Shown: positions 1-64,000 of the stretch, piece by piece
How positions within the stretch are numbered: position 1 is the first letter of the stretch
Layout: each line of letters begins with the position of its first letter
IMG/VR virus record: IMGVR_UViG_3300028608_000012
Span: 1 to 64,000 of that record
Strand: one strand, 5' to 3'
DNA: 64,000 nt
From: a virus
Made by a program: the position numbers and the translations under genes
Notes under the pieces: generated by a model
Seen by the model: only the letters and a program-made list of their open reading frames with translations
Told to the model about the DNA's origin: nothing
Databases searched by the model: none

Positions 1-4
1 TACC

Positions 5-976
5 TCATGTGTACACGATGTCGGTTACCACTAGCTGGTTTAGTAGACTAGTTTCTAGCTGTACTTCGGTCCGTTTAATTTTCAGTACCTGACTTGGGTA
101 CGTGACGTCGGTAACGACTGCTGGTTCATGAATGACGACCGTTGTAGTAGTCCCACGGTACTTGGCCAGCCCTACACTCTGGATGACGTCAGTGATTGAT
201 GCGGGTTGTAGCGGATCAAGCTGCGCTGCCAAATCGATATACGGCAACAGCGGTAGTTCGTTCCCAGGAATCAACTCAAGTACGGGAAGCCAATAGTTAA
301 GCTCCGTCTTAGGTGAGGAATACGTATACGTGTTATCGACGTGTTGTGCGTATGACGGGCCGGCGACGTAGGTACGTTGTGTAGGAACCTTTCGGCCACC
401 CCAAGCAAAGGAGCTAGCGGAGAAGATACCCCACTTAGGCCCGCTGTAAGCAGCAGGTGCACCTTGTACCAACGCGTAGATCAACTGTACGAATTCAGAA
501 CTGGCGATGTTGGCGCCAGCACCGGTCAACAATTGCTGCGAACCAGAACTGGTAGGATCTGGGTTTGAATCGGCGGCAAACAAACGAACTTTTAGAACAT
601 CGGTTCCGACGTTCATGATTTTAAACTGATTCGTCGGAGTAGCGGTTGGATAGTTACCATTACTGTCCACACCGTAAACTAGACCGGCGTTGTACAACTG
701 GTTCCAGTTGAGGTTGTAAGCAAGGGTGTTGGTCGGAAAATAAAGGACCTTGCCTTTGTAGAACATCTTTACCCAGGTGAAAGCAGCACCCTCATCGCTC
801 CCGTTAAAGAAGTTAAACAAACTTCTTAGTTTTCCTAAGGTGACAAGTTCAGCCTGGGTAAGTGTTCCGAAGTAACCTAATTGTTCGTTGCCGTAAAGAA
901 GGTTCTTCGAGCCAGGACCAGAGTCAGGGAAATTTGTCTGTCCTCTTGAACCTATCCCCACGAGTGCTTCAAACAT
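5..976 (-). CDS. Virion structural protein, jumbo-phage tail/baseplate paralogue family (phiKZ gp131-135-like)
   Basis: 323 aa; GYFG, W..F.KGK..YFP, W.QLY.AGLVYG and W.PVLEL motifs; GGAG RBS upstream; lies next to the fibre gene. Confidence 0.55.
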   Translation of the reverse strand: MFEALVGIGSRGQTNFPDSGPGSKNLLYGNEQLGYFGTLTQAELVTLGKLRSLFNFFNGSDEGAAFTWVKMFYKGKVLYFPTNTLAYNLNWNQLYNAGLVYGVDSNGNYPTATPTNQFKIMNVGTDVLKVRLFAADSNPDPTSSGSQQLLTGAGANIASSEFVQLIYALVQGAPAAYSGPKWGIFSASSFAWGGRKVPTQRTYVAGPSYAQHVDNTYTYSSPKTELNYWLPVLELIPGNELPLLPYIDLAAQLDPLQPASITDVIQSVGLAKYRGTTTTVVIHEPAVVTDVTYPSQVLKIKRTEVQLETSLLNQLVVTDIVYT

Positions 977-1044
977 AACGCAACTCCTTTAAATAAGCAC
1001 ACAGGAAACCTCCCCGTGAAGGAGAGGCTCCATGTGCTCAAGGG

Positions 1045-4000
1045 TTAAGGCACTACTGCACCAGCTGCACCCACCCACTCAACACCATCCCAGGTGAACG
1101 TGAGGTAAGTACGGCTGCCAGTCAAGGCCGGAGGAGAACCAGTATTCCAAACCAATGCGGTTGCACCAGTAGGAGCGAAGGTAATCACACCAGCAGCACC
1201 GTTGACTTTCACTACCAGAACCAGCGCACGAGCGCCGATTGGACCACCGGTTTTCGGGCCGTCTGCCAGCGTAATGGTTTTAGCAGTTGCACCACTGTTG
1301 TCGATCCGGCAGAACAGGTTAACGTTCGGATCGATACCACCAGTTGCAGACAGAGCCAGAATCGGCACGTCGTAACGGTCGAAGGAAGTCCAGCCAGTGC
1401 CTTTGTAGACGTATTGCTTACCGTCGTTCGCAGGCGCCGCGATACCCGCCGCAGGAGGTGTGTACAGCGACCAAGTGTGGTCACCTTTACGAAGGTACAG
1501 GTTGCTGTCCGTTGGGACGTCGGCGAAGCCAGGTACGAACGCAGTGATCTGCGCCTGGATTTTACCGAAGGCCGTGAGGACAGTATCCGCGGCAGTGATA
1601 GCACCACCAGTACCGAAGGAAACGCCCGCCAGCGTAGTCGCACGTACACGAGCAACTGTGTGGTAGAGGTTAGTGGTACCCTCTGCAACAGCGTCCGTGG
1701 TACCAGGCGAAGCCACCAGACCGATATACACGCTACCCGTCCAGCGGAACTGCGCGTTGGTCGCGAGGGAAATGTAGATCTTCCCTGTTTCACCAGTCGC
1801 CGGGAAGGCCGCTTGGTTAGCGAATTCCAACACGTCATCGACGTAGCTAGGTAGTTGGCCTGCTGGGACTTTACCAGCTACCAGTGTCGCAACCGAAACA
1901 CCCAGCTCAGTAACGGCCACACCACCGAGGCTTGTCAGCGTAGGCGGCGTGTACTGGAACCAAGTGTGGTCACCTTTACGCATGTAGGTGTTGCTGTCGG
2001 TAGGAACATCGACAACGTAAGCCGGAAGCTCAACCCACTCACCGATTGTGTCACCAGCCTTCAACTGACGAGCATACAGCTTACCGTTAACCAGCGACGG
2101 AACTTCATCGACTGGCAATGGGATCCACTGAGTACCGTAACGCACAACCTTGCCTTGACCGAGGAATGGAGAGTTAACATCACCCGCCACCAACTCACCC
2201 CAGAAGACCCAGCCTTGGTCAGCGGTTTTGTAGTAGACTTTGAACGTTTCGGAAACCGCCCAGTCACCCACGTTACCGGTGAACCCCACTTCTGGCACAT
2301 CAGTACCCACAGGCAGTTTCAACCAGCGGCTACCAACCAGACCACGAGGACCCGGGATACCTTGGATACCTTGAGGACCAGGGATACCCTGGATACCTTG
2401 AGGACCACGGATGAGGCCGATGTCGATCCACTGACCACCACCAGCGGTAGTCCAGATTGCCAGGTTGTTACCAACCAAGTAACCGTCACCCAACGCACCC
2501 GTAGGGTGAGCTGCTTGCAGTGCCGCCAGAGTGGCATACGAACCGAGGATGGAGATCGACTTACCGGCAGGACCCTCGTTACCCTGAGGGCCTTGGATAC
2601 CTTGCATGCCGTTGATGTCGAACGGACCTGTCCACTCGCCGTCAGTCAAGACATACAGCATCTTGTCATCTTCGGTGAACCAGCCGTCGCCATCTTCAGC
2701 AGTCGCTTTGGCAGGGAGTGCTGTTACGGTAGCTACGGTACCACGAAGCGAGAGACCCGTACCGGCTTCACCTTTGTCGCCTGCCGCACCAACCTTACCA
2801 CCCAGCACCCAAGAACCAGCGATGCAGAAGTAGATGTTGCCATCCATGTCAACGTAAGCTTTACCGTTGTTACCGGCAACCGACGGGACGTTCGGATCGA
2901 GGATAGTGAGGACCTTGATGATTTCGACGGAACTACCGTCTTTACCATCAGTACCGTTGGTACCATTGATACCATCAGTACCTTTGAAGGTACCCATGTC
3001 TTTCCAGGCGCCAGCAATGCGTGCGTACAGCTTGTTGACATCCCGCACTGCATAGACCGACTTGTCGGCTGGAGCGAGTGGCAGTGCGCTGTAGGTGTTT
3101 ACAACGTCGGTGATAACCATGTTGAGGCCATCAGCGCCGTCTTCACCGTCTACGCCGTCAGCACCCTTCAGAGAGGCAACGAACTGGGCTTCAGTACCAA
3201 CGTTACCCACGTCCAACCAGCTCTGGTAAGCAGACTTACCGTCCACACCGTCTGGACCGCGAACTGGACCCGCGTCGATCCACGAACCACCGCTTGCAGT
3301 GCTCCAGATAGCGACGTTCGAGCCGATCAGGTAAGCGTCACCCAATGTACCGGTAGGATGAGCCGCTTGCAGCGCACCCAGGTTGGCGTAGCTACCCATG
3401 AGCGAGAACGAGTGGCCCGCAGGACCTTCAGGCCCTTCTTCACCCTGCTCACCTTTAAAGGTACCCAGGTTGTTCCACTGGCCGTTCGTCCAGAGCTGGA
3501 TGGTGTTGGTGTCACGAACACCGTAAGCGTCCTGATCAGCTGGGGAAGCTGGCAGAGCCGACTGAGTCGCCACAGCACCTTTAATGACCAGGTTGGTTGC
3601 TTTGAGGGAAGCCAGGAACTGAGCCTGAGAACCGACGTTGCCCGCTGCCAACCAAACTTGGTAAGCACTGAGACCCGCCAGGCCGTTGGTACCGTTGATG
3701 CCGTTGGTACCGTTAGCACCACGGAAAGTACCGAGGTCAACCCATCCCGTGCTTGCCAGCACGTATACCCACAGGTGACCGGTGTCGAGAGTGACGTAGG
3801 CCGCTTGGTCAACCAGTGGTTTACCCGCCAGACCCGATTGGTCAGCCACAGTGCCGAGAACCTGGAGGTTCTTACCGGAAGGACCGGTCTCACCTTGAAT
3901 ACCCTGAATACCTTGGTCGCCCTTGATCTTCATGGCAGTCAGGAAGGCAGCCGTACCGCCAGTACCACCAGCATCGACCCAAGTCTGATAAACAGACTTA

Positions 4001-4971
4001 CCGGACAGGCTCGCGATCCACTGGGACTGAGTACCGCTGTAACCGCCGAGAACAGCCAGGTCGTAGGCGCTCTGACCACCCATACCCGGCAGGGCCAGGT
4101 AATCGCCATCAACCCAGACGTACAGGGTGGTGCCAACAAACCAGGCGTCCGCTTCATTACCAGGACGAGGCAGTGTGCCAACGTTGGCTTTGATACCTGC
4201 TACGGTGAACGCAACCGCAGGAGCGCCAGTTTCACCTTGGATACCTTGGATACCCTGATCACCTTTGATTTTCATCGCAGTGATGAAAGCATCTTCGTTG
4301 CCGATGCCGCCACGGTCCTTCCAGATCTGGTACGCCGATTTACCTACCAGGCTGCCGAGCCAGGCATAAACATCACCTGCAAAGCCGTTGTCCTGAGCAA
4401 TCTTGAAAGCGTCTTTACCTTTCAGCGTTTCCAGCCACTGAGTGTCGGTACCAGTGAAACCGGCTTCCACCGCTACTTCATAAGCGGTTTTACCTTCGGC
4501 ACCCGGGATACCGATCTTGACCCAGTTATCAGGCTGAGGCAGGAGCAGGAAGATGTCGTGCTGCCAGACGTAAGCGTCGCCGATTTCGTTCAGCGATGGA
4601 TCAGGCAGCTGTTGGTTGTCAGGCCATACACCGAGGAAGGTGATACCGCGTTGGCCAGCCAGGTCGCCAGAGTCAGCCCAACCGCTACCGTTCCAGACGC
4701 GCAGGTGGTTTTCGACGAAGTAACCGGTACCCACCATCATGTCGGTGGTGTCGATTTCGTACAGCTCGTCTTCGGTCGTCAGCGTGCCGATAACCTTGAT
4801 GCCCTGAGCGCTCAGTTCTTCAACCAGGTCTTTCAGGTAACGAGTACGGTTAGCCAGCAGGATTGCTGCACGGTTGTCCGGACCATCAGGACCGCCACGG
4901 ACTGGTTCCCCAACCTCAATGAGGGGGATGTCTTCCGGAAATTCACTTACTTCTGTGATGTTGGTAGGCAT
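1045..4971 (-). CDS. Long collagen-like tail fibre with foldon-like motifs
   Basis: 1308 aa; N-terminal GGPDGPDNRAAILLANRTRYLK fibre-anchor motif, many Gly-X-Y runs, repeated GKSAYQ-type modules, P-x-D-G/S-x-x-Y-x-x-K-x-x-x-W motifs near the C-terminus. Confidence 0.85.
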   Translation of the reverse strand: MPTNITEVSEFPEDIPLIEVGEPVRGGPDGPDNRAAILLANRTRYLKDLVEELSAQGIKVIGTLTTEDELYEIDTTDMMVGTGYFVENHLRVWNGSGWADSGDLAGQRGITFLGVWPDNQQLPDPSLNEIGDAYVWQHDIFLLLPQPDNWVKIGIPGAEGKTAYEVAVEAGFTGTDTQWLETLKGKDAFKIAQDNGFAGDVYAWLGSLVGKSAYQIWKDRGGIGNEDAFITAMKIKGDQGIQGIQGETGAPAVAFTVAGIKANVGTLPRPGNEADAWFVGTTLYVWVDGDYLALPGMGGQSAYDLAVLGGYSGTQSQWIASLSGKSVYQTWVDAGGTGGTAAFLTAMKIKGDQGIQGIQGETGPSGKNLQVLGTVADQSGLAGKPLVDQAAYVTLDTGHLWVYVLASTGWVDLGTFRGANGTNGINGTNGLAGLSAYQVWLAAGNVGSQAQFLASLKATNLVIKGAVATQSALPASPADQDAYGVRDTNTIQLWTNGQWNNLGTFKGEQGEEGPEGPAGHSFSLMGSYANLGALQAAHPTGTLGDAYLIGSNVAIWSTASGGSWIDAGPVRGPDGVDGKSAYQSWLDVGNVGTEAQFVASLKGADGVDGEDGADGLNMVITDVVNTYSALPLAPADKSVYAVRDVNKLYARIAGAWKDMGTFKGTDGINGTNGTDGKDGSSVEIIKVLTILDPNVPSVAGNNGKAYVDMDGNIYFCIAGSWVLGGKVGAAGDKGEAGTGLSLRGTVATVTALPAKATAEDGDGWFTEDDKMLYVLTDGEWTGPFDINGMQGIQGPQGNEGPAGKSISILGSYATLAALQAAHPTGALGDGYLVGNNLAIWTTAGGGQWIDIGLIRGPQGIQGIPGPQGIQGIPGPRGLVGSRWLKLPVGTDVPEVGFTGNVGDWAVSETFKVYYKTADQGWVFWGELVAGDVNSPFLGQGKVVRYGTQWIPLPVDEVPSLVNGKLYARQLKAGDTIGEWVELPAYVVDVPTDSNTYMRKGDHTWFQYTPPTLTSLGGVAVTELGVSVATLVAGKVPAGQLPSYVDDVLEFANQAAFPATGETGKIYISLATNAQFRWTGSVYIGLVASPGTTDAVAEGTTNLYHTVARVRATTLAGVSFGTGGAITAADTVLTAFGKIQAQITAFVPGFADVPTDSNLYLRKGDHTWSLYTPPAAGIAAPANDGKQYVYKGTGWTSFDRYDVPILALSATGGIDPNVNLFCRIDNSGATAKTITLADGPKTGGPIGARALVLVVKVNGAAGVITFAPTGATALVWNTGSPPALTGSRTYLTFTWDGVEWVGAAGAVVP

Positions 4972-5014
4972 AACTCTTCCCTTTAGGAATTAACCCTTAA
5001 AAATGTGACGTCAT

Positions 5015-5587
5015 TTACTGGTAAGTAAGTGTACCGTCGTGGAGGTATGTGCCGTCGTGGATCGGGTCAGCCATTTCAACAACGGTCAACGTACCTACAA
5101 CGGTGTGTGAGTCGATAGTCACGGTAGTCACACCAGCATTAATGCCGATCTCCGCATCGACCAGGTTGTACAGACAACCGGCTTTAACGAGGGCACGTAC
5201 CTTTGCCGCCGTCTTCTGTCCCTGGGGTACCAGTACTGCTCCTGTGTTGCTACCACCCTCTCCTGACAAGAGGTAAATGCCCTGTGTGCTTTGTATTTGT
5301 AGATTCGCCAGGGTGAGCGGATCAGGGTCAATCAGTGTGGAGACCTCATTGACAATGTAGTCTGCGGGGGTGTACTTCTGGTCAACCCCAACAAACTGGT
5401 TAGGTGAATCCACGTCCACCAAATAACTGGTGGTACCGGCATTAACCGACTTGCGAAAATTCGTGAAGAGGGCGGTACCGAGCGTCAGGGAGCCCAGCAC
5501 GTTTACGAAGTCAGGTTCATCCTTATATCGATCCTGGTTATAAGCAATGAACCTGTCCAAAAACAGTTGTTCGTTTGGAAAGGCCAT
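5015..5587 (-). CDS. Putative fibre adaptor/attachment protein
   Basis: About 190 aa (ATG 5587; alternative GTG 5599); ends HDGTYLHDGTLTY; directly upstream of the fibre gene. Confidence 0.55.
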   Translation of the reverse strand: MAFPNEQLFLDRFIAYNQDRYKDEPDFVNVLGSLTLGTALFTNFRKSVNAGTTSYLVDVDSPNQFVGVDQKYTPADYIVNEVSTLIDPDPLTLANLQIQSTQGIYLLSGEGGSNTGAVLVPQGQKTAAKVRALVKAGCLYNLVDAEIGINAGVTTVTIDSHTVVGTLTVVEMADPIHDGTYLHDGTLTYQ

Positions 5588-5669
5588 ATTAAGTTCCACT
5601 GTGGCGTCAAGGGGTGGTAGATCATAAAATCAATAAATAAGATAGCACTGATACTTTCATTTATAATTA

Positions 5670-5690
5670 AACTCAAACCTACATTATCTA
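5670..5690 (+). promoter_or_regulatory. Probable early promoter variant (AAACC-TACATTAT)
   Basis: Resembles AAACC-TATATTAC at 25212-25224; AT-rich; precedes the early-type gene cluster. Confidence 0.5.
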
Positions 5691-5734
5691 CTTGTGAACC
5701 CACGTAATTTACTTTTTGTCGCAAGGAATCTATC

Positions 5735-6358
5735 ATGAATAAACCGCCAGTAGAACCACGCTTCGAATGCACCAACTTGCACACCGGTGAAAAGCATCAT
5801 CTCACTCAAGATGAGGTGGGGGAACTTCTGGAAACGGGTGTTGCACCTACGCCCACCATTATCCCTACTCCTGAATCTCGGGAGCGCGTTGTAACTGCCG
5901 ATACTGAAACAGCGAACCGGCTGTGTGTCCCCGTCATCCGTGCTGATAAGGATGGAAACGAGATCAACTACGGCCGACTGGCAGTTGGTCATCTGAACGG
6001 CATTCCCTTTGTTGCTCAGGTAGAGAAGCTGATCAGCATGGGGCTTCCTTGTATCTACGTCCAGCGTATTCCGAAGTTTGTCGATGACATCAAACTCGAA
6101 GTGCGGTGGAAGGATGAGTCGGCACCAGGCGGTCATCCTCGTTCAGGGGAACGTGAAGCCACGATCTACGCGTTGGAGAAGGAAGACCTCGCTCCATTGG
6201 GGTTAGCTTTGTCCAAGAACGATTGCACTGTGATGGCGTATCACAGAGGCTGTTATCTGCAAGTCTGGGAGAACGGCAAGGCAGCCAGTGATCGCAAAAC
6301 GATCGACAAGTTCTATCCAGGCATGACTCCAGAAGAAATTGAACACTCCAAGTTCTGA
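5735..6358 (+). CDS. Hypothetical early protein, paralogue of 8676-9101
   Basis: 207 aa; AAGGA RBS; ends FYPGMTPEEIEHSKF. Confidence 0.8.
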   Translation: MNKPPVEPRFECTNLHTGEKHHLTQDEVGELLETGVAPTPTIIPTPESRERVVTADTETANRLCVPVIRADKDGNEINYGRLAVGHLNGIPFVAQVEKLISMGLPCIYVQRIPKFVDDIKLEVRWKDESAPGGHPRSGEREATIYALEKEDLAPLGLALSKNDCTVMAYHRGCYLQVWENGKAASDRKTIDKFYPGMTPEEIEHSKF

Positions 6359-6368
6359 GGAGTGGGGC

Positions 6369-6476
6369 ATGGGCAGTATACGTAACAAACAAGCGTTGAT
6401 CATCTTTCTGATTCAAACGCTGGGACCTTTCGTTGCTATTGGTGTGGCAATTCTGATAGCACCTTACGTTAGATAG
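6369..6476 (+). CDS. Small single-pass membrane peptide (35 aa), absent from the ORF track
   Basis: GAGGAG RBS; MGSIRNKQALIIFLIQTLGPFVAIGVAILIAPYVR; fills the gap between neighbouring genes. Confidence 0.6.
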   Translation: MGSIRNKQALIIFLIQTLGPFVAIGVAILIAPYVR

Positions 6477-6487
6477 GGGGATCTGCG

Positions 6488-6754
6488 ATGGATAACGATC
6501 AAGCGGTTGATAAAGTCTTTCTAGGCCTTGCTAAGCTTAACGGGGGGTTGTTCATCGCAGATCAGGATGTTCTGATCAGGCTGAGGATAAACTTCAGACC
6601 TTATCAAAGTGAGCACGAATATAAACGCTTTGCTGTGCCGACTGTTTATGCCATGACTCGAGGGTGCGAGAAATTGTTGGTGGCTTACTTCACCAAGCAC
6701 CGAATTGAAGCGAGGGTCATGCTGGAATACAAGGCACGCAAGAAACCTATTTAG
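6488..6754 (+). CDS. Hypothetical protein
   Basis: 88 aa; GGGGGA RBS; packed in the operon. Confidence 0.7.
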   Translation: MDNDQAVDKVFLGLAKLNGGLFIADQDVLIRLRINFRPYQSEHEYKRFAVPTVYAMTRGCEKLLVAYFTKHRIEARVMLEYKARKKPI

Positions 6755-6763
6755 GGAGGACTT

Positions 6764-7060
6764 ATGGGCGAAGTTGTATACATGCAGGCGTGGAAGGCAC
6801 GGCGTCTCTTGGAACAAGTAACAGGAGAGGATTGGAGTCGCGGTACTCCCATCCCTACCATTTCGAGTTGGGTTATCCCAATGTCGTTCAGTACGGATCA
6901 GTTGTTAATCCTTAAACTGGAAGGGATGGTAAAGACACAAAAGGAAATCTTGCACACCAGCCGTCACGTGCATGTGCGAGAAGAAGCCGCAATAAAAATC
7001 GGTGAGCTAAAGATACAGCTAGCTCGTCTCAGAAATAAATTGGAGAACAAAGATGGATGA
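6764..7060 (+). CDS. Hypothetical protein
   Basis: 98 aa; GGAGGA RBS; C-terminal coiled-coil tendency. Confidence 0.75.
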   Translation: MGEVVYMQAWKARRLLEQVTGEDWSRGTPIPTISSWVIPMSFSTDQLLILKLEGMVKTQKEILHTSRHVHVREEAAIKIGELKIQLARLRNKLENKDG

Positions 7061-7703
7061 GAAAAAAGTGGTGACAATAAAGGCCGATGTATTCGAGACC
7101 AACAGTGATATCGAGGTCGGGCCACACTTCAACCACGTGGCTAAGGTTTCGTTAGTGTTGCCTGGCCATGAGCTTGACTACAATCTCTTCGTTGTTTTCC
7201 TCAGTCACGAAGGTCCCGGTAAAGGTCGTATGTTTGTTCACCAGGACGAGGCCCGTAAGCTATTCAGGGCGGTCCAAAGTAACCTCGCTGCCTGGGAAGA
7301 CAAAGCGATCAATGGCAAGAGTGTTGCTGAACTGAACACTTGGATCGAGTCGATGACGCCCGAGCAGTTAATCGAAACGTTCCGTCCGGAAGTGGTAGAC
7401 AAGTACGTCGTCTCCTTGGATATCGCCGGCGTCCAAGTGGTAAACACCAATGGCGGATTCAAGCTGTTGGAGTTGTTAGGCGCCAATGAAACAGGTGTAC
7501 GGTTTATCGGCAATGAAGATCCTTTCTTCACTGTTGTTGTTTACTTGCACGATCACAGTAACGAAGAAGCGGTGTACCTGCGTATTAAGGACAAGAACGG
7601 CATTGTTCCGGTAATGGAGAAGTTGAAAGATCTCTGGATCGATGTACGTCTTGAGGTAACTAGCACCGAACAGCTTCTGGAGCTGTTGGGCGACGAATCG
7701 TAA
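7053..7703 (+). CDS. Hypothetical protein
   Basis: 216 aa; GGAG RBS; overlaps the previous stop. Confidence 0.8.
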   Translation: MDEKKVVTIKADVFETNSDIEVGPHFNHVAKVSLVLPGHELDYNLFVVFLSHEGPGKGRMFVHQDEARKLFRAVQSNLAAWEDKAINGKSVAELNTWIESMTPEQLIETFRPEVVDKYVVSLDIAGVQVVNTNGGFKLLELLGANETGVRFIGNEDPFFTVVVYLHDHSNEEAVYLRIKDKNGIVPVMEKLKDLWIDVRLEVTSTEQLLELLGDES

Positions 7704-7711
7704 CAGGGAGC

Positions 7712-7930
7712 ATGACTGTGGAAAATGATGAACAAGTAAAGCCGCCTATAGTCTTCAGGGCCTCGTGCAGTTGGAGTGGCTTTGTGGCCTGCCTTCTCTT
7801 CCTGGTAGTGTGGGTAGCGGGATGGGTGCTGGCTAAGGGGTTTTGGTGGACGTTTGTTTCCGTCTTCTTCTTCCCTTACAGCTGGTACCTTGTGGTACAG
7901 AAGGTCATGATCGCTTACGGTTTGGCATAA
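7712..7930 (+). CDS. Small membrane protein (about 2 TM)
   Basis: 72 aa; Trp/Phe-rich hydrophobic segments; GGGAG RBS. Confidence 0.75.
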   Translation: MTVENDEQVKPPIVFRASCSWSGFVACLLFLVVWVAGWVLAKGFWWTFVSVFFFPYSWYLVVQKVMIAYGLA

Positions 7931-7945
7931 GCAAGGGGACTAACG

Positions 7946-8215
7946 ATGGACGAATTGTTTGGCAACATCGAACTGGTAACAGAAGGACTGACTCCAGAGA
8001 GCAAGAAAAAGATTGAGGATCTGGCGCATGTCCGCAGCAACATGGACAGTCTCTGCTGCAACATGCTGATGGCTTTGGTGAACTCTGACGGAGGTGGTGA
8101 TACCGGCGAGTTTGAGGAGCTGGAGAAAGCGTTCGTGCTGTTGGGCAAAGATCTCGAAGAACTGCGTGAAACTCTCTTCAGTAAGAAAGGGGGTAGTCCT
8201 TACGGTTGTTCCTAA
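7946..8215 (+). CDS. Hypothetical protein (possibly frameshift-linked to the next ORF)
   Basis: 89 aa; AGGGGA RBS. Confidence 0.7.
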   Translation: MDELFGNIELVTEGLTPESKKKIEDLAHVRSNMDSLCCNMLMALVNSDGGGDTGEFEELEKAFVLLGKDLEELRETLFSKKGGSPYGCS

Positions 8216-8552
8216 GGAAGGGTTTGCTGTAAAAGAACCTACCCCTCCGGTAATTGTTAAAGAAGTGAAACGGATTGGTGACAACGTAATGGTTAACGCA
8301 CTCGCACGTAATCCTGTCGCTATCCGTGGTAACAAGGAACTGAAAACCTGGATCATGCAAAACCGAAAGTTCCACGATCAATTTGCAGGGGCACCAGGTG
8401 TTGAGCTGTACCCGGAGAAGAAACATCCATCAGACCCAGACCCTGTATTTGAAGGATTGCTTGGCTACCTGGCCGGTGTTCCTGTCTGGATTCTCCCGGT
8501 AAGCGAGAAGCTCGATCAGTTTTATATTCAGTTTGAGTACAACAAAAAGTAA
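8094..8552 (+). CDS. Hypothetical protein, start uncertain
   Basis: Open frame ending just before a terminator; no well-placed RBS at GTG 8094 or ATG 8289. Confidence 0.5.
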   Translation: MVIPASLRSWRKRSCCWAKISKNCVKLSSVRKGVVLTVVPKEGFAVKEPTPPVIVKEVKRIGDNVMVNALARNPVAIRGNKELKTWIMQNRKFHDQFAGAPGVELYPEKKHPSDPDPVFEGLLGYLAGVPVWILPVSEKLDQFYIQFEYNKK

Positions 8553-8567
8553 TTGGCTGCGCTGGTC

Positions 8568-8599
8568 CCCCTACCCCTTTATGGGGTAGGGGTTTATTT
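8568..8599 (+). terminator. Intrinsic terminator
   Basis: CCCCTACCCC-tttat-GGGGTAGGGG followed by TTTATTT. Confidence 0.75.
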
Positions 8600-8660
8600 A
8601 AGATACATTGTTTTTTGGGCCTATATTACCAGTGTGATTAAGACAATAAAGTCTTTCACA
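8596..8660 (+). promoter_or_regulatory. Early promoter cassette copy 1 (TATATTAC at 8622-8629)
   Basis: phiKZ-type early promoter motif; 57/65 nt identical to 53680-53744. Confidence 0.8.
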
Positions 8661-8675
8661 TCTTGGAGATCTACC

Positions 8676-9101
8676 ATGGAAAATGAAGTACGTGTTGCTG
8701 AAGTCCTGATCCGTAAAGGTGAAGAGGGTTTCGAACTCAACTATGGTCGTCAGGTCATGGCTGAGTTGGATGGTATCAAGTTCTGTTCAGAGGACTGGTA
8801 TCTGAAGATGTTCGGTATTCCGTTTACTGTGGTGGAAGAAGTTCCAGAGTTCCTGCTGGACTTCAGGGTTGACGTTGAGCTGGGTAATGATAAAAAGATG
8901 ATGCACGTCTTCTCCAAGGAAGATCTGCGTCCTCTGGCTATCGCGTTCTCCAAGCACAACGGTGGTCGTTGGACAGGCGTGAGTCACAAGGCCCGCTGGT
9001 TGGAGACCTATCGTGACGGTCATGTAGAGAACGCTCATCAGACCATTGATGCGTTCTACCTCGACATGACCCCTGAGCAGATCGAACATTCCAAGTTCTG
9101 A
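8676..9101 (+). CDS. Hypothetical early protein, paralogue of 5735-6358
   Basis: Start reassigned to ATG 8676 (GGAG RBS, downstream of the promoter); 141 aa; ends FYLDMTPEQIEHSKF. Confidence 0.8.
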   Translation: MENEVRVAEVLIRKGEEGFELNYGRQVMAELDGIKFCSEDWYLKMFGIPFTVVEEVPEFLLDFRVDVELGNDKKMMHVFSKEDLRPLAIAFSKHNGGRWTGVSHKARWLETYRDGHVENAHQTIDAFYLDMTPEQIEHSKF

Positions 9102-9143
9102 TCTGCTTCATCGTCTCCCCCCACTTTGTAAAAGGATTCTGAA

Positions 9144-9512
9144 ATGAGCAATGAACTTAACACCCCTAGCCGTCGTCGCGTTATTGCTACCATGTATCGT
9201 GGTAAGTCCAAAGACGTCATCATGGCTAGACACTACAGCTACTTTGACACCGCCATGCCGCGCATGCTGCAATTGGCAATCAGCTACTGCAACGAAGGTG
9301 ACTTCATTACCTTTGACAGCGCTGAGTTCGGGCACCAGCTGGGTGTGCTACACATCCGCAAGGGTGGTCGTTTTGAAATGGAGATGAGCCCCCTGGTTAA
9401 GTCCAGTCCATCTCTGCTGAAGCTCATGAACGAAGACACCAACTACACTAACAGTTTGGTGACTGCGGCCATGAAGAAAGCTACCAGCAATCAGTCACGT
9501 TCCATTCACTAA
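9144..9512 (+). CDS. Hypothetical protein
   Basis: 122 aa; AAGGA RBS. Confidence 0.75.
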   Translation: MSNELNTPSRRRVIATMYRGKSKDVIMARHYSYFDTAMPRMLQLAISYCNEGDFITFDSAEFGHQLGVLHIRKGGRFEMEMSPLVKSSPSLLKLMNEDTNYTNSLVTAAMKKATSNQSRSIH

Positions 9513-9536
9513 TCCCAACTATCAAGGAGCAAGATC

Positions 9537-9809
9537 ATGGGTCAGGTCGTTCAGATGTTTGCAACTAAACCAACTAGCACTCCATTCGTCCGTAGCCAAA
9601 AAGCTATTGCGCTGGATAACAAGTTGAAGTTGTATCGCAAGATTGAGAACCTAGAGTTCGTCAAGAAAACATTTGTCGACCTGATCACGCAATTGGAGAA
9701 TCCAAAAGACTCCTTCGTGGCTCGGCAAATGGCAGCAGAAACTCAACGCGACATCGACAAAGCTGTAGCTGAGTTCACTGGTAAATACGGTTCACTCGAT
9801 AACTGGTAA
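9537..9809 (+). CDS. Hypothetical protein
   Basis: 90 aa; AAGGAG RBS. Confidence 0.75.
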   Translation: MGQVVQMFATKPTSTPFVRSQKAIALDNKLKLYRKIENLEFVKKTFVDLITQLENPKDSFVARQMAAETQRDIDKAVAEFTGKYGSLDNW

Positions 9810-9824
9810 CATTAGGAGATTTAA

Positions 9825-10046
9825 ATGAGCAAGTCTGAAATGATTCAGCTGGAATTCAATAACCTCCGCAAACTGGCTAATGAATTAAGGCCATGTGGTC
9901 ATAGTTTTTTGAAGCAGTCGTGGGATCGCAAAGGCGGGGTGTTCCGCATGAGCGTTGCACAACAAGTGGTCACGAATATCAGGGCTACTTGTGCCGATAT
10001 TCGGGAAAAGATGAACGTATTGCGAGCAGAAAGAAAGTTGATATGA
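9825..10046 (+). CDS. Hypothetical protein
   Basis: 73 aa; AGGAG RBS. Confidence 0.7.
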   Translation: MSKSEMIQLEFNNLRKLANELRPCGHSFLKQSWDRKGGVFRMSVAQQVVTNIRATCADIREKMNVLRAERKLI

Positions 10047-10070
10047 GAGCATTATAACTGGTAATCCTTA

Positions 10071-10104
10071 TACTCCTCCTAACCCATGTGGGTTAGGAGG
10101 AGTA
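10071..10104. terminator. Hairpin between convergent genes (bidirectional terminator candidate)
   Basis: Perfect 15-bp stem TACTCCTCCTAACCC/GGGTTAGGAGGAGTA. Confidence 0.75.
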
Positions 10105-10118
10105 CTCTGGACTATCTT

Positions 10119-11111
10119 TTATTTTTTGGTTTTGACTACGGCGCCTTCGATGATCTTGGCAATCTGACTGATGCAGTCACGGGCGTGTTCTGCGGTCTTG
10201 ATCACTTGCACAACACTGGCCATCGTGCGTTTAAGCTCGGTGATCTCTTCGATCAGTTCCTTCTTGTTGTACTGGCTGCTCTTGGCACCGTCGATCTTGG
10301 CTTGCGTATCGCTGATCGCATGCTGAGTCTCAGACTTCATCGCCTTGATAGTTTCCAGGCTGTTGTCTGTGGCTTCGAGGCAGCGGTGTGCGTAAGAAAC
10401 CCAGGCCTTGGATTCAGCCAAACCTTTACGTGGCTCCTTCATGCCTTTGAAACCGTTCAGGAACGTTTCGATAGCATGACCCAATACCTTGCGGTCACCA
10501 TTGGTTGTTGCATACTCTTCCTTGCGAGCATTCAGATCGAAGATCAGCTTGTTGAACGTTTTAGCCAGTTCGTTCAGCCGTGGCTTGTCGAGCAGTTCAG
10601 CTTCGAAGGTTTCCTTAATGAGGGCCGCTGTTGCCTGCTTAGCCTTGGCGGGTTCAGCCGCTTTGACTGCCTCGACCTTCTTCTTGAGTTCCTTTTTCTT
10701 CGGGCTCTCAGGAAGCTTGTCGATCTTCTTCTCTACCTGGGCAGCGACCGCTTTAACGTTCTCCTCGGTAACCTGTGGGGCTTCGACTTCCTTAATAGCC
10801 TCCTCGGCGGACTTGACGTCTTCCTTGGCTGCTTCGGAATCTTCCTTGTTCTTCTTGCCGAAGAAGAAATCCCAGATGTTCTTGAACATCTTCAGGATGT
10901 AATCCCAGGCGGCTTTGAGGCCGTCACCGATAGTGCTGAAGAAGCCTTCAGTACCGGTAACAGACGAACGAGTAATCTCGTTAGCGTCGAGTACACCGAT
11001 GACGTAGCGTTGTGCTTGGGTCAGGTCCAACGACTCGTTACCGCTGATGGAATCGATTACACCGTCCATCATGGTTTCAACGTGGCTTACTTCCGGAATT
11101 GTCTCGTACAT
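10119..11111 (-). CDS. Internal head (ejection) protein with cleavable propeptide
   Basis: 330 aa; acidic N-terminus, GTE|GFF..I...LK.AW..I..MF..IW.FF amphipathic helix typical of phiKZ-like head proteins. Confidence 0.65.
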   Translation of the reverse strand: MYETIPEVSHVETMMDGVIDSISGNESLDLTQAQRYVIGVLDANEITRSSVTGTEGFFSTIGDGLKAAWDYILKMFKNIWDFFFGKKNKEDSEAAKEDVKSAEEAIKEVEAPQVTEENVKAVAAQVEKKIDKLPESPKKKELKKKVEAVKAAEPAKAKQATAALIKETFEAELLDKPRLNELAKTFNKLIFDLNARKEEYATTNGDRKVLGHAIETFLNGFKGMKEPRKGLAESKAWVSYAHRCLEATDNSLETIKAMKSETQHAISDTQAKIDGAKSSQYNKKELIEEITELKRTMASVVQVIKTAEHARDCISQIAKIIEGAVVKTKK

Positions 11112-11126
11112 GGTGTAACTTCCTGA

Positions 11127-13973
11127 TTAGTTAAAAAGGGTTAAGGCACTGTTGGTCATCTTGAGGGGACGTCCAAGCAATTCTTCACTGATGTCCAGGG
11201 TCTCTTCACCGGTTACGTTAGCAAAGGCCACGTGACCTTCCATACGTCCCATCAGAGCATCCACCTGTTCTTTACTCCAGGCCAGGATGTCCAGACTACG
11301 GGTGGTGATGTTGAGCTTATCCCCGGTGTCCATATCCAGCATACGGAAGAAGCACTGCGCAGCGTCCTGTCCGGTACGCCAGATCCTTCCTTTCACTTGT
11401 CGCAACTCATGTTCCCGGAATGGGGAGTCCAGCCCGATGATCTGGTTAGCCATCAACAGAGGATAGCCTTCCTTCAGACTGTTATACACAGCCACCAGGG
11501 GGTTGACACGAGCGTCTTCACCAAACTTCTTGATCGTAGGTTCACGGTCGCTGCTGTTCTCGCCATACACCGATACAGGCTTGTAGCCCTGAGCAGACAG
11601 ATAGTCCACCGAGAGTTTCAAGGCTTCAACGTAAGAGGTGAAGATAACCGTCTTCTTCTCTACGTCGTCGATGTACTTAGGCAATTCGGCGTGAGCGATG
11701 AGGTCTTTGATGGCATTGATGCGGGCGCGACCCAAAACGTTACCCAGGGCCTCACCACGGATCTTCAGAGCCAGGTACTTAACAGCCGATTTCACGTTAC
11801 GGAACTCAGCCAGCTCAGGACCACGGATACCCCGTTCGATATCCTCCTCTACAGTCTTACAGAAGGCGCTGTCAGCCGCATCCGTAAAGTTGTTGTACCC
11901 TTGAGTGCGGAACCGATTAACGATTGCCTTGTAGCGTTGTAGGTCAGCCAGCTCTTTCGGGTGCTTCATGACCGTGTACTCATAGCGTTGAACTGTCTCG
12001 TTATAGAACACGATGAATTCAGCCATGTGTGCGTTATAGAAACGAACCCGCTCTATAATGTAGGTCTGCATCTCCAAACGAATGGCGTCCAAGGTGTACT
12101 TCTCCCCGTTAGGGATTTTAACCTTGATGATTTCAAACGGAGGAGGATCACCCATACCGGCTAGTTCAGGGATAGAGAACTTACCTCGACCAATACGGTT
12201 CGCCAACAACGAGATAAGCGCAGGACGGTTACGACCATAGCTCGCCATGAAGAAGTCCCTGGCGTGCCTGTCGAAGTGTTTGTCGATAAGGCAGGTGATG
12301 GGGTAGATCTCACTGCCAAGCGCCTTCAGCGGCGTCCCAGACATCGGTAGCGCATCTTCGAACAACCCATCGTCCGCCAGCTCCACCAAACGGCGAGTTT
12401 GCTTAGATTTGATATCGTTGAAGTTGTGCGACTCGTCGAGGATCAGACTGAACTTCTTCTTGTTGCGCTTCATGGCTTCATTAAACCATTTACGCAAGTG
12501 GTCGTAGTGATTGCCCTGGAGGAACTCGTAGTGCACGATGTAGTAGTCGTAGTCATCCGTCAACAAACGACCCGACGTAGACGTCCACACCCGAGGCATC
12601 TCTTTGAAGCGGGTCTTCATGTTACCGATCCACACTTCTTCCACGATGTTCAGTGGGCAGATGATGATGCACTTGTTGTCACTCACCAAGACCGACCACA
12701 TCAGCGAGGTGAAGGTGTTGTGCGTCACCACCCAGTCATCAACAATATACAGACAGTCTTCACTGTCAATACTGATGCAGGCAGTTTCAGCAACCGGTTG
12801 CTGTTGGATAGCCACCAACTTGAGCTGGAGGTTCTCGTATTGATGCAGATCAACGATCTCACCCAGCGGTACGCCCACTAGACTGTCTACCAGACCGACC
12901 ATATCACGGTGCTTGAAGTTCACCTTGAACAAAGTACCGAGGGGTTCCTGAGAAGCTATCCCACCAAGGCTCCACATGAGCTTCTGGAAGTTGCTGGCAC
13001 CATAGACGTTGTCCATGACCACCGACACACCCGCCTCGCTCAGATGGCACCCTGAACGCTCGATCATAAGCCTGGCAATCTCGTAACGATCCCCGTAGGA
13101 AAGTTCTGTCACTGGATCAGCCATATGTATACCAGCAGTCAGCAGTCCGGTGGCTATCTGGATTAAATCGAGTTCAGAAGGCGGAGTGTCTTCATTAACG
13201 TTTCCAACCAGAGGGATGTGATAACTGAACTGGTCGAAGTGATTAATGATGTCGCGGGTAGTGGTGACATAACGCTGACCTACGATATCACCTTGTTCGT
13301 CAACACCTGACTCAGCGACTTCCCACAGATGCAGGGGATGGGATTCAGCAGTGCGCCCGTCTTCAAAGGTAAAGCGGAAGTTCTCGGTAACACCCTGAGG
13401 GAAGTAACCGGTAACATTTGCGGTATTCCCCCTGGGTCCTATCACCTGGTCACCTATCTTAAGGTCACCAAGGCGCTTCCAGCCTCCCGGTACTTTAACC
13501 TGCGTGTGCAGGGGCATGGCCTTACCGCTACCTACCGCTGCGTCTAGCAGCAATCCTTTAAGGTGGTAGCTAGAACGAATGATTGGGTATTGCTCCAAGA
13601 ACTCACGTTGTTTAGGGAACGGGGGAGTGTTAAAGCGTTCCAGTTTCTTGAAGTCAAACTGTTTGCCGATGGGGTTGACAGTATCTTTAATCCAGGTTTC
13701 CGTTTCAAGCAGGTGCTTGAGTTCGGCTAGCTCTCTACGACGACTACGGAGGTTACGAACTTTCAGCAACTCTCCCAACACCAGATGCAGTTCTACCAAG
13801 AAGAAGTTATGAACCTTAATGGTGTCCCAGGTTTCCCTGCGGATCTGCCACTTGGTGATCAGGGAGCTGCTGTAGAACTTCTCAATGTCTCGTGCCAGTG
13901 CGCCGTATGAAACTCCTGTGATGTGTACAAAGACCCCAGTTTGCTTTACAGCAACTGAAAATAAGTTAAACAT
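11127..13973 (-). CDS. SNF2/SF2-type helicase containing an intein
   Basis: Walker A GSGK|T split by an insertion, DESH motif II, SGTP motif III, Q..GRIWRTGQ motif VI. Confidence 0.9.
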   Translation of the reverse strand: MFNLFSVAVKQTGVFVHITGVSYGALARDIEKFYSSSLITKWQIRRETWDTIKVHNFFLVELHLVLGELLKVRNLRSRRRELAELKHLLETETWIKDTVNPIGKQFDFKKLERFNTPPFPKQREFLEQYPIIRSSYHLKGLLLDAAVGSGKAMPLHTQVKVPGGWKRLGDLKIGDQVIGPRGNTANVTGYFPQGVTENFRFTFEDGRTAESHPLHLWEVAESGVDEQGDIVGQRYVTTTRDIINHFDQFSYHIPLVGNVNEDTPPSELDLIQIATGLLTAGIHMADPVTELSYGDRYEIARLMIERSGCHLSEAGVSVVMDNVYGASNFQKLMWSLGGIASQEPLGTLFKVNFKHRDMVGLVDSLVGVPLGEIVDLHQYENLQLKLVAIQQQPVAETACISIDSEDCLYIVDDWVVTHNTFTSLMWSVLVSDNKCIIICPLNIVEEVWIGNMKTRFKEMPRVWTSTSGRLLTDDYDYYIVHYEFLQGNHYDHLRKWFNEAMKRNKKKFSLILDESHNFNDIKSKQTRRLVELADDGLFEDALPMSGTPLKALGSEIYPITCLIDKHFDRHARDFFMASYGRNRPALISLLANRIGRGKFSIPELAGMGDPPPFEIIKVKIPNGEKYTLDAIRLEMQTYIIERVRFYNAHMAEFIVFYNETVQRYEYTVMKHPKELADLQRYKAIVNRFRTQGYNNFTDAADSAFCKTVEEDIERGIRGPELAEFRNVKSAVKYLALKIRGEALGNVLGRARINAIKDLIAHAELPKYIDDVEKKTVIFTSYVEALKLSVDYLSAQGYKPVSVYGENSSDREPTIKKFGEDARVNPLVAVYNSLKEGYPLLMANQIIGLDSPFREHELRQVKGRIWRTGQDAAQCFFRMLDMDTGDKLNITTRSLDILAWSKEQVDALMGRMEGHVAFANVTGEETLDISEELLGRPLKMTNSALTLFN
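12717..13520 (-). mobile_element. Intein, 268 aa, Ala1 start, class 3 (W-C-T), with degenerate LAGLIDADG remnant
   Basis: Starts AMPLHT after GSGK; HPLHLW in block B; TACISID in block F; ends VVTHN before Thr+1. Confidence 0.88.
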
Positions 13974-14011
13974 GAACTGCCTCCGATGGCACCCATTTAA
14001 AAAGAGGGAAA

Positions 14012-15604
14012 GTGATGAGCGAAGAAAAGAAAGCAGGACCGGCTGGCAGTGTTGCTATTAAAAGCTTGCTGGAGAATCCAGTTGACTTCTCTCAACAGTC
14101 GGTTGAGCTGGCCGGCTACGTCGCGCCTACCTACGAAAACGGTGTGGCCAATGGTTTCGTAGGTGCCGACGAAGAATGGAACGAACTGGTAGCCAAGACT
14201 CGCGCAGAAGCGCCTAAAGAAGGTTACATCGAGCAGATGGTTGTTGAAACCCACACCCCAGAAAGCACCATGGAACTGCTGAAAGAAATGACCACTCCAA
14301 AAGAAGGCGAAGATACCGCCGCGATTAAAGTTGGTCAGGTGGAAAGCTTTGCCAGCAGCACCAAAGAAGCCAATCTTGCCGCAAAGATCGCCAGCGCGTT
14401 GCACTCGCTGCCTCAGATCTTCCCCATGACCGATCGCGGTATGACCCAACCAACACCAGGCTGGGTGAAGTCGCTGCTCAAGTTCTATCAACTGGCGGTT
14501 ACCGACATCCCCGTCACCAAGGTAGAAGTGGATCCTTCTGCTGGCGGTGTGATGTATCCGGCTGACCTGCGCATCTTCCGTTATGCCGGTATGGACGGTG
14601 ATCAGGAAGTTACCTGGTTCCGGTTCCAAGTGGGTGAGCAATCGCGGTCGTTTGTTGTGTTGTCCAAAGACGTACCTACATTCCTCGGTCAGATGACTGA
14701 AGAAGATCCAATGGTGTGGACCCATAAACGACGCCATTCGGAGAAGGGCTTCTTCCTGAATGTGACCCAGGCACCTATAGAGTTGCCGTTGAGCTTCTTC
14801 CCAATGGAGTTCAGTAAAGGTCCGCTGGATGACCTGTTCGATGGTGACTTCACCGTGGTGCGTGATGTCATTGAACGCCTGAACGAAGACCTCCGTGGCC
14901 GTCTGTCGGAACTCAACCGCTTCGCCATGAAACTGGCCGACCAGATCAAGGAAAAGGACCACGACCTCTACCTGAGCTTCAAGGGCGTCAACGGCCTGAA
15001 GGCGATGAACGTTGCGCTGGATCGTGTCTATCCAAAGCTGCCTGAATCCGGTGAGATCGTTCTGGGTGATGAGCCGATCAACATCTTCGAGTGGGCTGAC
15101 TACAGCAAAGTTGTTCAGGTCAACATCAAGCGGCTCAGCCACGGCACTCGCCAGATCAACCGCATGTTCGAACGTTACCGTGCGATGATCAATCCACATC
15201 CAGCTATCCAGGAGATCTTTGATACCAACCTCAAAGAACAACTGATGGCTTCCAGTCACTTCCTCAACCGTGTGTATGGTTTCTCGCCTACCTACGGTGT
15301 GAAGTACATGGAAGAAGTGGCCAACGAAGTGATCGGCAAGCTGAACGCTCACGGCGGTGCTATCGGTCTGGACCTGAATGAGTGGGTCGTTTACGAGTAC
15401 CACGAAGAAGGTCGTCCTACTCCAATCGAAAGTGAAGAGCTGGACTTCAAGAAGCAGATCCTCAACAGCTACACACAGAGCTTCGTAGACGCCATCTACG
15501 GCTACCTGCTCGACGTACAGAACCCGTACATCAAACCGTACACCTACCGTGAAGTAGTGGAAGGTGACGACGGTATTGAAGTAGGTTCGATCCGTCAGGT
15601 GTAA
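14012..15604 (+). CDS. Hypothetical protein, 530 aa
   Basis: Long ORF with strong codon bias; GAGGG RBS; followed by a hairpin. Confidence 0.85.
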   Translation: MMSEEKKAGPAGSVAIKSLLENPVDFSQQSVELAGYVAPTYENGVANGFVGADEEWNELVAKTRAEAPKEGYIEQMVVETHTPESTMELLKEMTTPKEGEDTAAIKVGQVESFASSTKEANLAAKIASALHSLPQIFPMTDRGMTQPTPGWVKSLLKFYQLAVTDIPVTKVEVDPSAGGVMYPADLRIFRYAGMDGDQEVTWFRFQVGEQSRSFVVLSKDVPTFLGQMTEEDPMVWTHKRRHSEKGFFLNVTQAPIELPLSFFPMEFSKGPLDDLFDGDFTVVRDVIERLNEDLRGRLSELNRFAMKLADQIKEKDHDLYLSFKGVNGLKAMNVALDRVYPKLPESGEIVLGDEPINIFEWADYSKVVQVNIKRLSHGTRQINRMFERYRAMINPHPAIQEIFDTNLKEQLMASSHFLNRVYGFSPTYGVKYMEEVANEVIGKLNAHGGAIGLDLNEWVVYEYHEEGRPTPIESEELDFKKQILNSYTQSFVDAIYGYLLDVQNPYIKPYTYREVVEGDDGIEVGSIRQV

Positions 15605-15616
15605 AGACCACGACTA

Positions 15617-15648
15617 CCTCTAACAGCCCTTGTGGGGGCTGTTAGAGG
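15617..15648. terminator. Hairpin between convergent genes
   Basis: 13-bp stem CCTCTAACAGCCC/GGGCTGTTAGAGG. Confidence 0.7.
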
Positions 15649-15661
15649 CGTTATGGCTGCA

Positions 15662-16426
15662 TCAGGTTGGAACTGGTATTGGCGGTAAGCTTGCTGCCAC
15701 CAATGCAGCGTTAGCCTCTAGGAGTGCTGCTTTCATTGCGGCGGTTTTAGCTTTCTCTGTGACGACGTTAGCCTTCTCAGTAGTCAGCTCTGCCTTGGTC
15801 TGTATCAGGTCAGCTTCCAGTTTAGCGATGTACGCATCCTTGGAAGCCACCTTAAGAGTCAAGGCTCTGTTCTTCGCCACGTCGTTGCTAGTGTCGGTGA
15901 TCAGGCCCTTACGTGTATTCTCATACGCGGTAGCTTGAGCCTGGCTCACATACCCAACCGTTGGAACGGTACCCAGCCTGACCACTGAGGAGATCCCCAG
16001 AGTAGCTTGGATGTACTGCTTGGTGTGATCCAGCACCTGTTCCATTGCTTGCGCCATGGATGGCGGTACAGGACCCAGGTCAGCAATCATGCACATGCGT
16101 TCGTACGACACACCATCTACCAACGGGAACGAAGTCAGATAGGTGGTCGGTACGTAAACAGGAAGCCCATTACGATCCAGCAAAGCACAGATGATCGCAC
16201 CAGCATCTCTTGCGCGTTTAAGCACTACTGGAAAGTCTTCAGGTGTAACCCCAACTGGTGCAAACACCAGCGTGTAAAGATCCAGCTTAGCCCCTTCCAT
16301 CTCGTGGATGGTTCGAGTGGCCTCTACCGTATAAAAGGTAGACTGGTTTACAATCTGGTCAAATGGAGCAGCAGCTTCGAAACGCCCCGCCGCATTAATA
16401 GCGGGGATCATGTTTTGATCAGCCAT
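15662..16426 (-). CDS. Conserved jumbo-phage protein with C-terminal coiled coil (probably virion)
   Basis: 254 aa; coupled to the upstream gene. Confidence 0.7.
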   Translation of the reverse strand: MADQNMIPAINAAGRFEAAAPFDQIVNQSTFYTVEATRTIHEMEGAKLDLYTLVFAPVGVTPEDFPVVLKRARDAGAIICALLDRNGLPVYVPTTYLTSFPLVDGVSYERMCMIADLGPVPPSMAQAMEQVLDHTKQYIQATLGISSVVRLGTVPTVGYVSQAQATAYENTRKGLITDTSNDVAKNRALTLKVASKDAYIAKLEADLIQTKAELTTEKANVVTEKAKTAAMKAALLEANAALVAASLPPIPVPT

Positions 16427-16428
16427 GA

Positions 16429-17775
16429 TTATTCTTCCACTACGCCGTCAGTCAGCATTTGATACTTCGTCAGCACCAGGATTTTAACCTTACCAACACG
16501 CTTTGCAACGTAGGTCTGGCCGAAGCGTTCAACACGGGTGATACCTTGAGGCGGCAGGCTGATAGGGGTTACCGTTTCAGCAGCAGCCAACAGACCTTCC
16601 ATCTCACGGACGAACTCCATGGTCACACCATTCATCAGATCGAAATCCGTGTCGAGTGGCGAGATCAGGGAATAGTCAGGGAACAACGCCGTGATCTTTT
16701 CCATGCCTTCACGGTTGTTCAGCTTAGCCACAAAGGCACAGTTGAGCGACTTGTAAAGGAAGGGAACTTCCTGCATCGATTTTATGACGTGTGCCGGCGT
16801 CATGTTCGGTGTTAGGTAGCGGTCAACCAGCGCCATCATGGTTTCACGATCGGTGATTGGCGAGTACTGCTTAGCGCCGTTGGTCTTGTTTGTCAGGCCA
16901 TAGCGGTCGAAGTTCGGGATGACGTAGAACTCGAGCGGGTTGAACAGGTCTGGGATCTTCTCTTCCCAACGCGGTCGACCGAACTCGGAGTTGTCGAGGA
17001 TTTCTTGTTGCAGTTGATCGAACAGCTGATCTTCCGCATCCTGACCGTTACCCCACCAGATGAAGGTCCAGCTACCGATGTTTACATTCGGGGTGTTGAT
17101 GAGGTCCACGATTGGGAACTCAAGAACATCACGGTCGGTATAGGGCCATGCACTTTGGTTGTTCAGGGTCTTCAGGCGATCTTCGATAACCTTCGGAGTT
17201 TCCAGCGCCAGCCGAGCAGCAATCTGCTGGTAGTTGGCGTTCATCAGGAAATCCATTTCCCCTAAAGGAAGCGGATGTACTGCGGTGAACTTCACACGTG
17301 GAAACTGATCCTGGAAGTAGGCGTCAGCAAACCAGAGGTAGAACTCTTGTTTCTCGCCACCAGCTACAATGTGATTACCGTGCACAAAGCTCGGGAGCCA
17401 GATCGCATTGTTGGTTGCCATTTCGCCGATGTCGGTAATTTCGATATCGTTCGAGAAGTTGGCTTGCAACAGGGCCAGTGTGTTGGGACGGCTGCTGGTG
17501 ATGTTACCGAGTTTGGCTTGGGCATAAAGCCAGTCACCCATGCCAATTTGGCGTAAGGCAATTGTGGTCGACATCTTGACTTCGACGTTATCCGTAGTCG
17601 TCAGGAAGTTAACCAGTTCGGTAACTGTAGCACCGTCTGTTTTTGTAAAGGTCCCAGGGTCACGTTGGTAACTTCTGGATTTATTAGAAAGCTCTCCCAA
17701 AGGAGCGGCATTCTCTGGATTGTTGTTATAAAGTGGTGATATACTACCGAAAGACAAATACCTTGTAACGCTCAT
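16429..17775 (-). CDS. Virion structural protein (phiKZ gp157-like)
   Basis: About 448 aa; APLGELS and IPDLFNPLEFYVIP motifs; syntenic with the RNase H-like gene and uvsX. Confidence 0.6.
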   Translation of the reverse strand: MSVTRYLSFGSISPLYNNNPENAAPLGELSNKSRSYQRDPGTFTKTDGATVTELVNFLTTTDNVEVKMSTTIALRQIGMGDWLYAQAKLGNITSSRPNTLALLQANFSNDIEITDIGEMATNNAIWLPSFVHGNHIVAGGEKQEFYLWFADAYFQDQFPRVKFTAVHPLPLGEMDFLMNANYQQIAARLALETPKVIEDRLKTLNNQSAWPYTDRDVLEFPIVDLINTPNVNIGSWTFIWWGNGQDAEDQLFDQLQQEILDNSEFGRPRWEEKIPDLFNPLEFYVIPNFDRYGLTNKTNGAKQYSPITDRETMMALVDRYLTPNMTPAHVIKSMQEVPFLYKSLNCAFVAKLNNREGMEKITALFPDYSLISPLDTDFDLMNGVTMEFVREMEGLLAAAETVTPISLPPQGITRVERFGQTYVAKRVGKVKILVLTKYQMLTDGVVEE

Positions 17776-17805
17776 AACTCTCACCTCTTCAGTAAGGATG
17801 GTCCC

Positions 17806-18258
17806 ATGTTAGCGGTCTTTAGAGAGCTAACCAACAGATCTATAGAATTTGTCCTCTCGTTGACAAAGGGTGAAACGCTTGAAGAGCAATTGACGTCTGC
17901 CTTAAAGACTCTGATCTTCGGGATAACAGTCCTTATGTTTGTGGTGACCAGTCTTGCGATTGCGAACTTCAACATGCGTACTGAACTCGTGGACATGGAG
18001 TCGGGGATATCTAAAGTAAACCTTTTGTTCGATGGGGATAACGGCGGACCTATCAAAGGGTTCATCAGAATCAACGACATGCTGGCAGGTCAGAACGTGG
18101 CCTTAAAGCAAGAAAACATCCTGTTCCTCAAGACCAACACTCGTCTGTTTGAGCAAAACCATTGGTTGCGTTTGCAGTTGCTCCAAACGCTCGACGAGAA
18201 CGAAATCTTGCGTAAAAACAACAAAGCGCTGATTGATCTCGTCCCTCGTAAACGGTGA
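17806..18258 (+). CDS. Single-TM protein with C-terminal coiled coil
   Basis: 150 aa; TM LIFGITVLMFVVTSLAIA followed by heptad-like repeats. Confidence 0.7.
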   Translation: MLAVFRELTNRSIEFVLSLTKGETLEEQLTSALKTLIFGITVLMFVVTSLAIANFNMRTELVDMESGISKVNLLFDGDNGGPIKGFIRINDMLAGQNVALKQENILFLKTNTRLFEQNHWLRLQLLQTLDENEILRKNNKALIDLVPRKR

Positions 18259-18318
18259 TATGTTTCTTCACCCTGGAACCCATTAATGTGTAACTACACC
18301 TCTTAAGGGCACATCACA

Positions 18319-19836
18319 ATGGACGAAATCATTCCGACGGTAAACATGGTCGTTTATCTCATCGCTAATGCCTTAGAACCCAAGGAAGGACGTCGTAAAC
18401 ATCATTACTACTTGGGTGGCCATGGTTATACTTATGATGTCAAGGAAGAAGGCAAAAAGAAACTGGCCAAAGACGTAGCCACCTCAACCGGCTATTACAC
18501 CGGCAACAAACAAAAACCAAACACGGTCGTGGTGGTACAGGATATCGTTAGTCTGACAGTGCCTAATGCGCACAGTTTGATTGACAGCTTGATGAAGGGA
18601 TTCTTGGAGGTTCTTAAAGTAGCAAACGAACGTGGTCAAAAGAACCTGTGGATCATCACTCCCCACAAGGAACTGGAAGCCATCAGTAAGCTGCAAGAGC
18701 CCGCTTGGAAAGTTGTATCGGGTCAAGATGTGAAAGTAGGTAAACACATCCTGACTCCGGAAGAAGTAAAGACTGGTTTGGAAATCTATCAACAGCTGGA
18801 GATTCTTAGAGCCAACAAGGAACGTAAGTTGTTCTTTGATCTTCCAGGGGCTGCTGAAGGCGGTCTGGGTAACCGACTCGCCCACAAGCAGATGGAAATC
18901 GCTGAGATTTCAAGTGTCTGGGGTCATGAGCAGAAGCCTGATGTTTCGGTTATGTCTCGTAAGGAATACGAGAACCCAGAGACAGATTTTAACAAGATGG
19001 TCGATGCCACTCGTTGGTACTTCGAAACCGGTAATCGGTCGAAGTTCTACGATCTGTTGCATGGGTACCGGGTCTACAGTTTCGGTAAAGTAGAACCCGA
19101 CAAGAACTACTACGGCAAAATCACTCCTGACGTCACGTACTCGAAGTTGTACAGCTTGGAACCAATCACGTTGTTGGACAAGATGTATGAGTTTACCGCG
19201 AAGAAGATTGCTAACCCAGACGGGTATCTTTCAGCGGGAACACTTAACAACCTCACGGGCAAAGACGTTGCGCGTATGCTGGACGGGATTCCTGCTGTTA
19301 AGGACAACAACGACCTGGTATCACCTGTTACCAAAGGCAATGGCAAACCGGTACTGATCGAACTGATCTCGCCTGTATTGATGTCGTATCGTATTCGTGA
19401 GTTCTTGGACACCATGGACATCGTGTTGGAATCGTTCCTTAAAAAGGACGAGAGCAATGTTTTTGGTCACACCAAGTTCTATGACATCACGGATCAGATC
19501 TTCGTTAAGGAAGCCAATACCAAGGGTGTTGTCAAGTTGAAGTTACATCCCGAGTTTAACCAACTCAAGACGGCATTCAAGATACCGGTAGAGCACCGCA
19601 ATGCGGTTAAGCCCGTACCGATCATGCTGTCGATTGGTTATGACATTCCAGGGCGTAATGCGTTTAACTCGATTGATGATCCTGATGTAGAAGTGTGGGT
19701 GGCTGTTGATACCCGTAACGAGCAAGGTATGCGTTACTGCACGCTGGTGAAGACTAAGGACTTCATCTACGTGCACACTGCGGCAGGGGCAAATCTTCGT
19801 GTGTTGTCAGAAGCAGAGCTGGGTAGAAAGTCATAA
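18319..19836 (+). CDS. RNase H-like protein (phiKZ gp155-like), probably catalytically degenerate
   Basis: 505 aa; G.HGYTY and GLGN.LA motifs; position near uvsX. Confidence 0.55.
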   Translation: MDEIIPTVNMVVYLIANALEPKEGRRKHHYYLGGHGYTYDVKEEGKKKLAKDVATSTGYYTGNKQKPNTVVVVQDIVSLTVPNAHSLIDSLMKGFLEVLKVANERGQKNLWIITPHKELEAISKLQEPAWKVVSGQDVKVGKHILTPEEVKTGLEIYQQLEILRANKERKLFFDLPGAAEGGLGNRLAHKQMEIAEISSVWGHEQKPDVSVMSRKEYENPETDFNKMVDATRWYFETGNRSKFYDLLHGYRVYSFGKVEPDKNYYGKITPDVTYSKLYSLEPITLLDKMYEFTAKKIANPDGYLSAGTLNNLTGKDVARMLDGIPAVKDNNDLVSPVTKGNGKPVLIELISPVLMSYRIREFLDTMDIVLESFLKKDESNVFGHTKFYDITDQIFVKEANTKGVVKLKLHPEFNQLKTAFKIPVEHRNAVKPVPIMLSIGYDIPGRNAFNSIDDPDVEVWVAVDTRNEQGMRYCTLVKTKDFIYVHTAAGANLRVLSEAELGRKS

Positions 19837-19845
19837 GCAATTATA

Positions 19846-19881
19846 CTAACTACAGGAGCCCCGTAAGGCTCCTGTAGTTAG
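19846..19881. terminator. Hairpin between convergent genes
   Basis: 15-bp stem CTAACTACAGGAGCC/GGCTCCTGTAGTTAG. Confidence 0.75.
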
Positions 19882-19896
19882 GTTTATGGCTGCTTG

Positions 19897-20718
19897 TTAC
19901 TTCAGGTCGGCCAACGTCTTGACTTGTTCGTTGAACACCGCTGTGAGGTCGTTCAGGAGCACCAGGACTGCACCCGACAGGTTCACCAGACCAACAAACT
20001 TGTTGACGATGGTTTCGATGTCGTCGATACCCTGTTCACCGATCACCAGTTCGTTCGACTGGATCTTGTGTACCAGCAGTTGACCGAGTTCGTAAACGTT
20101 GGTCAGCTCTTTGGCCAGCAGTTCAACGTCACGCGCCCCCAGAGTCTGCACGGTGTTGTTGAAGGTATCAACGCAGGCGAAGAACTCGTCCCAGTTGAAA
20201 TACACCTGGCCGATGGAGAACTTCAGTTTACGGCTACCGCTAGGCAGTTGACGCACGAAGTTTTCGGTCTTGCTCAGTGCGGTATCGAAGTCACGAATGC
20301 TCCAGTTGAAGCTGCGGTCGATACGGCCGTTACGAATGACTTGCTTCAGCCAATCATATAGTCTCGACGCCTCGGTTTTCAAACTGCACACGATGTAGAT
20401 GCCATCGGTTACAGCTTTGGTGTGTGCCATCATGTTACCCATGCCAGCTGCGAAGCCTTCTGGGGTCAGGATTTCAACACCGGTGTTCTTAACGTACAAC
20501 ACTTTGTTGCCGACGAGGTTGTGTTTTGCAGCTGAGGCATCCACTTTGTGGATAGAGCGGCTCAGCACCGCCATGCGGCTGTCGATCGAGGTAGTGAACT
20601 CTTTAAAGAACAGCTTAAAGTTTTCACCGATGCTCAGAGCTTCGAAGCCCTGAACAGTAAATGGCTCTGGCTTTTGGACCAGTGCCAGGTAGTTTGGAGT
20701 ATCGGTAGATTGTTCCAT
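19897..20718 (-). CDS. Virion/head protein (phiKZ gp153-like)
   Basis: Start reassigned to ATG 20718 (GAGGT RBS); QGFE|AL candidate processing site; divergent from uvsX. Confidence 0.6.
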   Translation of the reverse strand: MEQSTDTPNYLALVQKPEPFTVQGFEALSIGENFKLFFKEFTTSIDSRMAVLSRSIHKVDASAAKHNLVGNKVLYVKNTGVEILTPEGFAAGMGNMMAHTKAVTDGIYIVCSLKTEASRLYDWLKQVIRNGRIDRSFNWSIRDFDTALSKTENFVRQLPSGSRKLKFSIGQVYFNWDEFFACVDTFNNTVQTLGARDVELLAKELTNVYELGQLLVHKIQSNELVIGEQGIDDIETIVNKFVGLVNLSGAVLVLLNDLTAVFNEQVKTLADLK

Positions 20719-20820
20719 TACTGACCTCTGTATTGATATAGTTTGGGGGAGGGCAGTTGCCCAGTAATAATTGGGCGGGTGGCCCTGGATTGAATTCATA
20801 AAATTATCAGGAAGGTAGCA

Positions 20821-22314
20821 ATGTCGAGTACAAGTCCGTTTTCTTTTGTTGAATCGATCAAGTCATCTGATTCGGTGATTCCAGCTTATAACGTATCGCC
20901 GATTAACGACATGGTTAACGGCGAGCACGTGATCGGCCCAGGCGGCGTTACTTACCTTAACGGCGGCGCCTGTCGTAACAACGCGGTGTGTGGCGGTAAC
21001 AACACGCAGAAGACCGGTGAAGCCGCGCTGCAAATCGTACGCATGTTGTTCCGTATCCCGACGTCGGTTGCTTTCGTCATGGATATCGAGGCCACGTTGT
21101 CGGTTAAGCGTATGGCAGACATGTATGACCGGGAATGTGGGATTCCGGGCTACTTCAACGAACACGTTCTCAACAAGCGCTTCTTCTACTTCAACCGTAA
21201 CGACCATAAAGCTAACCCTTTCGGCCGTCATGATCCGAAGGCAGAGATCGCTGGCGTTGATGGTACTTGGGTGCATAACTTCTTCAAAGACCTGAACGTC
21301 AAGGTTAAAGAAGACATCAAGGCCAAGAAAGACATTTACATCACCACGCCGTACCTCGGTAACGATGGCTTGCCAATCAAGCTGATCACTCCGATCATTA
21401 CCTTTGTGGACTCGATCTCCGAGATGCACTTCCACAAGGTATCGGCACACTTCCAAGACGGCGACGTCGACGAGGGTGGCGAGAAGCGTACCCGTGACAT
21501 GGCCATCGGCAACATGAAGCGCATCGTCTATGAAGACGCTGACGTACTCGGTGGCGAAGTCGGCTGTGTGCAGTTCTGGACCGCTCAGGTTGTTGACACC
21601 ATCAACATGTCCGGTCGCCCCCAGGAAAAGGAATCGGTCTTCATCCGTCCTGGTAAGAAACTCAAGGGGCCGAAGTCTCTGATGCGTATCCCGCAAGTAG
21701 GCTGGGAGATCATCAAAGGTTCCGCTCTGAAAAACGGCCAGGAATGGCTATACCCTAACCCTTATGGACGCGACATTGTTCTCGATGCAGACGCTAAAGA
21801 AAACCCAGACCTTTTGTTTTACCCATTTACTGCCTATCGTAACAAGAGTGGCTCTAGTGGTGGCAGTTTCTTCTTTATTGGTTCCCAAAGTCTAGGGATT
21901 CAAGAAGGCTTGACCATGTATCATGCTATGAAAACCAACGGCATGTTCGGTCTTGAAGGCTCGGCGATCAGCCACGCCTGCGTTCTGTACCCGGAATGTA
22001 AACTGGGACGTACCACCATCTGGGAGAAGACTCTCACCGATGCCAAGTTGGAACGCGCCCTGACCATCTGCTACCAGATGCTGCACATGCAGTCCTTCTG
22101 GCTGGATACACCGAAGCGTTACCGCATCACCCCTCAAGAACTGTACACCAAGATCAAGGAGCAGGGGATCAGTTGGGACGACATTCTGGAAAACACCGTG
22201 TACTACTGGCACACGAACCCAGAGATCAAGAAGCACACCGTCTCCACCATGGAGCTGTTGAAGATCGCCATCGGCGAACGTAAGCCGTACTGGCTGGAAG
22301 CTGCTAAGAAATAA
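20821..22314 (+). CDS. uvsX: UvsX/RecA-like recombinase
   Basis: 497 aa; variant Walker A GGNNTQKT, MDIEATL, Walker B FVDSISE, RNKSG motif; size typical of phiKZ-like RecA. Confidence 0.8.
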   Translation: MSSTSPFSFVESIKSSDSVIPAYNVSPINDMVNGEHVIGPGGVTYLNGGACRNNAVCGGNNTQKTGEAALQIVRMLFRIPTSVAFVMDIEATLSVKRMADMYDRECGIPGYFNEHVLNKRFFYFNRNDHKANPFGRHDPKAEIAGVDGTWVHNFFKDLNVKVKEDIKAKKDIYITTPYLGNDGLPIKLITPIITFVDSISEMHFHKVSAHFQDGDVDEGGEKRTRDMAIGNMKRIVYEDADVLGGEVGCVQFWTAQVVDTINMSGRPQEKESVFIRPGKKLKGPKSLMRIPQVGWEIIKGSALKNGQEWLYPNPYGRDIVLDADAKENPDLLFYPFTAYRNKSGSSGGSFFFIGSQSLGIQEGLTMYHAMKTNGMFGLEGSAISHACVLYPECKLGRTTIWEKTLTDAKLERALTICYQMLHMQSFWLDTPKRYRITPQELYTKIKEQGISWDDILENTVYYWHTNPEIKKHTVSTMELLKIAIGERKPYWLEAAKK

Positions 22315-22367
22315 GCAGCATTTGTATAGGGGACCCAAACCATCGGGTCCCTTTCACTATTAGGGGA

Positions 22368-22751
22368 ATGCAGGCAATGGACAATACCGAACAATGTGGA
22401 AACGTCGTGTTAGTGGTTGCCGACAGTAATTTTATCAACCTCTGTGCAGACCCTTTCGCTTATATGGCTCGCTTAAAGGCCAAGCTGTCTGAACGCTCTG
22501 CCCAAGGCCTTACCATGTTCACTGTTTCTGGTAAGTTCGGCGTGGGCAACATCGACGACACCATCGGGGTGATTCCGGTCGATGACAAGAACAAAACGGT
22601 GTTTGGTCAAACGCTGGAAAACGTCACCATGCTGTTCGACCAACTGGTCACGATCACCATCACTCAAAACGATCCCTTCCTCTCGATGGCATGTGAGGTG
22701 GTGACCAACGCCAACAAGCCTTATACCAAGTACGGTTATCAGAGGAAGTAA
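22368..22751 (+). CDS. Hypothetical protein
   Basis: 127 aa (alternative ATG 22377); in operon with the RNAP fragment. Confidence 0.7.
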   Translation: MQAMDNTEQCGNVVLVVADSNFINLCADPFAYMARLKAKLSERSAQGLTMFTVSGKFGVGNIDDTIGVIPVDDKNKTVFGQTLENVTMLFDQLVTITITQNDPFLSMACEVVTNANKPYTKYGYQRK

Positions 22752-22753
22752 TC

Positions 22754-23434
22754 ATGGCGAAGAACCGTAAAGGTTTTGAAGACTTTATCCTGACCTTTAT
22801 GGGTAAAGTTACGAAGGGTGGAGGCAACCGGATCATTTATGAACGGTTGTTCAAAGCCATGAATGACAAACAGTTTGAAGAGTTCATGGTCAAACTGGAA
22901 GAGATTGAAGTGCTGGCCATCTGGGGCAGTAACAACGATCCGAATGAAATGATCGACTGGGAGAACCTCAAGAAGCTCGCAAAGGAGTATGGGGTCTCCC
23001 TGGAACAAAAGCTCGTGATCTACGACGAGGAGACGGGCATCAAGTCGATGACTCCGTACACCGCGATTGTGGGTACCGATGTGCTGCGTAAGCAACGTCA
23101 GATGTGGGTAAAAAAGTTCTCCGCTGCCAAAGACGACACAGCCATCGACGACCTTACAGGGCAGGTCATGGGTGACAGCCGTTCGACTGGTATCAGCCAA
23201 CCCGAGATTACCGTGTTGCGTAACCTTGGGTTGACCACGATGGCCAACGAACTGTACAACGTCAAGGGTGGTGATCAGCAAGCTCTGCGTGCGTACAAGA
23301 ACGATATCCTCACTACGGGTAAAACCAACACCAACTCCAGCTTGGCTCGGGGTGATATTGCCAAGGTGTTGAAAACCGCACACTATCTGTTGCGGGCTCG
23401 TGGTATCGACAACAACATGAATAGCAGGGCGTAA
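22754..23434 (+). CDS. Virion RNA polymerase beta subunit, C-terminal part (phiKZ gp149-like)
   Basis: RKQRQMWVKK...DDLTGQVMGDSRSTGISQPE corresponds to the beta C-terminal KLxH...TQQP.GG...GEME region. Confidence 0.8.
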   Translation: MAKNRKGFEDFILTFMGKVTKGGGNRIIYERLFKAMNDKQFEEFMVKLEEIEVLAIWGSNNDPNEMIDWENLKKLAKEYGVSLEQKLVIYDEETGIKSMTPYTAIVGTDVLRKQRQMWVKKFSAAKDDTAIDDLTGQVMGDSRSTGISQPEITVLRNLGLTTMANELYNVKGGDQQALRAYKNDILTTGKTNTNSSLARGDIAKVLKTAHYLLRARGIDNNMNSRA

Positions 23435-23436
23435 GT

Positions 23437-23868
23437 ATGGATGACATGAATGACCTGTTGCACCTTAAAGCGGTGATCAACAACGCCCTGATTGACCTCC
23501 AGGCTGATACACGCCCTGATCTGAAGATTCCCCTGTCCGGTATCTTCCTGACTCCGCTGATTCGCTTTGGCGAGGGCTACGACGTCTTTAACCGTGGCAT
23601 TGGTATGTCTGGTGCGGCGTATGACAGCTGGATCAACTACCAGATGCAGGTACTGACGGATCTGGGTGTGGCTCGTGAGAAGCTGATCGATAACTTCGAG
23701 AAGCTACTGGATAGCGTGATCGGCGGTACACCTGGCGGTGAAGTGGCTCAGCGGCATGACGACCATAAGGCGTTGTCTTACCTCGTGTTGTTGGCCACTC
23801 GTGTCTACGGCGATGCCATGCGTCTTGCGGTGGAGCCTGAGCCTGAGAAGAAGGAAGATAAGAAATGA
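23437..23868 (+). CDS. Hypothetical protein
   Basis: 143 aa; coupled in the operon. Confidence 0.75.
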   Translation: MDDMNDLLHLKAVINNALIDLQADTRPDLKIPLSGIFLTPLIRFGEGYDVFNRGIGMSGAAYDSWINYQMQVLTDLGVAREKLIDNFEKLLDSVIGGTPGGEVAQRHDDHKALSYLVLLATRVYGDAMRLAVEPEPEKKEDKK

Positions 23869-24602
23869 ACAAGGTCCTGGAAATCTATACGGAGATCGAT
23901 TGCATCTATGATCCCCGTCGTGGGTTGCTCAGTCTGTTGATGACTCCTGACATCACGGATGACGCTGAACGCGTAAAGCAGGGCAATGCTCTCTGGGACC
24001 TGCACGTTGCTGACAACTACAAGGAACGTCAAATCGACTACTTCAACTACCCGTTCTTCAACATCGATCGGGTCAAGTATGAAGCGGCTTGGAAGAAGCG
24101 TTCCATCAGCGACTGGCTTATGTACTACCCGTCTAACTTCTACAATGACTTCATCCGCACTGTGGTGGAGCTGGAGCAGTTGGACGAGAAACCTGTGGCG
24201 ATCAAGACGGTTAACCTGAACGTTAACACCTTTCCGTATGACTTTGATCAGGCGATGCTGGATGACTTTGTCCTTCATTGCAAAGCTGCGTTCAAAGGAC
24301 TGGTGACAGTCAAGACGTTTAAGAGTGATCCGGCTAAAATGGATTCCTTGTACTACAAGCAATTCCGTTATGTATTCAAATACGATTCGCTGATTGGCGA
24401 AGACTCCAGGCTGTTGATTGAATCCCTGGGTAAGAATCCAATCCCGAATACGGCGTTTGTAGTACCTGACATCCTGGCACAGAAGCTCGACACCTTTACT
24501 GGTAGTGTTTCTGACTTGATCTTCAGCATGAGCATGTCGTTGGGTACAGCGATTACCCTGGTTCCAATCAAGCACCGGTTCTTCGATTACGCAGAAGCAT
24601 AA
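23865..24602 (+). CDS. Conserved jumbo-phage protein (phiKZ gp147-like)
   Basis: 245 aa; N-terminal EIDCIYDPRRGLL motif; ATGA overlap with the previous gene. Confidence 0.6.
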   Translation: MNKVLEIYTEIDCIYDPRRGLLSLLMTPDITDDAERVKQGNALWDLHVADNYKERQIDYFNYPFFNIDRVKYEAAWKKRSISDWLMYYPSNFYNDFIRTVVELEQLDEKPVAIKTVNLNVNTFPYDFDQAMLDDFVLHCKAAFKGLVTVKTFKSDPAKMDSLYYKQFRYVFKYDSLIGEDSRLLIESLGKNPIPNTAFVVPDILAQKLDTFTGSVSDLIFSMSMSLGTAITLVPIKHRFFDYAEA

Positions 24603-24613
24603 ACGTCCCGTTA

Positions 24614-24642
24614 CTAGAGTGGAGGCATTGCCTCCACTCTAG
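24614..24642. terminator. Hairpin between convergent genes
   Basis: CTAGAGTGGAGGCA-t-TGCCTCCACTCTAG. Confidence 0.7.
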
Positions 24643-24660
24643 CTTTATGCTCGGTTATTT

Positions 24661-25203
24661 TTAAACGGGGTTACCATCTATGTCGACCAAAGAGTTACCC
24701 TGTACGAGTTCTTCTGGCTTGATCGGGGCGATGTCTTTGGCAGCATCCAGCAGGGACTTATTAGGGTCCAGCAAGAACCGCGTCATGTCGAATACCGGCA
24801 GAGATACCGCACCACTGCTGATGGTCTTCATAGCTTCCAGCATTTCGTTGAAAGCCAGTACGTTGGTTTCGCCTTCTTTCTTTTTGGCTTTTTCCTTACG
24901 GTTATCCCGTACGGTTTTTTCCATGTGCCCGATCAGTGAGCTGACACCTTCCAGAAGAGATGCACTGGACGGCTTAGCCAAATACTGCTGCATCGCGTAG
25001 TTCAACAGCAGGGCCCGGTTTTGCTGGATCGCTTCTACCAGTTTATTCTGGTCTTCGTCTTCCAGGTCCAGGACCAACGCCTTGCGCAATGCTTGCATCG
25101 CTGCGGCGGCTTCTTCATCCTCGGTCCGGTGCTTCTTATCCAGATCCGAGAGCTTGTCTGCGAATGGGGAAAGCTCTTTTACTGGCTGTTCGGTAGTGTC
25201 CAT
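24661..25203 (-). CDS. Hypothetical helical protein
   Basis: 180 aa; typical codon usage. Confidence 0.7.
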   Translation of the reverse strand: MDTTEQPVKELSPFADKLSDLDKKHRTEDEEAAAAMQALRKALVLDLEDEDQNKLVEAIQQNRALLLNYAMQQYLAKPSSASLLEGVSSLIGHMEKTVRDNRKEKAKKKEGETNVLAFNEMLEAMKTISSGAVSLPVFDMTRFLLDPNKSLLDAAKDIAPIKPEELVQGNSLVDIDGNPV

Positions 25204-25204
25204 A

Positions 25205-25230
25205 AATTTATAAACCTATATTACTAGATT
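25205..25230 (+). promoter_or_regulatory. Early promoter (TATATTAC at 25217-25224)
   Basis: AAATTTATAAACC-TATATTAC; AGGAG RBS and ORF downstream. Confidence 0.7.
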
Positions 25231-25255
25231 GAGAGAGCAGTAGGAGCATGGTTTC

Positions 25256-25882
25256 ATGATACTAACTAAACGGTCCACACTTCAGCTGCTAAGCAAACTC
25301 CCTATTGTTGGGAAATGGGCACAGCTGGAACACTGTAATCAGTTGTTGGAACAATTCGATGAAGTGCAGAGAGGCTATGGGTCTGCAAAGGTCCGTTTTA
25401 TTGACTCTGTGACACTTCTATACGATGCGCTGCTAGAAGTCTGTGTCTTCGAGTTACAGGAAGACTTTGACTGGCTCTATACCCTAGAACTCAGTGTGTA
25501 CACACGCACCTCTGGGGATGCTCATAGGCTGTTAGCGGGGCTATCAAGCGGGACCCCCGTCAAGGTGGAAGATTGCTTCCGCAGTTTTGACGTGGGTAGG
25601 AAGATACCATTCATGGACTGGTATAGCAGTGGTCATACAGCGGCACTCTTCTTTACGTATGGGGTTAACCTGATCAAGCAGTACTGTGAGCAGCATGCTG
25701 AGGAACTCACACCCGAACAGGTTAAGGCGAAGAAGCGTGTTTACAATCCACCACTCGATGCATTCATGACGAGCAAACACTTCAAAATGTTAACTGAAGA
25801 CCTAATCGCATTTGCTCGGGTCATGGTGCAATCTCAACAAAGGGTGCTTAATGGAGAAGCCAAAGAAATACCTCAGGGCTAA
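25256..25882 (+). CDS. Hypothetical protein
   Basis: 208 aa; AGGAG RBS. Confidence 0.75.
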   Translation: MILTKRSTLQLLSKLPIVGKWAQLEHCNQLLEQFDEVQRGYGSAKVRFIDSVTLLYDALLEVCVFELQEDFDWLYTLELSVYTRTSGDAHRLLAGLSSGTPVKVEDCFRSFDVGRKIPFMDWYSSGHTAALFFTYGVNLIKQYCEQHAEELTPEQVKAKKRVYNPPLDAFMTSKHFKMLTEDLIAFARVMVQSQQRVLNGEAKEIPQG

Positions 25883-26294
25883 CCAGCTGGACAGTATCTC
25901 CCACAAGTATGTCGATGACGATCAACTTCAGGACACACCCGCACGGTTGTACCGGAAGCTGTTGCATCAGATGGACATGAACCCACGTAAGTGGATCAGC
26001 TACTTGCGGGATTATCTGGACTGGCGGGTTACTACCACTGATCCTGATAAAGCGAAAGAGGAACGTACCACTCGAACTGGCAACATCAAGGACACGTACT
26101 TTCAGAAGCCTGGCTTAACGTTTAGCAAGTTTCTGGAAGGACTTTCAATTTTAAGGATGGCTAAGGTGGAGATTATCTTTAAGGTAACCGACACTGAAGG
26201 CAAGGAATATATCGTGTCAGAGGTGCAGCGGATTGTAGGTAAAGACCGTGCGCAGTTGCCTCCAGTACGTGATGACGAACCTGAAAGTTCTTGA
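25851..26294 (+). CDS. Hypothetical protein
   Basis: Start reassigned to ATG 25851; followed by a terminator. Confidence 0.7.
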   Translation: MEKPKKYLRANQLDSISHKYVDDDQLQDTPARLYRKLLHQMDMNPRKWISYLRDYLDWRVTTTDPDKAKEERTTRTGNIKDTYFQKPGLTFSKFLEGLSILRMAKVEIIFKVTDTEGKEYIVSEVQRIVGKDRAQLPPVRDDEPESS

Positions 26295-26306
26295 CCGGTA
26301 CGGTAT

Positions 26307-26350
26307 AGGTGGGGGTCTTCCCCCACCTCAACCTCCTTTATTTTTTTGTT
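26307..26350 (+). terminator. Intrinsic terminator
   Basis: AGGTGGGGG-tctt-CCCCCACCT then a T-rich tract. Confidence 0.65.
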
Positions 26351-26365
26351 TGATTAGGGGTTCAC

Positions 26366-27472
26366 ATGATGGATTTATTCAGCGGACTGGATCTCAGCCC
26401 TTCTGTTAGCAATTTCCAGAGTAACACCAACACCGCAATGAAGACGGTCAAGGAGTCTTCTCTGACACCGGCTGACGTAACCACTGCTAACCAGAAGCAG
26501 GGTGTGGCGTTAAAGACCAGTCGCGATACAGGCGTATTGGGTACAATCTCCGAATACCGCTCTACGGCCGTAGAACAACTCAACGGTATCATTGGTGACC
26601 TGTCGGGTGGTTTCCTTAACTTCAAGGACCTCACCAAGAGTATCCGGATGGGGCCTGATGGCATAACCTTCAGTGACAGCGCGATCATCCAGGCAGTAAC
26701 GGGTGCAGCAGGCTACAAGGTTAGCGGTCAAAGCGGTGCGGCCCGTGCGTTGTCGTCTGAGCTGGCCAACCAGTTCAAGAAGATCACTGGCTTGAACATC
26801 AGCAGTATCCTGACCACTAACGGTACCAAGTTCCGGGTCAATGATAACTGGCGTGGGCAGTTGGGGAAACAGACCCTGAACATGCTCGGTAAGGCAGCTG
26901 GTCTTGATGACTTGCTGGACACCAGTGTTAAAGGGGCCTTCTACAACAGCGTACTGAAGAATGCGGCTATCTTCGGTATGTCGGATAGCTACCGCAAGAT
27001 CTGGGACTCTTACCCGAAAGGGTTTGACATGATCCGTCGAGATGCTGCCATTGAAGCCATGCAGGACGTGATCACCAACGGTGACGTTGAATCCATGGAT
27101 GAGATGCTCAAGCTGTTCGACACTCAAACCAAGAACGTATTGCTGGGCAAATACCCACGGTTCGTTTCGACGTTGTTCAGCAACTTCAAGTTCGACAAGA
27201 CCGCTATCCCGGAAGAGTACCCGATCATCCGTGGTAAGTTGTTGGCTATTCTGACTGAACTGATCGGACCGGAATGGTACCTGAAGCAAACTTACTTCGG
27301 TAAGGTACTGGACCTCGGGTTGATGAATGCTGCAAGTCGTGACCTGATCAAGTTGCTACAACCGGTGGATGAATTGGTTCCCCTGTTGTGTACGGCAGGC
27401 ATGTTCCACGACCAGTCAGCCTTGGTACAGTTGCGTGGTCAATTCCCTGGTGCTGCAAAGTACGCCTTCTAA
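26366..27472 (+). CDS. Probable virion/tail protein
   Basis: 368 aa; AGGGG RBS; next to tail-tip genes. Confidence 0.6.
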   Translation: MMDLFSGLDLSPSVSNFQSNTNTAMKTVKESSLTPADVTTANQKQGVALKTSRDTGVLGTISEYRSTAVEQLNGIIGDLSGGFLNFKDLTKSIRMGPDGITFSDSAIIQAVTGAAGYKVSGQSGAARALSSELANQFKKITGLNISSILTTNGTKFRVNDNWRGQLGKQTLNMLGKAAGLDDLLDTSVKGAFYNSVLKNAAIFGMSDSYRKIWDSYPKGFDMIRRDAAIEAMQDVITNGDVESMDEMLKLFDTQTKNVLLGKYPRFVSTLFSNFKFDKTAIPEEYPIIRGKLLAILTELIGPEWYLKQTYFGKVLDLGLMNAASRDLIKLLQPVDELVPLLCTAGMFHDQSALVQLRGQFPGAAKYAF

Positions 27473-27480
27473 ACACGCTT

Positions 27481-27516
27481 TAACCCCTCCTACCCTTTGC
27501 GGGGTAGGAGGGGTTA
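27481..27516. terminator. Hairpin between convergent genes
   Basis: 15-bp stem with TTTGCG loop; related to 55932-55971. Confidence 0.75.
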
Positions 27517-27534
27517 TAGTTACCACTAAGTTTT

Positions 27535-29709
27535 TTATCGGGCCATCGGTCTTACAAAGATGCGTGCCAGGTCGCCCACGATCGAATCGTTCACCTTGGC
27601 TGCAATGTTGTCAGCCCGGATACTTTGTTTCATGTCGAGGACAATGCCTGTCAGGTTACGGTTGAGACGTGCGTACTTCATCACGGTGTCGAGGTAGTCA
27701 ACACCGGTCAAACGAGACAGGTAGTTGTTGTAAGCCGTATCGTCGTTGAACAAACGGTTCGCTACCTGAGACGGGTTGGTGGCATCCAGCAAGCTGATAG
27801 AGCGGTCAACTGGAACGGTGATCAACGGCTCAAGGTCAACGATGGTGAAGTCGATCTTGATGTTCAGTGGCTTACGATCCAGAGTCCAACCACCGTCACC
27901 CGAACCAATGGTAAAGCTCAGGCTTTCCATCATGCCAGTACGAATGATCGAACGGGACTTACAGAAAGCTTTCAGCATGAACGGCGAGGTGTAGGTCGAA
28001 CCACCCGCAGAGTTCGGAGCCACCATCGGCAGGAACAACGCCAGCAATACCCAGATCTTCATGATCTGTTCGTAAGGGTGGGCGTAGTTACAGTTGGACG
28101 AGATCGAGTAGTTCTCCTTATGCAGGTTAGTCGTCGAACCGTCCCAGTGGTCAGCGATCTTCACGTAGCTGTTGTTCACCAGCGCCAGCGGGATGTTACC
28201 GATCACAGTACCAGACAGAGCACCGATTGCACCGTCTTTAAGGGTGTTCACAACGGTGTCGATGATACCGATACCCGTTGCACCACCAGCCACGTCAAAG
28301 CGGAAGTCGTTCGCTGCCTTAACCACCGAGTTGAACTTCTCAGCCATAGGGGACGGAGAATGGCTGTTGGAGAAGCTGTCCGTTACAGGACCCACGCCGC
28401 CATCAACACGGAAGGTGATTGCATCGAGACCGCCAGAGAACGCTGTCTGCACCAAGTCGGCTACGTCGCCTGCCCAGGTACGGTCGTTAGGGTTGTCTTC
28501 ATACGAGATGGTTTGCCCACTCGCAATGGCCTCGTTACCCCCGGTGTATGACGAAGCAGGTTGTGGACGGGTAGAACTCTGGTTAGGGTTGATCCCCGGC
28601 GTAGCACCCGGCGCACCTTGGCTGGAGTTCTCCATCCCAGTGCTTGAACCCGCAGTAGCACCAGTACCAGCACCGCCACCACTTAGATCGTCGACCTGTT
28701 CCTTAAAGCCGTTGTTGACGTTCTTGTAGGCTGATTCGTTGGCATACGCACTGTCCTGCTCAACAAACTTACCTTCATCCTCACCACGGTACTTACTGAC
28801 CGAGTTCATTTCCTTCTCAATAAACTCTTGAGTTGGATCACCTGCCCAAACAGTGTCATCGAAAGTAACTTCTTCCATGAGCTGTTGAGCGCGGTCGAAC
28901 TTCTGGTCCGGTGTGGTCAGCGCCTCGTTATCCATCGCTGCCAGTTTATTCAACATGACACGGTGTTTACGAGTACCCTTCATGATCAACCGCATTAGGT
29001 CGATCGTGCCGTCGGCGTTGATAACGTCAGGCATCAGCAGGCTCATGTCCGCCACAGCCTTGCTGTTATCGTAATCAGGCTTACGGCCGTACAGACCGTC
29101 AGTTTGTTCCTGGGTACGCTTAGGCAACACTGGATCGATGTAACCCAGCTTAACCATGAGGTCGTTGAGGATACCCGTGGCCGCCATGGTGTACGCACCC
29201 ATCGCTGGCTTACAAGTCCAGAAGTTGTTCTTCGGTGCATCCGTCAGGAACGACAGGAACTGAATGCCGATGCTGATCAACTGCATAGGCCAGAAGGCAA
29301 TAGCGGTAGCCGCCTGTCCCATGTAGAACGCCAATCCAGGAGCACGACCTTTGTTAGCAATGATCGCAGCAGAAGGGCTGAACATGTTGGTAATGAAACT
29401 GAGCAAACCAGCAAACTGCGGAACGCTCGGTGTCAGGGTCAATAGGGTAACGTTGTTTTCGTATACCTCTTTGTACATGCTTCCCATACCACCCTCAGAC
29501 GAATTCAAGAATCGACTGTAACGAGGGTCGGTGGCTGGGCTGCTTTGGGGAATAGGGTTAACGTAGCGGTTATCACCTGTTGCGCTGCTAAACACGTTGA
29601 AGTAACGATCCCAGTCCATTTGCTGTAACAGGTCGCTGGGTTGGACACCACGTGTAAGCAAACGAAACGACTTGGTGATAATGTCGCGATCTCGAACACT
29701 TACGGTCAT
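27535..29709 (-). CDS. Tail/baseplate structural protein (phiKZ gp182-like)
   Basis: 724 aa; directly downstream of the large lysin; INPIPQ...DP and YTSPF..KA motifs. Confidence 0.65.
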   Translation of the reverse strand: MTVSVRDRDIITKSFRLLTRGVQPSDLLQQMDWDRYFNVFSSATGDNRYVNPIPQSSPATDPRYSRFLNSSEGGMGSMYKEVYENNVTLLTLTPSVPQFAGLLSFITNMFSPSAAIIANKGRAPGLAFYMGQAATAIAFWPMQLISIGIQFLSFLTDAPKNNFWTCKPAMGAYTMAATGILNDLMVKLGYIDPVLPKRTQEQTDGLYGRKPDYDNSKAVADMSLLMPDVINADGTIDLMRLIMKGTRKHRVMLNKLAAMDNEALTTPDQKFDRAQQLMEEVTFDDTVWAGDPTQEFIEKEMNSVSKYRGEDEGKFVEQDSAYANESAYKNVNNGFKEQVDDLSGGGAGTGATAGSSTGMENSSQGAPGATPGINPNQSSTRPQPASSYTGGNEAIASGQTISYEDNPNDRTWAGDVADLVQTAFSGGLDAITFRVDGGVGPVTDSFSNSHSPSPMAEKFNSVVKAANDFRFDVAGGATGIGIIDTVVNTLKDGAIGALSGTVIGNIPLALVNNSYVKIADHWDGSTTNLHKENYSISSNCNYAHPYEQIMKIWVLLALFLPMVAPNSAGGSTYTSPFMLKAFCKSRSIIRTGMMESLSFTIGSGDGGWTLDRKPLNIKIDFTIVDLEPLITVPVDRSISLLDATNPSQVANRLFNDDTAYNNYLSRLTGVDYLDTVMKYARLNRNLTGIVLDMKQSIRADNIAAKVNDSIVGDLARIFVRPMAR

Positions 29710-29773
29710 TGATAAATACTCGGCTTGTGAAAATAAAAAAGAGAAGGTGGGAGTGACCCCACCCTCTGTAACA

Positions 29774-32700
29774 TCAGATGTTTACGCTGTTAGGCGCAGG
29801 CTCTGAGTTCTTAGCCATCTTCTCTAGGAGAGCATGGATACCCGCCAACAGTTGGTTCGTGTCGCTCTGCTTACTCACACCCTCCTCCGTAGTGGTGGTG
29901 AGTTTCGCCATCAAGCCACCCGGATCGGCAGGTTTCTCCGCTTCCGGAACTTGTACACGAGGTACTGGCTTGTATGGTTCAGGCGCCAGCTGGGCACTTG
30001 GCTGTGGAACAGCGCTAGGGCCAGCAACAGGACCTTGTGGGTTAGCAGTTGGACCACCTGGTTGTCCAGGCAATGGCAGGGAAGTATAAGGTCCAGGGAT
30101 TGCCCCTCCACCTGCTCCCGGCGCAACTTGAGCACCCCCGCCTTCTGCTGGGGCGTTGCTTTTCATTGCTGGTGTTGGAACGGTCGTTGTATCTGGCGGA
30201 GCAGAAGGCATCTGACCTGGATCGTACTGCTGATCCTTTTCAGTTACCGTACCACCCGCTGTTGTGTCCTGACCGGCTGGTTGTTCAGCACCAGACGCTT
30301 GTGCGAACTTATCCGCTGCTTCCTTGGTCTTGAAGCCCACATGCACGTGACCGCCAGTAGCACCAGCCGAAGCCTTAGCGTACTCGTCGATCAGAAGGAA
30401 CTCACTAGGCGCCATGTTGGCCGACCGCAGAATCCCCATCACGACAGCCATCCCCACCCTGGCACCGGCCGCGCCGTTGGTCAGAGTAAAGTCTAGCGCC
30501 AGCCCTTGAGCATGCTTGGAGTTGGGCTTCTTGTTTTTGTGGAACGCGTCGTTCAACGCAGAGAAGTAACGGAAGTTAGGGCACTTACTCTGGATCAGTT
30601 GAGCCAGACGGATAATACCAGGGTGAGCGTTACCGCCCGCAATGGCCTCTCCTGACTTCAACCGCAAGCCACTCGAGTTAATACCTGCCCCGCCACCTAC
30701 CAGAGAACCAGGTTCACTAGGAGCCTCGTTACCGTAGTTGCCACTGTAATCTCCGCCACCGCCACCGGGAGCCATCAGACTTGGAGGAGTCCCGTAGGAA
30801 CCACCGCCGCCGCCGCTAGCAGCACCGGCTGCGTTACGCGAACCGCCGCCTGGAGCCACACCGATCGGCGGAGTAGTACCGCCACCAATGGTTGGACCAG
30901 CAGGAGCACCATACATACCACCAGCACCCTGAGAAGGCGCAGCATTGGTACCCTGTGCAGCAGCATCATCCGCTTTCAACTGACCGCTTTGCAATTGCTT
31001 CAAGTAGTCAGTGTAGAGCTGGAAGCGCTTAGGCATCCCCGGCAGTTCGTTACCACCATTCAAGCCAGTGGCTGCACGACCGAAGTTACCGTCCTGCGTG
31101 ATGCTTTGCAGCAGCTTGCTGTTTTTGTAGAAGTTAACCGCAATAGCAGCCATGACGTTTGGATCGTTAGACGCCAGCTCTGGATTGTTCACCAGGTCAA
31201 TGCCCAGTTGTTGTCCAATGCGAGCGTACATTGACCGACCCGTCAGTTGTACCAAGCCACGACCGCGATACTTCCACCCATCTCCCGGTGCCACGTTACC
31301 GATCGACTGCCCCTTACCGCCACCGTAAACAGTGTTGGCGATAGCTACGGGACCTGCCGCGATAAGCGCACGCGCCTGTGGCAGGCTGGTAACTTCCCTG
31401 AACGTCTTCACCAGGTTTTCAGGTGTGGAGTAGTTCATGTTCTCTACGGTACGGCTGTAACCGCCGGTCTCGTAGTTGGTAAGTGCCAACATCTCAGCAA
31501 TCGCACGAGGATCCGTAAACCCTTGTTTCAACATCTCGCGAATGATGAGCTGCTCTGCCAACGACTTAGGTACCTTAACCCCGTTGTCCTTCCCGTCGGC
31601 TTGTTGCACACCACTGAGGTCCAGGTGACTGGTGTCGCTGTCGCCTGTTAGCGGTGCATAGCCGTAGGAGTTGCCAGGGGTCTGATAAGTACCGCCAAGC
31701 CCAAAGGTGTTGCCCGTACCAGAACCACGGCCGGTACTCGTACCAAACTGTCCACCGAGCGCAACGTCACGGCTGGTTTTAGCCTTGCTCACGTCATCGA
31801 CGTTTGCCCGTTTCGTTGTAAAGTCACCACCCGTCTTGTGAGGGGAGATGGTCGTAGCCCAAGCTTGAGTGTTGGTTTTACCGGCTTCCTTCTCTGGATC
31901 CTTCAGCTTAGCCGTTGTACTGGCTTCCCCGAGCACAGCCAGCATCCGGTCTACCCGGTCTGGTTTACCTGGAGATACCGAGTCCTTAAACGGCGCAGCC
32001 CTGACTACCCAGATCGGCACCAGCGTCGATTTATTGATCTCGACCTTAGTCTCTACCAGCCCACGAGCGATTTCATACCGAGCAGTTACCGACAGCGTAC
32101 GCCACACCACCCCAGGGTTACCACGGCGGTAGTTTTGTACCAGGTTGAAGTAGTTGATGAGGACTGGCATGAAACGGTCTTTAAACCACTTACACCAGTT
32201 GTCCGCATCTCCTGCATCCAGACGGAAGGCTTCCTTGAACAGGCCAAACACATCACCGACTTGACCGTTGAACTTAGCACCCCCTTCACCGATGGTCATC
32301 AGGGATTCGCAGTAGCGTTCCAGTCTCAGAACGGCATCCACACGCCAGGTCATATCCAGGTCGTTACCGTAGCACGCCAAACGAATACCAGTGAGCATAT
32401 CCACCGGACGGTCGTCAGGCAGCAAGTCCTTAATAAAGACCTGCGACGCCACCACACCTACCTTGTAGTTGCTGTTCAACTGCGCCAGCTGGCTATTCAC
32501 CTCATTCAGACGAGTTTGTGCTTTGATTACAGTCTGCAACTTTTCATTGCTATCAAAGAACCCACGAGGTGCGTCTACCTGCGCTTGCAACGCAGACTGT
32601 TCCTTCTTCAGCGCATCCACACCTACAGGCATAGCCACCGGTGCATTTTCAGCCACGCCATCGGTTTTACGGTCGATGTACTTCTTCAGCTCTTCCAGCA

Positions 32701-35700
32701 AGTTGTTGCAACGGACGACTGTAGCCTTCTCACCCAAGATAGGGGTTTCCGGATCGATCTTGGCGCTAATCGAGTACGGGAACGGCATCACCGAACCGAG
32801 GGTCTGGTGAACCTGCTTGGCTACCTTGTAGACGTCCTGACTCACCGCATCGTCATACTCCTTTAACGACTTCATCTTGACAACGTCGAGACAAGCCATG
32901 TAGGTCATGAAGACGGGTTTGAAACGACCGTTGAACCAGCTGAACACACTGCCCGCTTGTTGCTTGTCTTTAGGGTCGGTGATAAAGGCATTGAGGACTT
33001 CTTGAAGTGGAGCATCTTTGGACAACGATGCGCGACCGTTACCGATCACAACGAAGTCTTTCAGTTTCTCCTCGATCTGCACGATCTTCTTCGCGAGGTC
33101 ACTATCAGGATCAGACACACCGTACTGAGTCATCCGGAGTTCGTACTGCTTACCCGAACCACGTTTAACGTAGCGGTAGATCCCGTAGCCAATTGCACCT
33201 ACTGCAAGCACACCCAAAGTAACTGGGTTAAACAGCAGTGGAGCCGCCATCCCCCAACCAGCCGACAATGCAGTACCGGCACCCGCCGCAAGAGCACCCA
33301 CACCGATGTCCACACCAGCAGCCGCAGCCACGCCAGTGGCCACCTGGTAAGCACCTACCACGTTAGTGGCCGTTGCTACGGTGTCACCCAGCGACTCCAG
33401 CGCTCCACCCTCGTCGATCATTCCGGAACTAACCAGAGCATCGACACCCAAACCAACCGCCATACCGGCACCCAGTTTCCAAGCACCCTTCCCTACACGC
33501 CCACCAGGGGTCTTACGACCAGCTTCACGTGCAGCACGTTCTTCTTTGGTACGCTTCTTCCCACGCAGTTGGTCAAAGGCATCAGCACCTGCGCTAGTGA
33601 CACTGCGAGTGCGGATCAGTGTAAACAGACCCTTGGCAATGGCACCAATCCCCGTGGCGATAAATGGCAGCGTCTTGATACCGATACTGGCAAAACTGCC
33701 CAGCGTCTTGAAGCTGTTCCACCACGAACCCATGAAGAACGAAGAGAGACCAGCGATACCACCGGCAATTGCACCCAGTCCGTCTTTCAACAGGCCGAAG
33801 ATACCGGTGCGCTCTTTCTTCTCTTTCTCACCCTTCTTACCGAAGAACCCCATGCCCTTGCTCATACTGATCAAGGCATCTTTGGCGTCACTGTCTTTCT
33901 TCTTCTCGGCCTTTTCCAGCTTATCGGCACGAGAGTTAAGACGGTTGTTCTCTTCAGGTTGTTCACCCAGTTGCTCGCGAACACGAGCCTTGATACCTTC
34001 TTCCACAGAGCCGAGGAACTTATCCTTAGGTCGAGTATCTTCCGTCTCCCGACGTTCCACTTCCTCTGGACTTACCAAAGGTTGTTGCGAAGCCTGAGGA
34101 ATTTCCAGGCGATCGTGAACAACTTTGTTTTCCTCGTACTTCTTGTAGGCAGACTGCTTGAGCTTGATCTTCAGCTTCGGAGGCTTAACACCAGACTCAG
34201 GCACTTCTACCATATCGCCGCTCGGTGGAACAACCGAGGTAACAGGTGGAAGCTCCAGCTCAGCGTAACCCCAGTGCTTCAGCAGCAAGTGGTAGATACG
34301 GTCGACTGAGTTGACGATCGGACTGTAGTCGGCCTTGAGAGCCTTTACAGTGGCGTCCTTAGCCTTAATGAGACCAGGCATTGCCTTGGCACGCGCTTTG
34401 TTGAACAGGTCAAGACCAAAGACGCCCAGTTTCTTGCTAGCATCGCCCAGCTTGTTGATGCTCACACCCATCGAGGTTTTCAGACCACGGTCGTATTCCT
34501 CTTGGGTAATGATGACCTCACCGTCCTTGTCATAGACCGGACCCTCGATCTCATGCCAGCCTGTCAACTGAACCGCAGTACCGTCTTCACCACGTTTCCA
34601 GTAAGCACCAGCAGCAAAACGTTTGCCTACCAACACCGGAGAGCTGTCGCCCTCTTTGTAAACGTCCATCTGGTGGAAACGGTTAACGATCTTGTTCTTC
34701 AGACCTACAGCACGCCCAAACGGATCGACCCACTTAAACGCCTTGATTGCGAGCGAGCGGATCTTGCTCAAACCGCTGAGAAGAACTTCTTTGTTCTCTT
34801 TGGTGAAGAGCTTAGCCGACAGACGACGAGCACCAATGATGGTTTTCGTCACACCGTCTCGAACGCTACCAGAGATCTGCTTCCACGACGTGATGAGGAA
34901 TCCTTTCGTTGCATCGTAGTAGTCCTGGTTCGCCAGCTTGTGCGCTTCGAGGATTGGGGTATCAGAACCTTCCTCGTAGAGATCTTCGCTGTCCAGTGGG
35001 TCTCTGGCTTTCGCCATGGCGTGGTACTTGCTGTAAGCCAAAGCCACCGCAGCACCACCGCCTAACAGCGCAGCCGCTTTAGGGTCATGCAGGGCATAGG
35101 TAGCCAAGCCACCCAACAGACCACCCAACACCAACGGCTGGTTATCCAGCAGTTTACCCACGCCCTTGTTGAACATGTCCTTCAGGTTGGTTGCCTTCAG
35201 ACGGTCAATGATCGAACGCTTACCGGCGTTCTCGTCACGTACCTCTTCAGAGGTCTTCGGGACGCCACCGGTTGGCTGGCTGTTGAGGATACGAGTCAGG
35301 AGATCATTACGCTCACCCCCCATCTCTACCAGACGCTTAACCTGTTCGTTGAGACTGTCCATCCCTGCGGTTACAGGAGTCAGGTCCAGCAGCTGGCTCA
35401 TTGGGTTACTAGGACCCATGTTGGCAAACGCGTTCTTCAAATCACCCATGCTAGCCAGTGATTCAGTCAGCTTGTCCATCCCCTGAACCTTGATGCCCTC
35501 TGGAGCGGCTTCATCAGGGATTACAGGCGTTCTGTTGCCGAAGGTCGGCACAGTGTAGGGGAAGCCACCGAAACCGCCTGAGCGAGTTGGCAGAGGCGCA
35601 CGATCAGGGATCTGTTCACGTGTACGACGGTTAGGGTCAGCAATGAACTTACCCATCACGTCCCACATCATTTCCATGTTGACATCATCACGGCCAAACT

Positions 35701-37807
35701 CATCCGTGGTGATTACGCCCGATTCCTTCAAGGCATCATAACTGCCGGTGCCTTTCAGGATGTCCAGCTGGTTGGTGATGTCTGGAACAACGTTACCCAG
35801 ACTCTTAACCGCATCAGCAATCCCGACAACGTTCTTACGGGCCTTTTCAGTTGGCAGGTAAGCTGCCTTCTTAATACGGTCCACGTCACTGCCAGTTTCA
35901 AAATCAGCAATGTGTTTGTCGGTAATGTCGAAGGCAGCCTTCATGGCACGAGCGATTTCACGAGCGATCTTCGGAGAGACGCCAGCATGCTCATCCAGCT
36001 TCAGGTAGTTCCATGGCGTGAACGCCTCTTCCTTATCTGCACCTTGAATCAACTGCATCGACAGGGTGCGCTTGGCCTCAGGGCTGAGTGTACCCATACC
36101 CAGTTGGTCAATCGTGTCGGTCACGTTGTTAGACGCAGTTGCAGCCGACTGGAAGTTGTTACGGTTGAAGACCTGGTTAACAGCACTGTTAACCTTTTGT
36201 TCGTGGGTGATGAACTTAGCCTTCACGTAGTCATACGACGCTGGCTTCAGCTTGTCATCGCCGGTACGGGTCTTTTCCAACGACAGGTGGATCTGGCTCA
36301 ACCACTGAGGAATGATTTCGTTCAGGGTGCGATCACTACGACGGCTCCACTGAGTTTGCTCGTAGCTGTCTGCCAGCGTACGGTTGGTCAGGGAGTAACG
36401 GTTGCCGGAACTGGACCACGAGTTCTCGTAGAGCATCCCCAGGCCTTTGTTAGCGCCCTTCTTCAGTCCGTTCATGACGTTCCATTCCAGTTTCGAAATG
36501 GGTTTGTCAGTTGGACCTAGGGACGCCAGGTACTCGTCGTAGTCTTCGTGACCAGTCGTGTCGAAGCCGCCACTGTAGTGACGCTGCATGGCGTTAACCA
36601 GGCCCTCGGCGTTACCCGTGGTGTAGGTCGCTACGTTACCCAGATCCTCCATTCGCTTGTAAGCGTCTTCCGCCCACTTCGCTTGTTTCGGATAGTTCTT
36701 CTTGAACTTGGCTACGTACTCACGTGCCTTACCAGACTTCAGGAGGCGAGGCAGGTTGCTGATAAACAAACCAGCGGCAGCATTACCTGCGATGTCACCG
36801 AGATTGAGGCTCATCCCCTCAGTCATCTCGGAAGCCATGCGCAGAGAGCCTACAACGTCGCCTACGCCCTGGATGCCATCACGCCGTGCATCCTTACCGA
36901 ACTTGTCGTTGATGAACTCAGAGATGCCACCGAACTTGCTCTTGACCGTGCTGAAGAACTGCGAACGGATTTCCTTGCGGATAGCCTGGCTGTGAGAGGT
37001 CTTCTCATAGTCCGACATCTCCGAGAATTTACGGATGCTCTTCAGTTCGTTGATAACCCGGTGTTGAGCAGCTTCCTGGAACTTATAGTACTTGGCGTTG
37101 GTCAGGTACATCCGCGTCATGACGTTCAGTTGCATGGCATCGCTACGAGCTTTCACTCGACGCTGATGATCCAGCAACTGTTCCATGAGTTGGTTGTTAC
37201 GCACCAGAGACCGGTTGAGGGTGTTGATACCACCAATGGTCCGCCCGCCGACTTCAGACATCATGTCCATGGTACGGTCAGCGATGGTTTCCATCGTCGA
37301 ACGTTCTAGCAGGGAATTAGCTTCACCTGCCTCCATGACCATTTTGATTTCGTCGTCGTTGACGCCTTCCATCCGAGGAGCGCTGTCACTGTCCCCTTCA
37401 TAGTCGACCTTTTCCCAGTCAGAAAAGTCGTGATCACTGAATTTCATCAGTTGATCGGAGATTTTATTAGGACCCCCTTTACCCAGTTTGCCCGCAGCTC
37501 TTTTTGCGAGATACTGGAGATCCTGTACCGTCTGGTAACTATCCCCCTTAACTTCCTCCATTACCTCTTTACGGCGGCGGTTAAGTTCAGCGACGTTACT
37601 GAAAGCGCCGAGCCAGGTATTGGGCAAAGCCATTTTGAGGGTGTTGACCCTGGCGTCTGTGTCACCAATCGTCTTTCCGACGACCCCCGATAGGAAGCCC
37701 GTAGCAAAGCTTCTGATAAAGCCCGCTTTGGGTTTATCAAAATCGTCGTCAAAGTCTAGATCGCCACCGAAGGGATCATCGTCCCACGAATCGAAATCAT
37801 CGGCCAT
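29774..37807 (-). CDS. Tail-associated muralytic / tape-measure-like protein (phiKZ gp181-like) with GH19 and M15-like peptidase domains
   Basis: 2677 aa; acidic N-terminus; hydrophobic segments; ETGG...YRGRGLVQLTG...NG (GH19); SKHAQGLALD...HVH (M15/LAS). Confidence 0.85.
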   Translation of the reverse strand: MADDFDSWDDDPFGGDLDFDDDFDKPKAGFIRSFATGFLSGVVGKTIGDTDARVNTLKMALPNTWLGAFSNVAELNRRRKEVMEEVKGDSYQTVQDLQYLAKRAAGKLGKGGPNKISDQLMKFSDHDFSDWEKVDYEGDSDSAPRMEGVNDDEIKMVMEAGEANSLLERSTMETIADRTMDMMSEVGGRTIGGINTLNRSLVRNNQLMEQLLDHQRRVKARSDAMQLNVMTRMYLTNAKYYKFQEAAQHRVINELKSIRKFSEMSDYEKTSHSQAIRKEIRSQFFSTVKSKFGGISEFINDKFGKDARRDGIQGVGDVVGSLRMASEMTEGMSLNLGDIAGNAAAGLFISNLPRLLKSGKAREYVAKFKKNYPKQAKWAEDAYKRMEDLGNVATYTTGNAEGLVNAMQRHYSGGFDTTGHEDYDEYLASLGPTDKPISKLEWNVMNGLKKGANKGLGMLYENSWSSSGNRYSLTNRTLADSYEQTQWSRRSDRTLNEIIPQWLSQIHLSLEKTRTGDDKLKPASYDYVKAKFITHEQKVNSAVNQVFNRNNFQSAATASNNVTDTIDQLGMGTLSPEAKRTLSMQLIQGADKEEAFTPWNYLKLDEHAGVSPKIAREIARAMKAAFDITDKHIADFETGSDVDRIKKAAYLPTEKARKNVVGIADAVKSLGNVVPDITNQLDILKGTGSYDALKESGVITTDEFGRDDVNMEMMWDVMGKFIADPNRRTREQIPDRAPLPTRSGGFGGFPYTVPTFGNRTPVIPDEAAPEGIKVQGMDKLTESLASMGDLKNAFANMGPSNPMSQLLDLTPVTAGMDSLNEQVKRLVEMGGERNDLLTRILNSQPTGGVPKTSEEVRDENAGKRSIIDRLKATNLKDMFNKGVGKLLDNQPLVLGGLLGGLATYALHDPKAAALLGGGAAVALAYSKYHAMAKARDPLDSEDLYEEGSDTPILEAHKLANQDYYDATKGFLITSWKQISGSVRDGVTKTIIGARRLSAKLFTKENKEVLLSGLSKIRSLAIKAFKWVDPFGRAVGLKNKIVNRFHQMDVYKEGDSSPVLVGKRFAAGAYWKRGEDGTAVQLTGWHEIEGPVYDKDGEVIITQEEYDRGLKTSMGVSINKLGDASKKLGVFGLDLFNKARAKAMPGLIKAKDATVKALKADYSPIVNSVDRIYHLLLKHWGYAELELPPVTSVVPPSGDMVEVPESGVKPPKLKIKLKQSAYKKYEENKVVHDRLEIPQASQQPLVSPEEVERRETEDTRPKDKFLGSVEEGIKARVREQLGEQPEENNRLNSRADKLEKAEKKKDSDAKDALISMSKGMGFFGKKGEKEKKERTGIFGLLKDGLGAIAGGIAGLSSFFMGSWWNSFKTLGSFASIGIKTLPFIATGIGAIAKGLFTLIRTRSVTSAGADAFDQLRGKKRTKEERAAREAGRKTPGGRVGKGAWKLGAGMAVGLGVDALVSSGMIDEGGALESLGDTVATATNVVGAYQVATGVAAAAGVDIGVGALAAGAGTALSAGWGMAAPLLFNPVTLGVLAVGAIGYGIYRYVKRGSGKQYELRMTQYGVSDPDSDLAKKIVQIEEKLKDFVVIGNGRASLSKDAPLQEVLNAFITDPKDKQQAGSVFSWFNGRFKPVFMTYMACLDVVKMKSLKEYDDAVSQDVYKVAKQVHQTLGSVMPFPYSISAKIDPETPILGEKATVVRCNNLLEELKKYIDRKTDGVAENAPVAMPVGVDALKKEQSALQAQVDAPRGFFDSNEKLQTVIKAQTRLNEVNSQLAQLNSNYKVGVVASQVFIKDLLPDDRPVDMLTGIRLACYGNDLDMTWRVDAVLRLERYCESLMTIGEGGAKFNGQVGDVFGLFKEAFRLDAGDADNWCKWFKDRFMPVLINYFNLVQNYRRGNPGVVWRTLSVTARYEIARGLVETKVEINKSTLVPIWVVRAAPFKDSVSPGKPDRVDRMLAVLGEASTTAKLKDPEKEAGKTNTQAWATTISPHKTGGDFTTKRANVDDVSKAKTSRDVALGGQFGTSTGRGSGTGNTFGLGGTYQTPGNSYGYAPLTGDSDTSHLDLSGVQQADGKDNGVKVPKSLAEQLIIREMLKQGFTDPRAIAEMLALTNYETGGYSRTVENMNYSTPENLVKTFREVTSLPQARALIAAGPVAIANTVYGGGKGQSIGNVAPGDGWKYRGRGLVQLTGRSMYARIGQQLGIDLVNNPELASNDPNVMAAIAVNFYKNSKLLQSITQDGNFGRAATGLNGGNELPGMPKRFQLYTDYLKQLQSGQLKADDAAAQGTNAAPSQGAGGMYGAPAGPTIGGGTTPPIGVAPGGGSRNAAGAASGGGGGSYGTPPSLMAPGGGGGDYSGNYGNEAPSEPGSLVGGGAGINSSGLRLKSGEAIAGGNAHPGIIRLAQLIQSKCPNFRYFSALNDAFHKNKKPNSKHAQGLALDFTLTNGAAGARVGMAVVMGILRSANMAPSEFLLIDEYAKASAGATGGHVHVGFKTKEAADKFAQASGAEQPAGQDTTAGGTVTEKDQQYDPGQMPSAPPDTTTVPTPAMKSNAPAEGGGAQVAPGAGGGAIPGPYTSLPLPGQPGGPTANPQGPVAGPSAVPQPSAQLAPEPYKPVPRVQVPEAEKPADPGGLMAKLTTTTEEGVSKQSDTNQLLAGIHALLEKMAKNSEPAPNSVNI

Positions 37808-37834
37808 CTTTAACTCCTAAGGGATAATTTTTAA

Positions 37835-39451
37835 ATGAAACCCACAAACCTAACGTTACTGGACTTTAACAAAATCGCACCGCCTGTGTTCAAGCCGGTA
37901 ACGTCCACTGACGCGTTTGAAGGCATGACCCAAAACCTCAATGATGAGGGCCTGTATTCGCTGGAAATCTTTGGCAAGCTGGGTAGCAAGGAGCGCGACG
38001 AAACCGAAGCGTACATTGACACCAAATTAGAAATTTTCAACCCAACTTACTTTAAAGCGATGATTCAAACAAAGTCGCTTTACCTCGGAATTCTCAAAGG
38101 CACGGAATACGCCACCTGGGACCCACAGGCCAAAGATTTCATAAAATCCAACCTCCTCGAAGGTGAGACAGGTTTCAGTTTCTTTGTAAGCCATTTCAAG
38201 GAACTGATCCCCACAATGACCGAGAGTTACAAGCGCAAACAAAAGGTTGAAATGGTTAAACGTTTCAAACCGATTGCCTTGGCAGCTAAGGTCTTGGTTC
38301 CTCCTGCGGGTCTGCGAGACATCGAGTTCCAACCGGATGGCACTGTAGTAGAGCCAGAGATTACCGACTTCTACCGCAAGCTGCTGTTCCGTACTCGAGT
38401 GGTTTCGCTGGGTAGCAAGGAGGATGGCGAGAACCCACTGTACGATACCGTGCGTTGGGGTCTGCAAAGTTCTTACAACGACATCGACCAGTACATCTTT
38501 GATCTCATGGATGGCAAGTCGGGTCTGTTCCAGCGTCGCGTATCGACTCGTGGTGTAGTGTCGGGTACACGTAACGTTATTACCGCACGTAAGGTCTCCA
38601 GAGAGCATTTGCACAGAGGGAACGGGGTAAGCCCCAACTCGGTGGATATGGGTCTCTATCAGGCGCTGCTGAACTTCCAGTACGTCTGCATTCACGCATT
38701 GCTCACCAAGTACCTGGGCACTATCTTCAGTCCAGGATCCCAAAACGTCAAATTGGTCAATACCAAGTCACTGGAGTATGAATATGTTGAGGTCTCAGCA
38801 GCCGTTGTCGAGAAGTGGTCAACGGCCACAGGCATCTCCAAACTCTTCAACGGTTTTGGAAACGCGCGTCTTCGCTCAAAACCCATCGTCCTTTCGGGCC
38901 ACTATCTGGCGCTGGTGTACGACGACGGTAGCGATGTTTGTGTCCTGAGTGATATCAACGATTTGCCAGCCGGTAAAGACCGTAAACTGGTGACTCCGAT
39001 TACCTACATGCAACTCTACTACCTCTCCTGCCACAAGGTTATTGGTGATCAGGTCTCCCAGCAGACTCGTTACCCGGTAATTGGTATCGGCTCGATCTTC
39101 CCTGCCAAGGTTAACCTCTTGAGCATTGAAGGTGCCAAGCCGCGTACCATTCGTGACACTGAGTGGGAAGTGGTTGAGCAGTGCATGCGTTATCCTCACA
39201 ACGTTGACCACCCTGACTACTTCGACGCAATGTCGGTAGACCCTAGCCGTGAAGCGGGTCTCGATTCCGACCACGACGGTGACATGCTCAACAGTAACAG
39301 CGTGTGTGCCGAAGACAGTAAGGCTCAGGTCAACGACCTGTTCGGTAAACGCGAGTACTACATCAGCGGCAGCGGTCGGTTCCTCTACGACCCTGTGAAC
39401 GAACCCATCTTGTTTATGCTTAAAGCCGCCACCAGCGGTATGGAGGAATAA
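37835..39451 (+). CDS. Virion RNA polymerase beta' subunit, catalytic part (phiKZ gp180-like)
   Basis: GLYS.EIFG, VPPAGLRD, RNVIT and TRYP motifs plus the metal-binding motif DSDHDGD (about 39263-39283). Confidence 0.92.
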   Translation: MKPTNLTLLDFNKIAPPVFKPVTSTDAFEGMTQNLNDEGLYSLEIFGKLGSKERDETEAYIDTKLEIFNPTYFKAMIQTKSLYLGILKGTEYATWDPQAKDFIKSNLLEGETGFSFFVSHFKELIPTMTESYKRKQKVEMVKRFKPIALAAKVLVPPAGLRDIEFQPDGTVVEPEITDFYRKLLFRTRVVSLGSKEDGENPLYDTVRWGLQSSYNDIDQYIFDLMDGKSGLFQRRVSTRGVVSGTRNVITARKVSREHLHRGNGVSPNSVDMGLYQALLNFQYVCIHALLTKYLGTIFSPGSQNVKLVNTKSLEYEYVEVSAAVVEKWSTATGISKLFNGFGNARLRSKPIVLSGHYLALVYDDGSDVCVLSDINDLPAGKDRKLVTPITYMQLYYLSCHKVIGDQVSQQTRYPVIGIGSIFPAKVNLLSIEGAKPRTIRDTEWEVVEQCMRYPHNVDHPDYFDAMSVDPSREAGLDSDHDGDMLNSNSVCAEDSKAQVNDLFGKREYYISGSGRFLYDPVNEPILFMLKAATSGMEE

Positions 39452-39455
39452 AGGT

Positions 39456-42400
39456 ATGAATCTCCCACCGGCGATTACATTCAGTGCTCTGGATGCTGTG
39501 ACCGGGGACGAAGCGCTGTACCCCCAGTTTTACCGCGCCTTTGTTCAGCGTAAGCGTCAAGAGTTGATCGCCCCTGTCTTTATCGGGATTGGCGAGATTA
39601 TCTTGCCACGTGCCTCGCTTGTTCACTTCTTCCCCAGCAACCCACAAGAGATCGGTCCTTCCGTCTCTGAAGCCTTTATCAGTAACTACCCTGATGAGGT
39701 GTTTGTTGAGTTCCCCGCTAAATACACTCCGGTGATTGGTAACGGTCGTGCTGTACAGATCGAACCCCGCAAGATCATCCAGGGTTATCGCGGCTCGCAT
39801 TACAAGTACAATTGGACCAAGGATATCAACACGGTCTACAACAAGGAGAAGGTACTGGTTGTTAAGAGCTACGGTCTTGCCGATATGCTCTGGCACCCAC
39901 GTGCTTCTCTGTTCATCAACTTCGAGCGTCATTACAACCACTTCAACTTGTTGATGGAAGGTGTTAACGAAGAGGCAGTTAAAGGCAAGCGCAAGCAGTT
40001 CTTCCGTATTGACCTGCCGCTGCACATGCCGTCCTTTACCGACTTGATGGTCGACTACGATCATTACATCGATAGCTTCCGGGATGGCTTGCCACTGCCA
40101 AGCAACAGGACTGTACGCACTACCAAGCAAGAGAACTCCTACTGGTTGATGGACTGGATGGCATTCTTGTTTGGCGACTACGAATACAGCCAGCTGAATA
40201 AGTTGTCTGCCAAGGCAATCGAAGACTTCCACCTGATCTTCGTATTCAACAGTCGTGCCCTTGTGATTCACCTGGGTACACTGAAAGGGTGGCTGGACGC
40301 TGAGATGGACCCGCGTGCAAAAGACAAGGGTAGCAGTAAGAAAAGTGAGCGTGAGAAACACGGTAAGCGCTTGAATGCGTCGAAGCGTGTCTACTTGGCC
40401 CTGATGAATCTTACCCGTGGTGGTGTCACGGAAGAGGAAGTAGTAAAAGAGGGAGAAGGAAATGGAAGAGGAGAAGAAGGAGGGGAAGAAGCCTCGGCGG
40501 CTGACCGTCTGGATGCAAAAAAGAAGGGAACTCAGAAAGGGTCGGGCACGGCATCCAGTGGATCCGGAGAAGGAACGCTTCCTGGCAAAAATGACGGTGG
40601 GCGAACTCATGGTAATCCTGATCCTCTCCGTGATGCTTTCGGTGGTGGTAAAGGAACTGACCACGGAGATCCTGAAGGGGCCGGACAAGAGGGAGACGGA
40701 ACAAATTCTGAAAGCATTGAGGACTGGACATCCCACGTAGATGACAGTTTGCTCGAGCAGGAAAAGGTTGTTGCCGAAACCTCTACCAAGAAGGACCCGT
40801 TCCCCAAGTTTGAAAGTGGCGTTAGCGCTGCTCTGGAAGAGCGAGCACGTGAAGGCCAGCTGACAGTTGCTGAACAGCAGTTCTTCATGCGTAAGGCAAC
40901 CCAGGTTTATCACATCGAAATGGAAAACGGTCAGAGTTTGGCTGAATACATGGAGATCAAGCCTGACGAGCTGAAGACACTTACAGCCGACGCCAAGATC
41001 GAGGGTACCTTTCCTACGATCCTGGACGAGTCGATGCTCCAGAGCCGCGCCAAGGTCTTGAAGCAGGGTTATGTCGACAAGTTCCTGCACAAAGACATGG
41101 CCGCCATGGCTGTGGCTGTTCAGAATGCCGGGTTTGCCCTCAACGACTATCGTCACGAGGTGCTTAATGGTGTTGAGGGTTCCTACGACGTTATTACCAT
41201 TCAGGTTCATCCTGTTGACGGCGAGCAGTCCACTCATGCGATTCGTTTCCCACGGGTTAGCAACGACGATGCTTCCTTTACCGTTGATGGTGTGAAGTCT
41301 CACCTGCAACTGCAACGCATGGAGCTACCGATTCGCAAGATCGATTCGGGCACTGTGCTGTTGACCAGTCACTACGACCGCCAGTTGATGGTGACTCGTA
41401 GCAAGAAGGTGGTCGACGACCTGGGCGTGTGGCTGAAGAAACAGATCCTGCTGAAAGCCATGAGTGACAAGAGCATCACGTTGAGTCGTGGTAATGGCCG
41501 TAACCGTGACTACACTGGTCCACGGATCTACACCATTCTTGCCAGTCGCTTCCAGTGGATCAATGTGGGCGGCTACATGTTGGACTTCCGCATCGAGAAG
41601 CTGTTGGAAGACCATCCTGAGTTCAAGAAGTTTACCAAGCCAGAAATGTTCTTGGTGGGTGTCAAGGACAAGAAGCCAATCACCATCGACAGCTACGGCA
41701 ACCTCTACCTGGACGGTGTTGAGTTTAACACCTTTGAAGGGCTGATGGGGATCAACACCGCTAAAGCGCCTAACGAACATGCCGTGGTTAACATCAGTGG
41801 CTATCTGTTCCCGTTGGGTGTTGTGCTGTGTTACTACTTCGGGATTGATGAACTGCTGAAGGTCATCAAGGCTACCACCCGGGCAGTCCCTATGGGTACC
41901 CGCCCTAAGCTGACAGAAGACGAGTACGCCATTCAGTTCAACGACGAGTATCTGATCTTCAACCGTCGTGAGAAGCTGACCACCCTGATTTTTGGTGGCA
42001 TGCCTAAGTTGAACAACATCAGTAACTTCAGCCGAAGTGACCTGAACAACAAAGGTATCTGGGGTCCTCTGATGGGTGATCCGAAGGTTCGTCCTGCTCA
42101 GTTCATTGAGATGAACCTGCTGTACAAAATGTTCATCGACCCAATCACCAAGAAGCAACTGCACCAGCTGGGTTACAGTGAGTCGTTCCATCACTTGCTC
42201 ATCGATGCAGCTAAGCTGTTGGAAACCGACTACACCCCTCATGAGGTGGAATTGGAAGAACAGCGGTTCGTGGGTTACGAGCGTTTTGCGGGTCACTTCT
42301 ACAAGGTCCTGGTGGGCGCACAACGTCAGTACTTCAACAAGGGCAAGGGTCGTAAGCAGAAGCTTGAGATCAACCCTGAAGCTGTGATCATGAACATCCT

Positions 42401-43835
42401 CAAGGACACCTCGGTTAACCGAGTCGAGGAAGTAAACCCGATCCACCAGTTGAAGGATCAAGAGGAACTGACCTTCGGTGGTACCGGTGGGCGTAGTGAG
42501 ATCACAGTAGTTAAGCGGGCTCGTGTACAGCTGCCAAGCTACCGTGGCAAGATCTCTGAGGCGAACAAGGACAGCGGTAAGGTAGGCTTCGTAACCTACA
42601 CTACCTCTGACCCACAGGTCCTCGACTACCGTGGCAATATCGACACCAAGAGCAAACCATCCGCTACCTCGCTGTATTCGGTGACGGGTAACTTGGCGTT
42701 TGGTATGAACAAGGATGACACCAAGCGAGGCATGTTTACCTCGACTCAGGCGTCTCAAGCGGTCAGTGCTCAAAACTACACCATGCCGATCACCCGTACG
42801 GGTTATGACAACGTCATTGCTCACCGGACTTCCGAACTCTACAGCAAAGTCGCTAAAGAGGCCGGTAAGGTAACGGCTGTTGAAGAGGACTATCTGGAAA
42901 TCACCTATAACGACGGCAACACTGAAAAGTATCCGTTGGGCTTGGTTATTGGTGAGGCCAGTGGTGAGTACCATCGTCACACCCGTGTTACCGATATGAA
43001 AGTCGGCGACAAGTTTGTTAAGGGTGACATCTTGGGTTGGGACCAGCAGTGGTTTGCACGGGATCCTTTCTGCCCAGGACAAGTAGTCTGGAAGAACGGT
43101 CGTCAAGTTCGTATTGCACTAGTAGAAGACCAGGATACCTACGAGGACTCCATTGCTGTCTCGAAAGAGATCATGGGCGAATCGATTACCCCATTCCTCA
43201 CGAAGAACTCTTTCGCGGTGGATGTGGATAAGGTTGTCACCTTTAAGGTTAAAAAGGGTGACCAAATCGACTACGATGCGATTTTATGCGAAATTGAAGA
43301 GGACCACCTAGCGGGGGCCGGAGCGGGGGCTAGCCAGGTTGACGAGATCAACCGTTTGGGCATTAAGCAGATCCGTTCTAAGTACCACGGCGAGGTGGTC
43401 AAGATCGAGGTGATGTACAACTCACCTGTGGAAAAGATGACTGACAGTGTGCGTAAACTTATCGCTAGTTCGGATAAAGAACGCAAACGCATGTCCGCGA
43501 TTGACGGCAGTTTTGAATCAGGTAGCGTGAGTAACAACCTCAACGTGAGTAAACCTGTTTTGTCGCCAGGCAAGGTATTGTTTACTGTATACGTCGAATC
43601 CATGGATGGGTCTACCACCTCGGACAAATACGTTATCGGTAACCAGATGAAAGGTACAGTCAACGGTGTAATGAAGAAGCCGTTGATGACTCAAGACGGT
43701 CGAGTAGTGGACGTCAAGTGTAGCTTTAAAGGCGGCTTCAACCGCATGGTACTGAGCTTACGGGATCGACTGGGCACAAGTGAACTGTCGGTTGGGGTTA
43801 CCAAACAGGCTATTGCCATTTACAGAGGTAAGTAA
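39456..43835 (+). CDS. Virion RNA polymerase beta subunit, main part (phiKZ gp178-like)
   Basis: 1459 aa; TFGGTGGRS, ISEA..DSGKVG, DDTKR...QASQ, EDS, DK...GNQMKG motifs. Confidence 0.92.
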   Translation: MNLPPAITFSALDAVTGDEALYPQFYRAFVQRKRQELIAPVFIGIGEIILPRASLVHFFPSNPQEIGPSVSEAFISNYPDEVFVEFPAKYTPVIGNGRAVQIEPRKIIQGYRGSHYKYNWTKDINTVYNKEKVLVVKSYGLADMLWHPRASLFINFERHYNHFNLLMEGVNEEAVKGKRKQFFRIDLPLHMPSFTDLMVDYDHYIDSFRDGLPLPSNRTVRTTKQENSYWLMDWMAFLFGDYEYSQLNKLSAKAIEDFHLIFVFNSRALVIHLGTLKGWLDAEMDPRAKDKGSSKKSEREKHGKRLNASKRVYLALMNLTRGGVTEEEVVKEGEGNGRGEEGGEEASAADRLDAKKKGTQKGSGTASSGSGEGTLPGKNDGGRTHGNPDPLRDAFGGGKGTDHGDPEGAGQEGDGTNSESIEDWTSHVDDSLLEQEKVVAETSTKKDPFPKFESGVSAALEERAREGQLTVAEQQFFMRKATQVYHIEMENGQSLAEYMEIKPDELKTLTADAKIEGTFPTILDESMLQSRAKVLKQGYVDKFLHKDMAAMAVAVQNAGFALNDYRHEVLNGVEGSYDVITIQVHPVDGEQSTHAIRFPRVSNDDASFTVDGVKSHLQLQRMELPIRKIDSGTVLLTSHYDRQLMVTRSKKVVDDLGVWLKKQILLKAMSDKSITLSRGNGRNRDYTGPRIYTILASRFQWINVGGYMLDFRIEKLLEDHPEFKKFTKPEMFLVGVKDKKPITIDSYGNLYLDGVEFNTFEGLMGINTAKAPNEHAVVNISGYLFPLGVVLCYYFGIDELLKVIKATTRAVPMGTRPKLTEDEYAIQFNDEYLIFNRREKLTTLIFGGMPKLNNISNFSRSDLNNKGIWGPLMGDPKVRPAQFIEMNLLYKMFIDPITKKQLHQLGYSESFHHLLIDAAKLLETDYTPHEVELEEQRFVGYERFAGHFYKVLVGAQRQYFNKGKGRKQKLEINPEAVIMNILKDTSVNRVEEVNPIHQLKDQEELTFGGTGGRSEITVVKRARVQLPSYRGKISEANKDSGKVGFVTYTTSDPQVLDYRGNIDTKSKPSATSLYSVTGNLAFGMNKDDTKRGMFTSTQASQAVSAQNYTMPITRTGYDNVIAHRTSELYSKVAKEAGKVTAVEEDYLEITYNDGNTEKYPLGLVIGEASGEYHRHTRVTDMKVGDKFVKGDILGWDQQWFARDPFCPGQVVWKNGRQVRIALVEDQDTYEDSIAVSKEIMGESITPFLTKNSFAVDVDKVVTFKVKKGDQIDYDAILCEIEEDHLAGAGAGASQVDEINRLGIKQIRSKYHGEVVKIEVMYNSPVEKMTDSVRKLIASSDKERKRMSAIDGSFESGSVSNNLNVSKPVLSPGKVLFTVYVESMDGSTTSDKYVIGNQMKGTVNGVMKKPLMTQDGRVVDVKCSFKGGFNRMVLSLRDRLGTSELSVGVTKQAIAIYRGK
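40462..40740 (+). CDS. Candidate overprinted (+1 frame) single-TM membrane protein inside the RNAP beta gene
   Basis: GGAG RBS 6 nt upstream; 92 aa with a basic N-domain, hydrophobic LMVILILSVMLSVVV and a short C-tail. Confidence 0.45.
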   Translation: MEEEKKEGKKPRRLTVWMQKRRELRKGRARHPVDPEKERFLAKMTVGELMVILILSVMLSVVVKELTTEILKGPDKRETEQILKALRTGHPT

Positions 43836-43837
43836 AG

Positions 43838-44764
43838 ATGAGCTTCCAGACAGTCAACGTGGTTAAAGACATTCAAGTGGTCCTCCAAGAGGCCCATGTC
43901 TACTCCGGTGGTATTGACGGTGTCTGGGGTGCTGGTTCAGCGAATGGGGTCTTGAAGCTTCTTCAGGACTACCATTTGTTTCTGAATGGGGGGCGCTCTG
44001 TGCCCCTCCCAGTTACCTCGGGTAAAGGTTTCGATGTTGCTGTTCAAGGTATCAAGGACATCCAGAGCAACCTGAAGCTGGTGGGTATGTACGCTGGCGC
44101 TGTCGACGGTATTCCAGGTGCTGGTAGCCTAAGTGGTTTGCGTCAGTTGGCGTTCAGTTATGCCAAGCGTAATAAGGCACCGTTCTACGACCTGGGTTGG
44201 AGCACTCGTGTTCCGCCTGCCTTCACCATGAAGGTGCGTGACTGGTGCATCAAGCAAAACATGTTCCCCGGCGCAGCCTCTGCGTTGATGGCCTGCATGT
44301 GCTTCGAATCGGGCGGTACGTTCCGTCCTGATAAACAGAACAACGGCGGTAGCAACTACTGGGGCCTGATTCAGTTCGGTACCGCAGCAGTGATTGACCT
44401 GGCGAAGACCTTCGGGCTGAAGATCACCCTGGACGACGTCAAGGGCATGAGCCAACTGGATCAACTCGATCTGGTGTTCAAGTATTTCGAGATGTGGCAG
44501 AAGCGCGGTAAGGCTTACAAGCGTCTTGAGGATTTCTATCTGACGATCTTCTATCCCGCTGCTGTGGGTAAAGGTCCGGACGAAGTTCTGTTCCGCAAAG
44601 ATTCACCTGTCCCTATTGAAGCCAAGTCCTACCTGCAAAACAGCGGGTTCGACATTGACAAAGATGGTGACATCACCGTTGGCGAGATCTGTACCCGGCT
44701 CTACGACACGTATTACCAAGGGATGTCGGTCAAGAACCGTACCTTCAGCAACGCTCCACTTTAA
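43838..44764 (+). CDS. Modular endolysin: two peptidoglycan-binding repeats plus a lysozyme/transglycosylase-like domain
   Basis: IDGVWGAGS and VDGIPGAGS repeats; catalytic FES-GG and GLIQF motifs; DIDKDGDIT loop. Confidence 0.85.
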   Translation: MSFQTVNVVKDIQVVLQEAHVYSGGIDGVWGAGSANGVLKLLQDYHLFLNGGRSVPLPVTSGKGFDVAVQGIKDIQSNLKLVGMYAGAVDGIPGAGSLSGLRQLAFSYAKRNKAPFYDLGWSTRVPPAFTMKVRDWCIKQNMFPGAASALMACMCFESGGTFRPDKQNNGGSNYWGLIQFGTAAVIDLAKTFGLKITLDDVKGMSQLDQLDLVFKYFEMWQKRGKAYKRLEDFYLTIFYPAAVGKGPDEVLFRKDSPVPIEAKSYLQNSGFDIDKDGDITVGEICTRLYDTYYQGMSVKNRTFSNAPL

Positions 44765-44788
44765 GCACCCTACCAGGAGATCGGTCCG

Positions 44789-44965
44789 ATGACTGATAAA
44801 GAGCAACTCATCACCAACATTGTCACGGTCGCCAATACCGTGGAAGTGGTTAAAAAGACCCTCGCCAAAGTAGGGTTGCAATTCCTCGCACCGCTGGGTG
44901 AGTCTGTCATGGACGAGAAGATCAGCAAAGCCATCGTTGCCCGTGTCAAAGGAGCGTCGAAATGA
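44789..44965 (+). CDS. Small protein (58 aa), absent from the ORF track
   Basis: AGGAG RBS; MTDKEQLITNIVTVANTVEVVKK...; ATGA overlap with the next gene. Confidence 0.7.
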   Translation: MTDKEQLITNIVTVANTVEVVKKTLAKVGLQFLAPLGESVMDEKISKAIVARVKGASK

Positions 44966-46497
44966 TTCGTGAATCCAGCGTTGCACTTGGCGAACTGATC
45001 GCCGTTGCTGGCGGTAACTTCCGCCCTAGCCCTGTGATTGCCGGTCTGAACGGTGAATCCGGTGGCGCCCTGGCCTTTACCGACAATTTCCGTCAGGAGA
45101 TTCTCGAGGCCAGCCAGGGTAACATGCACACCGAGACCGTCGAAGGCGCCAGTGAACGTCTGGCTGAGATCATTCGTGACTCGCTGGGCAACATCCGCAC
45201 CTATGGCGTGCCGATGGCTCGCCGTGTGTTGAAAGACACCCGCCTGCTGTACTCCCGCAAACAACTGCAAAGCCTGACCGAGCAGTTGATCGAAGTGCAG
45301 TACGTCAACGTCGACAACGGTTTCTTCGAATCGTCGCTGTACCCGACTGAAGTGCGCGACAAGTCGCTCACTTACACCGGTGTTGACCTGGCCCCTGGCA
45401 GCACGCTGAAATGGCGCTACCCTGACGCCCAAGAAGTGCTCGCCTTCATCGGTGCTTCTCACGCTGACCTGGTCTCCATCCTCGAAGATGATGACGAGTC
45501 CATCACCGACGCGGCCGGTCGTATTGGTGACCTCGGCGAACTGATGAACCTGTTCGTCAACAAAGACGGTATCTACGACTTCTCGCAGATCAAATCGGTG
45601 CGCTTTGTACTGCTGCTGAAGATGTACGTCCTGTTGACCAAGATGTACTTCTCCGAAGATCCGGCGCCGTGGTTGCAGACCGGTGAGCTGTCGGCCTACC
45701 GCAGTTTCGTTAGCCTGCTGTGGAACGGCATGACGCTGTACCTCATCAAGCTGAAGCAAGTGGTGGTCACCTACCGCCAGCGTAAACTGGTGATCGTGGC
45801 CGAGAAGCAAGCCGCTCTGACTCCGCACAGCCAGTCGCAGTACGGCGATACCCGTTTCATGACGGCCAAGCTGAAGGTGTTCTACACCAACCAGATCCTG
45901 GAGAAAGTCCAGGCGGCTGGCGTGGGCTTCACTGAAGCGGTTATGGGTTACCACTGGGCTGCGTTGTCTGGCACTCCAATGACCATCGTCGACTTCATCG
46001 AAGACGTGGGTCGTGGTGCCGGTTACGTCAAGGCGTACTACAACCACATCCACGAAAAGCTGTCGATGCAATCGAAGCAGTTGTTCATCAAGGGCGGCAT
46101 CAAGGCGATCAACGACTTCATCAACGAGCACCCTCACCTGCTCGACCGTGCCAAAAGTCAGATGGGTGAAAACACCATGCTGATCAGCTGGGTACAGGGC
46201 ATGTTCTCCGGCGAGCTGGAGAAAGCGCATTACATCCTGTCCGAGCGTTTCCATGGCGATGACGTTGCCGAAGTAATTGCCGGCGGTGTGGAGGACGGTG
46301 CTGATCCTCGTCTAGACGCCCTGCTGGAAACCACCCTGATCCCTGCGTTCCTGCGGGCCTGTGGTGCCACTCTGACGGCTGACATCATCGAAGCCACCTT
46401 CGTGGACACGAGCAAAGAAGACAACGTCATGGACAAGCGTGAGCGCCTGACCGTAGCGGTGATCAACGAACTCGTGAAGCGCTTGCTCGAGGCATAA
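44962..46497 (+). CDS. Conserved protein of the protease operon (phiKZ gp177-like)
   Basis: 511 aa; strong codon bias; synteny. Confidence 0.65.
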   Translation: MIRESSVALGELIAVAGGNFRPSPVIAGLNGESGGALAFTDNFRQEILEASQGNMHTETVEGASERLAEIIRDSLGNIRTYGVPMARRVLKDTRLLYSRKQLQSLTEQLIEVQYVNVDNGFFESSLYPTEVRDKSLTYTGVDLAPGSTLKWRYPDAQEVLAFIGASHADLVSILEDDDESITDAAGRIGDLGELMNLFVNKDGIYDFSQIKSVRFVLLLKMYVLLTKMYFSEDPAPWLQTGELSAYRSFVSLLWNGMTLYLIKLKQVVVTYRQRKLVIVAEKQAALTPHSQSQYGDTRFMTAKLKVFYTNQILEKVQAAGVGFTEAVMGYHWAALSGTPMTIVDFIEDVGRGAGYVKAYYNHIHEKLSMQSKQLFIKGGIKAINDFINEHPHLLDRAKSQMGENTMLISWVQGMFSGELEKAHYILSERFHGDDVAEVIAGGVEDGADPRLDALLETTLIPAFLRACGATLTADIIEATFVDTSKEDNVMDKRERLTVAVINELVKRLLEA

Positions 46498-46500
46498 TCG

Positions 46501-47226
46501 ATGGACGTCGGCAATCTCAAGCACGATCCCGATATTGCTGACCGACTGTTCACCGAATTGGAAGATGGGTCTGTTATTGCTAAACGCGATTTCGAGATCC
46601 ATCTGCCTAAGCGGTTTGTTGACAGCGGTATGGCGGTGGTCGGGGAAACAGTCACAACGCCTGCGGTGCTTGGGTTGGTGATACCGGGGGAGAGTTACGC
46701 TCCCCTGATGTCATTGATGGACATTACCCTCGTTCCGTTAAGCATTCGTGAAGTTGCAATCAAGGGTACTCAGTATCTGGTGTTGGAGTTTACCAAAGGC
46801 GACACGGTAATCGAGAACACCAACGTCCTGCAAGAACCCAATCAGCCATATGCGTATTACATGGAGTTCCTCTACTACGCCAAACGTCCTTGGTATGTCA
46901 CTGAAAACGCGTTGTCGTCGATGTTTGACTTGGCGGCTACGCAGAGTGGCGATCCGGTGGGTAGCAGTCCCCAGGTAATGCGGGTTTACATGTCGCTGAT
47001 GTTCCGCGATCCAGATAACCTGGAAAAACCGTACCGGTACAGTAAGGCGATGTTGGAAGGCAGGCCTCCAGTAATTGTGGGTCTTAACAACAGTGGGCTC
47101 TTGATCGACGGGACCTTCCCGAAAATCATGGGCGGTTACCAACGCGACAACACGGTAGCAGCTATTGTGAACCCCGACGACCGTGTTACTGATCTGGAGA
47201 AGATTATTAAAGGGGTCCCTGTATGA
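46501..47226 (+). CDS. Conserved protein (phiKZ gp176-like)
   Basis: 241 aa; directly precedes the protease. Confidence 0.65.
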   Translation: MDVGNLKHDPDIADRLFTELEDGSVIAKRDFEIHLPKRFVDSGMAVVGETVTTPAVLGLVIPGESYAPLMSLMDITLVPLSIREVAIKGTQYLVLEFTKGDTVIENTNVLQEPNQPYAYYMEFLYYAKRPWYVTENALSSMFDLAATQSGDPVGSSPQVMRVYMSLMFRDPDNLEKPYRYSKAMLEGRPPVIVGLNNSGLLIDGTFPKIMGGYQRDNTVAAIVNPDDRVTDLEKIIKGVPV

Positions 47227-48083
47227 GTCAAGTCATCACATTCGGCAGCACGGTGCTGGAAGGAAGTGGTAAACGTGGCATTCTGAAGCCGATGGAGCCT
47301 AACAGCCCCTACTACCTGATGAATGCCGGTGGGTTCAACATTCAGAACCGCGCTGGTGTGGGTTACCGACTCAATGACTATGTCAAAGAGTGCATGTCGC
47401 CTGACAGCGATCTAAACCGTCGGGCATCCGAAGGTCAACTCTGGTGCGAGTTGGGTCATCCGCCGCAGTACTTCTGGGAACGTCAAGGTGGTCGGATCAT
47501 TCAGACTCCGATCACAGACCTCTACCAGTGGATCCACCGCCTGCGCACGGTGTTGGAACCGAACGTCTGTGGGTCGATCCGCAAGATTCACTGGATCTTC
47601 ACCGGTGGCGATCGCGATCCTGTGCACAACAAAGTAGAGATCCGTTCATTCGGTCCTCTCAAAGATGTGTTCCAGGACAGCCTCGAAGACCCGGACATGA
47701 ACACGGCGATTTCCATCCGTACGGTGACCAAGCCGCAACAGATGGGTGACCGTAACCGTGAGGTGGAATACTTCACCGGTTATGACGTGGTGATGGAGCA
47801 GGGTATGTTGAATGCCTGTAAGCACCGCACTGCTGGTCTGGAAGACTTCTTGTCTTCTGCGCTGTACGACCCAACCCCGGCTGAAGTTGTAGCCACGGTT
47901 GACGAGTTCCTGTTCATGTGCAAGCAAACGGTAAACAACGAAGCAGCCCAGGCTCGCTTTGCTGGTACTGAAAGCTTTGCTCACGTTTCGAAGATGATTC
48001 GTGAAGTAGAGCAACGCCTTCGTGGTCAACACGGCAAGAAGGTGCAGGTCGTTCGCTCCAGCGCTTTGTCTGTTTTCAAATAA
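47223..48083 (+). CDS. Prohead maturation protease (phiKZ gp175-like)
   Basis: ELGHP (His), ISIRT (Ser) and YDVV motifs; C-terminal AGLE and AGTE candidate autocleavage sites. Confidence 0.85.
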   Translation: MSQVITFGSTVLEGSGKRGILKPMEPNSPYYLMNAGGFNIQNRAGVGYRLNDYVKECMSPDSDLNRRASEGQLWCELGHPPQYFWERQGGRIIQTPITDLYQWIHRLRTVLEPNVCGSIRKIHWIFTGGDRDPVHNKVEIRSFGPLKDVFQDSLEDPDMNTAISIRTVTKPQQMGDRNREVEYFTGYDVVMEQGMLNACKHRTAGLEDFLSSALYDPTPAEVVATVDEFLFMCKQTVNNEAAQARFAGTESFAHVSKMIREVEQRLRGQHGKKVQVVRSSALSVFK

Positions 48084-48092
48084 GACACCCAT

Positions 48093-48134
48093 TAACTCCT
48101 ACTAGGGGCATCCCTAGTAGGAGTTATATTTATT
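48093..48134 (+). terminator. Intrinsic terminator
   Basis: 15-bp stem TAACTCCTACTAGGG/CCCTAGTAGGAGTTA then TATTTATT. Confidence 0.75.
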
Positions 48135-48195
48135 CACGGGTTCACCATACCTATAGCCATTAGTGCATTTTGCCATAGACCAAGAGGAAGAAGTA

Positions 48196-49092
48196 ATGGA
48201 TACTCAATCTCGTGCTGCTGTTCAGCTGTTGGAAACTCTGTCGTTCGTTAACACGCTGCGCGAAACCACGGGCGGCATCAACGTTCTGCACGCTCTGCTG
48301 GAAACCTCGTCCAAAGAGTGGGATAACTCCAAGGACGCCAACACTGACAACCACCTGATCAAAGGTGTACACGTCAATAGCAAGAAGACCGACGCTATTC
48401 ACGTTTACATCGCCAAGATCGTAGCCCAGCACATGCGTTCTGTGGGCAACCGTCTGACGGCCTGGACCAAAGGTACCATCGCTTCCGAAAACCACACCAA
48501 CGTCGCTGTGTCCAACCGTGTGGCCACTGCTGACTTCACCAGCCACGAACAACTGTTCAAAATGGTCGCCGGGCGCCTGTTGGGTTACGACGATGCGCTG
48601 ATCGATATTGCGTTGGCTACTACTCCGCGTCTTCAGGCAGAAGCACTGGTCGCTTACCTGGCCACTCGCTACGACCTGTCGGAAGATCGTGACGCTGCTC
48701 TGGCCGGTTACACCAACGCCATCGACTTCGTTGAAGTCATGCTGGAGAAGCAAGGTTTCAACAACGACTACTTCCTGAAAACCACTGGTCAGGTGATCGC
48801 GTACTACAAGACCCCTGTCAGCGAAGGTGGTAGCCATCTGAGCGATCCACTGGACCTGCTGGACATGCTGGCCACCGACGGCGAGTTCGATACTCTGGGC
48901 GAGGCAGCCGCATTGCTGGGCGTACAAGTTCACACCGTTATCATCGACAAGGATGATCCGGATCCTGCCAGCACCATCGCTGAGCTGCGCAAGGTCTACG
49001 GCGAGCACGTGAAGATCGTCACCCCTACCGGTGAAGTGGACCTGAGCAAAAACGAAGCCGTTGTGGTTCAAGTCGGAACCGCGGCAGAGTAA
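48196..49092 (+). CDS. Hypothetical protein with high-expression codon bias
   Basis: Start reassigned to ATG 48196 (GAGGA RBS); 298 aa. Confidence 0.8.
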   Translation: MDTQSRAAVQLLETLSFVNTLRETTGGINVLHALLETSSKEWDNSKDANTDNHLIKGVHVNSKKTDAIHVYIAKIVAQHMRSVGNRLTAWTKGTIASENHTNVAVSNRVATADFTSHEQLFKMVAGRLLGYDDALIDIALATTPRLQAEALVAYLATRYDLSEDRDAALAGYTNAIDFVEVMLEKQGFNNDYFLKTTGQVIAYYKTPVSEGGSHLSDPLDLLDMLATDGEFDTLGEAAALLGVQVHTVIIDKDDPDPASTIAELRKVYGEHVKIVTPTGEVDLSKNEAVVVQVGTAAE

Positions 49093-49119
49093 CCGTCCGG
49101 TCTGTTGTTTGGGTTAGAA

Positions 49120-49140
49120 TATTTCAAGCCTATATTACTA
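49120..49140 (+). promoter_or_regulatory. Early promoter (TATATTAC at 49131-49138)
   Basis: TTTCAAGCC-TATATTAC, about 97 nt upstream of the ORF at 49236. Confidence 0.7.
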
Positions 49141-49235
49141 TCCCGAGCAACAGACTTACCGTCTGGGGGGACGTGGACACCACCTCTTCTTGCTTCCTAA
49201 TTTCTCAACAACCATAATCACTCACGAGGTTTACA

Positions 49236-49676
49236 ATGAGCTTGAATAAAGAATACACCGCAGCACAAGACGCAGCCGTTAAAGAACTGGTGGAAAACGT
49301 CACTTACAACAAGGCCACCAACCACGCTACGTTCGATGCTACGAAACTGGAACTGCCGGAAGACATCACTCCGGAGTCGATGCAGGCTCACGTCTCTTAC
49401 ATCAATCAGCTGTCTGGCCAGGTTGAAGTTGCCACCGCACAAGTAGCGCGTGATCAATTCGCTGAAAACGACAAGCTGACCACCATCGACGGCACTCTGG
49501 ACTTCGGCGGTTTCACCATCAATTCCCAGCACCACCTGCAACAGCAAGTGGGCGATGATCACCTGTACGGCGTGTCGACCACCGCGATCGACTACTACCA
49601 CAGCGAAGAACAAACTGACTGGTTGCAAGAGCACCGCGACCAACACGTATCGCTGGCCACCAAGCTGTTCGGCTAA
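49236..49676 (+). CDS. Acidic hypothetical protein, probably abundant
   Basis: 146 aa; GAGGT RBS; own promoter and terminator. Confidence 0.85.
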   Translation: MSLNKEYTAAQDAAVKELVENVTYNKATNHATFDATKLELPEDITPESMQAHVSYINQLSGQVEVATAQVARDQFAENDKLTTIDGTLDFGGFTINSQHHLQQQVGDDHLYGVSTTAIDYYHSEEQTDWLQEHRDQHVSLATKLFG

Positions 49677-49692
49677 TATTCCGCAGTAGTAA

Positions 49693-49746
49693 GGATGACT
49701 AGGGAGCGATCCTTAGTCATCCACTATTACGCATTTTTGTTTTTTG
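49693..49746 (+). terminator. Intrinsic terminator
   Basis: GGATGACTAGGGA-gcga-TCCTTAGTCATCC then a T tract. Confidence 0.7.
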
Positions 49747-49755
49747 GGGTAAAGG

Positions 49756-50070
49756 ATGAAGCCTGACTACGGGAAGTTATATCGCGAGTTAGATAGAACG
49801 GGGTTCTTTACCGACCGTAAGTCCGAAGCGTCTATAAACGGTTTCAGGATAACTTACCAGCTTACGTTTACCATGAAGCCTAATGGCGTTCATATCACCT
49901 GTGCAATACCAGGATACAACCGCAGTAAGGGAAAGATCGCCGTTCCTAATGTGCGTGTTGTGGAGTTCTATTCTGATGGCAGTGCATGGGTCGCTCAACC
50001 GGGTAAGTTAGCCGAAGCAATCCAAGCCGTTGAAACACTTATTGAAGACCGTGAGATACTGGGGACGTAA
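49756..50070 (+). CDS. Hypothetical protein
   Basis: 104 aa. Confidence 0.65.
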   Translation: MKPDYGKLYRELDRTGFFTDRKSEASINGFRITYQLTFTMKPNGVHITCAIPGYNRSKGKIAVPNVRVVEFYSDGSAWVAQPGKLAEAIQAVETLIEDREILGT

Positions 50071-50864
50071 TGGACACGTATACACTTGTAGAGCTGCTTG
50101 TTAAATTGGGGATGTTTACAGCAGCCCGTGACAAGTTTGTGTTGGCTGGGTACTTGATAACACTTTACACCACGCCAGAGTTTGACGGGAATCGGCTGTG
50201 TATCTCCGCTAAGCATCCGGTTATTAAGGGTGGATACACGCCTTGGTACAGTTACGATGGAGAAGCTAGGCATGGTCACTGCTTTCATGTGATAGCGTTT
50301 GACGCTAAGGTGTGTCGCACACTGCTACGCTCGCTTATTGTCACCTGGTACACAGCTACTGAAGTCGACGCGTTAACCAAGCCGGGTACTTACCTGGAGT
50401 TCATTAGCGATGCGTTTACACTAGACCCTTTCTTTAAAGGACACTGGAAAATCATGACGTCTAAAGCACACGAGTTCAACGTAAACGCCTTGGATGACGC
50501 TGAGCGTAATCGCATGAGCGGTCATCACTACAGGCCGACTAAGGGTGAACCTAGTCCCTTCGGCTATCCACCGGCCGGTTGTGAGCACCCATGGACGGTT
50601 TGGCGCCGTAGTCACTTCTCCACTCCGGTGGGTGTCAAGGGTAATGAACCGCGTCTCAAGCTGATCGATGTACTGACAAGTGAACCGTTGCGTAAGTTGG
50701 ACATGGTTCATGAGTTAACCGGTCTTGAGATGGAGGACGGTCACGGTCATCTTACACTGGCGTGGGTTATCTGTATGTACTACAACTTCGGCTCTAAGTC
50801 CTGGGCTGACATTCACCAGGTCGGTGTTAACCGCATCAATTTCTATCGCAATATCCAGGAGTAG
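50070..50864 (+). CDS. Hypothetical protein
   Basis: 264 aa; TAATG coupling. Confidence 0.75.
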   Translation: MDTYTLVELLVKLGMFTAARDKFVLAGYLITLYTTPEFDGNRLCISAKHPVIKGGYTPWYSYDGEARHGHCFHVIAFDAKVCRTLLRSLIVTWYTATEVDALTKPGTYLEFISDAFTLDPFFKGHWKIMTSKAHEFNVNALDDAERNRMSGHHYRPTKGEPSPFGYPPAGCEHPWTVWRRSHFSTPVGVKGNEPRLKLIDVLTSEPLRKLDMVHELTGLEMEDGHGHLTLAWVICMYYNFGSKSWADIHQVGVNRINFYRNIQE

Positions 50865-50872
50865 GGGACTAT

Positions 50873-51253
50873 ATGTCTGTTCTTGAAACAACCGATATCT
50901 TCGAGGAACGTTCTACTTTGTGGCGTGCAATTTTGGAATACAACCCCGAATTGCATCAGGGTCTCAAAGTTGAAGAGTTATCTGATAGCGAGATTGACAA
51001 AATCCTAGCGGATAACGCCGATAAACTGGTGTTGCCACAACGCCTGTTGAAATGGAAGTACCATATGCGCGATAAGCAGCCAGACGGTACGACCAATCCG
51101 TATTACGTTATCCAGGCGATGTACCCTCCGGGCTATCAGCTTACTGAGGAAGATAAGACCTGGCAGGAAAGGAACGACAAAGAAACACAAGCCATGCACG
51201 CCAGCCCTACAGAGGCTGGTTACATCTATCGTTACACTAAACCGGAGCAATAA
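50873..51253 (+). CDS. Hypothetical protein
   Basis: 126 aa; AGGGGA RBS. Confidence 0.75.
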   Translation: MSVLETTDIFEERSTLWRAILEYNPELHQGLKVEELSDSEIDKILADNADKLVLPQRLLKWKYHMRDKQPDGTTNPYYVIQAMYPPGYQLTEEDKTWQERNDKETQAMHASPTEAGYIYRYTKPEQ

Positions 51254-51256
51254 AAC

Positions 51257-52066
51257 ATGCTGTTGAACTCTATCCCTAAAGGCGCTGAATTCACTTACGG
51301 TGTTCACGGTCCATCTCTGGCCGCCATCGTTCCTGACAACGCGTTCACGCTGTTGCCGCAGGAAAAGCTACACACGGCACTGCGTGAACTCGATGCCATC
51401 ACCATGGGCTCCGTGCGCGCTCTGAACGGCAAGTTCGAACTGCTGCGTCAAGGCATTGGCTACATCTTGTTCTACCGCATCATCCAGAACCTCCAGCAAG
51501 ACCGTCCTCAAGTTGTCTTCATGGTCTATCGCCGCAACAAGACCAACAACGAAGGTCGTCTGGCATCCAAGCTGAGCCTGGGCGCCGGTGGTCACATCGA
51601 AGGTTACGACGTCTCGTACCACATGATCAGCGATTCCGGTCTGTTGACTCAGACGCCGCTGATCGACATGGACGAAACCACCGACGACTCCGTCGACCGT
51701 GAAGGTAGCGAAGAAGTCAAGCTGTTCGACAAGAACGGCATGGACGTTACCGACAGTGTTATGGTGGACGCCAAAGAAGCTCGTTTCAACAAAGTCGGTT
51801 TCGTGATGGACAGCAAGCCAGAACACGGCTACGTCGGCAACATCCACTACGGTGTGGTGTACGCCATCGACGCGTCTGAAGCCGTTCGCTTCGACATGGC
51901 TGAACCTCAGAACGACGCCGTTGCCTGGGCAACTGCCGAGGAGCTCAAGAACGCTCCACTGTTCAAAGATCCAGAAGTGCCATTCGAACCATGGTCGCAG
52001 ATGATCGTTGACCAGATCGAAGCGGTTGAAGACTATATCCTGTCGCACTTCGCGCCGGCTGCTTGA
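51257..52066 (+). CDS. Nudix/MutT-family phosphoesterase (COG4112-type)
   Basis: RQGIGY, YRR...EGRL...SLGAGGH, REGSEE, VGNIHYG motifs. Confidence 0.75.
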   Translation: MLLNSIPKGAEFTYGVHGPSLAAIVPDNAFTLLPQEKLHTALRELDAITMGSVRALNGKFELLRQGIGYILFYRIIQNLQQDRPQVVFMVYRRNKTNNEGRLASKLSLGAGGHIEGYDVSYHMISDSGLLTQTPLIDMDETTDDSVDREGSEEVKLFDKNGMDVTDSVMVDAKEARFNKVGFVMDSKPEHGYVGNIHYGVVYAIDASEAVRFDMAEPQNDAVAWATAEELKNAPLFKDPEVPFEPWSQMIVDQIEAVEDYILSHFAPAA

Positions 52067-52073
52067 CTGTAAC

Positions 52074-52109
52074 ACCTTACCCTCTTCGGAGGGTAGGGTT
52101 TATTTTTTT
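52074..52109 (+). terminator. Intrinsic terminator
   Basis: ACCTTACCCTC-TTCG-GAGGGTAGGGT plus a T tract. Confidence 0.8.
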
Positions 52110-52129
52110 GATCGATTAGGAAGTAGTAC

Positions 52130-52783
52130 ATGAAAGGGCAGTTCTGGGTAGTAGACGGTCTTGACGGTTCTGGCAAGACAGGGTTGATGGACAAGATAAA
52201 GGCGTTCCTTACCGATCACCGCATTCCATTTATTTGGTCGCGTGAACCCGGCGGTACTCCGTTTGCGGAGATGTTGCGTGACGGTCTGAAGTTCGGCTTC
52301 TACGGGTTGGGGGATTACGAACTGTCGCCTATGACACAGACCATGCTGTTTAACGCAGCGCGGGTGGATCACATCGAAAAGGTGATCAAGCCACACATGG
52401 CTCAAGGCAAGATCGTACTGTGCGACCGCTACAAGGATTCCACCTTTGCGTACCAGGGTGGCGCTGGCGGTATCAACGCGTCCAAGCTTACAACGATCCA
52501 TGACCTGGTCTGTGGGTTCAACCCAGACATGGTCTTCATGATGGACGGCGATCCAAAGGTATTCGCTGAGCGCATGGCGGGTCGTGGACAACCGGATAAA
52601 CTGGATAAGCTCCAGTTGGATAAGGCTGATGAGATGCGTGACGTTTACCAGTATCGGGCCAGCCTTGAGCCGGACGTATACCGGGTGATTGACGCAACTC
52701 AGAGCGAAGAACAGGTTTGGGCTCAGGTTCTCCCCCATCTGATGGAGAAACTCAATCAACTGAAGCAACGCCCAACGGCGTGA
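52130..52783 (+). CDS. tmk: Thymidylate kinase
   Basis: DGLDGSGKT P-loop, REPGGTP, LCDRY..ST.AYQG. Confidence 0.95.
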   Translation: MKGQFWVVDGLDGSGKTGLMDKIKAFLTDHRIPFIWSREPGGTPFAEMLRDGLKFGFYGLGDYELSPMTQTMLFNAARVDHIEKVIKPHMAQGKIVLCDRYKDSTFAYQGGAGGINASKLTTIHDLVCGFNPDMVFMMDGDPKVFAERMAGRGQPDKLDKLQLDKADEMRDVYQYRASLEPDVYRVIDATQSEEQVWAQVLPHLMEKLNQLKQRPTA

Positions 52784-52805
52784 TCTGCATTAGAGGGAGC
52801 CTGAT

Positions 52806-53450
52806 ATGTGTCTGAAACTCTACCACTATTCACCTTTGCTGTATCCCACGTTGCTAACCAAACGTAAGTCTGGTGCTGCGTCGAAGGAAGAGATCAAACA
52901 GGCTGAGCGTCGTGCTTCCGGTAAAGGACCTGATATGAAGCCGTATGTGGATCATATCTCGTTCTTCTTTGATCCTATTCCTTCGGTGATGTTGTCGCGC
53001 ATCTTTGGCACCAATCACCAGGTATGGTTTACAGGCAGTAAGTTGTATGAGTACACGGTCACCGTAGACTCGCTGTCTGATGACTTCTCGTTTGAAGTGG
53101 TGGAGTCTGCCCAGCGCACTAAGCTGCTGGATGTCTTCTCTGAAAAGCATGACTGGGTTAACGACAATCCAGCCACACTCAAACTGTGGGAAGCACACGA
53201 GATCAAGCACAAGTTGCAGTGGGGCGAGATCGGTCGTGGTAAGCAGGCATTGAAGGTTCAGATGTTGGGAACTGATGGTGATCTGGGCAAGGCTTTCTTG
53301 TCTGCGTACAACCGTCCTGACTTCGAAGATGGGCGTTTTAAATACGCTGCCAATGTACCGCATGTTATGATTTACCCCTCCTCGGGCGAGATCCAATATA
53401 CGGCAGTCGAGCGACTTACCATTGGCAAGAACAAGAGAGACCCCCTATGA
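52806..53450 (+). CDS. Hypothetical protein, possible ADP-ribosyltransferase-like fold
   Basis: 214 aa; LYHYS, HISFF, LYEY.V and PHVMIY strands. Confidence 0.5.
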   Translation: MCLKLYHYSPLLYPTLLTKRKSGAASKEEIKQAERRASGKGPDMKPYVDHISFFFDPIPSVMLSRIFGTNHQVWFTGSKLYEYTVTVDSLSDDFSFEVVESAQRTKLLDVFSEKHDWVNDNPATLKLWEAHEIKHKLQWGEIGRGKQALKVQMLGTDGDLGKAFLSAYNRPDFEDGRFKYAANVPHVMIYPSSGEIQYTAVERLTIGKNKRDPL

Positions 53451-53635
53451 CACCTGATGACGAGATGCGTCAAAGGCTTCACCTGGATGCACTGGGCAAA
53501 GTCTATTCGACCGTACCTCCAGAGCGTCAACCTTGGAGCCCACAAGGCTTGAAGGAAGATCCCAACTTCGTGAAACGTGCTGAACCGCCTAAGCAGTTCG
53601 GTTACGGCATGGAACTGCAGATGCCCAAACGTTAA
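53447..53635 (+). CDS. Small hypothetical protein
   Basis: 62 aa; ATGA overlap. Confidence 0.6.
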   Translation: MTPDDEMRQRLHLDALGKVYSTVPPERQPWSPQGLKEDPNFVKRAEPPKQFGYGMELQMPKR

Positions 53636-53643
53636 CCCGTTAT

Positions 53644-53680
53644 TATTCCTACCTAGCCCTTAACAGGCTAGGTAGGAATA
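53644..53680 (+). terminator. Hairpin preceding the promoter cassette
   Basis: 15-bp stem TATTCCTACCTAGCC/GGCTAGGTAGGAATA. Confidence 0.75.
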
Positions 53681-53744
53681 TTTAAGATACATTGTTTTTC
53701 AGGTCTATATTACTCATGTGATTAAGACAATTAAGTCTTTCATA
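53680..53744 (+). promoter_or_regulatory. Early promoter cassette copy 2 (TATATTAC at 53706-53713)
   Basis: 57/65 nt identical to 8596-8660. Confidence 0.8.
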
Positions 53745-53760
53745 CTCCGGAGTAATAAAC

Positions 53761-54123
53761 ATGTCTCATTTCAACGCTGGCCAGTTCGACGAAATCGTTG
53801 CAGTTGTTAAAGCTAACGAAGGTGTAATCGGTGACGACCACAACAATGGCAACGGCACTATGCAGATCGCCGGTCTTGGCATCTTCCGCAAGCCTGGTGT
53901 ACAGAAAGGGATCGTGGTTCCTCTGTGCCACAGCAAGATTGGTTTCTGTCTGAACCACATGTACCTGGAAGACGGTGCCGTTCGTGTCTCCCGTGACTCG
54001 GTAGGTGGGTTAATCGAAACCGGTAAACACGCCAGCCTGCAAGCCGCAGTTGAAGCATTCAACCGCGACCAGGAACATAACCAGTGGTCCATGGGTGTTC
54101 TTGAACGTGTTGTATATCTGTAA
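53761..54123 (+). CDS. Monocistronic early hypothetical protein
   Basis: 120 aa; GGAG RBS; terminator at about 54140-54172. Confidence 0.8.
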   Translation: MSHFNAGQFDEIVAVVKANEGVIGDDHNNGNGTMQIAGLGIFRKPGVQKGIVVPLCHSKIGFCLNHMYLEDGAVRVSRDSVGGLIETGKHASLQAAVEAFNRDQEHNQWSMGVLERVVYL

Positions 54124-54211
54124 GTAACTGGATTGAAAGGCAGAGGGTAACTCCTCTGTCTTTTATTTTTTGGGGGATTAGGAATATTCCCCTTCATCAA
54201 AGGAGTTAGTT

Positions 54212-54688
54212 ATGCGATTGCTTATTGTGCTGTTATTGGCTTTCTTTGCTTCGGCAGAGTGCACCATCGCCAGTGCAGATATCATGGCTGGGATACCTAA
54301 GGATAAACAAGAAGAGGTACTGCTGAGTTGTGACACGGAAGCTGGCAAGAGTTTGCTGGTACTGCGTGACGCTGCAACGGATACCTTCACGATCCTGTAC
54401 GGTAAGGATTTGGTCCAGCCTGAACAAATAGTAGTCAAACTAGGCAATGACATGGGTACCTCCTACCACCACTCCGCGTCGGAAGCAACCGACTCTCGAG
54501 AGATCTACTCGGCGGATGGTAAACAGTTCACTACCGTGGGCTACATGGATAAGGCAGGCGTCATATCAGCGTATTACAAATTACAGACTGGTGTGACGGT
54601 GTTGATCTCGGATAAGTGTACTGCCAGCAGTGTGAGCAGTGCATTTGACTTCTCTGAGAAATTCTCCAATATGACCGAAGTTGACTAG
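54212..54688 (+). CDS. Exported/periplasmic protein with signal peptide
   Basis: MRLLIVLLLAFFASA N-terminus; AGGAG RBS; Cys residues in the mature part; terminator at about 54692-54734. Confidence 0.75.
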   Translation: MRLLIVLLLAFFASAECTIASADIMAGIPKDKQEEVLLSCDTEAGKSLLVLRDAATDTFTILYGKDLVQPEQIVVKLGNDMGTSYHHSASEATDSREIYSADGKQFTTVGYMDKAGVISAYYKLQTGVTVLISDKCTASSVSSAFDFSEKFSNMTEVD

Positions 54689-54755
54689 GACAGCGGGGAG
54701 GAAACCCTCCCCCCTGCCTCTTCTTTATTTTTTTGCCCTAAAACAGGAGTGCACT

Positions 54756-55490
54756 ATGAACCGCTTCCGTATGGCGGACCGTCAGAACTTCGAACTCTTC
54801 CAAGGTACTCTTAATGTGGTAGGAAACCACTTACCCCTGGACTTTATCTTCCGTATTTTTAACCACATGAAGAAAAACCCAGAAGGTTACGATCATGCAT
54901 GGCTCTACAACGCTCTGTGCGCTACCAAGGACCTCGCACAGTTGCATTCCCTACCTGAGGGTGCTCTTCACGTAATGTACGCTGTAACGATGCTCATGGA
55001 GACTGGCAGGACCTATGATGGTTCTACGCCTACAGATGCAGCCGGTGCCTTTGCCGTAGTCTTCTTGAATGAGCACGCCGACCGTTTCTTCGAAGACGAG
55101 GAAATTGAAACCATCTACAAGGCCTGTCGCCGAGTCAGTGTCATGAACATGCGGCCATCCGTGGACACCACGATTGCTGTGATTGCTAACGAAGTGAGAT
55201 TGTTAACTGACGTCTTTTACCCAGACCCCACAAAGATGGTGGTGGACTTTGTCAGAAACAATTCTACGCCTAATCTTGCCCCCATGGAACCTGATGAATG
55301 GTGTCAAGCTCTGGCGAGAAGTTTTGCCGAACGCTTTGGACGACGTGGAACGGCATGGAAAATGCTGCCCGTAATGGTCCTCAACAACAAGCAGGAGCAG
55401 TTAAGGAACTTCCAAGCATTGGCTGATGACGAGAATTATATCACCGAGCTTGTGAAGAATAACTATAACCGCATTTTTGCTCGTAGGTAA
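54756..55490 (+). CDS. HD-fold-like protein lacking the HD motif
   Basis: Start reassigned to ATG 54756 (AGGAG RBS); helical pattern of an HD domain with LMETG in place of LHDIG. Confidence 0.5.
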   Translation: MNRFRMADRQNFELFQGTLNVVGNHLPLDFIFRIFNHMKKNPEGYDHAWLYNALCATKDLAQLHSLPEGALHVMYAVTMLMETGRTYDGSTPTDAAGAFAVVFLNEHADRFFEDEEIETIYKACRRVSVMNMRPSVDTTIAVIANEVRLLTDVFYPDPTKMVVDFVRNNSTPNLAPMEPDEWCQALARSFAERFGRRGTAWKMLPVMVLNNKQEQLRNFQALADDENYITELVKNNYNRIFARR

Positions 55491-55494
55491 CAGT

Positions 55495-55923
55495 ATGTCA
55501 GAGTTCATCATGAATTTGATAACGGGCGTGATCTGGCTAACCGTTATTCTCTTACTGGTGATCAGGCGAAAGGAGCGCCGTGGATTACTCTACGGTTTGA
55601 CTTTAACCGATGACGGTATGACGTTCTGGTACAGATTAGGAATCTACGCCGGGACGGTAACAATGATTCGTGATGTGTTGGTGAAGGAACCTCAGCTGTC
55701 CGGAAATGTTTTAGGCTGGGTGTGTCGCTTCCCTGTGCGTTACACAAATAAGGAGATGTGTAACTACATTAGGGCCTATGCCCCTCACTGTTCAGACTTA
55801 GAACCCCACTCTCAGGATCTTTGGATCTTTAATGAGGTTGTGAATCGGAACAACAACGCACTGATCAGCATTTATGGTCAGGTATATGTGTTCGACAATC
55901 GCGATGGTAAAGGCTTTTATTAA
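55495..55923 (+). CDS. Membrane-anchored hypothetical protein
   Basis: Start ATG 55495; N-terminal TM followed by RRKERR. Confidence 0.7.
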   Translation: MSEFIMNLITGVIWLTVILLLVIRRKERRGLLYGLTLTDDGMTFWYRLGIYAGTVTMIRDVLVKEPQLSGNVLGWVCRFPVRYTNKEMCNYIRAYAPHCSDLEPHSQDLWIFNEVVNRNNNALISIYGQVYVFDNRDGKGFY

Positions 55924-55931
55924 GTTGCAGC

Positions 55932-55971
55932 TATAACCCCTCCCAGCCTTTGCGGGCTGGGAGGGGTTATA
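55932..55971. terminator. Hairpin between convergent genes
   Basis: 17-bp perfect stem, TTTGCG loop. Confidence 0.8.
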
Positions 55972-55978
55972 TTCATGC

Positions 55979-56887
55979 TTAACCCAGGTAGTCGCCTGCC
56001 TCGGCCGCTACGGTTGCTTTCGCCGCCGTCATGCGTTCGATGGTACCAGCGTTGGTCAGGTTTTCCAGAACCGAAGTACGTTCCTGGAAGCCAGCCGGCG
56101 CAGTTACCGCGTCAGGGTTGAACAGTGGGAGCAGTTGCAGCATTTTGCGAGCGATCTGTTTCACCGCGAGGGTGTCCATTTCGATCACGCCGGTGAATTC
56201 CATCTCGATAGAACGGATCTGGTTTTCATCGGCTTTGTTGCGCTTGATCTCGATCGGAACGGTCGTGGTCGGCTGACCGGCAACCAGGATAGCAGCGTGA
56301 GCTACGTCCTTCATGTTGCGGGTTGGCTCGAAGTAGATCGCCGAGTACGAGGTGTCGTCGAGCAGCATGTCTCCCGGATCGTCCAGGATGACCATCTTGG
56401 CGTTCAGGATCTCAGGATCCATAACACCCCAGCGCGACCAGGTCTTCAACATGTGAGTGAAGACTTCACCTTCCACGTCGTAGGCCTTGTGAGTCACGCT
56501 GCCCAGGCTACGAGTAGCGCCGGTAGCGACGGACATTTTGTGACCTGTCCACTCCATCGAACCGAAGTTGATTTCTGTGGAGTCACGGATGCCGCTCCAT
56601 TCCTGCGAACGGTTCTCGAAGAACGCCTTGCACAGGGAATGGAGTTTGTTGCCGCCTGGGAGACGGGAGAAGAAGGCCGGGGTGCTCAGAACGATACACC
56701 AGCCCTGTTGAGACACATGTGGCTGGGCCGACATGTACTCGAAGATGTTGCCTGCCCAGCCGTACATGCCACCGGCGTCGCCATCGATGACTGGACGGTT
56801 ACCGAGGTCCAAGGCCTCGACAAACGGGTCACTCGTTGGCATCAACGTGGTGTCTGTACGGTGCGGGTAGTTAGTATCAGCAGCCAT
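55979..56887 (-). CDS. Tail tube protein (phiKZ gp30-like)
   Basis: 302 aa directly downstream of the sheath; W...G.MDP and YFEP motifs. Confidence 0.8.
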   Translation of the reverse strand: MAADTNYPHRTDTTLMPTSDPFVEALDLGNRPVIDGDAGGMYGWAGNIFEYMSAQPHVSQQGWCIVLSTPAFFSRLPGGNKLHSLCKAFFENRSQEWSGIRDSTEINFGSMEWTGHKMSVATGATRSLGSVTHKAYDVEGEVFTHMLKTWSRWGVMDPEILNAKMVILDDPGDMLLDDTSYSAIYFEPTRNMKDVAHAAILVAGQPTTTVPIEIKRNKADENQIRSIEMEFTGVIEMDTLAVKQIARKMLQLLPLFNPDAVTAPAGFQERTSVLENLTNAGTIERMTAAKATVAAEAGDYLG

Positions 56888-56900
56888 AACTACTTACTCC

Positions 56901-59072
56901 TTACGAGTTGGCCAGATCTTCTTCGTTGTAGGCGAAGAGGTCCAGGTTCATCATGTACTTACCCTTGTTGAAGTAAGCATGGGCGATGGTGTTCATCACA
57001 GCACGACCACCCGGCTGGGTTTCGTCGTAGCTTGGTACGAACGTGATGGACTTGCACAGGCCACCGAGGCGATCGCGGCACTTACGCTCCGCGCCGTCTT
57101 TGAAGTTCGCCACGTAGTCGGAAGCCGACAACGAGGTGTCACCGCAGACGTTGTTCCACTCGTCTTGTGCAATCTTTTCGATGCACACGCAGAGGAAGTT
57201 GGTGACCAGGTCCTTCAGCACGGAATCCGCGTTCGGGTACAGGGTGACCAGGGACGGACGGAACAGCGTTTCCACGTTGCGCGGACGCAGAGTGATACCG
57301 CCGTTGATGAAGTTGTCACCGGCAACGAAGTCTTCCTCGAACTCGATGTTAGGCGAGTGCATGGTACGCAGGTTGCGGTTGTCCTTGCTGTCCGGACTGA
57401 ACGCTGCACGGATCACACCAGCGCCGTTACCGGCGAACAGTGCGAACGCGTAAGCCAGGTCGAGGTTACCCGACATTGCTTCGCCGCTCTTCTCGTCGAT
57501 CACATACGCTTCGATGAGGTTGATGGACGAACGGCAGGACGGAGTCCCCCAGTAAGTCGATTCCGGGAACAGCTTGGCTTGCGCGGACAGCGAAGTGAAT
57601 CGCGAGTACACGTCGGCCAGGGTGTTGGTCTTGCCAGGCACGTACACCGTCGCATCAGGGATAACGATGATGTCTTTACGGCTGGCCAGCAACTGCACCG
57701 CGAGGTCTTTAACTTCCTGGGAGAAACCAACGTCCCAGTAGAAGGATTGACGGTTCTTGGTGTAGTTCTTGGTCTCGGTGCCCGCGAGGTACTCGGTCAT
57801 GTCCAGAGCCATCAGCTTGTTGTTCACTTGCCAGGCTTGTTCACTTGTGATCGGGTACTTGGCGTTGGCCAAGACGTTGAACGGATCGTCGACTGGATCA
57901 ACGACCACGTACTCCGGCAGCTCGCCATCGGCGTTCAGGAACGGAGATACGCCACCGGTGGCTTTAACCGAACCGGTCATGTCCCAGGACACAGCGCCGG
58001 CGTTAACCAGAGAGAAGTACGGGGCACCAGTGTGGTTCACGCAGGTGAACGGGTTCATCTGCTGGTACGGGAACTGGCTGGTATCAACCAGAGTGGTGTT
58101 GTTCGGCTCTTCGACCGCGTACATTGCCTGGCACAGCGCAGTGATCGAGTCTTCGTAAACGTGAACCGAGTTGAACGGTTGCTGAACAGGAACAACCTTA
58201 CGGTTGACGTTCGTGCCGGTGAACTGACCGAAGCCGTCCTTGATGCCGTACTTGGTCTTGTTCAGTTCAGTCTTGAACAAGGTGTAGGTAACGGTTTCCA
58301 GACGTTTTGGCGTCTTGGAGAACGAACGAGAACCAGCTTCGGTCTCGGTGAACATCTTCAGGTCGAACGGGAATACACCCGTAGCAACTACGAAGTCCGA
58401 GATTTGACGCCAGTTGAGCGCGTTGTCCGGAACACCGGTCACCAGGCCGCCGCGGTTGTAGACGTCACCCACACCGGCTACCGCTTCGTAAAGCGGGTAA
58501 ACGATGGTCTCAGGGATAGCCGGGATTTGGCCGTTGGCCGGAACAGCGGCGATGGTACGACGCTGGAGGGCGCCAACCGCAACACCTTTCTTCGCTTCAG
58601 GATCAGGTTTGATCTCGATGCTCAGTGCGGTGGTGAACGATTCGCCGGTTGGAATCTTCTTCCCTTCTGCGTCACGCTTGAACTTGCCGGCCAGGTCACG
58701 CTCGTAGTCTGGCAGAGTCACCAGCTGAACGAACGCAGAGATCGCCACACGGGCAACTTCTTTGTTGGCAGACAAACGACGAACACCGATGGCCGCTTGT
58801 TGGCCCAAAGCGAGCTGAGAGATCAGCGCGGCGTTCGGGTTGTAGAACGGGGTGTTGTGGTCGAAAACGTTACCGAATTTCTTTTGAAAGTCGGAAGTGG
58901 CGATCCACTGAGTACCTTTGTCGTCAGCCAGATCACCCACGGGGGTCACCATGGAAATCACTGGAAGGTGCAGCGGATACGTCGGCTCGGAGATGGTGTA
59001 ATCGGGGATCGACTTGTCGTTGATACCACGATTATTCACTTTCCCCGGAATGATGCTGTTAAGAACAGTCAT
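56901..59072 (-). CDS. Tail sheath protein (phiKZ gp29-like)
   Basis: 723 aa; GINDKS, PLHLP, YWDVGFS...K, FPESTYWGTPSCR motifs. Confidence 0.88.
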   Translation of the reverse strand: MTVLNSIIPGKVNNRGINDKSIPDYTISEPTYPLHLPVISMVTPVGDLADDKGTQWIATSDFQKKFGNVFDHNTPFYNPNAALISQLALGQQAAIGVRRLSANKEVARVAISAFVQLVTLPDYERDLAGKFKRDAEGKKIPTGESFTTALSIEIKPDPEAKKGVAVGALQRRTIAAVPANGQIPAIPETIVYPLYEAVAGVGDVYNRGGLVTGVPDNALNWRQISDFVVATGVFPFDLKMFTETEAGSRSFSKTPKRLETVTYTLFKTELNKTKYGIKDGFGQFTGTNVNRKVVPVQQPFNSVHVYEDSITALCQAMYAVEEPNNTTLVDTSQFPYQQMNPFTCVNHTGAPYFSLVNAGAVSWDMTGSVKATGGVSPFLNADGELPEYVVVDPVDDPFNVLANAKYPITSEQAWQVNNKLMALDMTEYLAGTETKNYTKNRQSFYWDVGFSQEVKDLAVQLLASRKDIIVIPDATVYVPGKTNTLADVYSRFTSLSAQAKLFPESTYWGTPSCRSSINLIEAYVIDEKSGEAMSGNLDLAYAFALFAGNGAGVIRAAFSPDSKDNRNLRTMHSPNIEFEEDFVAGDNFINGGITLRPRNVETLFRPSLVTLYPNADSVLKDLVTNFLCVCIEKIAQDEWNNVCGDTSLSASDYVANFKDGAERKCRDRLGGLCKSITFVPSYDETQPGGRAVMNTIAHAYFNKGKYMMNLDLFAYNEEDLANS

Positions 59073-59190
59073 GGAGAACCTCGTAGATGTCCTGTTTGTG
59101 GGTCCTAAAACAATCGTATGCTAGCCATTTCTGGGCCGTACAGTGTGTTATACCACTGGCACATAACATGTTATTTTTAGAGGTAACCTC

Positions 59191-60069
59191 ATGCTGATCA
59201 ACGCCTATGACACCACGGTCGGGAAACCCTTCAAGGCCACTGACAAGGTTGAGAGTACTATCAAGACCCTTCATGTGACCCGCAATCTCACCCCGACGAA
59301 GAAGCCTGGGGTGTTTGTAATTACTCATGAAACCGATCTCCCTATTCCCGTTTTCGCCTTTCCAATCACCATGGAAGGGTTCAATCGTCAGATGATCACC
59401 GTCTATGACGAACGTCCATTCCGCAACAAAAGCAACGCCATTGTAAACCAAAACGAAATCACCATCATGCGCTTGGCAGCGTTCCTGCAACACGACGTAG
59501 CCGAAGGTGATGTGGTTCCGTTGAAGAACTGCCGACTGATGGCGACCAAGGCGTTTGCTGAAGCTTTCGGTAGCCGCCTGATCAAACGTGCTGGTCTGGA
59601 CGTTAACGCCGGCATGACCATCAAGGTGCTGCTGGCGTACTTCATGATCTGCACTCAGGAAGATGTAACCACCGATCTCGAGCTGTTGGCCTTGAACGTA
59701 ATCCGTTCGATCTACGGCACCGAGAAAGGTTACATCCTGGGTATCGTTGAAGGCCTGCCGAAGATGTCTACGCTGCAAGACCTCTACGAAGCCATCCGTG
59801 CTAACCCTGTGCTGTATCAACTCAAGGGTGTGGAGTTCAAGGACTTCATGGCTCTGCTGGGTGGCATCACGTTCATGGCACTGGGCAGCAAGATCATCAT
59901 TGCCGCCGCTGAAGCACCGTCGTTGTTTACTGCATTGGTGTATGGTGCAGCTCGTTACAAACTGTATGCCAAGACCCCGTTGGGGATGGCGTTGGATCCT
60001 AAATACAACAAGGGTGTACTGGAGTCGTTTACCAAACACATCGACTACACCTACGACCTCAACGGGTAA
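59191..60069 (+). CDS. Virion protein (phiKZ gp28-like)
   Basis: 292 aa; AYDTT N-terminus; divergent from the sheath gene. Confidence 0.65.
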   Translation: MLINAYDTTVGKPFKATDKVESTIKTLHVTRNLTPTKKPGVFVITHETDLPIPVFAFPITMEGFNRQMITVYDERPFRNKSNAIVNQNEITIMRLAAFLQHDVAEGDVVPLKNCRLMATKAFAEAFGSRLIKRAGLDVNAGMTIKVLLAYFMICTQEDVTTDLELLALNVIRSIYGTEKGYILGIVEGLPKMSTLQDLYEAIRANPVLYQLKGVEFKDFMALLGGITFMALGSKIIIAAAEAPSLFTALVYGAARYKLYAKTPLGMALDPKYNKGVLESFTKHIDYTYDLNG

Positions 60070-60074
60070 ACATC

Positions 60075-62744
60075 ATGGGTATTCGTGGACCGGAAGATAA
60101 TACACCGCTGGTCAAATACACGGACGATCGACTCTGGTCTAATCCGGAAGAAAACCAGCAGTACCAGGTAAAGCTTAATCGCATTACCGAAGAGTACGGT
60201 TACAGTAACAACTTCAGCTACATGAACAAGTGGCGGACTGTGCCGAAGAAGAATACCTTCTACCACGTGTTCTCGGCGGGGGGTTTGCATCCTGGGTTCT
60301 GGAACTTCAAGAACAACACCTTGCGTCGTAACCCGCTGGATCGTTGGGTAAACCTGGGGCTGTTGTGTAAGTCTCGAGGTTTGCTGACCGACGTGTATTC
60401 GACTAAGGGCTACATGCAGAGTCGCAGTCACTGCTGGATCATGGTTACCTACGACGGGCTGGTGCTGATCGCTATCGAGAAGTTGACCAAGACCCTGATT
60501 CTTGATGGCGACGACATGCACTTCCGCTGCTACACCCCTTCGGTGTTGGTGGACAAGAGCGATGCCGTTATCAATGAGACCGGTAACCCGTACATCTTCG
60601 AAAGCTGTGTGTACGAGAACCCTGGGGAGTACAGCGTATTCCTCGGTCGTTATAACGCTGTGAAGGCACGTCCTGGTTATACCGGGCTGTTCCATAACGG
60701 TGTGACGATCAATGGTACTCCTACGGCGGTCACCCCCATTGCACCGGGTGACGTGATTGAGTTCTGGCATGACCCGACGGTGATAGGGACGAAGCTGTAT
60801 TCATACAACACCTTGCAGGCGTTCTATTCCGAACTCGACCTGAAGAACAAGGTCATCCTTCACCCACCGAAGATCAAGGGCGACTTCACCCTCCGTTACT
60901 TCGACGACAACGATTACTTCCTTGTCGGCAAGAAGTCCCATGCACTGTACATCCACCGTAACGCCGAGTCGACGGTTCGCCAGTTAACTCATGCGGATGT
61001 GGCCATTGCGGATGACGTGATTCGGACGGCCTGTAACTTCCACCCTGATCTGTCTGCTATTGCATCCAACAAGATCCTGGTGTTGATTCGCAAGACCAAC
61101 TGGGAGTTCCAGTGGCCTCATGAGCATCAACGTATCCGTTACCTGTACCGGATGCCTGATGCGGACATCATGAAAGCCATGGTTGACGCTCGGGCTAATA
61201 TGCCGGAATGGACTGCCAAGCAATTGGAACAAGGTCCGGTGATGTCTCTGCTGCGTAAACAGTGGAAGAACGTTAAGCGTGAAGACGCGATCCTGTCGGT
61301 AGGCTACAACGCCGCCACACGCGTTCTGAGCGAGACGCCGGTTCGAGCGACCTACGAGTTGGGTAGTCGAGGTGTCGACGTCCCTGTGACCTACCAGGGG
61401 GCCTGTACAGCCTGGGAGCATGATGCCAACGGCAAGTTGCTGGAATGGCGCAACATGACGGGTATCCTGTACTACTCGCCGAAGAACCCGGCCTGTGCCA
61501 TGGTAGAGTTTACCATGGGGTCGACCGGCCGTGACCTGGACATGCGTATCACCAACCAGGACGTGGCGGTTACCAAAGACTGGGACTACCAGGTCTACAT
61601 CGTCAACTGGAACATCAACATCCAGGATATCGTCGGTCCTTGGACCAATGTCACTGGCGACGTGACCAAGTATCGGATCGAAAACGGTACGTTGGTGTGG
61701 ACAGGTCTGGATCGTGTCAACAAGCGTGGCATCCTGATCAGCAACAAGAAGATCCTGGGCTACAAGTTCCAACTGGAACACATCGACCACAGTTTGGCGT
61801 TTGCTATCACGGACATCTATCCTGATGGTGGGCATCTGACTGGGCTGACGTGGGCGCAGATCGACATCTGGGTTAACGGGCATCCGTTGATTGATAAGGT
61901 TGACTGGATCTACGACGACCAGTACTGCTACATCAACAACAAGGAGTTCCTCGTAGATGGCCCTCAAGATATTGTTGTGCGCGCTATGGGGCTCGGTAAA
62001 GATGTGGTGCTACCGAACTCTGACACCGAACTCGGATTTGTGGATGGCGGTGTTATTGGCCGCGTTGACCGTTACAATCTGCGTGGTGATCGAGTCACTC
62101 GTACGGTTATCAATGGAGCCCTTTACCTGACCGATGAAGTACCACGGGCAGAGCGAGACGTTCCGGATGACATTGCTAACCCGCTAAACGGTAGACCGTA
62201 CATGGTTAAACATGTCTGGTGTCCGATTCGATTTGTGGAGGATCACAACCAACTCCCTTATCGTCAGCGCAGCCGGGATGTTGACCAACGGGTCAGTGAT
62301 TACCTCACGCTGTGGTTGGAAAAGCCACGGAACAACGCTGAGGAGATTCACTGGGAAAGCGGGGACCCTCTACGTCCGAACGGTTCTGGTGTAGCGGTTA
62401 TCGCGAACCTGCAAGACAAGTATCGGTTGTATAGCCCGTTTATGAACGTCGTGGTAAACGGCGTGCTGAATGGCTTGATCAGGCTGCCGAATAAGACGAG
62501 TGGGGAGACTTACTACAGCGACCAGGACGTACAGGATGCGGTTAGACCTTACCTCTGGTGGTTGCGGTACGATCCAATCGTGCTGAACTACGATCGTCGT
62601 TACTTTGCGATCACACCGTTTGCAAACTTCGGTAAGCTGACGGTAACGGACAAACAACTCATTTTCTTCAAACAGGTGAACGACCTCTACCTGAGTTCGG
62701 TTACTGTGATTGAGGGCTATTTCGAGGTAACCCCTAATGTTTGA
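60075..62744 (+). CDS. Baseplate/tail structural protein (phiKZ gp27-like)
   Basis: 889 aa; W.NP...Q, HPPK, RQLTH.D, GYNA and LYSPF motifs; synteny. Confidence 0.7.
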   Translation: MGIRGPEDNTPLVKYTDDRLWSNPEENQQYQVKLNRITEEYGYSNNFSYMNKWRTVPKKNTFYHVFSAGGLHPGFWNFKNNTLRRNPLDRWVNLGLLCKSRGLLTDVYSTKGYMQSRSHCWIMVTYDGLVLIAIEKLTKTLILDGDDMHFRCYTPSVLVDKSDAVINETGNPYIFESCVYENPGEYSVFLGRYNAVKARPGYTGLFHNGVTINGTPTAVTPIAPGDVIEFWHDPTVIGTKLYSYNTLQAFYSELDLKNKVILHPPKIKGDFTLRYFDDNDYFLVGKKSHALYIHRNAESTVRQLTHADVAIADDVIRTACNFHPDLSAIASNKILVLIRKTNWEFQWPHEHQRIRYLYRMPDADIMKAMVDARANMPEWTAKQLEQGPVMSLLRKQWKNVKREDAILSVGYNAATRVLSETPVRATYELGSRGVDVPVTYQGACTAWEHDANGKLLEWRNMTGILYYSPKNPACAMVEFTMGSTGRDLDMRITNQDVAVTKDWDYQVYIVNWNINIQDIVGPWTNVTGDVTKYRIENGTLVWTGLDRVNKRGILISNKKILGYKFQLEHIDHSLAFAITDIYPDGGHLTGLTWAQIDIWVNGHPLIDKVDWIYDDQYCYINNKEFLVDGPQDIVVRAMGLGKDVVLPNSDTELGFVDGGVIGRVDRYNLRGDRVTRTVINGALYLTDEVPRAERDVPDDIANPLNGRPYMVKHVWCPIRFVEDHNQLPYRQRSRDVDQRVSDYLTLWLEKPRNNAEEIHWESGDPLRPNGSGVAVIANLQDKYRLYSPFMNVVVNGVLNGLIRLPNKTSGETYYSDQDVQDAVRPYLWWLRYDPIVLNYDRRYFAITPFANFGKLTVTDKQLIFFKQVNDLYLSSVTVIEGYFEVTPNV

Positions 62745-64000
62745 CCAATCCCCCTTGTCTAATGCGATTCAGGCAGTAGCAGGTACGAACATCAGCCCCT
62801 TCAACACAGGGGAACGCAAGAACTTCCACTACATCGAAAACGTCTACGACCCGGATATCCATCCGCCTAGTGACCTGACGAAGTACGTGGTTCCTCAGGA
62901 AGGGGAGTTGGTATTCGACACCTCTAACGGTGTCATCTACTTTGTGGCCAAGGTAGATTGGCAGGGTACCCTGAAGTCGACGCTGGTGCCTTGGCGCTTG
63001 CAGAACATCGACGAAGGTAACACCACCGATCAGGATTACATCTACGGTCTCCGCGGTGGTCCTATGGCTGGTGAAGCCCTGCTGTCGATCGACTACTCGG
63101 TCCGTCCAAACGTGGCGCGTGTGGATTCCACCATCATGCGTCCAGGTGCAGCGTATGCCTACGTCTACCTGGGCAGTGCTGCAATCGAGTCGAACATCAT
63201 CTCGGCTCAGTACGACCAGTCGTTGAACATGATCAGCAAGAAGGTTCCAGTCCAACTGGCGTTGATCAACGAATACACCAATATGTCGATCATGACCTCT
63301 GGTGCGTTCAGCGTGACCAAGAACGAAGAGGCACTGCCTGACGGTGAACGTGCCTGGCTGGTGTTCTTCGACGAGGGGAATAACTTCATTCCTCCTGCTC
63401 AGCCGTTGATGGTTCAGCATTCGTCGTACATGAAGGACCACAACATCGGCGTCAAGTACGTCACTGGTGTGGAACTGATCTCGCCTTGGTTCACTCGCAT
63501 CAACGATCCAGATCGTCTGATCATTCCAGTCAACGTGCAGTTGGCGTCGGTTGAACTGCGTGCTATCACGCATTACTCCGATGGTTCGACCTCTGCACCC
63601 GCTGCGGTCAACGGTGGCGAGTACAGCCTGTTGGGTGTGTCCGAGTATCGTCCGAAGTTCCCTGGTCAAACGGGTGATGTGGTTCTGGTCAAGAAATTGG
63701 CTGAGAACGAACAGCATTACATCGCACAGCCGGGTAACCCTGACTTCGTTCGTCATACCTACACCTTCGAGGCCGGTGCAGCCAAGGGTGCTTACAGCCC
63801 GCGGATCTTCTCCTACCCTCAGTGGGACGCGTCGCTCACGGGTTATCGCTTGCAGCATTACCTGTACGACCTGGACCGCAAGACGTTCATCGACGTCACC
63901 GCCGTTGTTACTTACAACGACAAGAGCCCGGTCTACAAGCCATCTGCGTATGGCCTGTCGCAAGCGTTGATCTTCAACATCAACCTGAAAGATGTCGCTC
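62737..64000 (+). CDS. Structural protein (phiKZ gp26-like), truncated by the window end
   Basis: ATG 62737 overlaps the previous stop; MFDQSPLSNAIQAVAGTNISPFNTGERKNF...; frame appears open to the window end. Confidence 0.7.
   Translation, partial: MFDQSPLSNAIQAVAGTNISPFNTGERKNFHYIENVYDPDIHPPSDLTKYVVPQEGELVFDTSNGVIYFVAKVDWQGTLKSTLVPWRLQNIDEGNTTDQDYIYGLRGGPMAGEALLSIDYSVRPNVARVDSTIMRPGAAYAYVYLGSAAIESNIISAQYDQSLNMISKKVPVQLALINEYTNMSIMTSGAFSVTKNEEALPDGERAWLVFFDEGNNFIPPAQPLMVQHSSYMKDHNIGVKYVTGVELISPWFTRINDPDRLIIPVNVQLASVELRAITHYSDGSTSAPAAVNGGEYSLLGVSEYRPKFPGQTGDVVLVKKLAENEQHYIAQPGNPDFVRHTYTFEAGAAKGAYSPRIFSYPQWDASLTGYRLQHYLYDLDRKTFIDVTAVVTYNDKSPVYKPSAYGLSQALIFNINLKDVA

Follow-up and report, generated by a model that had tools for sequence, protein, structure and literature searches.

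A small membrane-protein gene very probably overprinted on the virion RNA polymerase beta subunit of EL/OBP-clade jumbo phages, a candidate lysis protein

INTRODUCTION

Some phage lysis genes lie within, or across, other genes. In phage lambda, the i-spanin gene Rz contains in its +1 frame the whole gene for the o-spanin Rz1, a lipoprotein. Overprinting has also given rise to the single-gene lysis proteins E of phiX174, located inside gene D, and L of MS2, located across the coat and replicase genes; these are tiny ssDNA and ssRNA phages without endolysins, and their lysis proteins block wall synthesis or use other routes. To our knowledge, no holin is known for the phages EL and OBP, though their endolysins, EL188 and OBPgp279, have long been studied.

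The lysis protein gp142 of phiKZ is a class IIIb holin (Manohar et al. 2026; PMC12894885). It has 131 aa, with a helical, non-basic N-domain of ~75 residues that binds gp143, and is encoded by a free-standing gene within a five-gene cassette. Its example establishes that a functional holin of this family of phages can have a single TMD, an N-in orientation, and a small periplasmic tail (PMC12894885).

Here we analyze a window of 64,000 nucleotides from a soil jumbo phage (IMG/VR record IMGVR_UViG_3300028608_000012), in which an ORF is nested in the gene for the beta subunit of the virion RNA polymerase. The same ORF is found throughout a clade to which the laboratory phages EL and OBP belong. 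Like Rz1, it belongs to a dsDNA phage, lies wholly within the +1 frame of another gene, presumably on a late mRNA, and has its own start and Shine-Dalgarno motif. It differs in that Rz is the functional partner of the gene it hosts, whereas the host here is an RNA polymerase subunit without a known link to lysis, and in that Rz1 is a lipoprotein, while the product here is predicted to be a single-pass inner-membrane protein. With E and L it shares a small, single-TMD product whose gene arose by overprinting, in a second frame of an essential gene; here, however, the genome is over 200 kb, an endolysin is present, and coding space is not obviously limiting.

RESULTS

The host gene and its neighbors

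The nested ORF lies in a presumed operon; its host gene and the neighbors of that gene are:

37835..39451, plus strand: upstream operon gene, a 538-aa virion RNA polymerase subunit, annotated as beta' or 'beta subunit 2' in relatives
39456..43835, plus strand: virion RNA polymerase beta subunit, P0002, 1459 aa (phrog_3148, E = 0)
43838..44764, plus strand: endolysin, P0003, 308 aa, beginning 2 nt past the end of beta
44789..44965, plus strand: 58-aa soluble protein P0005, 3' of the endolysin (phrog_17945), kept in all relatives

The beta protein is 55% identical to the EL beta subunit and has PDB matches to bacterial RNA polymerase beta, and synteny of the 538-aa subunit was found in RisingSun, Miami, pTD1, USC-1, N1M2, LAh10, and RAY. 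The endolysin combines N-terminal peptidoglycan-binding repeats with a lytic transglycosylase-like domain, and carries neither a signal nor a SAR sequence; it matches a lytic transglycosidase in the PDB (9udh, E 3e-18) and, weakly, PG_binding_1, and is 49% identical to EL gp188. The latter is the characterized endolysin EL188, whose activity is documented (PMC3352856). In every carrier of the nested ORF, the host gene and the endolysin are on the same strand, and in every carrier examined the endolysin is the gene right after beta, EL188 and OBPgp279 included. The nested ORF itself is 3.1 kb upstream of the endolysin start and does not directly adjoin it. P0005 has no TM segment and was therefore rejected as a holin. 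A scan for promoters and terminators gave nothing above shuffled expectation.

Layout of the nested ORF and its product

The part of beta that bears the ORF is a Gly/Glu/Asp/Ser linker at about residues 336-428. Purines prevail in this stretch (GC and AT skew, about +0.33), and GGA is used for 12 of the 23 Gly codons inside the nested ORF vs 2 of the 96 outside. Its elements are:

40447..40461, plus strand: purine-rich leader of the nested ORF, with a Shine-Dalgarno-like GGAG at 40452-40455, 6 nt 5' of the ATG
40462..40740, plus strand: nested ORF, 92 codons in the +1 frame relative to beta, TAG stop, putative gene for product P0001
40462..40590, plus strand: basic N-terminal domain, codons 1-43, predicted to be cytoplasmic, with conserved W-x3-RR-x2-R
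40591..40659, plus strand: predicted transmembrane helix, codons 44-66, with a Ser-x3-Ser motif
40606..40650, plus strand: strict uncharged core of this helix, codons 49-63, mean Kyte-Doolittle value 3.16
40660..40737, plus strand: C-terminal tail of about 26-29 residues, predicted to be periplasmic, with conserved R-E-x-E ... G

The ORF runs from the ATG at 40462 to the TAG at 40738-40740, and two +1-frame stop codons stand in the leader immediately 5' of the ATG. In the beta frame, this ATG falls in an Asn/Asp codon (NAT) with a G after it. In 14 of 15 orthologues, a GAGG, AGGA, or GGAG was present 5-13 nt 5' of the ATG, which is weak evidence in a region so rich in purines. In the product of the window, a 48-residue N-part with a net charge of +7 is followed by the uncharged core LMVILILSVMLSVVV and then by a 29-residue tail with a net charge of +1. 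A sequence-only reading of this stretch had described the 92-codon frame with its GGAG, the codon bias of the linker, the basic, hydrophobic, and tail segments of the product, and the endolysin starting just past beta, and all of these were confirmed.

Structure prediction placed helices at residues 12-25, 46-72, and 76-87, the second of them at pLDDT 80-94. Across orthologues, the positive-inside rule favors an N-in orientation, with net charges of +5 to +11 for the N-part and +1 to +4 for the tail. By these predictions, the product looks like an N-in single-pass membrane protein. In the TM core, T occupies the host third codon position in 13 of 15 codons, vs a gene-wide fraction of 0.25.

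Distribution and conservation

The design of the ORF, namely ATG, basic N-part, hydrophobic helix, and tail, is kept with an open +1 frame in all 20 full-length IMG/VR relatives (54-90% beta identity), as the sequence-only reading would have it for orthologous linkers. The ATG is at the aligned place in 20 of 20, and so is the stop, except in one orthologue (L014). The +2 frame over the same linker is full of stops in the orthologues. The product varies from 86 to 94 aa, and its uncharged hydrophobic core from 15 to 22 residues, with 15 in most members. Invariant residues are found in all three parts: W17 and R21 in the N-domain, where R22 and R25 are nearly so; S60 in the TM helix; and E78 and G89 in the tail, where R77 and E80 are nearly so.

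Ten isolated phages carry the ORF, including EL, OBP, RisingSun, Miami, pTD1, USC-1, N1M2, and AH04, and in further IMG/VR loci examined it was always inside a long beta-frame ORF. The carriers are monophyletic. Psa21 is without the nested ORF, and so is RAY, in which the lysin slot is present.

No free-standing homologue was found in a profile search of 1.8 billion proteins, which returned six short family-like matches (P0004, P0007-P0010, and P0012) and also some spurious low-complexity matches within long proteins. The search for homologous proteins gave a single match, P0004, which is a nested ORF on a 2-kb contig, misnamed 'Na+/H+ antiporter-like'. The 92-aa product had no match by tblastn against 50,697 phage records, a result that is uninformative because the query is short and of low complexity. 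There was no family match in Pfam, PHROG, or NCBIfam, and the best scores in the ESM Atlas (0.80-0.81) were at chance level. No published description of the nested gene was found in the literature.

Selection on the nested frame

When the linker was shuffled synonymously, keeping the beta protein and its codon usage, the +1 frame stayed open in 93% of the shuffles for the window and in 10-94% for relatives. An open frame is thus expected from composition, and openness alone proves nothing; it is in its conservation among relatives, and in the way substitutions are distributed there, that the ORF goes beyond chance. In clade A, the differences per site at host codon positions 1/2/3 were.25/.14/.09 inside the ORF vs.09/.05/.29 outside, and in clade B they were.29/.15/.10 vs.08/.05/.32. 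Across all 1459 codons of beta, position 1 exceeded position 3 solely in windows 40446-40715. When five non-overlapping close pairs were counted, the differences at the three positions were 114/61/42 inside and 496/270/1901 outside (chi2 246, p 4e-54), and the same switch was observed between the cultured Vibrio phages pTD1 and USC-1.

Host-synonymous variation, which the sequence-only reading had expected to be lowered, was only 0.22-0.27 of the by-amino-acid expectation inside the ORF. The dN/dS of the nested frame was 0.17-0.18, with dS (0.57-0.64) near the gene-wide value, while the apparent host-frame dN/dS in the linker was 1.6. The nested frame was the best in a six-frame comparison, and the nested protein was better conserved than the host linker in every compared pair. 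A variable host segment used as a control, residues 271-300, showed a normal substitution pattern. No such pattern was visible in the distant pairs EL/RisingSun, Miami/pTD1, and N1M2/LAh10/pAEv1810, where substitutions have reached saturation and the linker cannot be aligned reliably; for these lineages, the case is the presence of the ORF design alone. A 631-codon antisense ORF across the region was also considered and rejected, since it has stops in relatives and a dN/dS of 0.32-0.37, and reaches far past the zone of anomalous substitutions.

Comparison of the relatives shows that, within the bounds of the ORF, it is the nested frame that selection acts on, with the host linker carried along. 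We therefore regard 40462..40740 as almost certainly a real, selected protein-coding gene, overprinted on a disordered linker of beta. Three independent clades thus lend strong comparative support to the overprinted membrane-protein gene put forward by the sequence-only reading.

That there is no gene, and that the open frame and the features of its translation are an accident of a purine-rich, T-poor Gly/Glu linker, is very improbable. GA-rich DNA does yield a K/R/E-rich translation in any frame, several further frames are partly open at the linker, and the shuffles mentioned above speak for the same explanation. Composition does not explain, however, the threefold drop in host-synonymous change, the pattern of position 1 > 2 > 3 that is confined to the ORF in three clades, the alignment of ATG and stop across orthologues, the hydrophobic helix invariably encoded by the series of T at third positions of host codons, or the normal substitutions of the control segment, which is variable too. 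The caution voiced with the original reading, that the ORF may be a by-product of the linker, thus accounts for the open frame and fails for the selection pattern. Programmed ribosomal frameshifting, which would fuse an N-terminal fragment of beta to the membrane helix and make no separate 92-residue protein, is likewise hard to credit. The region is repetitive and purine-rich, and in 6 of 15 non-redundant orthologues (L002, L013, L016, L017, L018, and L019) the +1 frame is open for 15-21 codons 5' of the ATG; but the ATG is aligned in every orthologue, a stop lies 0-7 codons upstream in most (directly before the ATG in L014), no conserved slippery site was seen, and the constraint starts at the ATG.

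A possible role in lysis

The nested protein resembles phiKZ gp142 in coming from the same phage family, in its small size and single TMD, and in its predicted N-in/C-out orientation, with the larger soluble part cytoplasmic and a periplasmic tail of ~28 residues; both go with a soluble modular endolysin that has an N-terminal peptidoglycan-binding domain. It differs in that no sequence relationship was detected (hhalign probability 0.2), in its length of 86-94 aa, its highly basic N-domain, and its location inside another gene, and in that the partner gp143 was not detected in EL, RisingSun, OBP, and G001. T4 gpt, a class IIIa holin (PMC12894885), shares the single TMD and has the N-in/C-out orientation that is predicted here, but it is 218 aa long, its periplasmic regulatory domain is large, and it has no sequence similarity to the nested protein.

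Together with the setting of the gene, these likenesses suggest a role in lysis control, as a class III-type holin with one TMD, N-in and C-out, to which we would give close to an even chance; that the protein instead regulates a holin is less likely. The gene is probably transcribed on the late beta'-beta-endolysin mRNA and translated from its own ATG behind GGAG, and its product probably spans the inner membrane, the basic N-domain facing the cytoplasm and the 29-residue tail the periplasm. As a holin, the protein would accumulate and self-associate via the Ser-x3-Ser helix, and the adjacent soluble endolysin would thereby gain access to the wall. The searches for the phiKZ proteins did not detect gp141 in EL, RisingSun, Miami, G001, and G002, nor gp142 in these five, pTD1, and N1M2; the same searches do find gp142 (E 8e-8) and gp143 (E 1e-47) in Psa21. 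It is conceivable, if somewhat short of an even bet, that the missing holin of the EL/OBP/RisingSun/Miami/Gorgonvirinae nucleus-forming jumbo phages is this de novo overprinted gene in the beta linker.

Adjacency to the endolysin has to be read as about one evolutionary event, because the carriers are monophyletic and the lysin slot of RAY occurs in a genome that lacks the nested gene. The distance of 3.1 kb to the endolysin start and the shortness of the strictly uncharged core in most members also speak against a holin. Other small membrane proteins are encoded elsewhere in the genomes, among them a clade-conserved 150-aa single-TMD protein of the EL gp170 family at 17806..18258, and any of these could be the true holin. 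An i-spanin, which has an N-terminal TMD and a long periplasmic coiled coil, was rejected as a reading of the nested protein, whose TMD is central and whose predicted periplasmic tail has only ~29 residues, and no lipoprotein ORF that might be an o-spanin candidate was found nearby.

The nested gene may also be real and encode a membrane protein that acts outside lysis, in superinfection exclusion, in late anchoring or regulation at the inner membrane, or in a virion or early-vesicle function. We take this as a serious possibility, at somewhat less than an even chance. The evidence for selection is silent on function, the neighbors are virion genes and not a lysis cassette, and the genome encodes, at other places, rival membrane proteins that are candidates for lysis; in addition, the motifs conserved on both sides of the membrane point to specific partners, and such motifs are often absent in simple hole-forming holins. 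On the other hand, the position in the operon upstream of the endolysin is consistent, a phiKZ-type holin, regulator, or spanin was not detected in the clade genomes searched, and the predicted topology fits class III holins (PMC12894885). The sequence-only reading had offered, besides a cryptic holin or lysis regulator, an uncleavable mimic of type IV pilin that blocks pilus assembly. The helix does start with K-M-T-V-G-E-L, with Glu five residues past Met, in the window and in the relatives nearest to it, and one member gave a marginal ComGF match (E 0.033). In other lineages, however, this Glu is Q, T, G, or M, position -1 is never Gly but Lys or Arg, and a conserved basic domain of 36-48 residues precedes the helix in place of a short leader; a pilin mimic is thus extremely unlikely. 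The proposal of a holin or lysis regulator fared better and is the best available: it is plausible from the single TMD, the operon, and the undetected gp141, gp142, and gp143, while homology to a known holin is what it lacks. Since holin families are very diverse, the lack of a match to the known ones is compatible with a holin function.

DISCUSSION

The nested gene was annotated in none of the ten GenBank/RefSeq records of its carriers, which is a warning for the annotation of such genomes. It is also a warning for their engineering, as a second gene would be harmed by tags in the beta linker or by codon changes there that were meant to be synonymous. As a case of gene birth, it appears to be a clean one, with overprinting in a large dsDNA phage, where it is not usually explained by a shortage of coding space, and with the linker of the older gene now evolutionarily subordinate to the newer gene nested in it.

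For the EL/OBP clade, the nested gene is a good candidate for a lysis-timing protein of the holin type, one that is concrete and testable, and its interest is increased by the phiKZ lysis cassette, described in 2026, having no detectable counterpart in the clade genomes searched. If the holin reading is true, the polymerase and the lysis timer of these phages would share the same DNA, and the linker of the polymerase would be a passenger.

The nested open reading frame and its host gene

The window DNA belongs to a 77.8-kb IMG/VR viral record and carries two overlapping features:

39456..43835 (+), virion-type jumbo-phage RNA polymerase (RNAP) beta subunit, 1459 residues (phrog_3148, E = 0)
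40462..40740 (+), nested ORF of 92 codons in the +1 frame of beta, ATG 40462 to TAG 40738-40740, with GGAG 6 nt before the ATG

The beta protein, whose PDB matches are bacterial beta, is 55% identical to that of Pseudomonas phage EL and 54% to that of Erwinia phage RisingSun. The sequence-only reading had described the ORF and its upstream GGAG, a GGA-rich Gly/Glu linker unlike its surroundings, a product with a basic N-domain, a hydrophobic stretch and a short tail, and an endolysin gene 2 nt after beta, and all of these statements were correct. Across the ORF, the host frame encodes a Gly/Asp/Glu/Ser linker with aberrant codon usage (GGA is 12 of 23 Gly codons inside the ORF versus 2 of 96 outside) and a strong purine skew in the DNA. 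In the nested product, an uncharged core (LMVILILSVMLSVVV) separates a 48-residue N-part (net charge +7) from a 29-residue tail. The product of the gene starting 2 nt past the beta end is 49% identical to EL gp188 (EL188), an endolysin that has been characterised biochemically (PMC3352856).

Antisense ORFs of 631 and 593 codons (39420..41315 (-) and 41325..43106 (-)) shadow the beta gene, and comparable shadows cover many large genes in the window; they appear to reflect codon usage and not to be genes, and the one crossing the nested gene is interrupted by stops in relatives. Adjoining the RNAP genes in divergent orientation is a gene for 2677 aa (29774..37807 (-)), which in relatives goes by the annotation tail fibre, structural lysozyme or chitinase, so that two wall-degrading enzymes flank the virion RNAP genes at this locus. 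Just before the nested gene, at 40325-40333, the frame of the beta linker is briefly shifted and then restored in a wetland-metagenome contig ~94% identical to the window, through a +1 insertion and a -1 deletion separated by 8 nt.

Conservation and selection across relatives

The sequence-only reading had proposed looking in orthologous linkers for a stop-free +1 frame with a hydrophobic segment, and for reduced synonymous variation. Among 27 related IMG/VR loci, 20 had a full-length beta (54-90% identity), and in all 20 the +1 frame was open across the aligned stretch, with an ATG at the aligned position, a K/R-rich N-part, a hydrophobic segment and a conserved tail. The aligned stop position was kept in 19 (the exception being the relative L014), and the +2 frame had stops throughout. 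An open frame could also be a by-product of biased composition, as the same reading had cautioned. With the beta protein fixed and synonymous codons redrawn from gene usage or by permuting local codons, the +1 frame was open in 93% and 92% of the window trials, respectively (9-100% in relatives); the open frame alone is no more than chance. Composition therefore accounts for the openness, but a pure composition artefact is contradicted by the substitution pattern.

Per-site differences at host codon positions 1/2/3 were.250/.144/.091 inside the ORF versus.087/.049/.294 outside for the six sequences of clade A, and.293/.145/.101 versus.077/.045/.320 for the four of clade B. The inside order fits reading of the +1 frame, whose third codon position falls on host position 1 and whose second falls on host position 3. 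When the whole gene was scanned with a 30-codon sliding window, position 1 exceeded position 3 only in five windows starting at 40446-40626, in both clades; the control, another variable host segment (residues 271-300), showed the normal order. Five phylogenetically non-overlapping close pairs gave 114/61/42 inside versus 496/270/1901 outside (chi2 246, p 4e-54), a switch to the +1 frame confined to the ORF that bears out the claim of an overprinted gene, and two more distant pairs had the same order. Host-synonymous differences inside were reduced to 0.27 and 0.22 of expectation (corrected for amino-acid type).

By the Nei-Gojobori method, the nested frame had a dN/dS of 0.17-0.18, with dS (0.57-0.64) near the gene-wide 0.68-0.81; read in the host frame, the same bases gave a dN/dS of 1.6. 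Among the six frames, +1 alone was both free of stops and low in dN/dS; a weaker shadow (0.32-0.37, stops present) appeared in the antisense frame sharing its third position. In each pair compared, conservation was higher for the nested protein than for the host linker. Within the hydrophobic core, the host third position was T in 10-14 of 15-22 codons versus 0.19-0.36 gene-wide, as a hydrophobic stretch encoded by the +1 frame demands. A frameshift fusion from beta was rejected in view of the universal aligned ATG and of a stop often immediately upstream. The nested gene is almost certainly real.

Distribution and origin

The nested design is present in EL, RisingSun, Miami, pTD1, USC-1, N1M2, LAh10, pAEv1810, AH04 and OBP, and the ORF is annotated in none of these ten records. 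The cultured pair pTD1/USC-1 showed the same switch (.36/.24/.20 inside versus.19/.11/.50 outside); distant lineages were assigned by ORF design only. The gene is absent from RAY, Psa21, phiKZ, RTH11, FLC6, LPKP23 and FBKp24. On a quick maximum-likelihood tree of the beta protein (19 rows, midpoint root), the carriers form one clade (SH-aLRT 100) apart from RAY, Psa21 and phiKZ, a pattern most simply explained by a single origin.

When 1.8 billion predicted proteins were searched with a profile, six short matches aligned as family members, and a pattern scan of IMG/VR found no free-standing version, only copies lying within a beta-frame ORF. P0004 (JGI, 79 aa, 2-kb contig) is the sole database protein that closely resembles the nested product; its source label, 'Na+/H+ antiporter NhaD/arsenite permease-like protein', is evidently spurious. 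Full-text literature searches yielded no paper describing the nested ORF, and a 2026 jumbo phage review does not mention holins. In EL, beta is annotated as two pieces, gp186 and gp187, ~460 nt apart, and the polymerase-subunit gene gp184 is separated from beta (gp186) by gp185, an HNH endonuclease gene; this suggests intron or homing-element insertions in virion RNAP genes (L029 1117-2388 and 6186-6644). The EL nested gene is intact within the first piece.

Predicted product

The nested product had no family match in Pfam, PHROG or NCBIfam. AlphaFold2, run on a 15-sequence alignment, predicted helices at 12-25, 46-72 (pLDDT 80-94) and 76-87 (mean pLDDT 69.5), and the charge distribution predicts an N-in, C-out topology. 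Residues M1, W17, R21, R22, R25, L41, L49, S60, R77, E78, E80 and G89 are invariant or nearly so, indicating that both soluble parts and a Ser-x3-Ser helix face are constrained. The suggestion of a type IV pilin mimic was rejected, as the Glu at +5 and its flanking residues are conserved in the closest clade only.

A candidate role in lysis

The genes for beta', beta, the endolysin and the next genes abut in the same orientation, so the nested gene would be carried on the late mRNA just ahead of the endolysin. The window endolysin lacks both a signal and a SAR sequence and should therefore need a holin. The endolysin gene follows beta in every carrier examined, including EL188 and OBPgp279. 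AH04 (L077 6142-7128) keeps the slot and the N-terminal peptidoglycan-binding repeats with a catalytic domain unlike the EL188/window type; OBP (L084 6538-7524) apparently made the same exchange, its N-terminus reading alike. The pattern suggests that domains were swapped while the locus stayed fixed.

Some other membrane function for the nested gene is a serious possibility, if somewhat short of even, since small membrane proteins are also encoded elsewhere, in the window and in G001, a complete 228.6-kb relative:

window 17806..18258 (+), 150-aa single-TMD protein (phrog_18283, EL gp170 family), clade-conserved
G001 194419..195033 (+), ~170-aa lipoprotein, lipobox L-M-S-G-C, coiled-coil-like
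G001 144066..144275 (-), 69-aa two-TMD protein
G001 142515..142685 (-), 56-aa tail-anchored basic protein

The main rival for the lysis role is the first, in which one TMD joins an N-part of 34 residues to a coiled-coil-like C-part of ~95; it may be either an i-spanin or a class III-type holin. It is kept in EL, RisingSun, Miami, pTD1 and N1M2, annotated as hypothetical only, and no embedded lipoprotein ORF was seen in it. The three G001 candidates are all distant from the endolysin, and the two-TMD protein had no match in EL, RisingSun, Miami, pTD1 or N1M2.

The phiKZ holin gp142, encoded in a five-gene cassette, crosses the membrane once in N-in orientation, with its N-domain in the cytoplasm and a small tail in the periplasm (Manohar et al., PMC12894885). 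Searches did not detect gp141 in EL, RisingSun, Miami, G001 or G002 (another carrier genome), gp142 in these five, pTD1 or N1M2, or gp143 in EL, RisingSun, OBP or G001; they did find gp142 (E 8e-8) and gp143 (E 1e-47) in Psa21, a phage without the nested gene. The holin proposed by the sequence-only reading gains from the endolysin context and the undetected cassette; against it, the nested product has no homology to gp142, the nested gene's association with the lysin slot counts as roughly a single evolutionary event (in RAY the slot occurs but the nested gene does not), and the other small membrane proteins exist. Even so, operon position, an endolysin without signal or SAR sequence, the gp142-like layout and the undetected phiKZ cassette favour a holin-type role over any other single reading, and the chance that the nested protein acts in lysis in this way is close to even.
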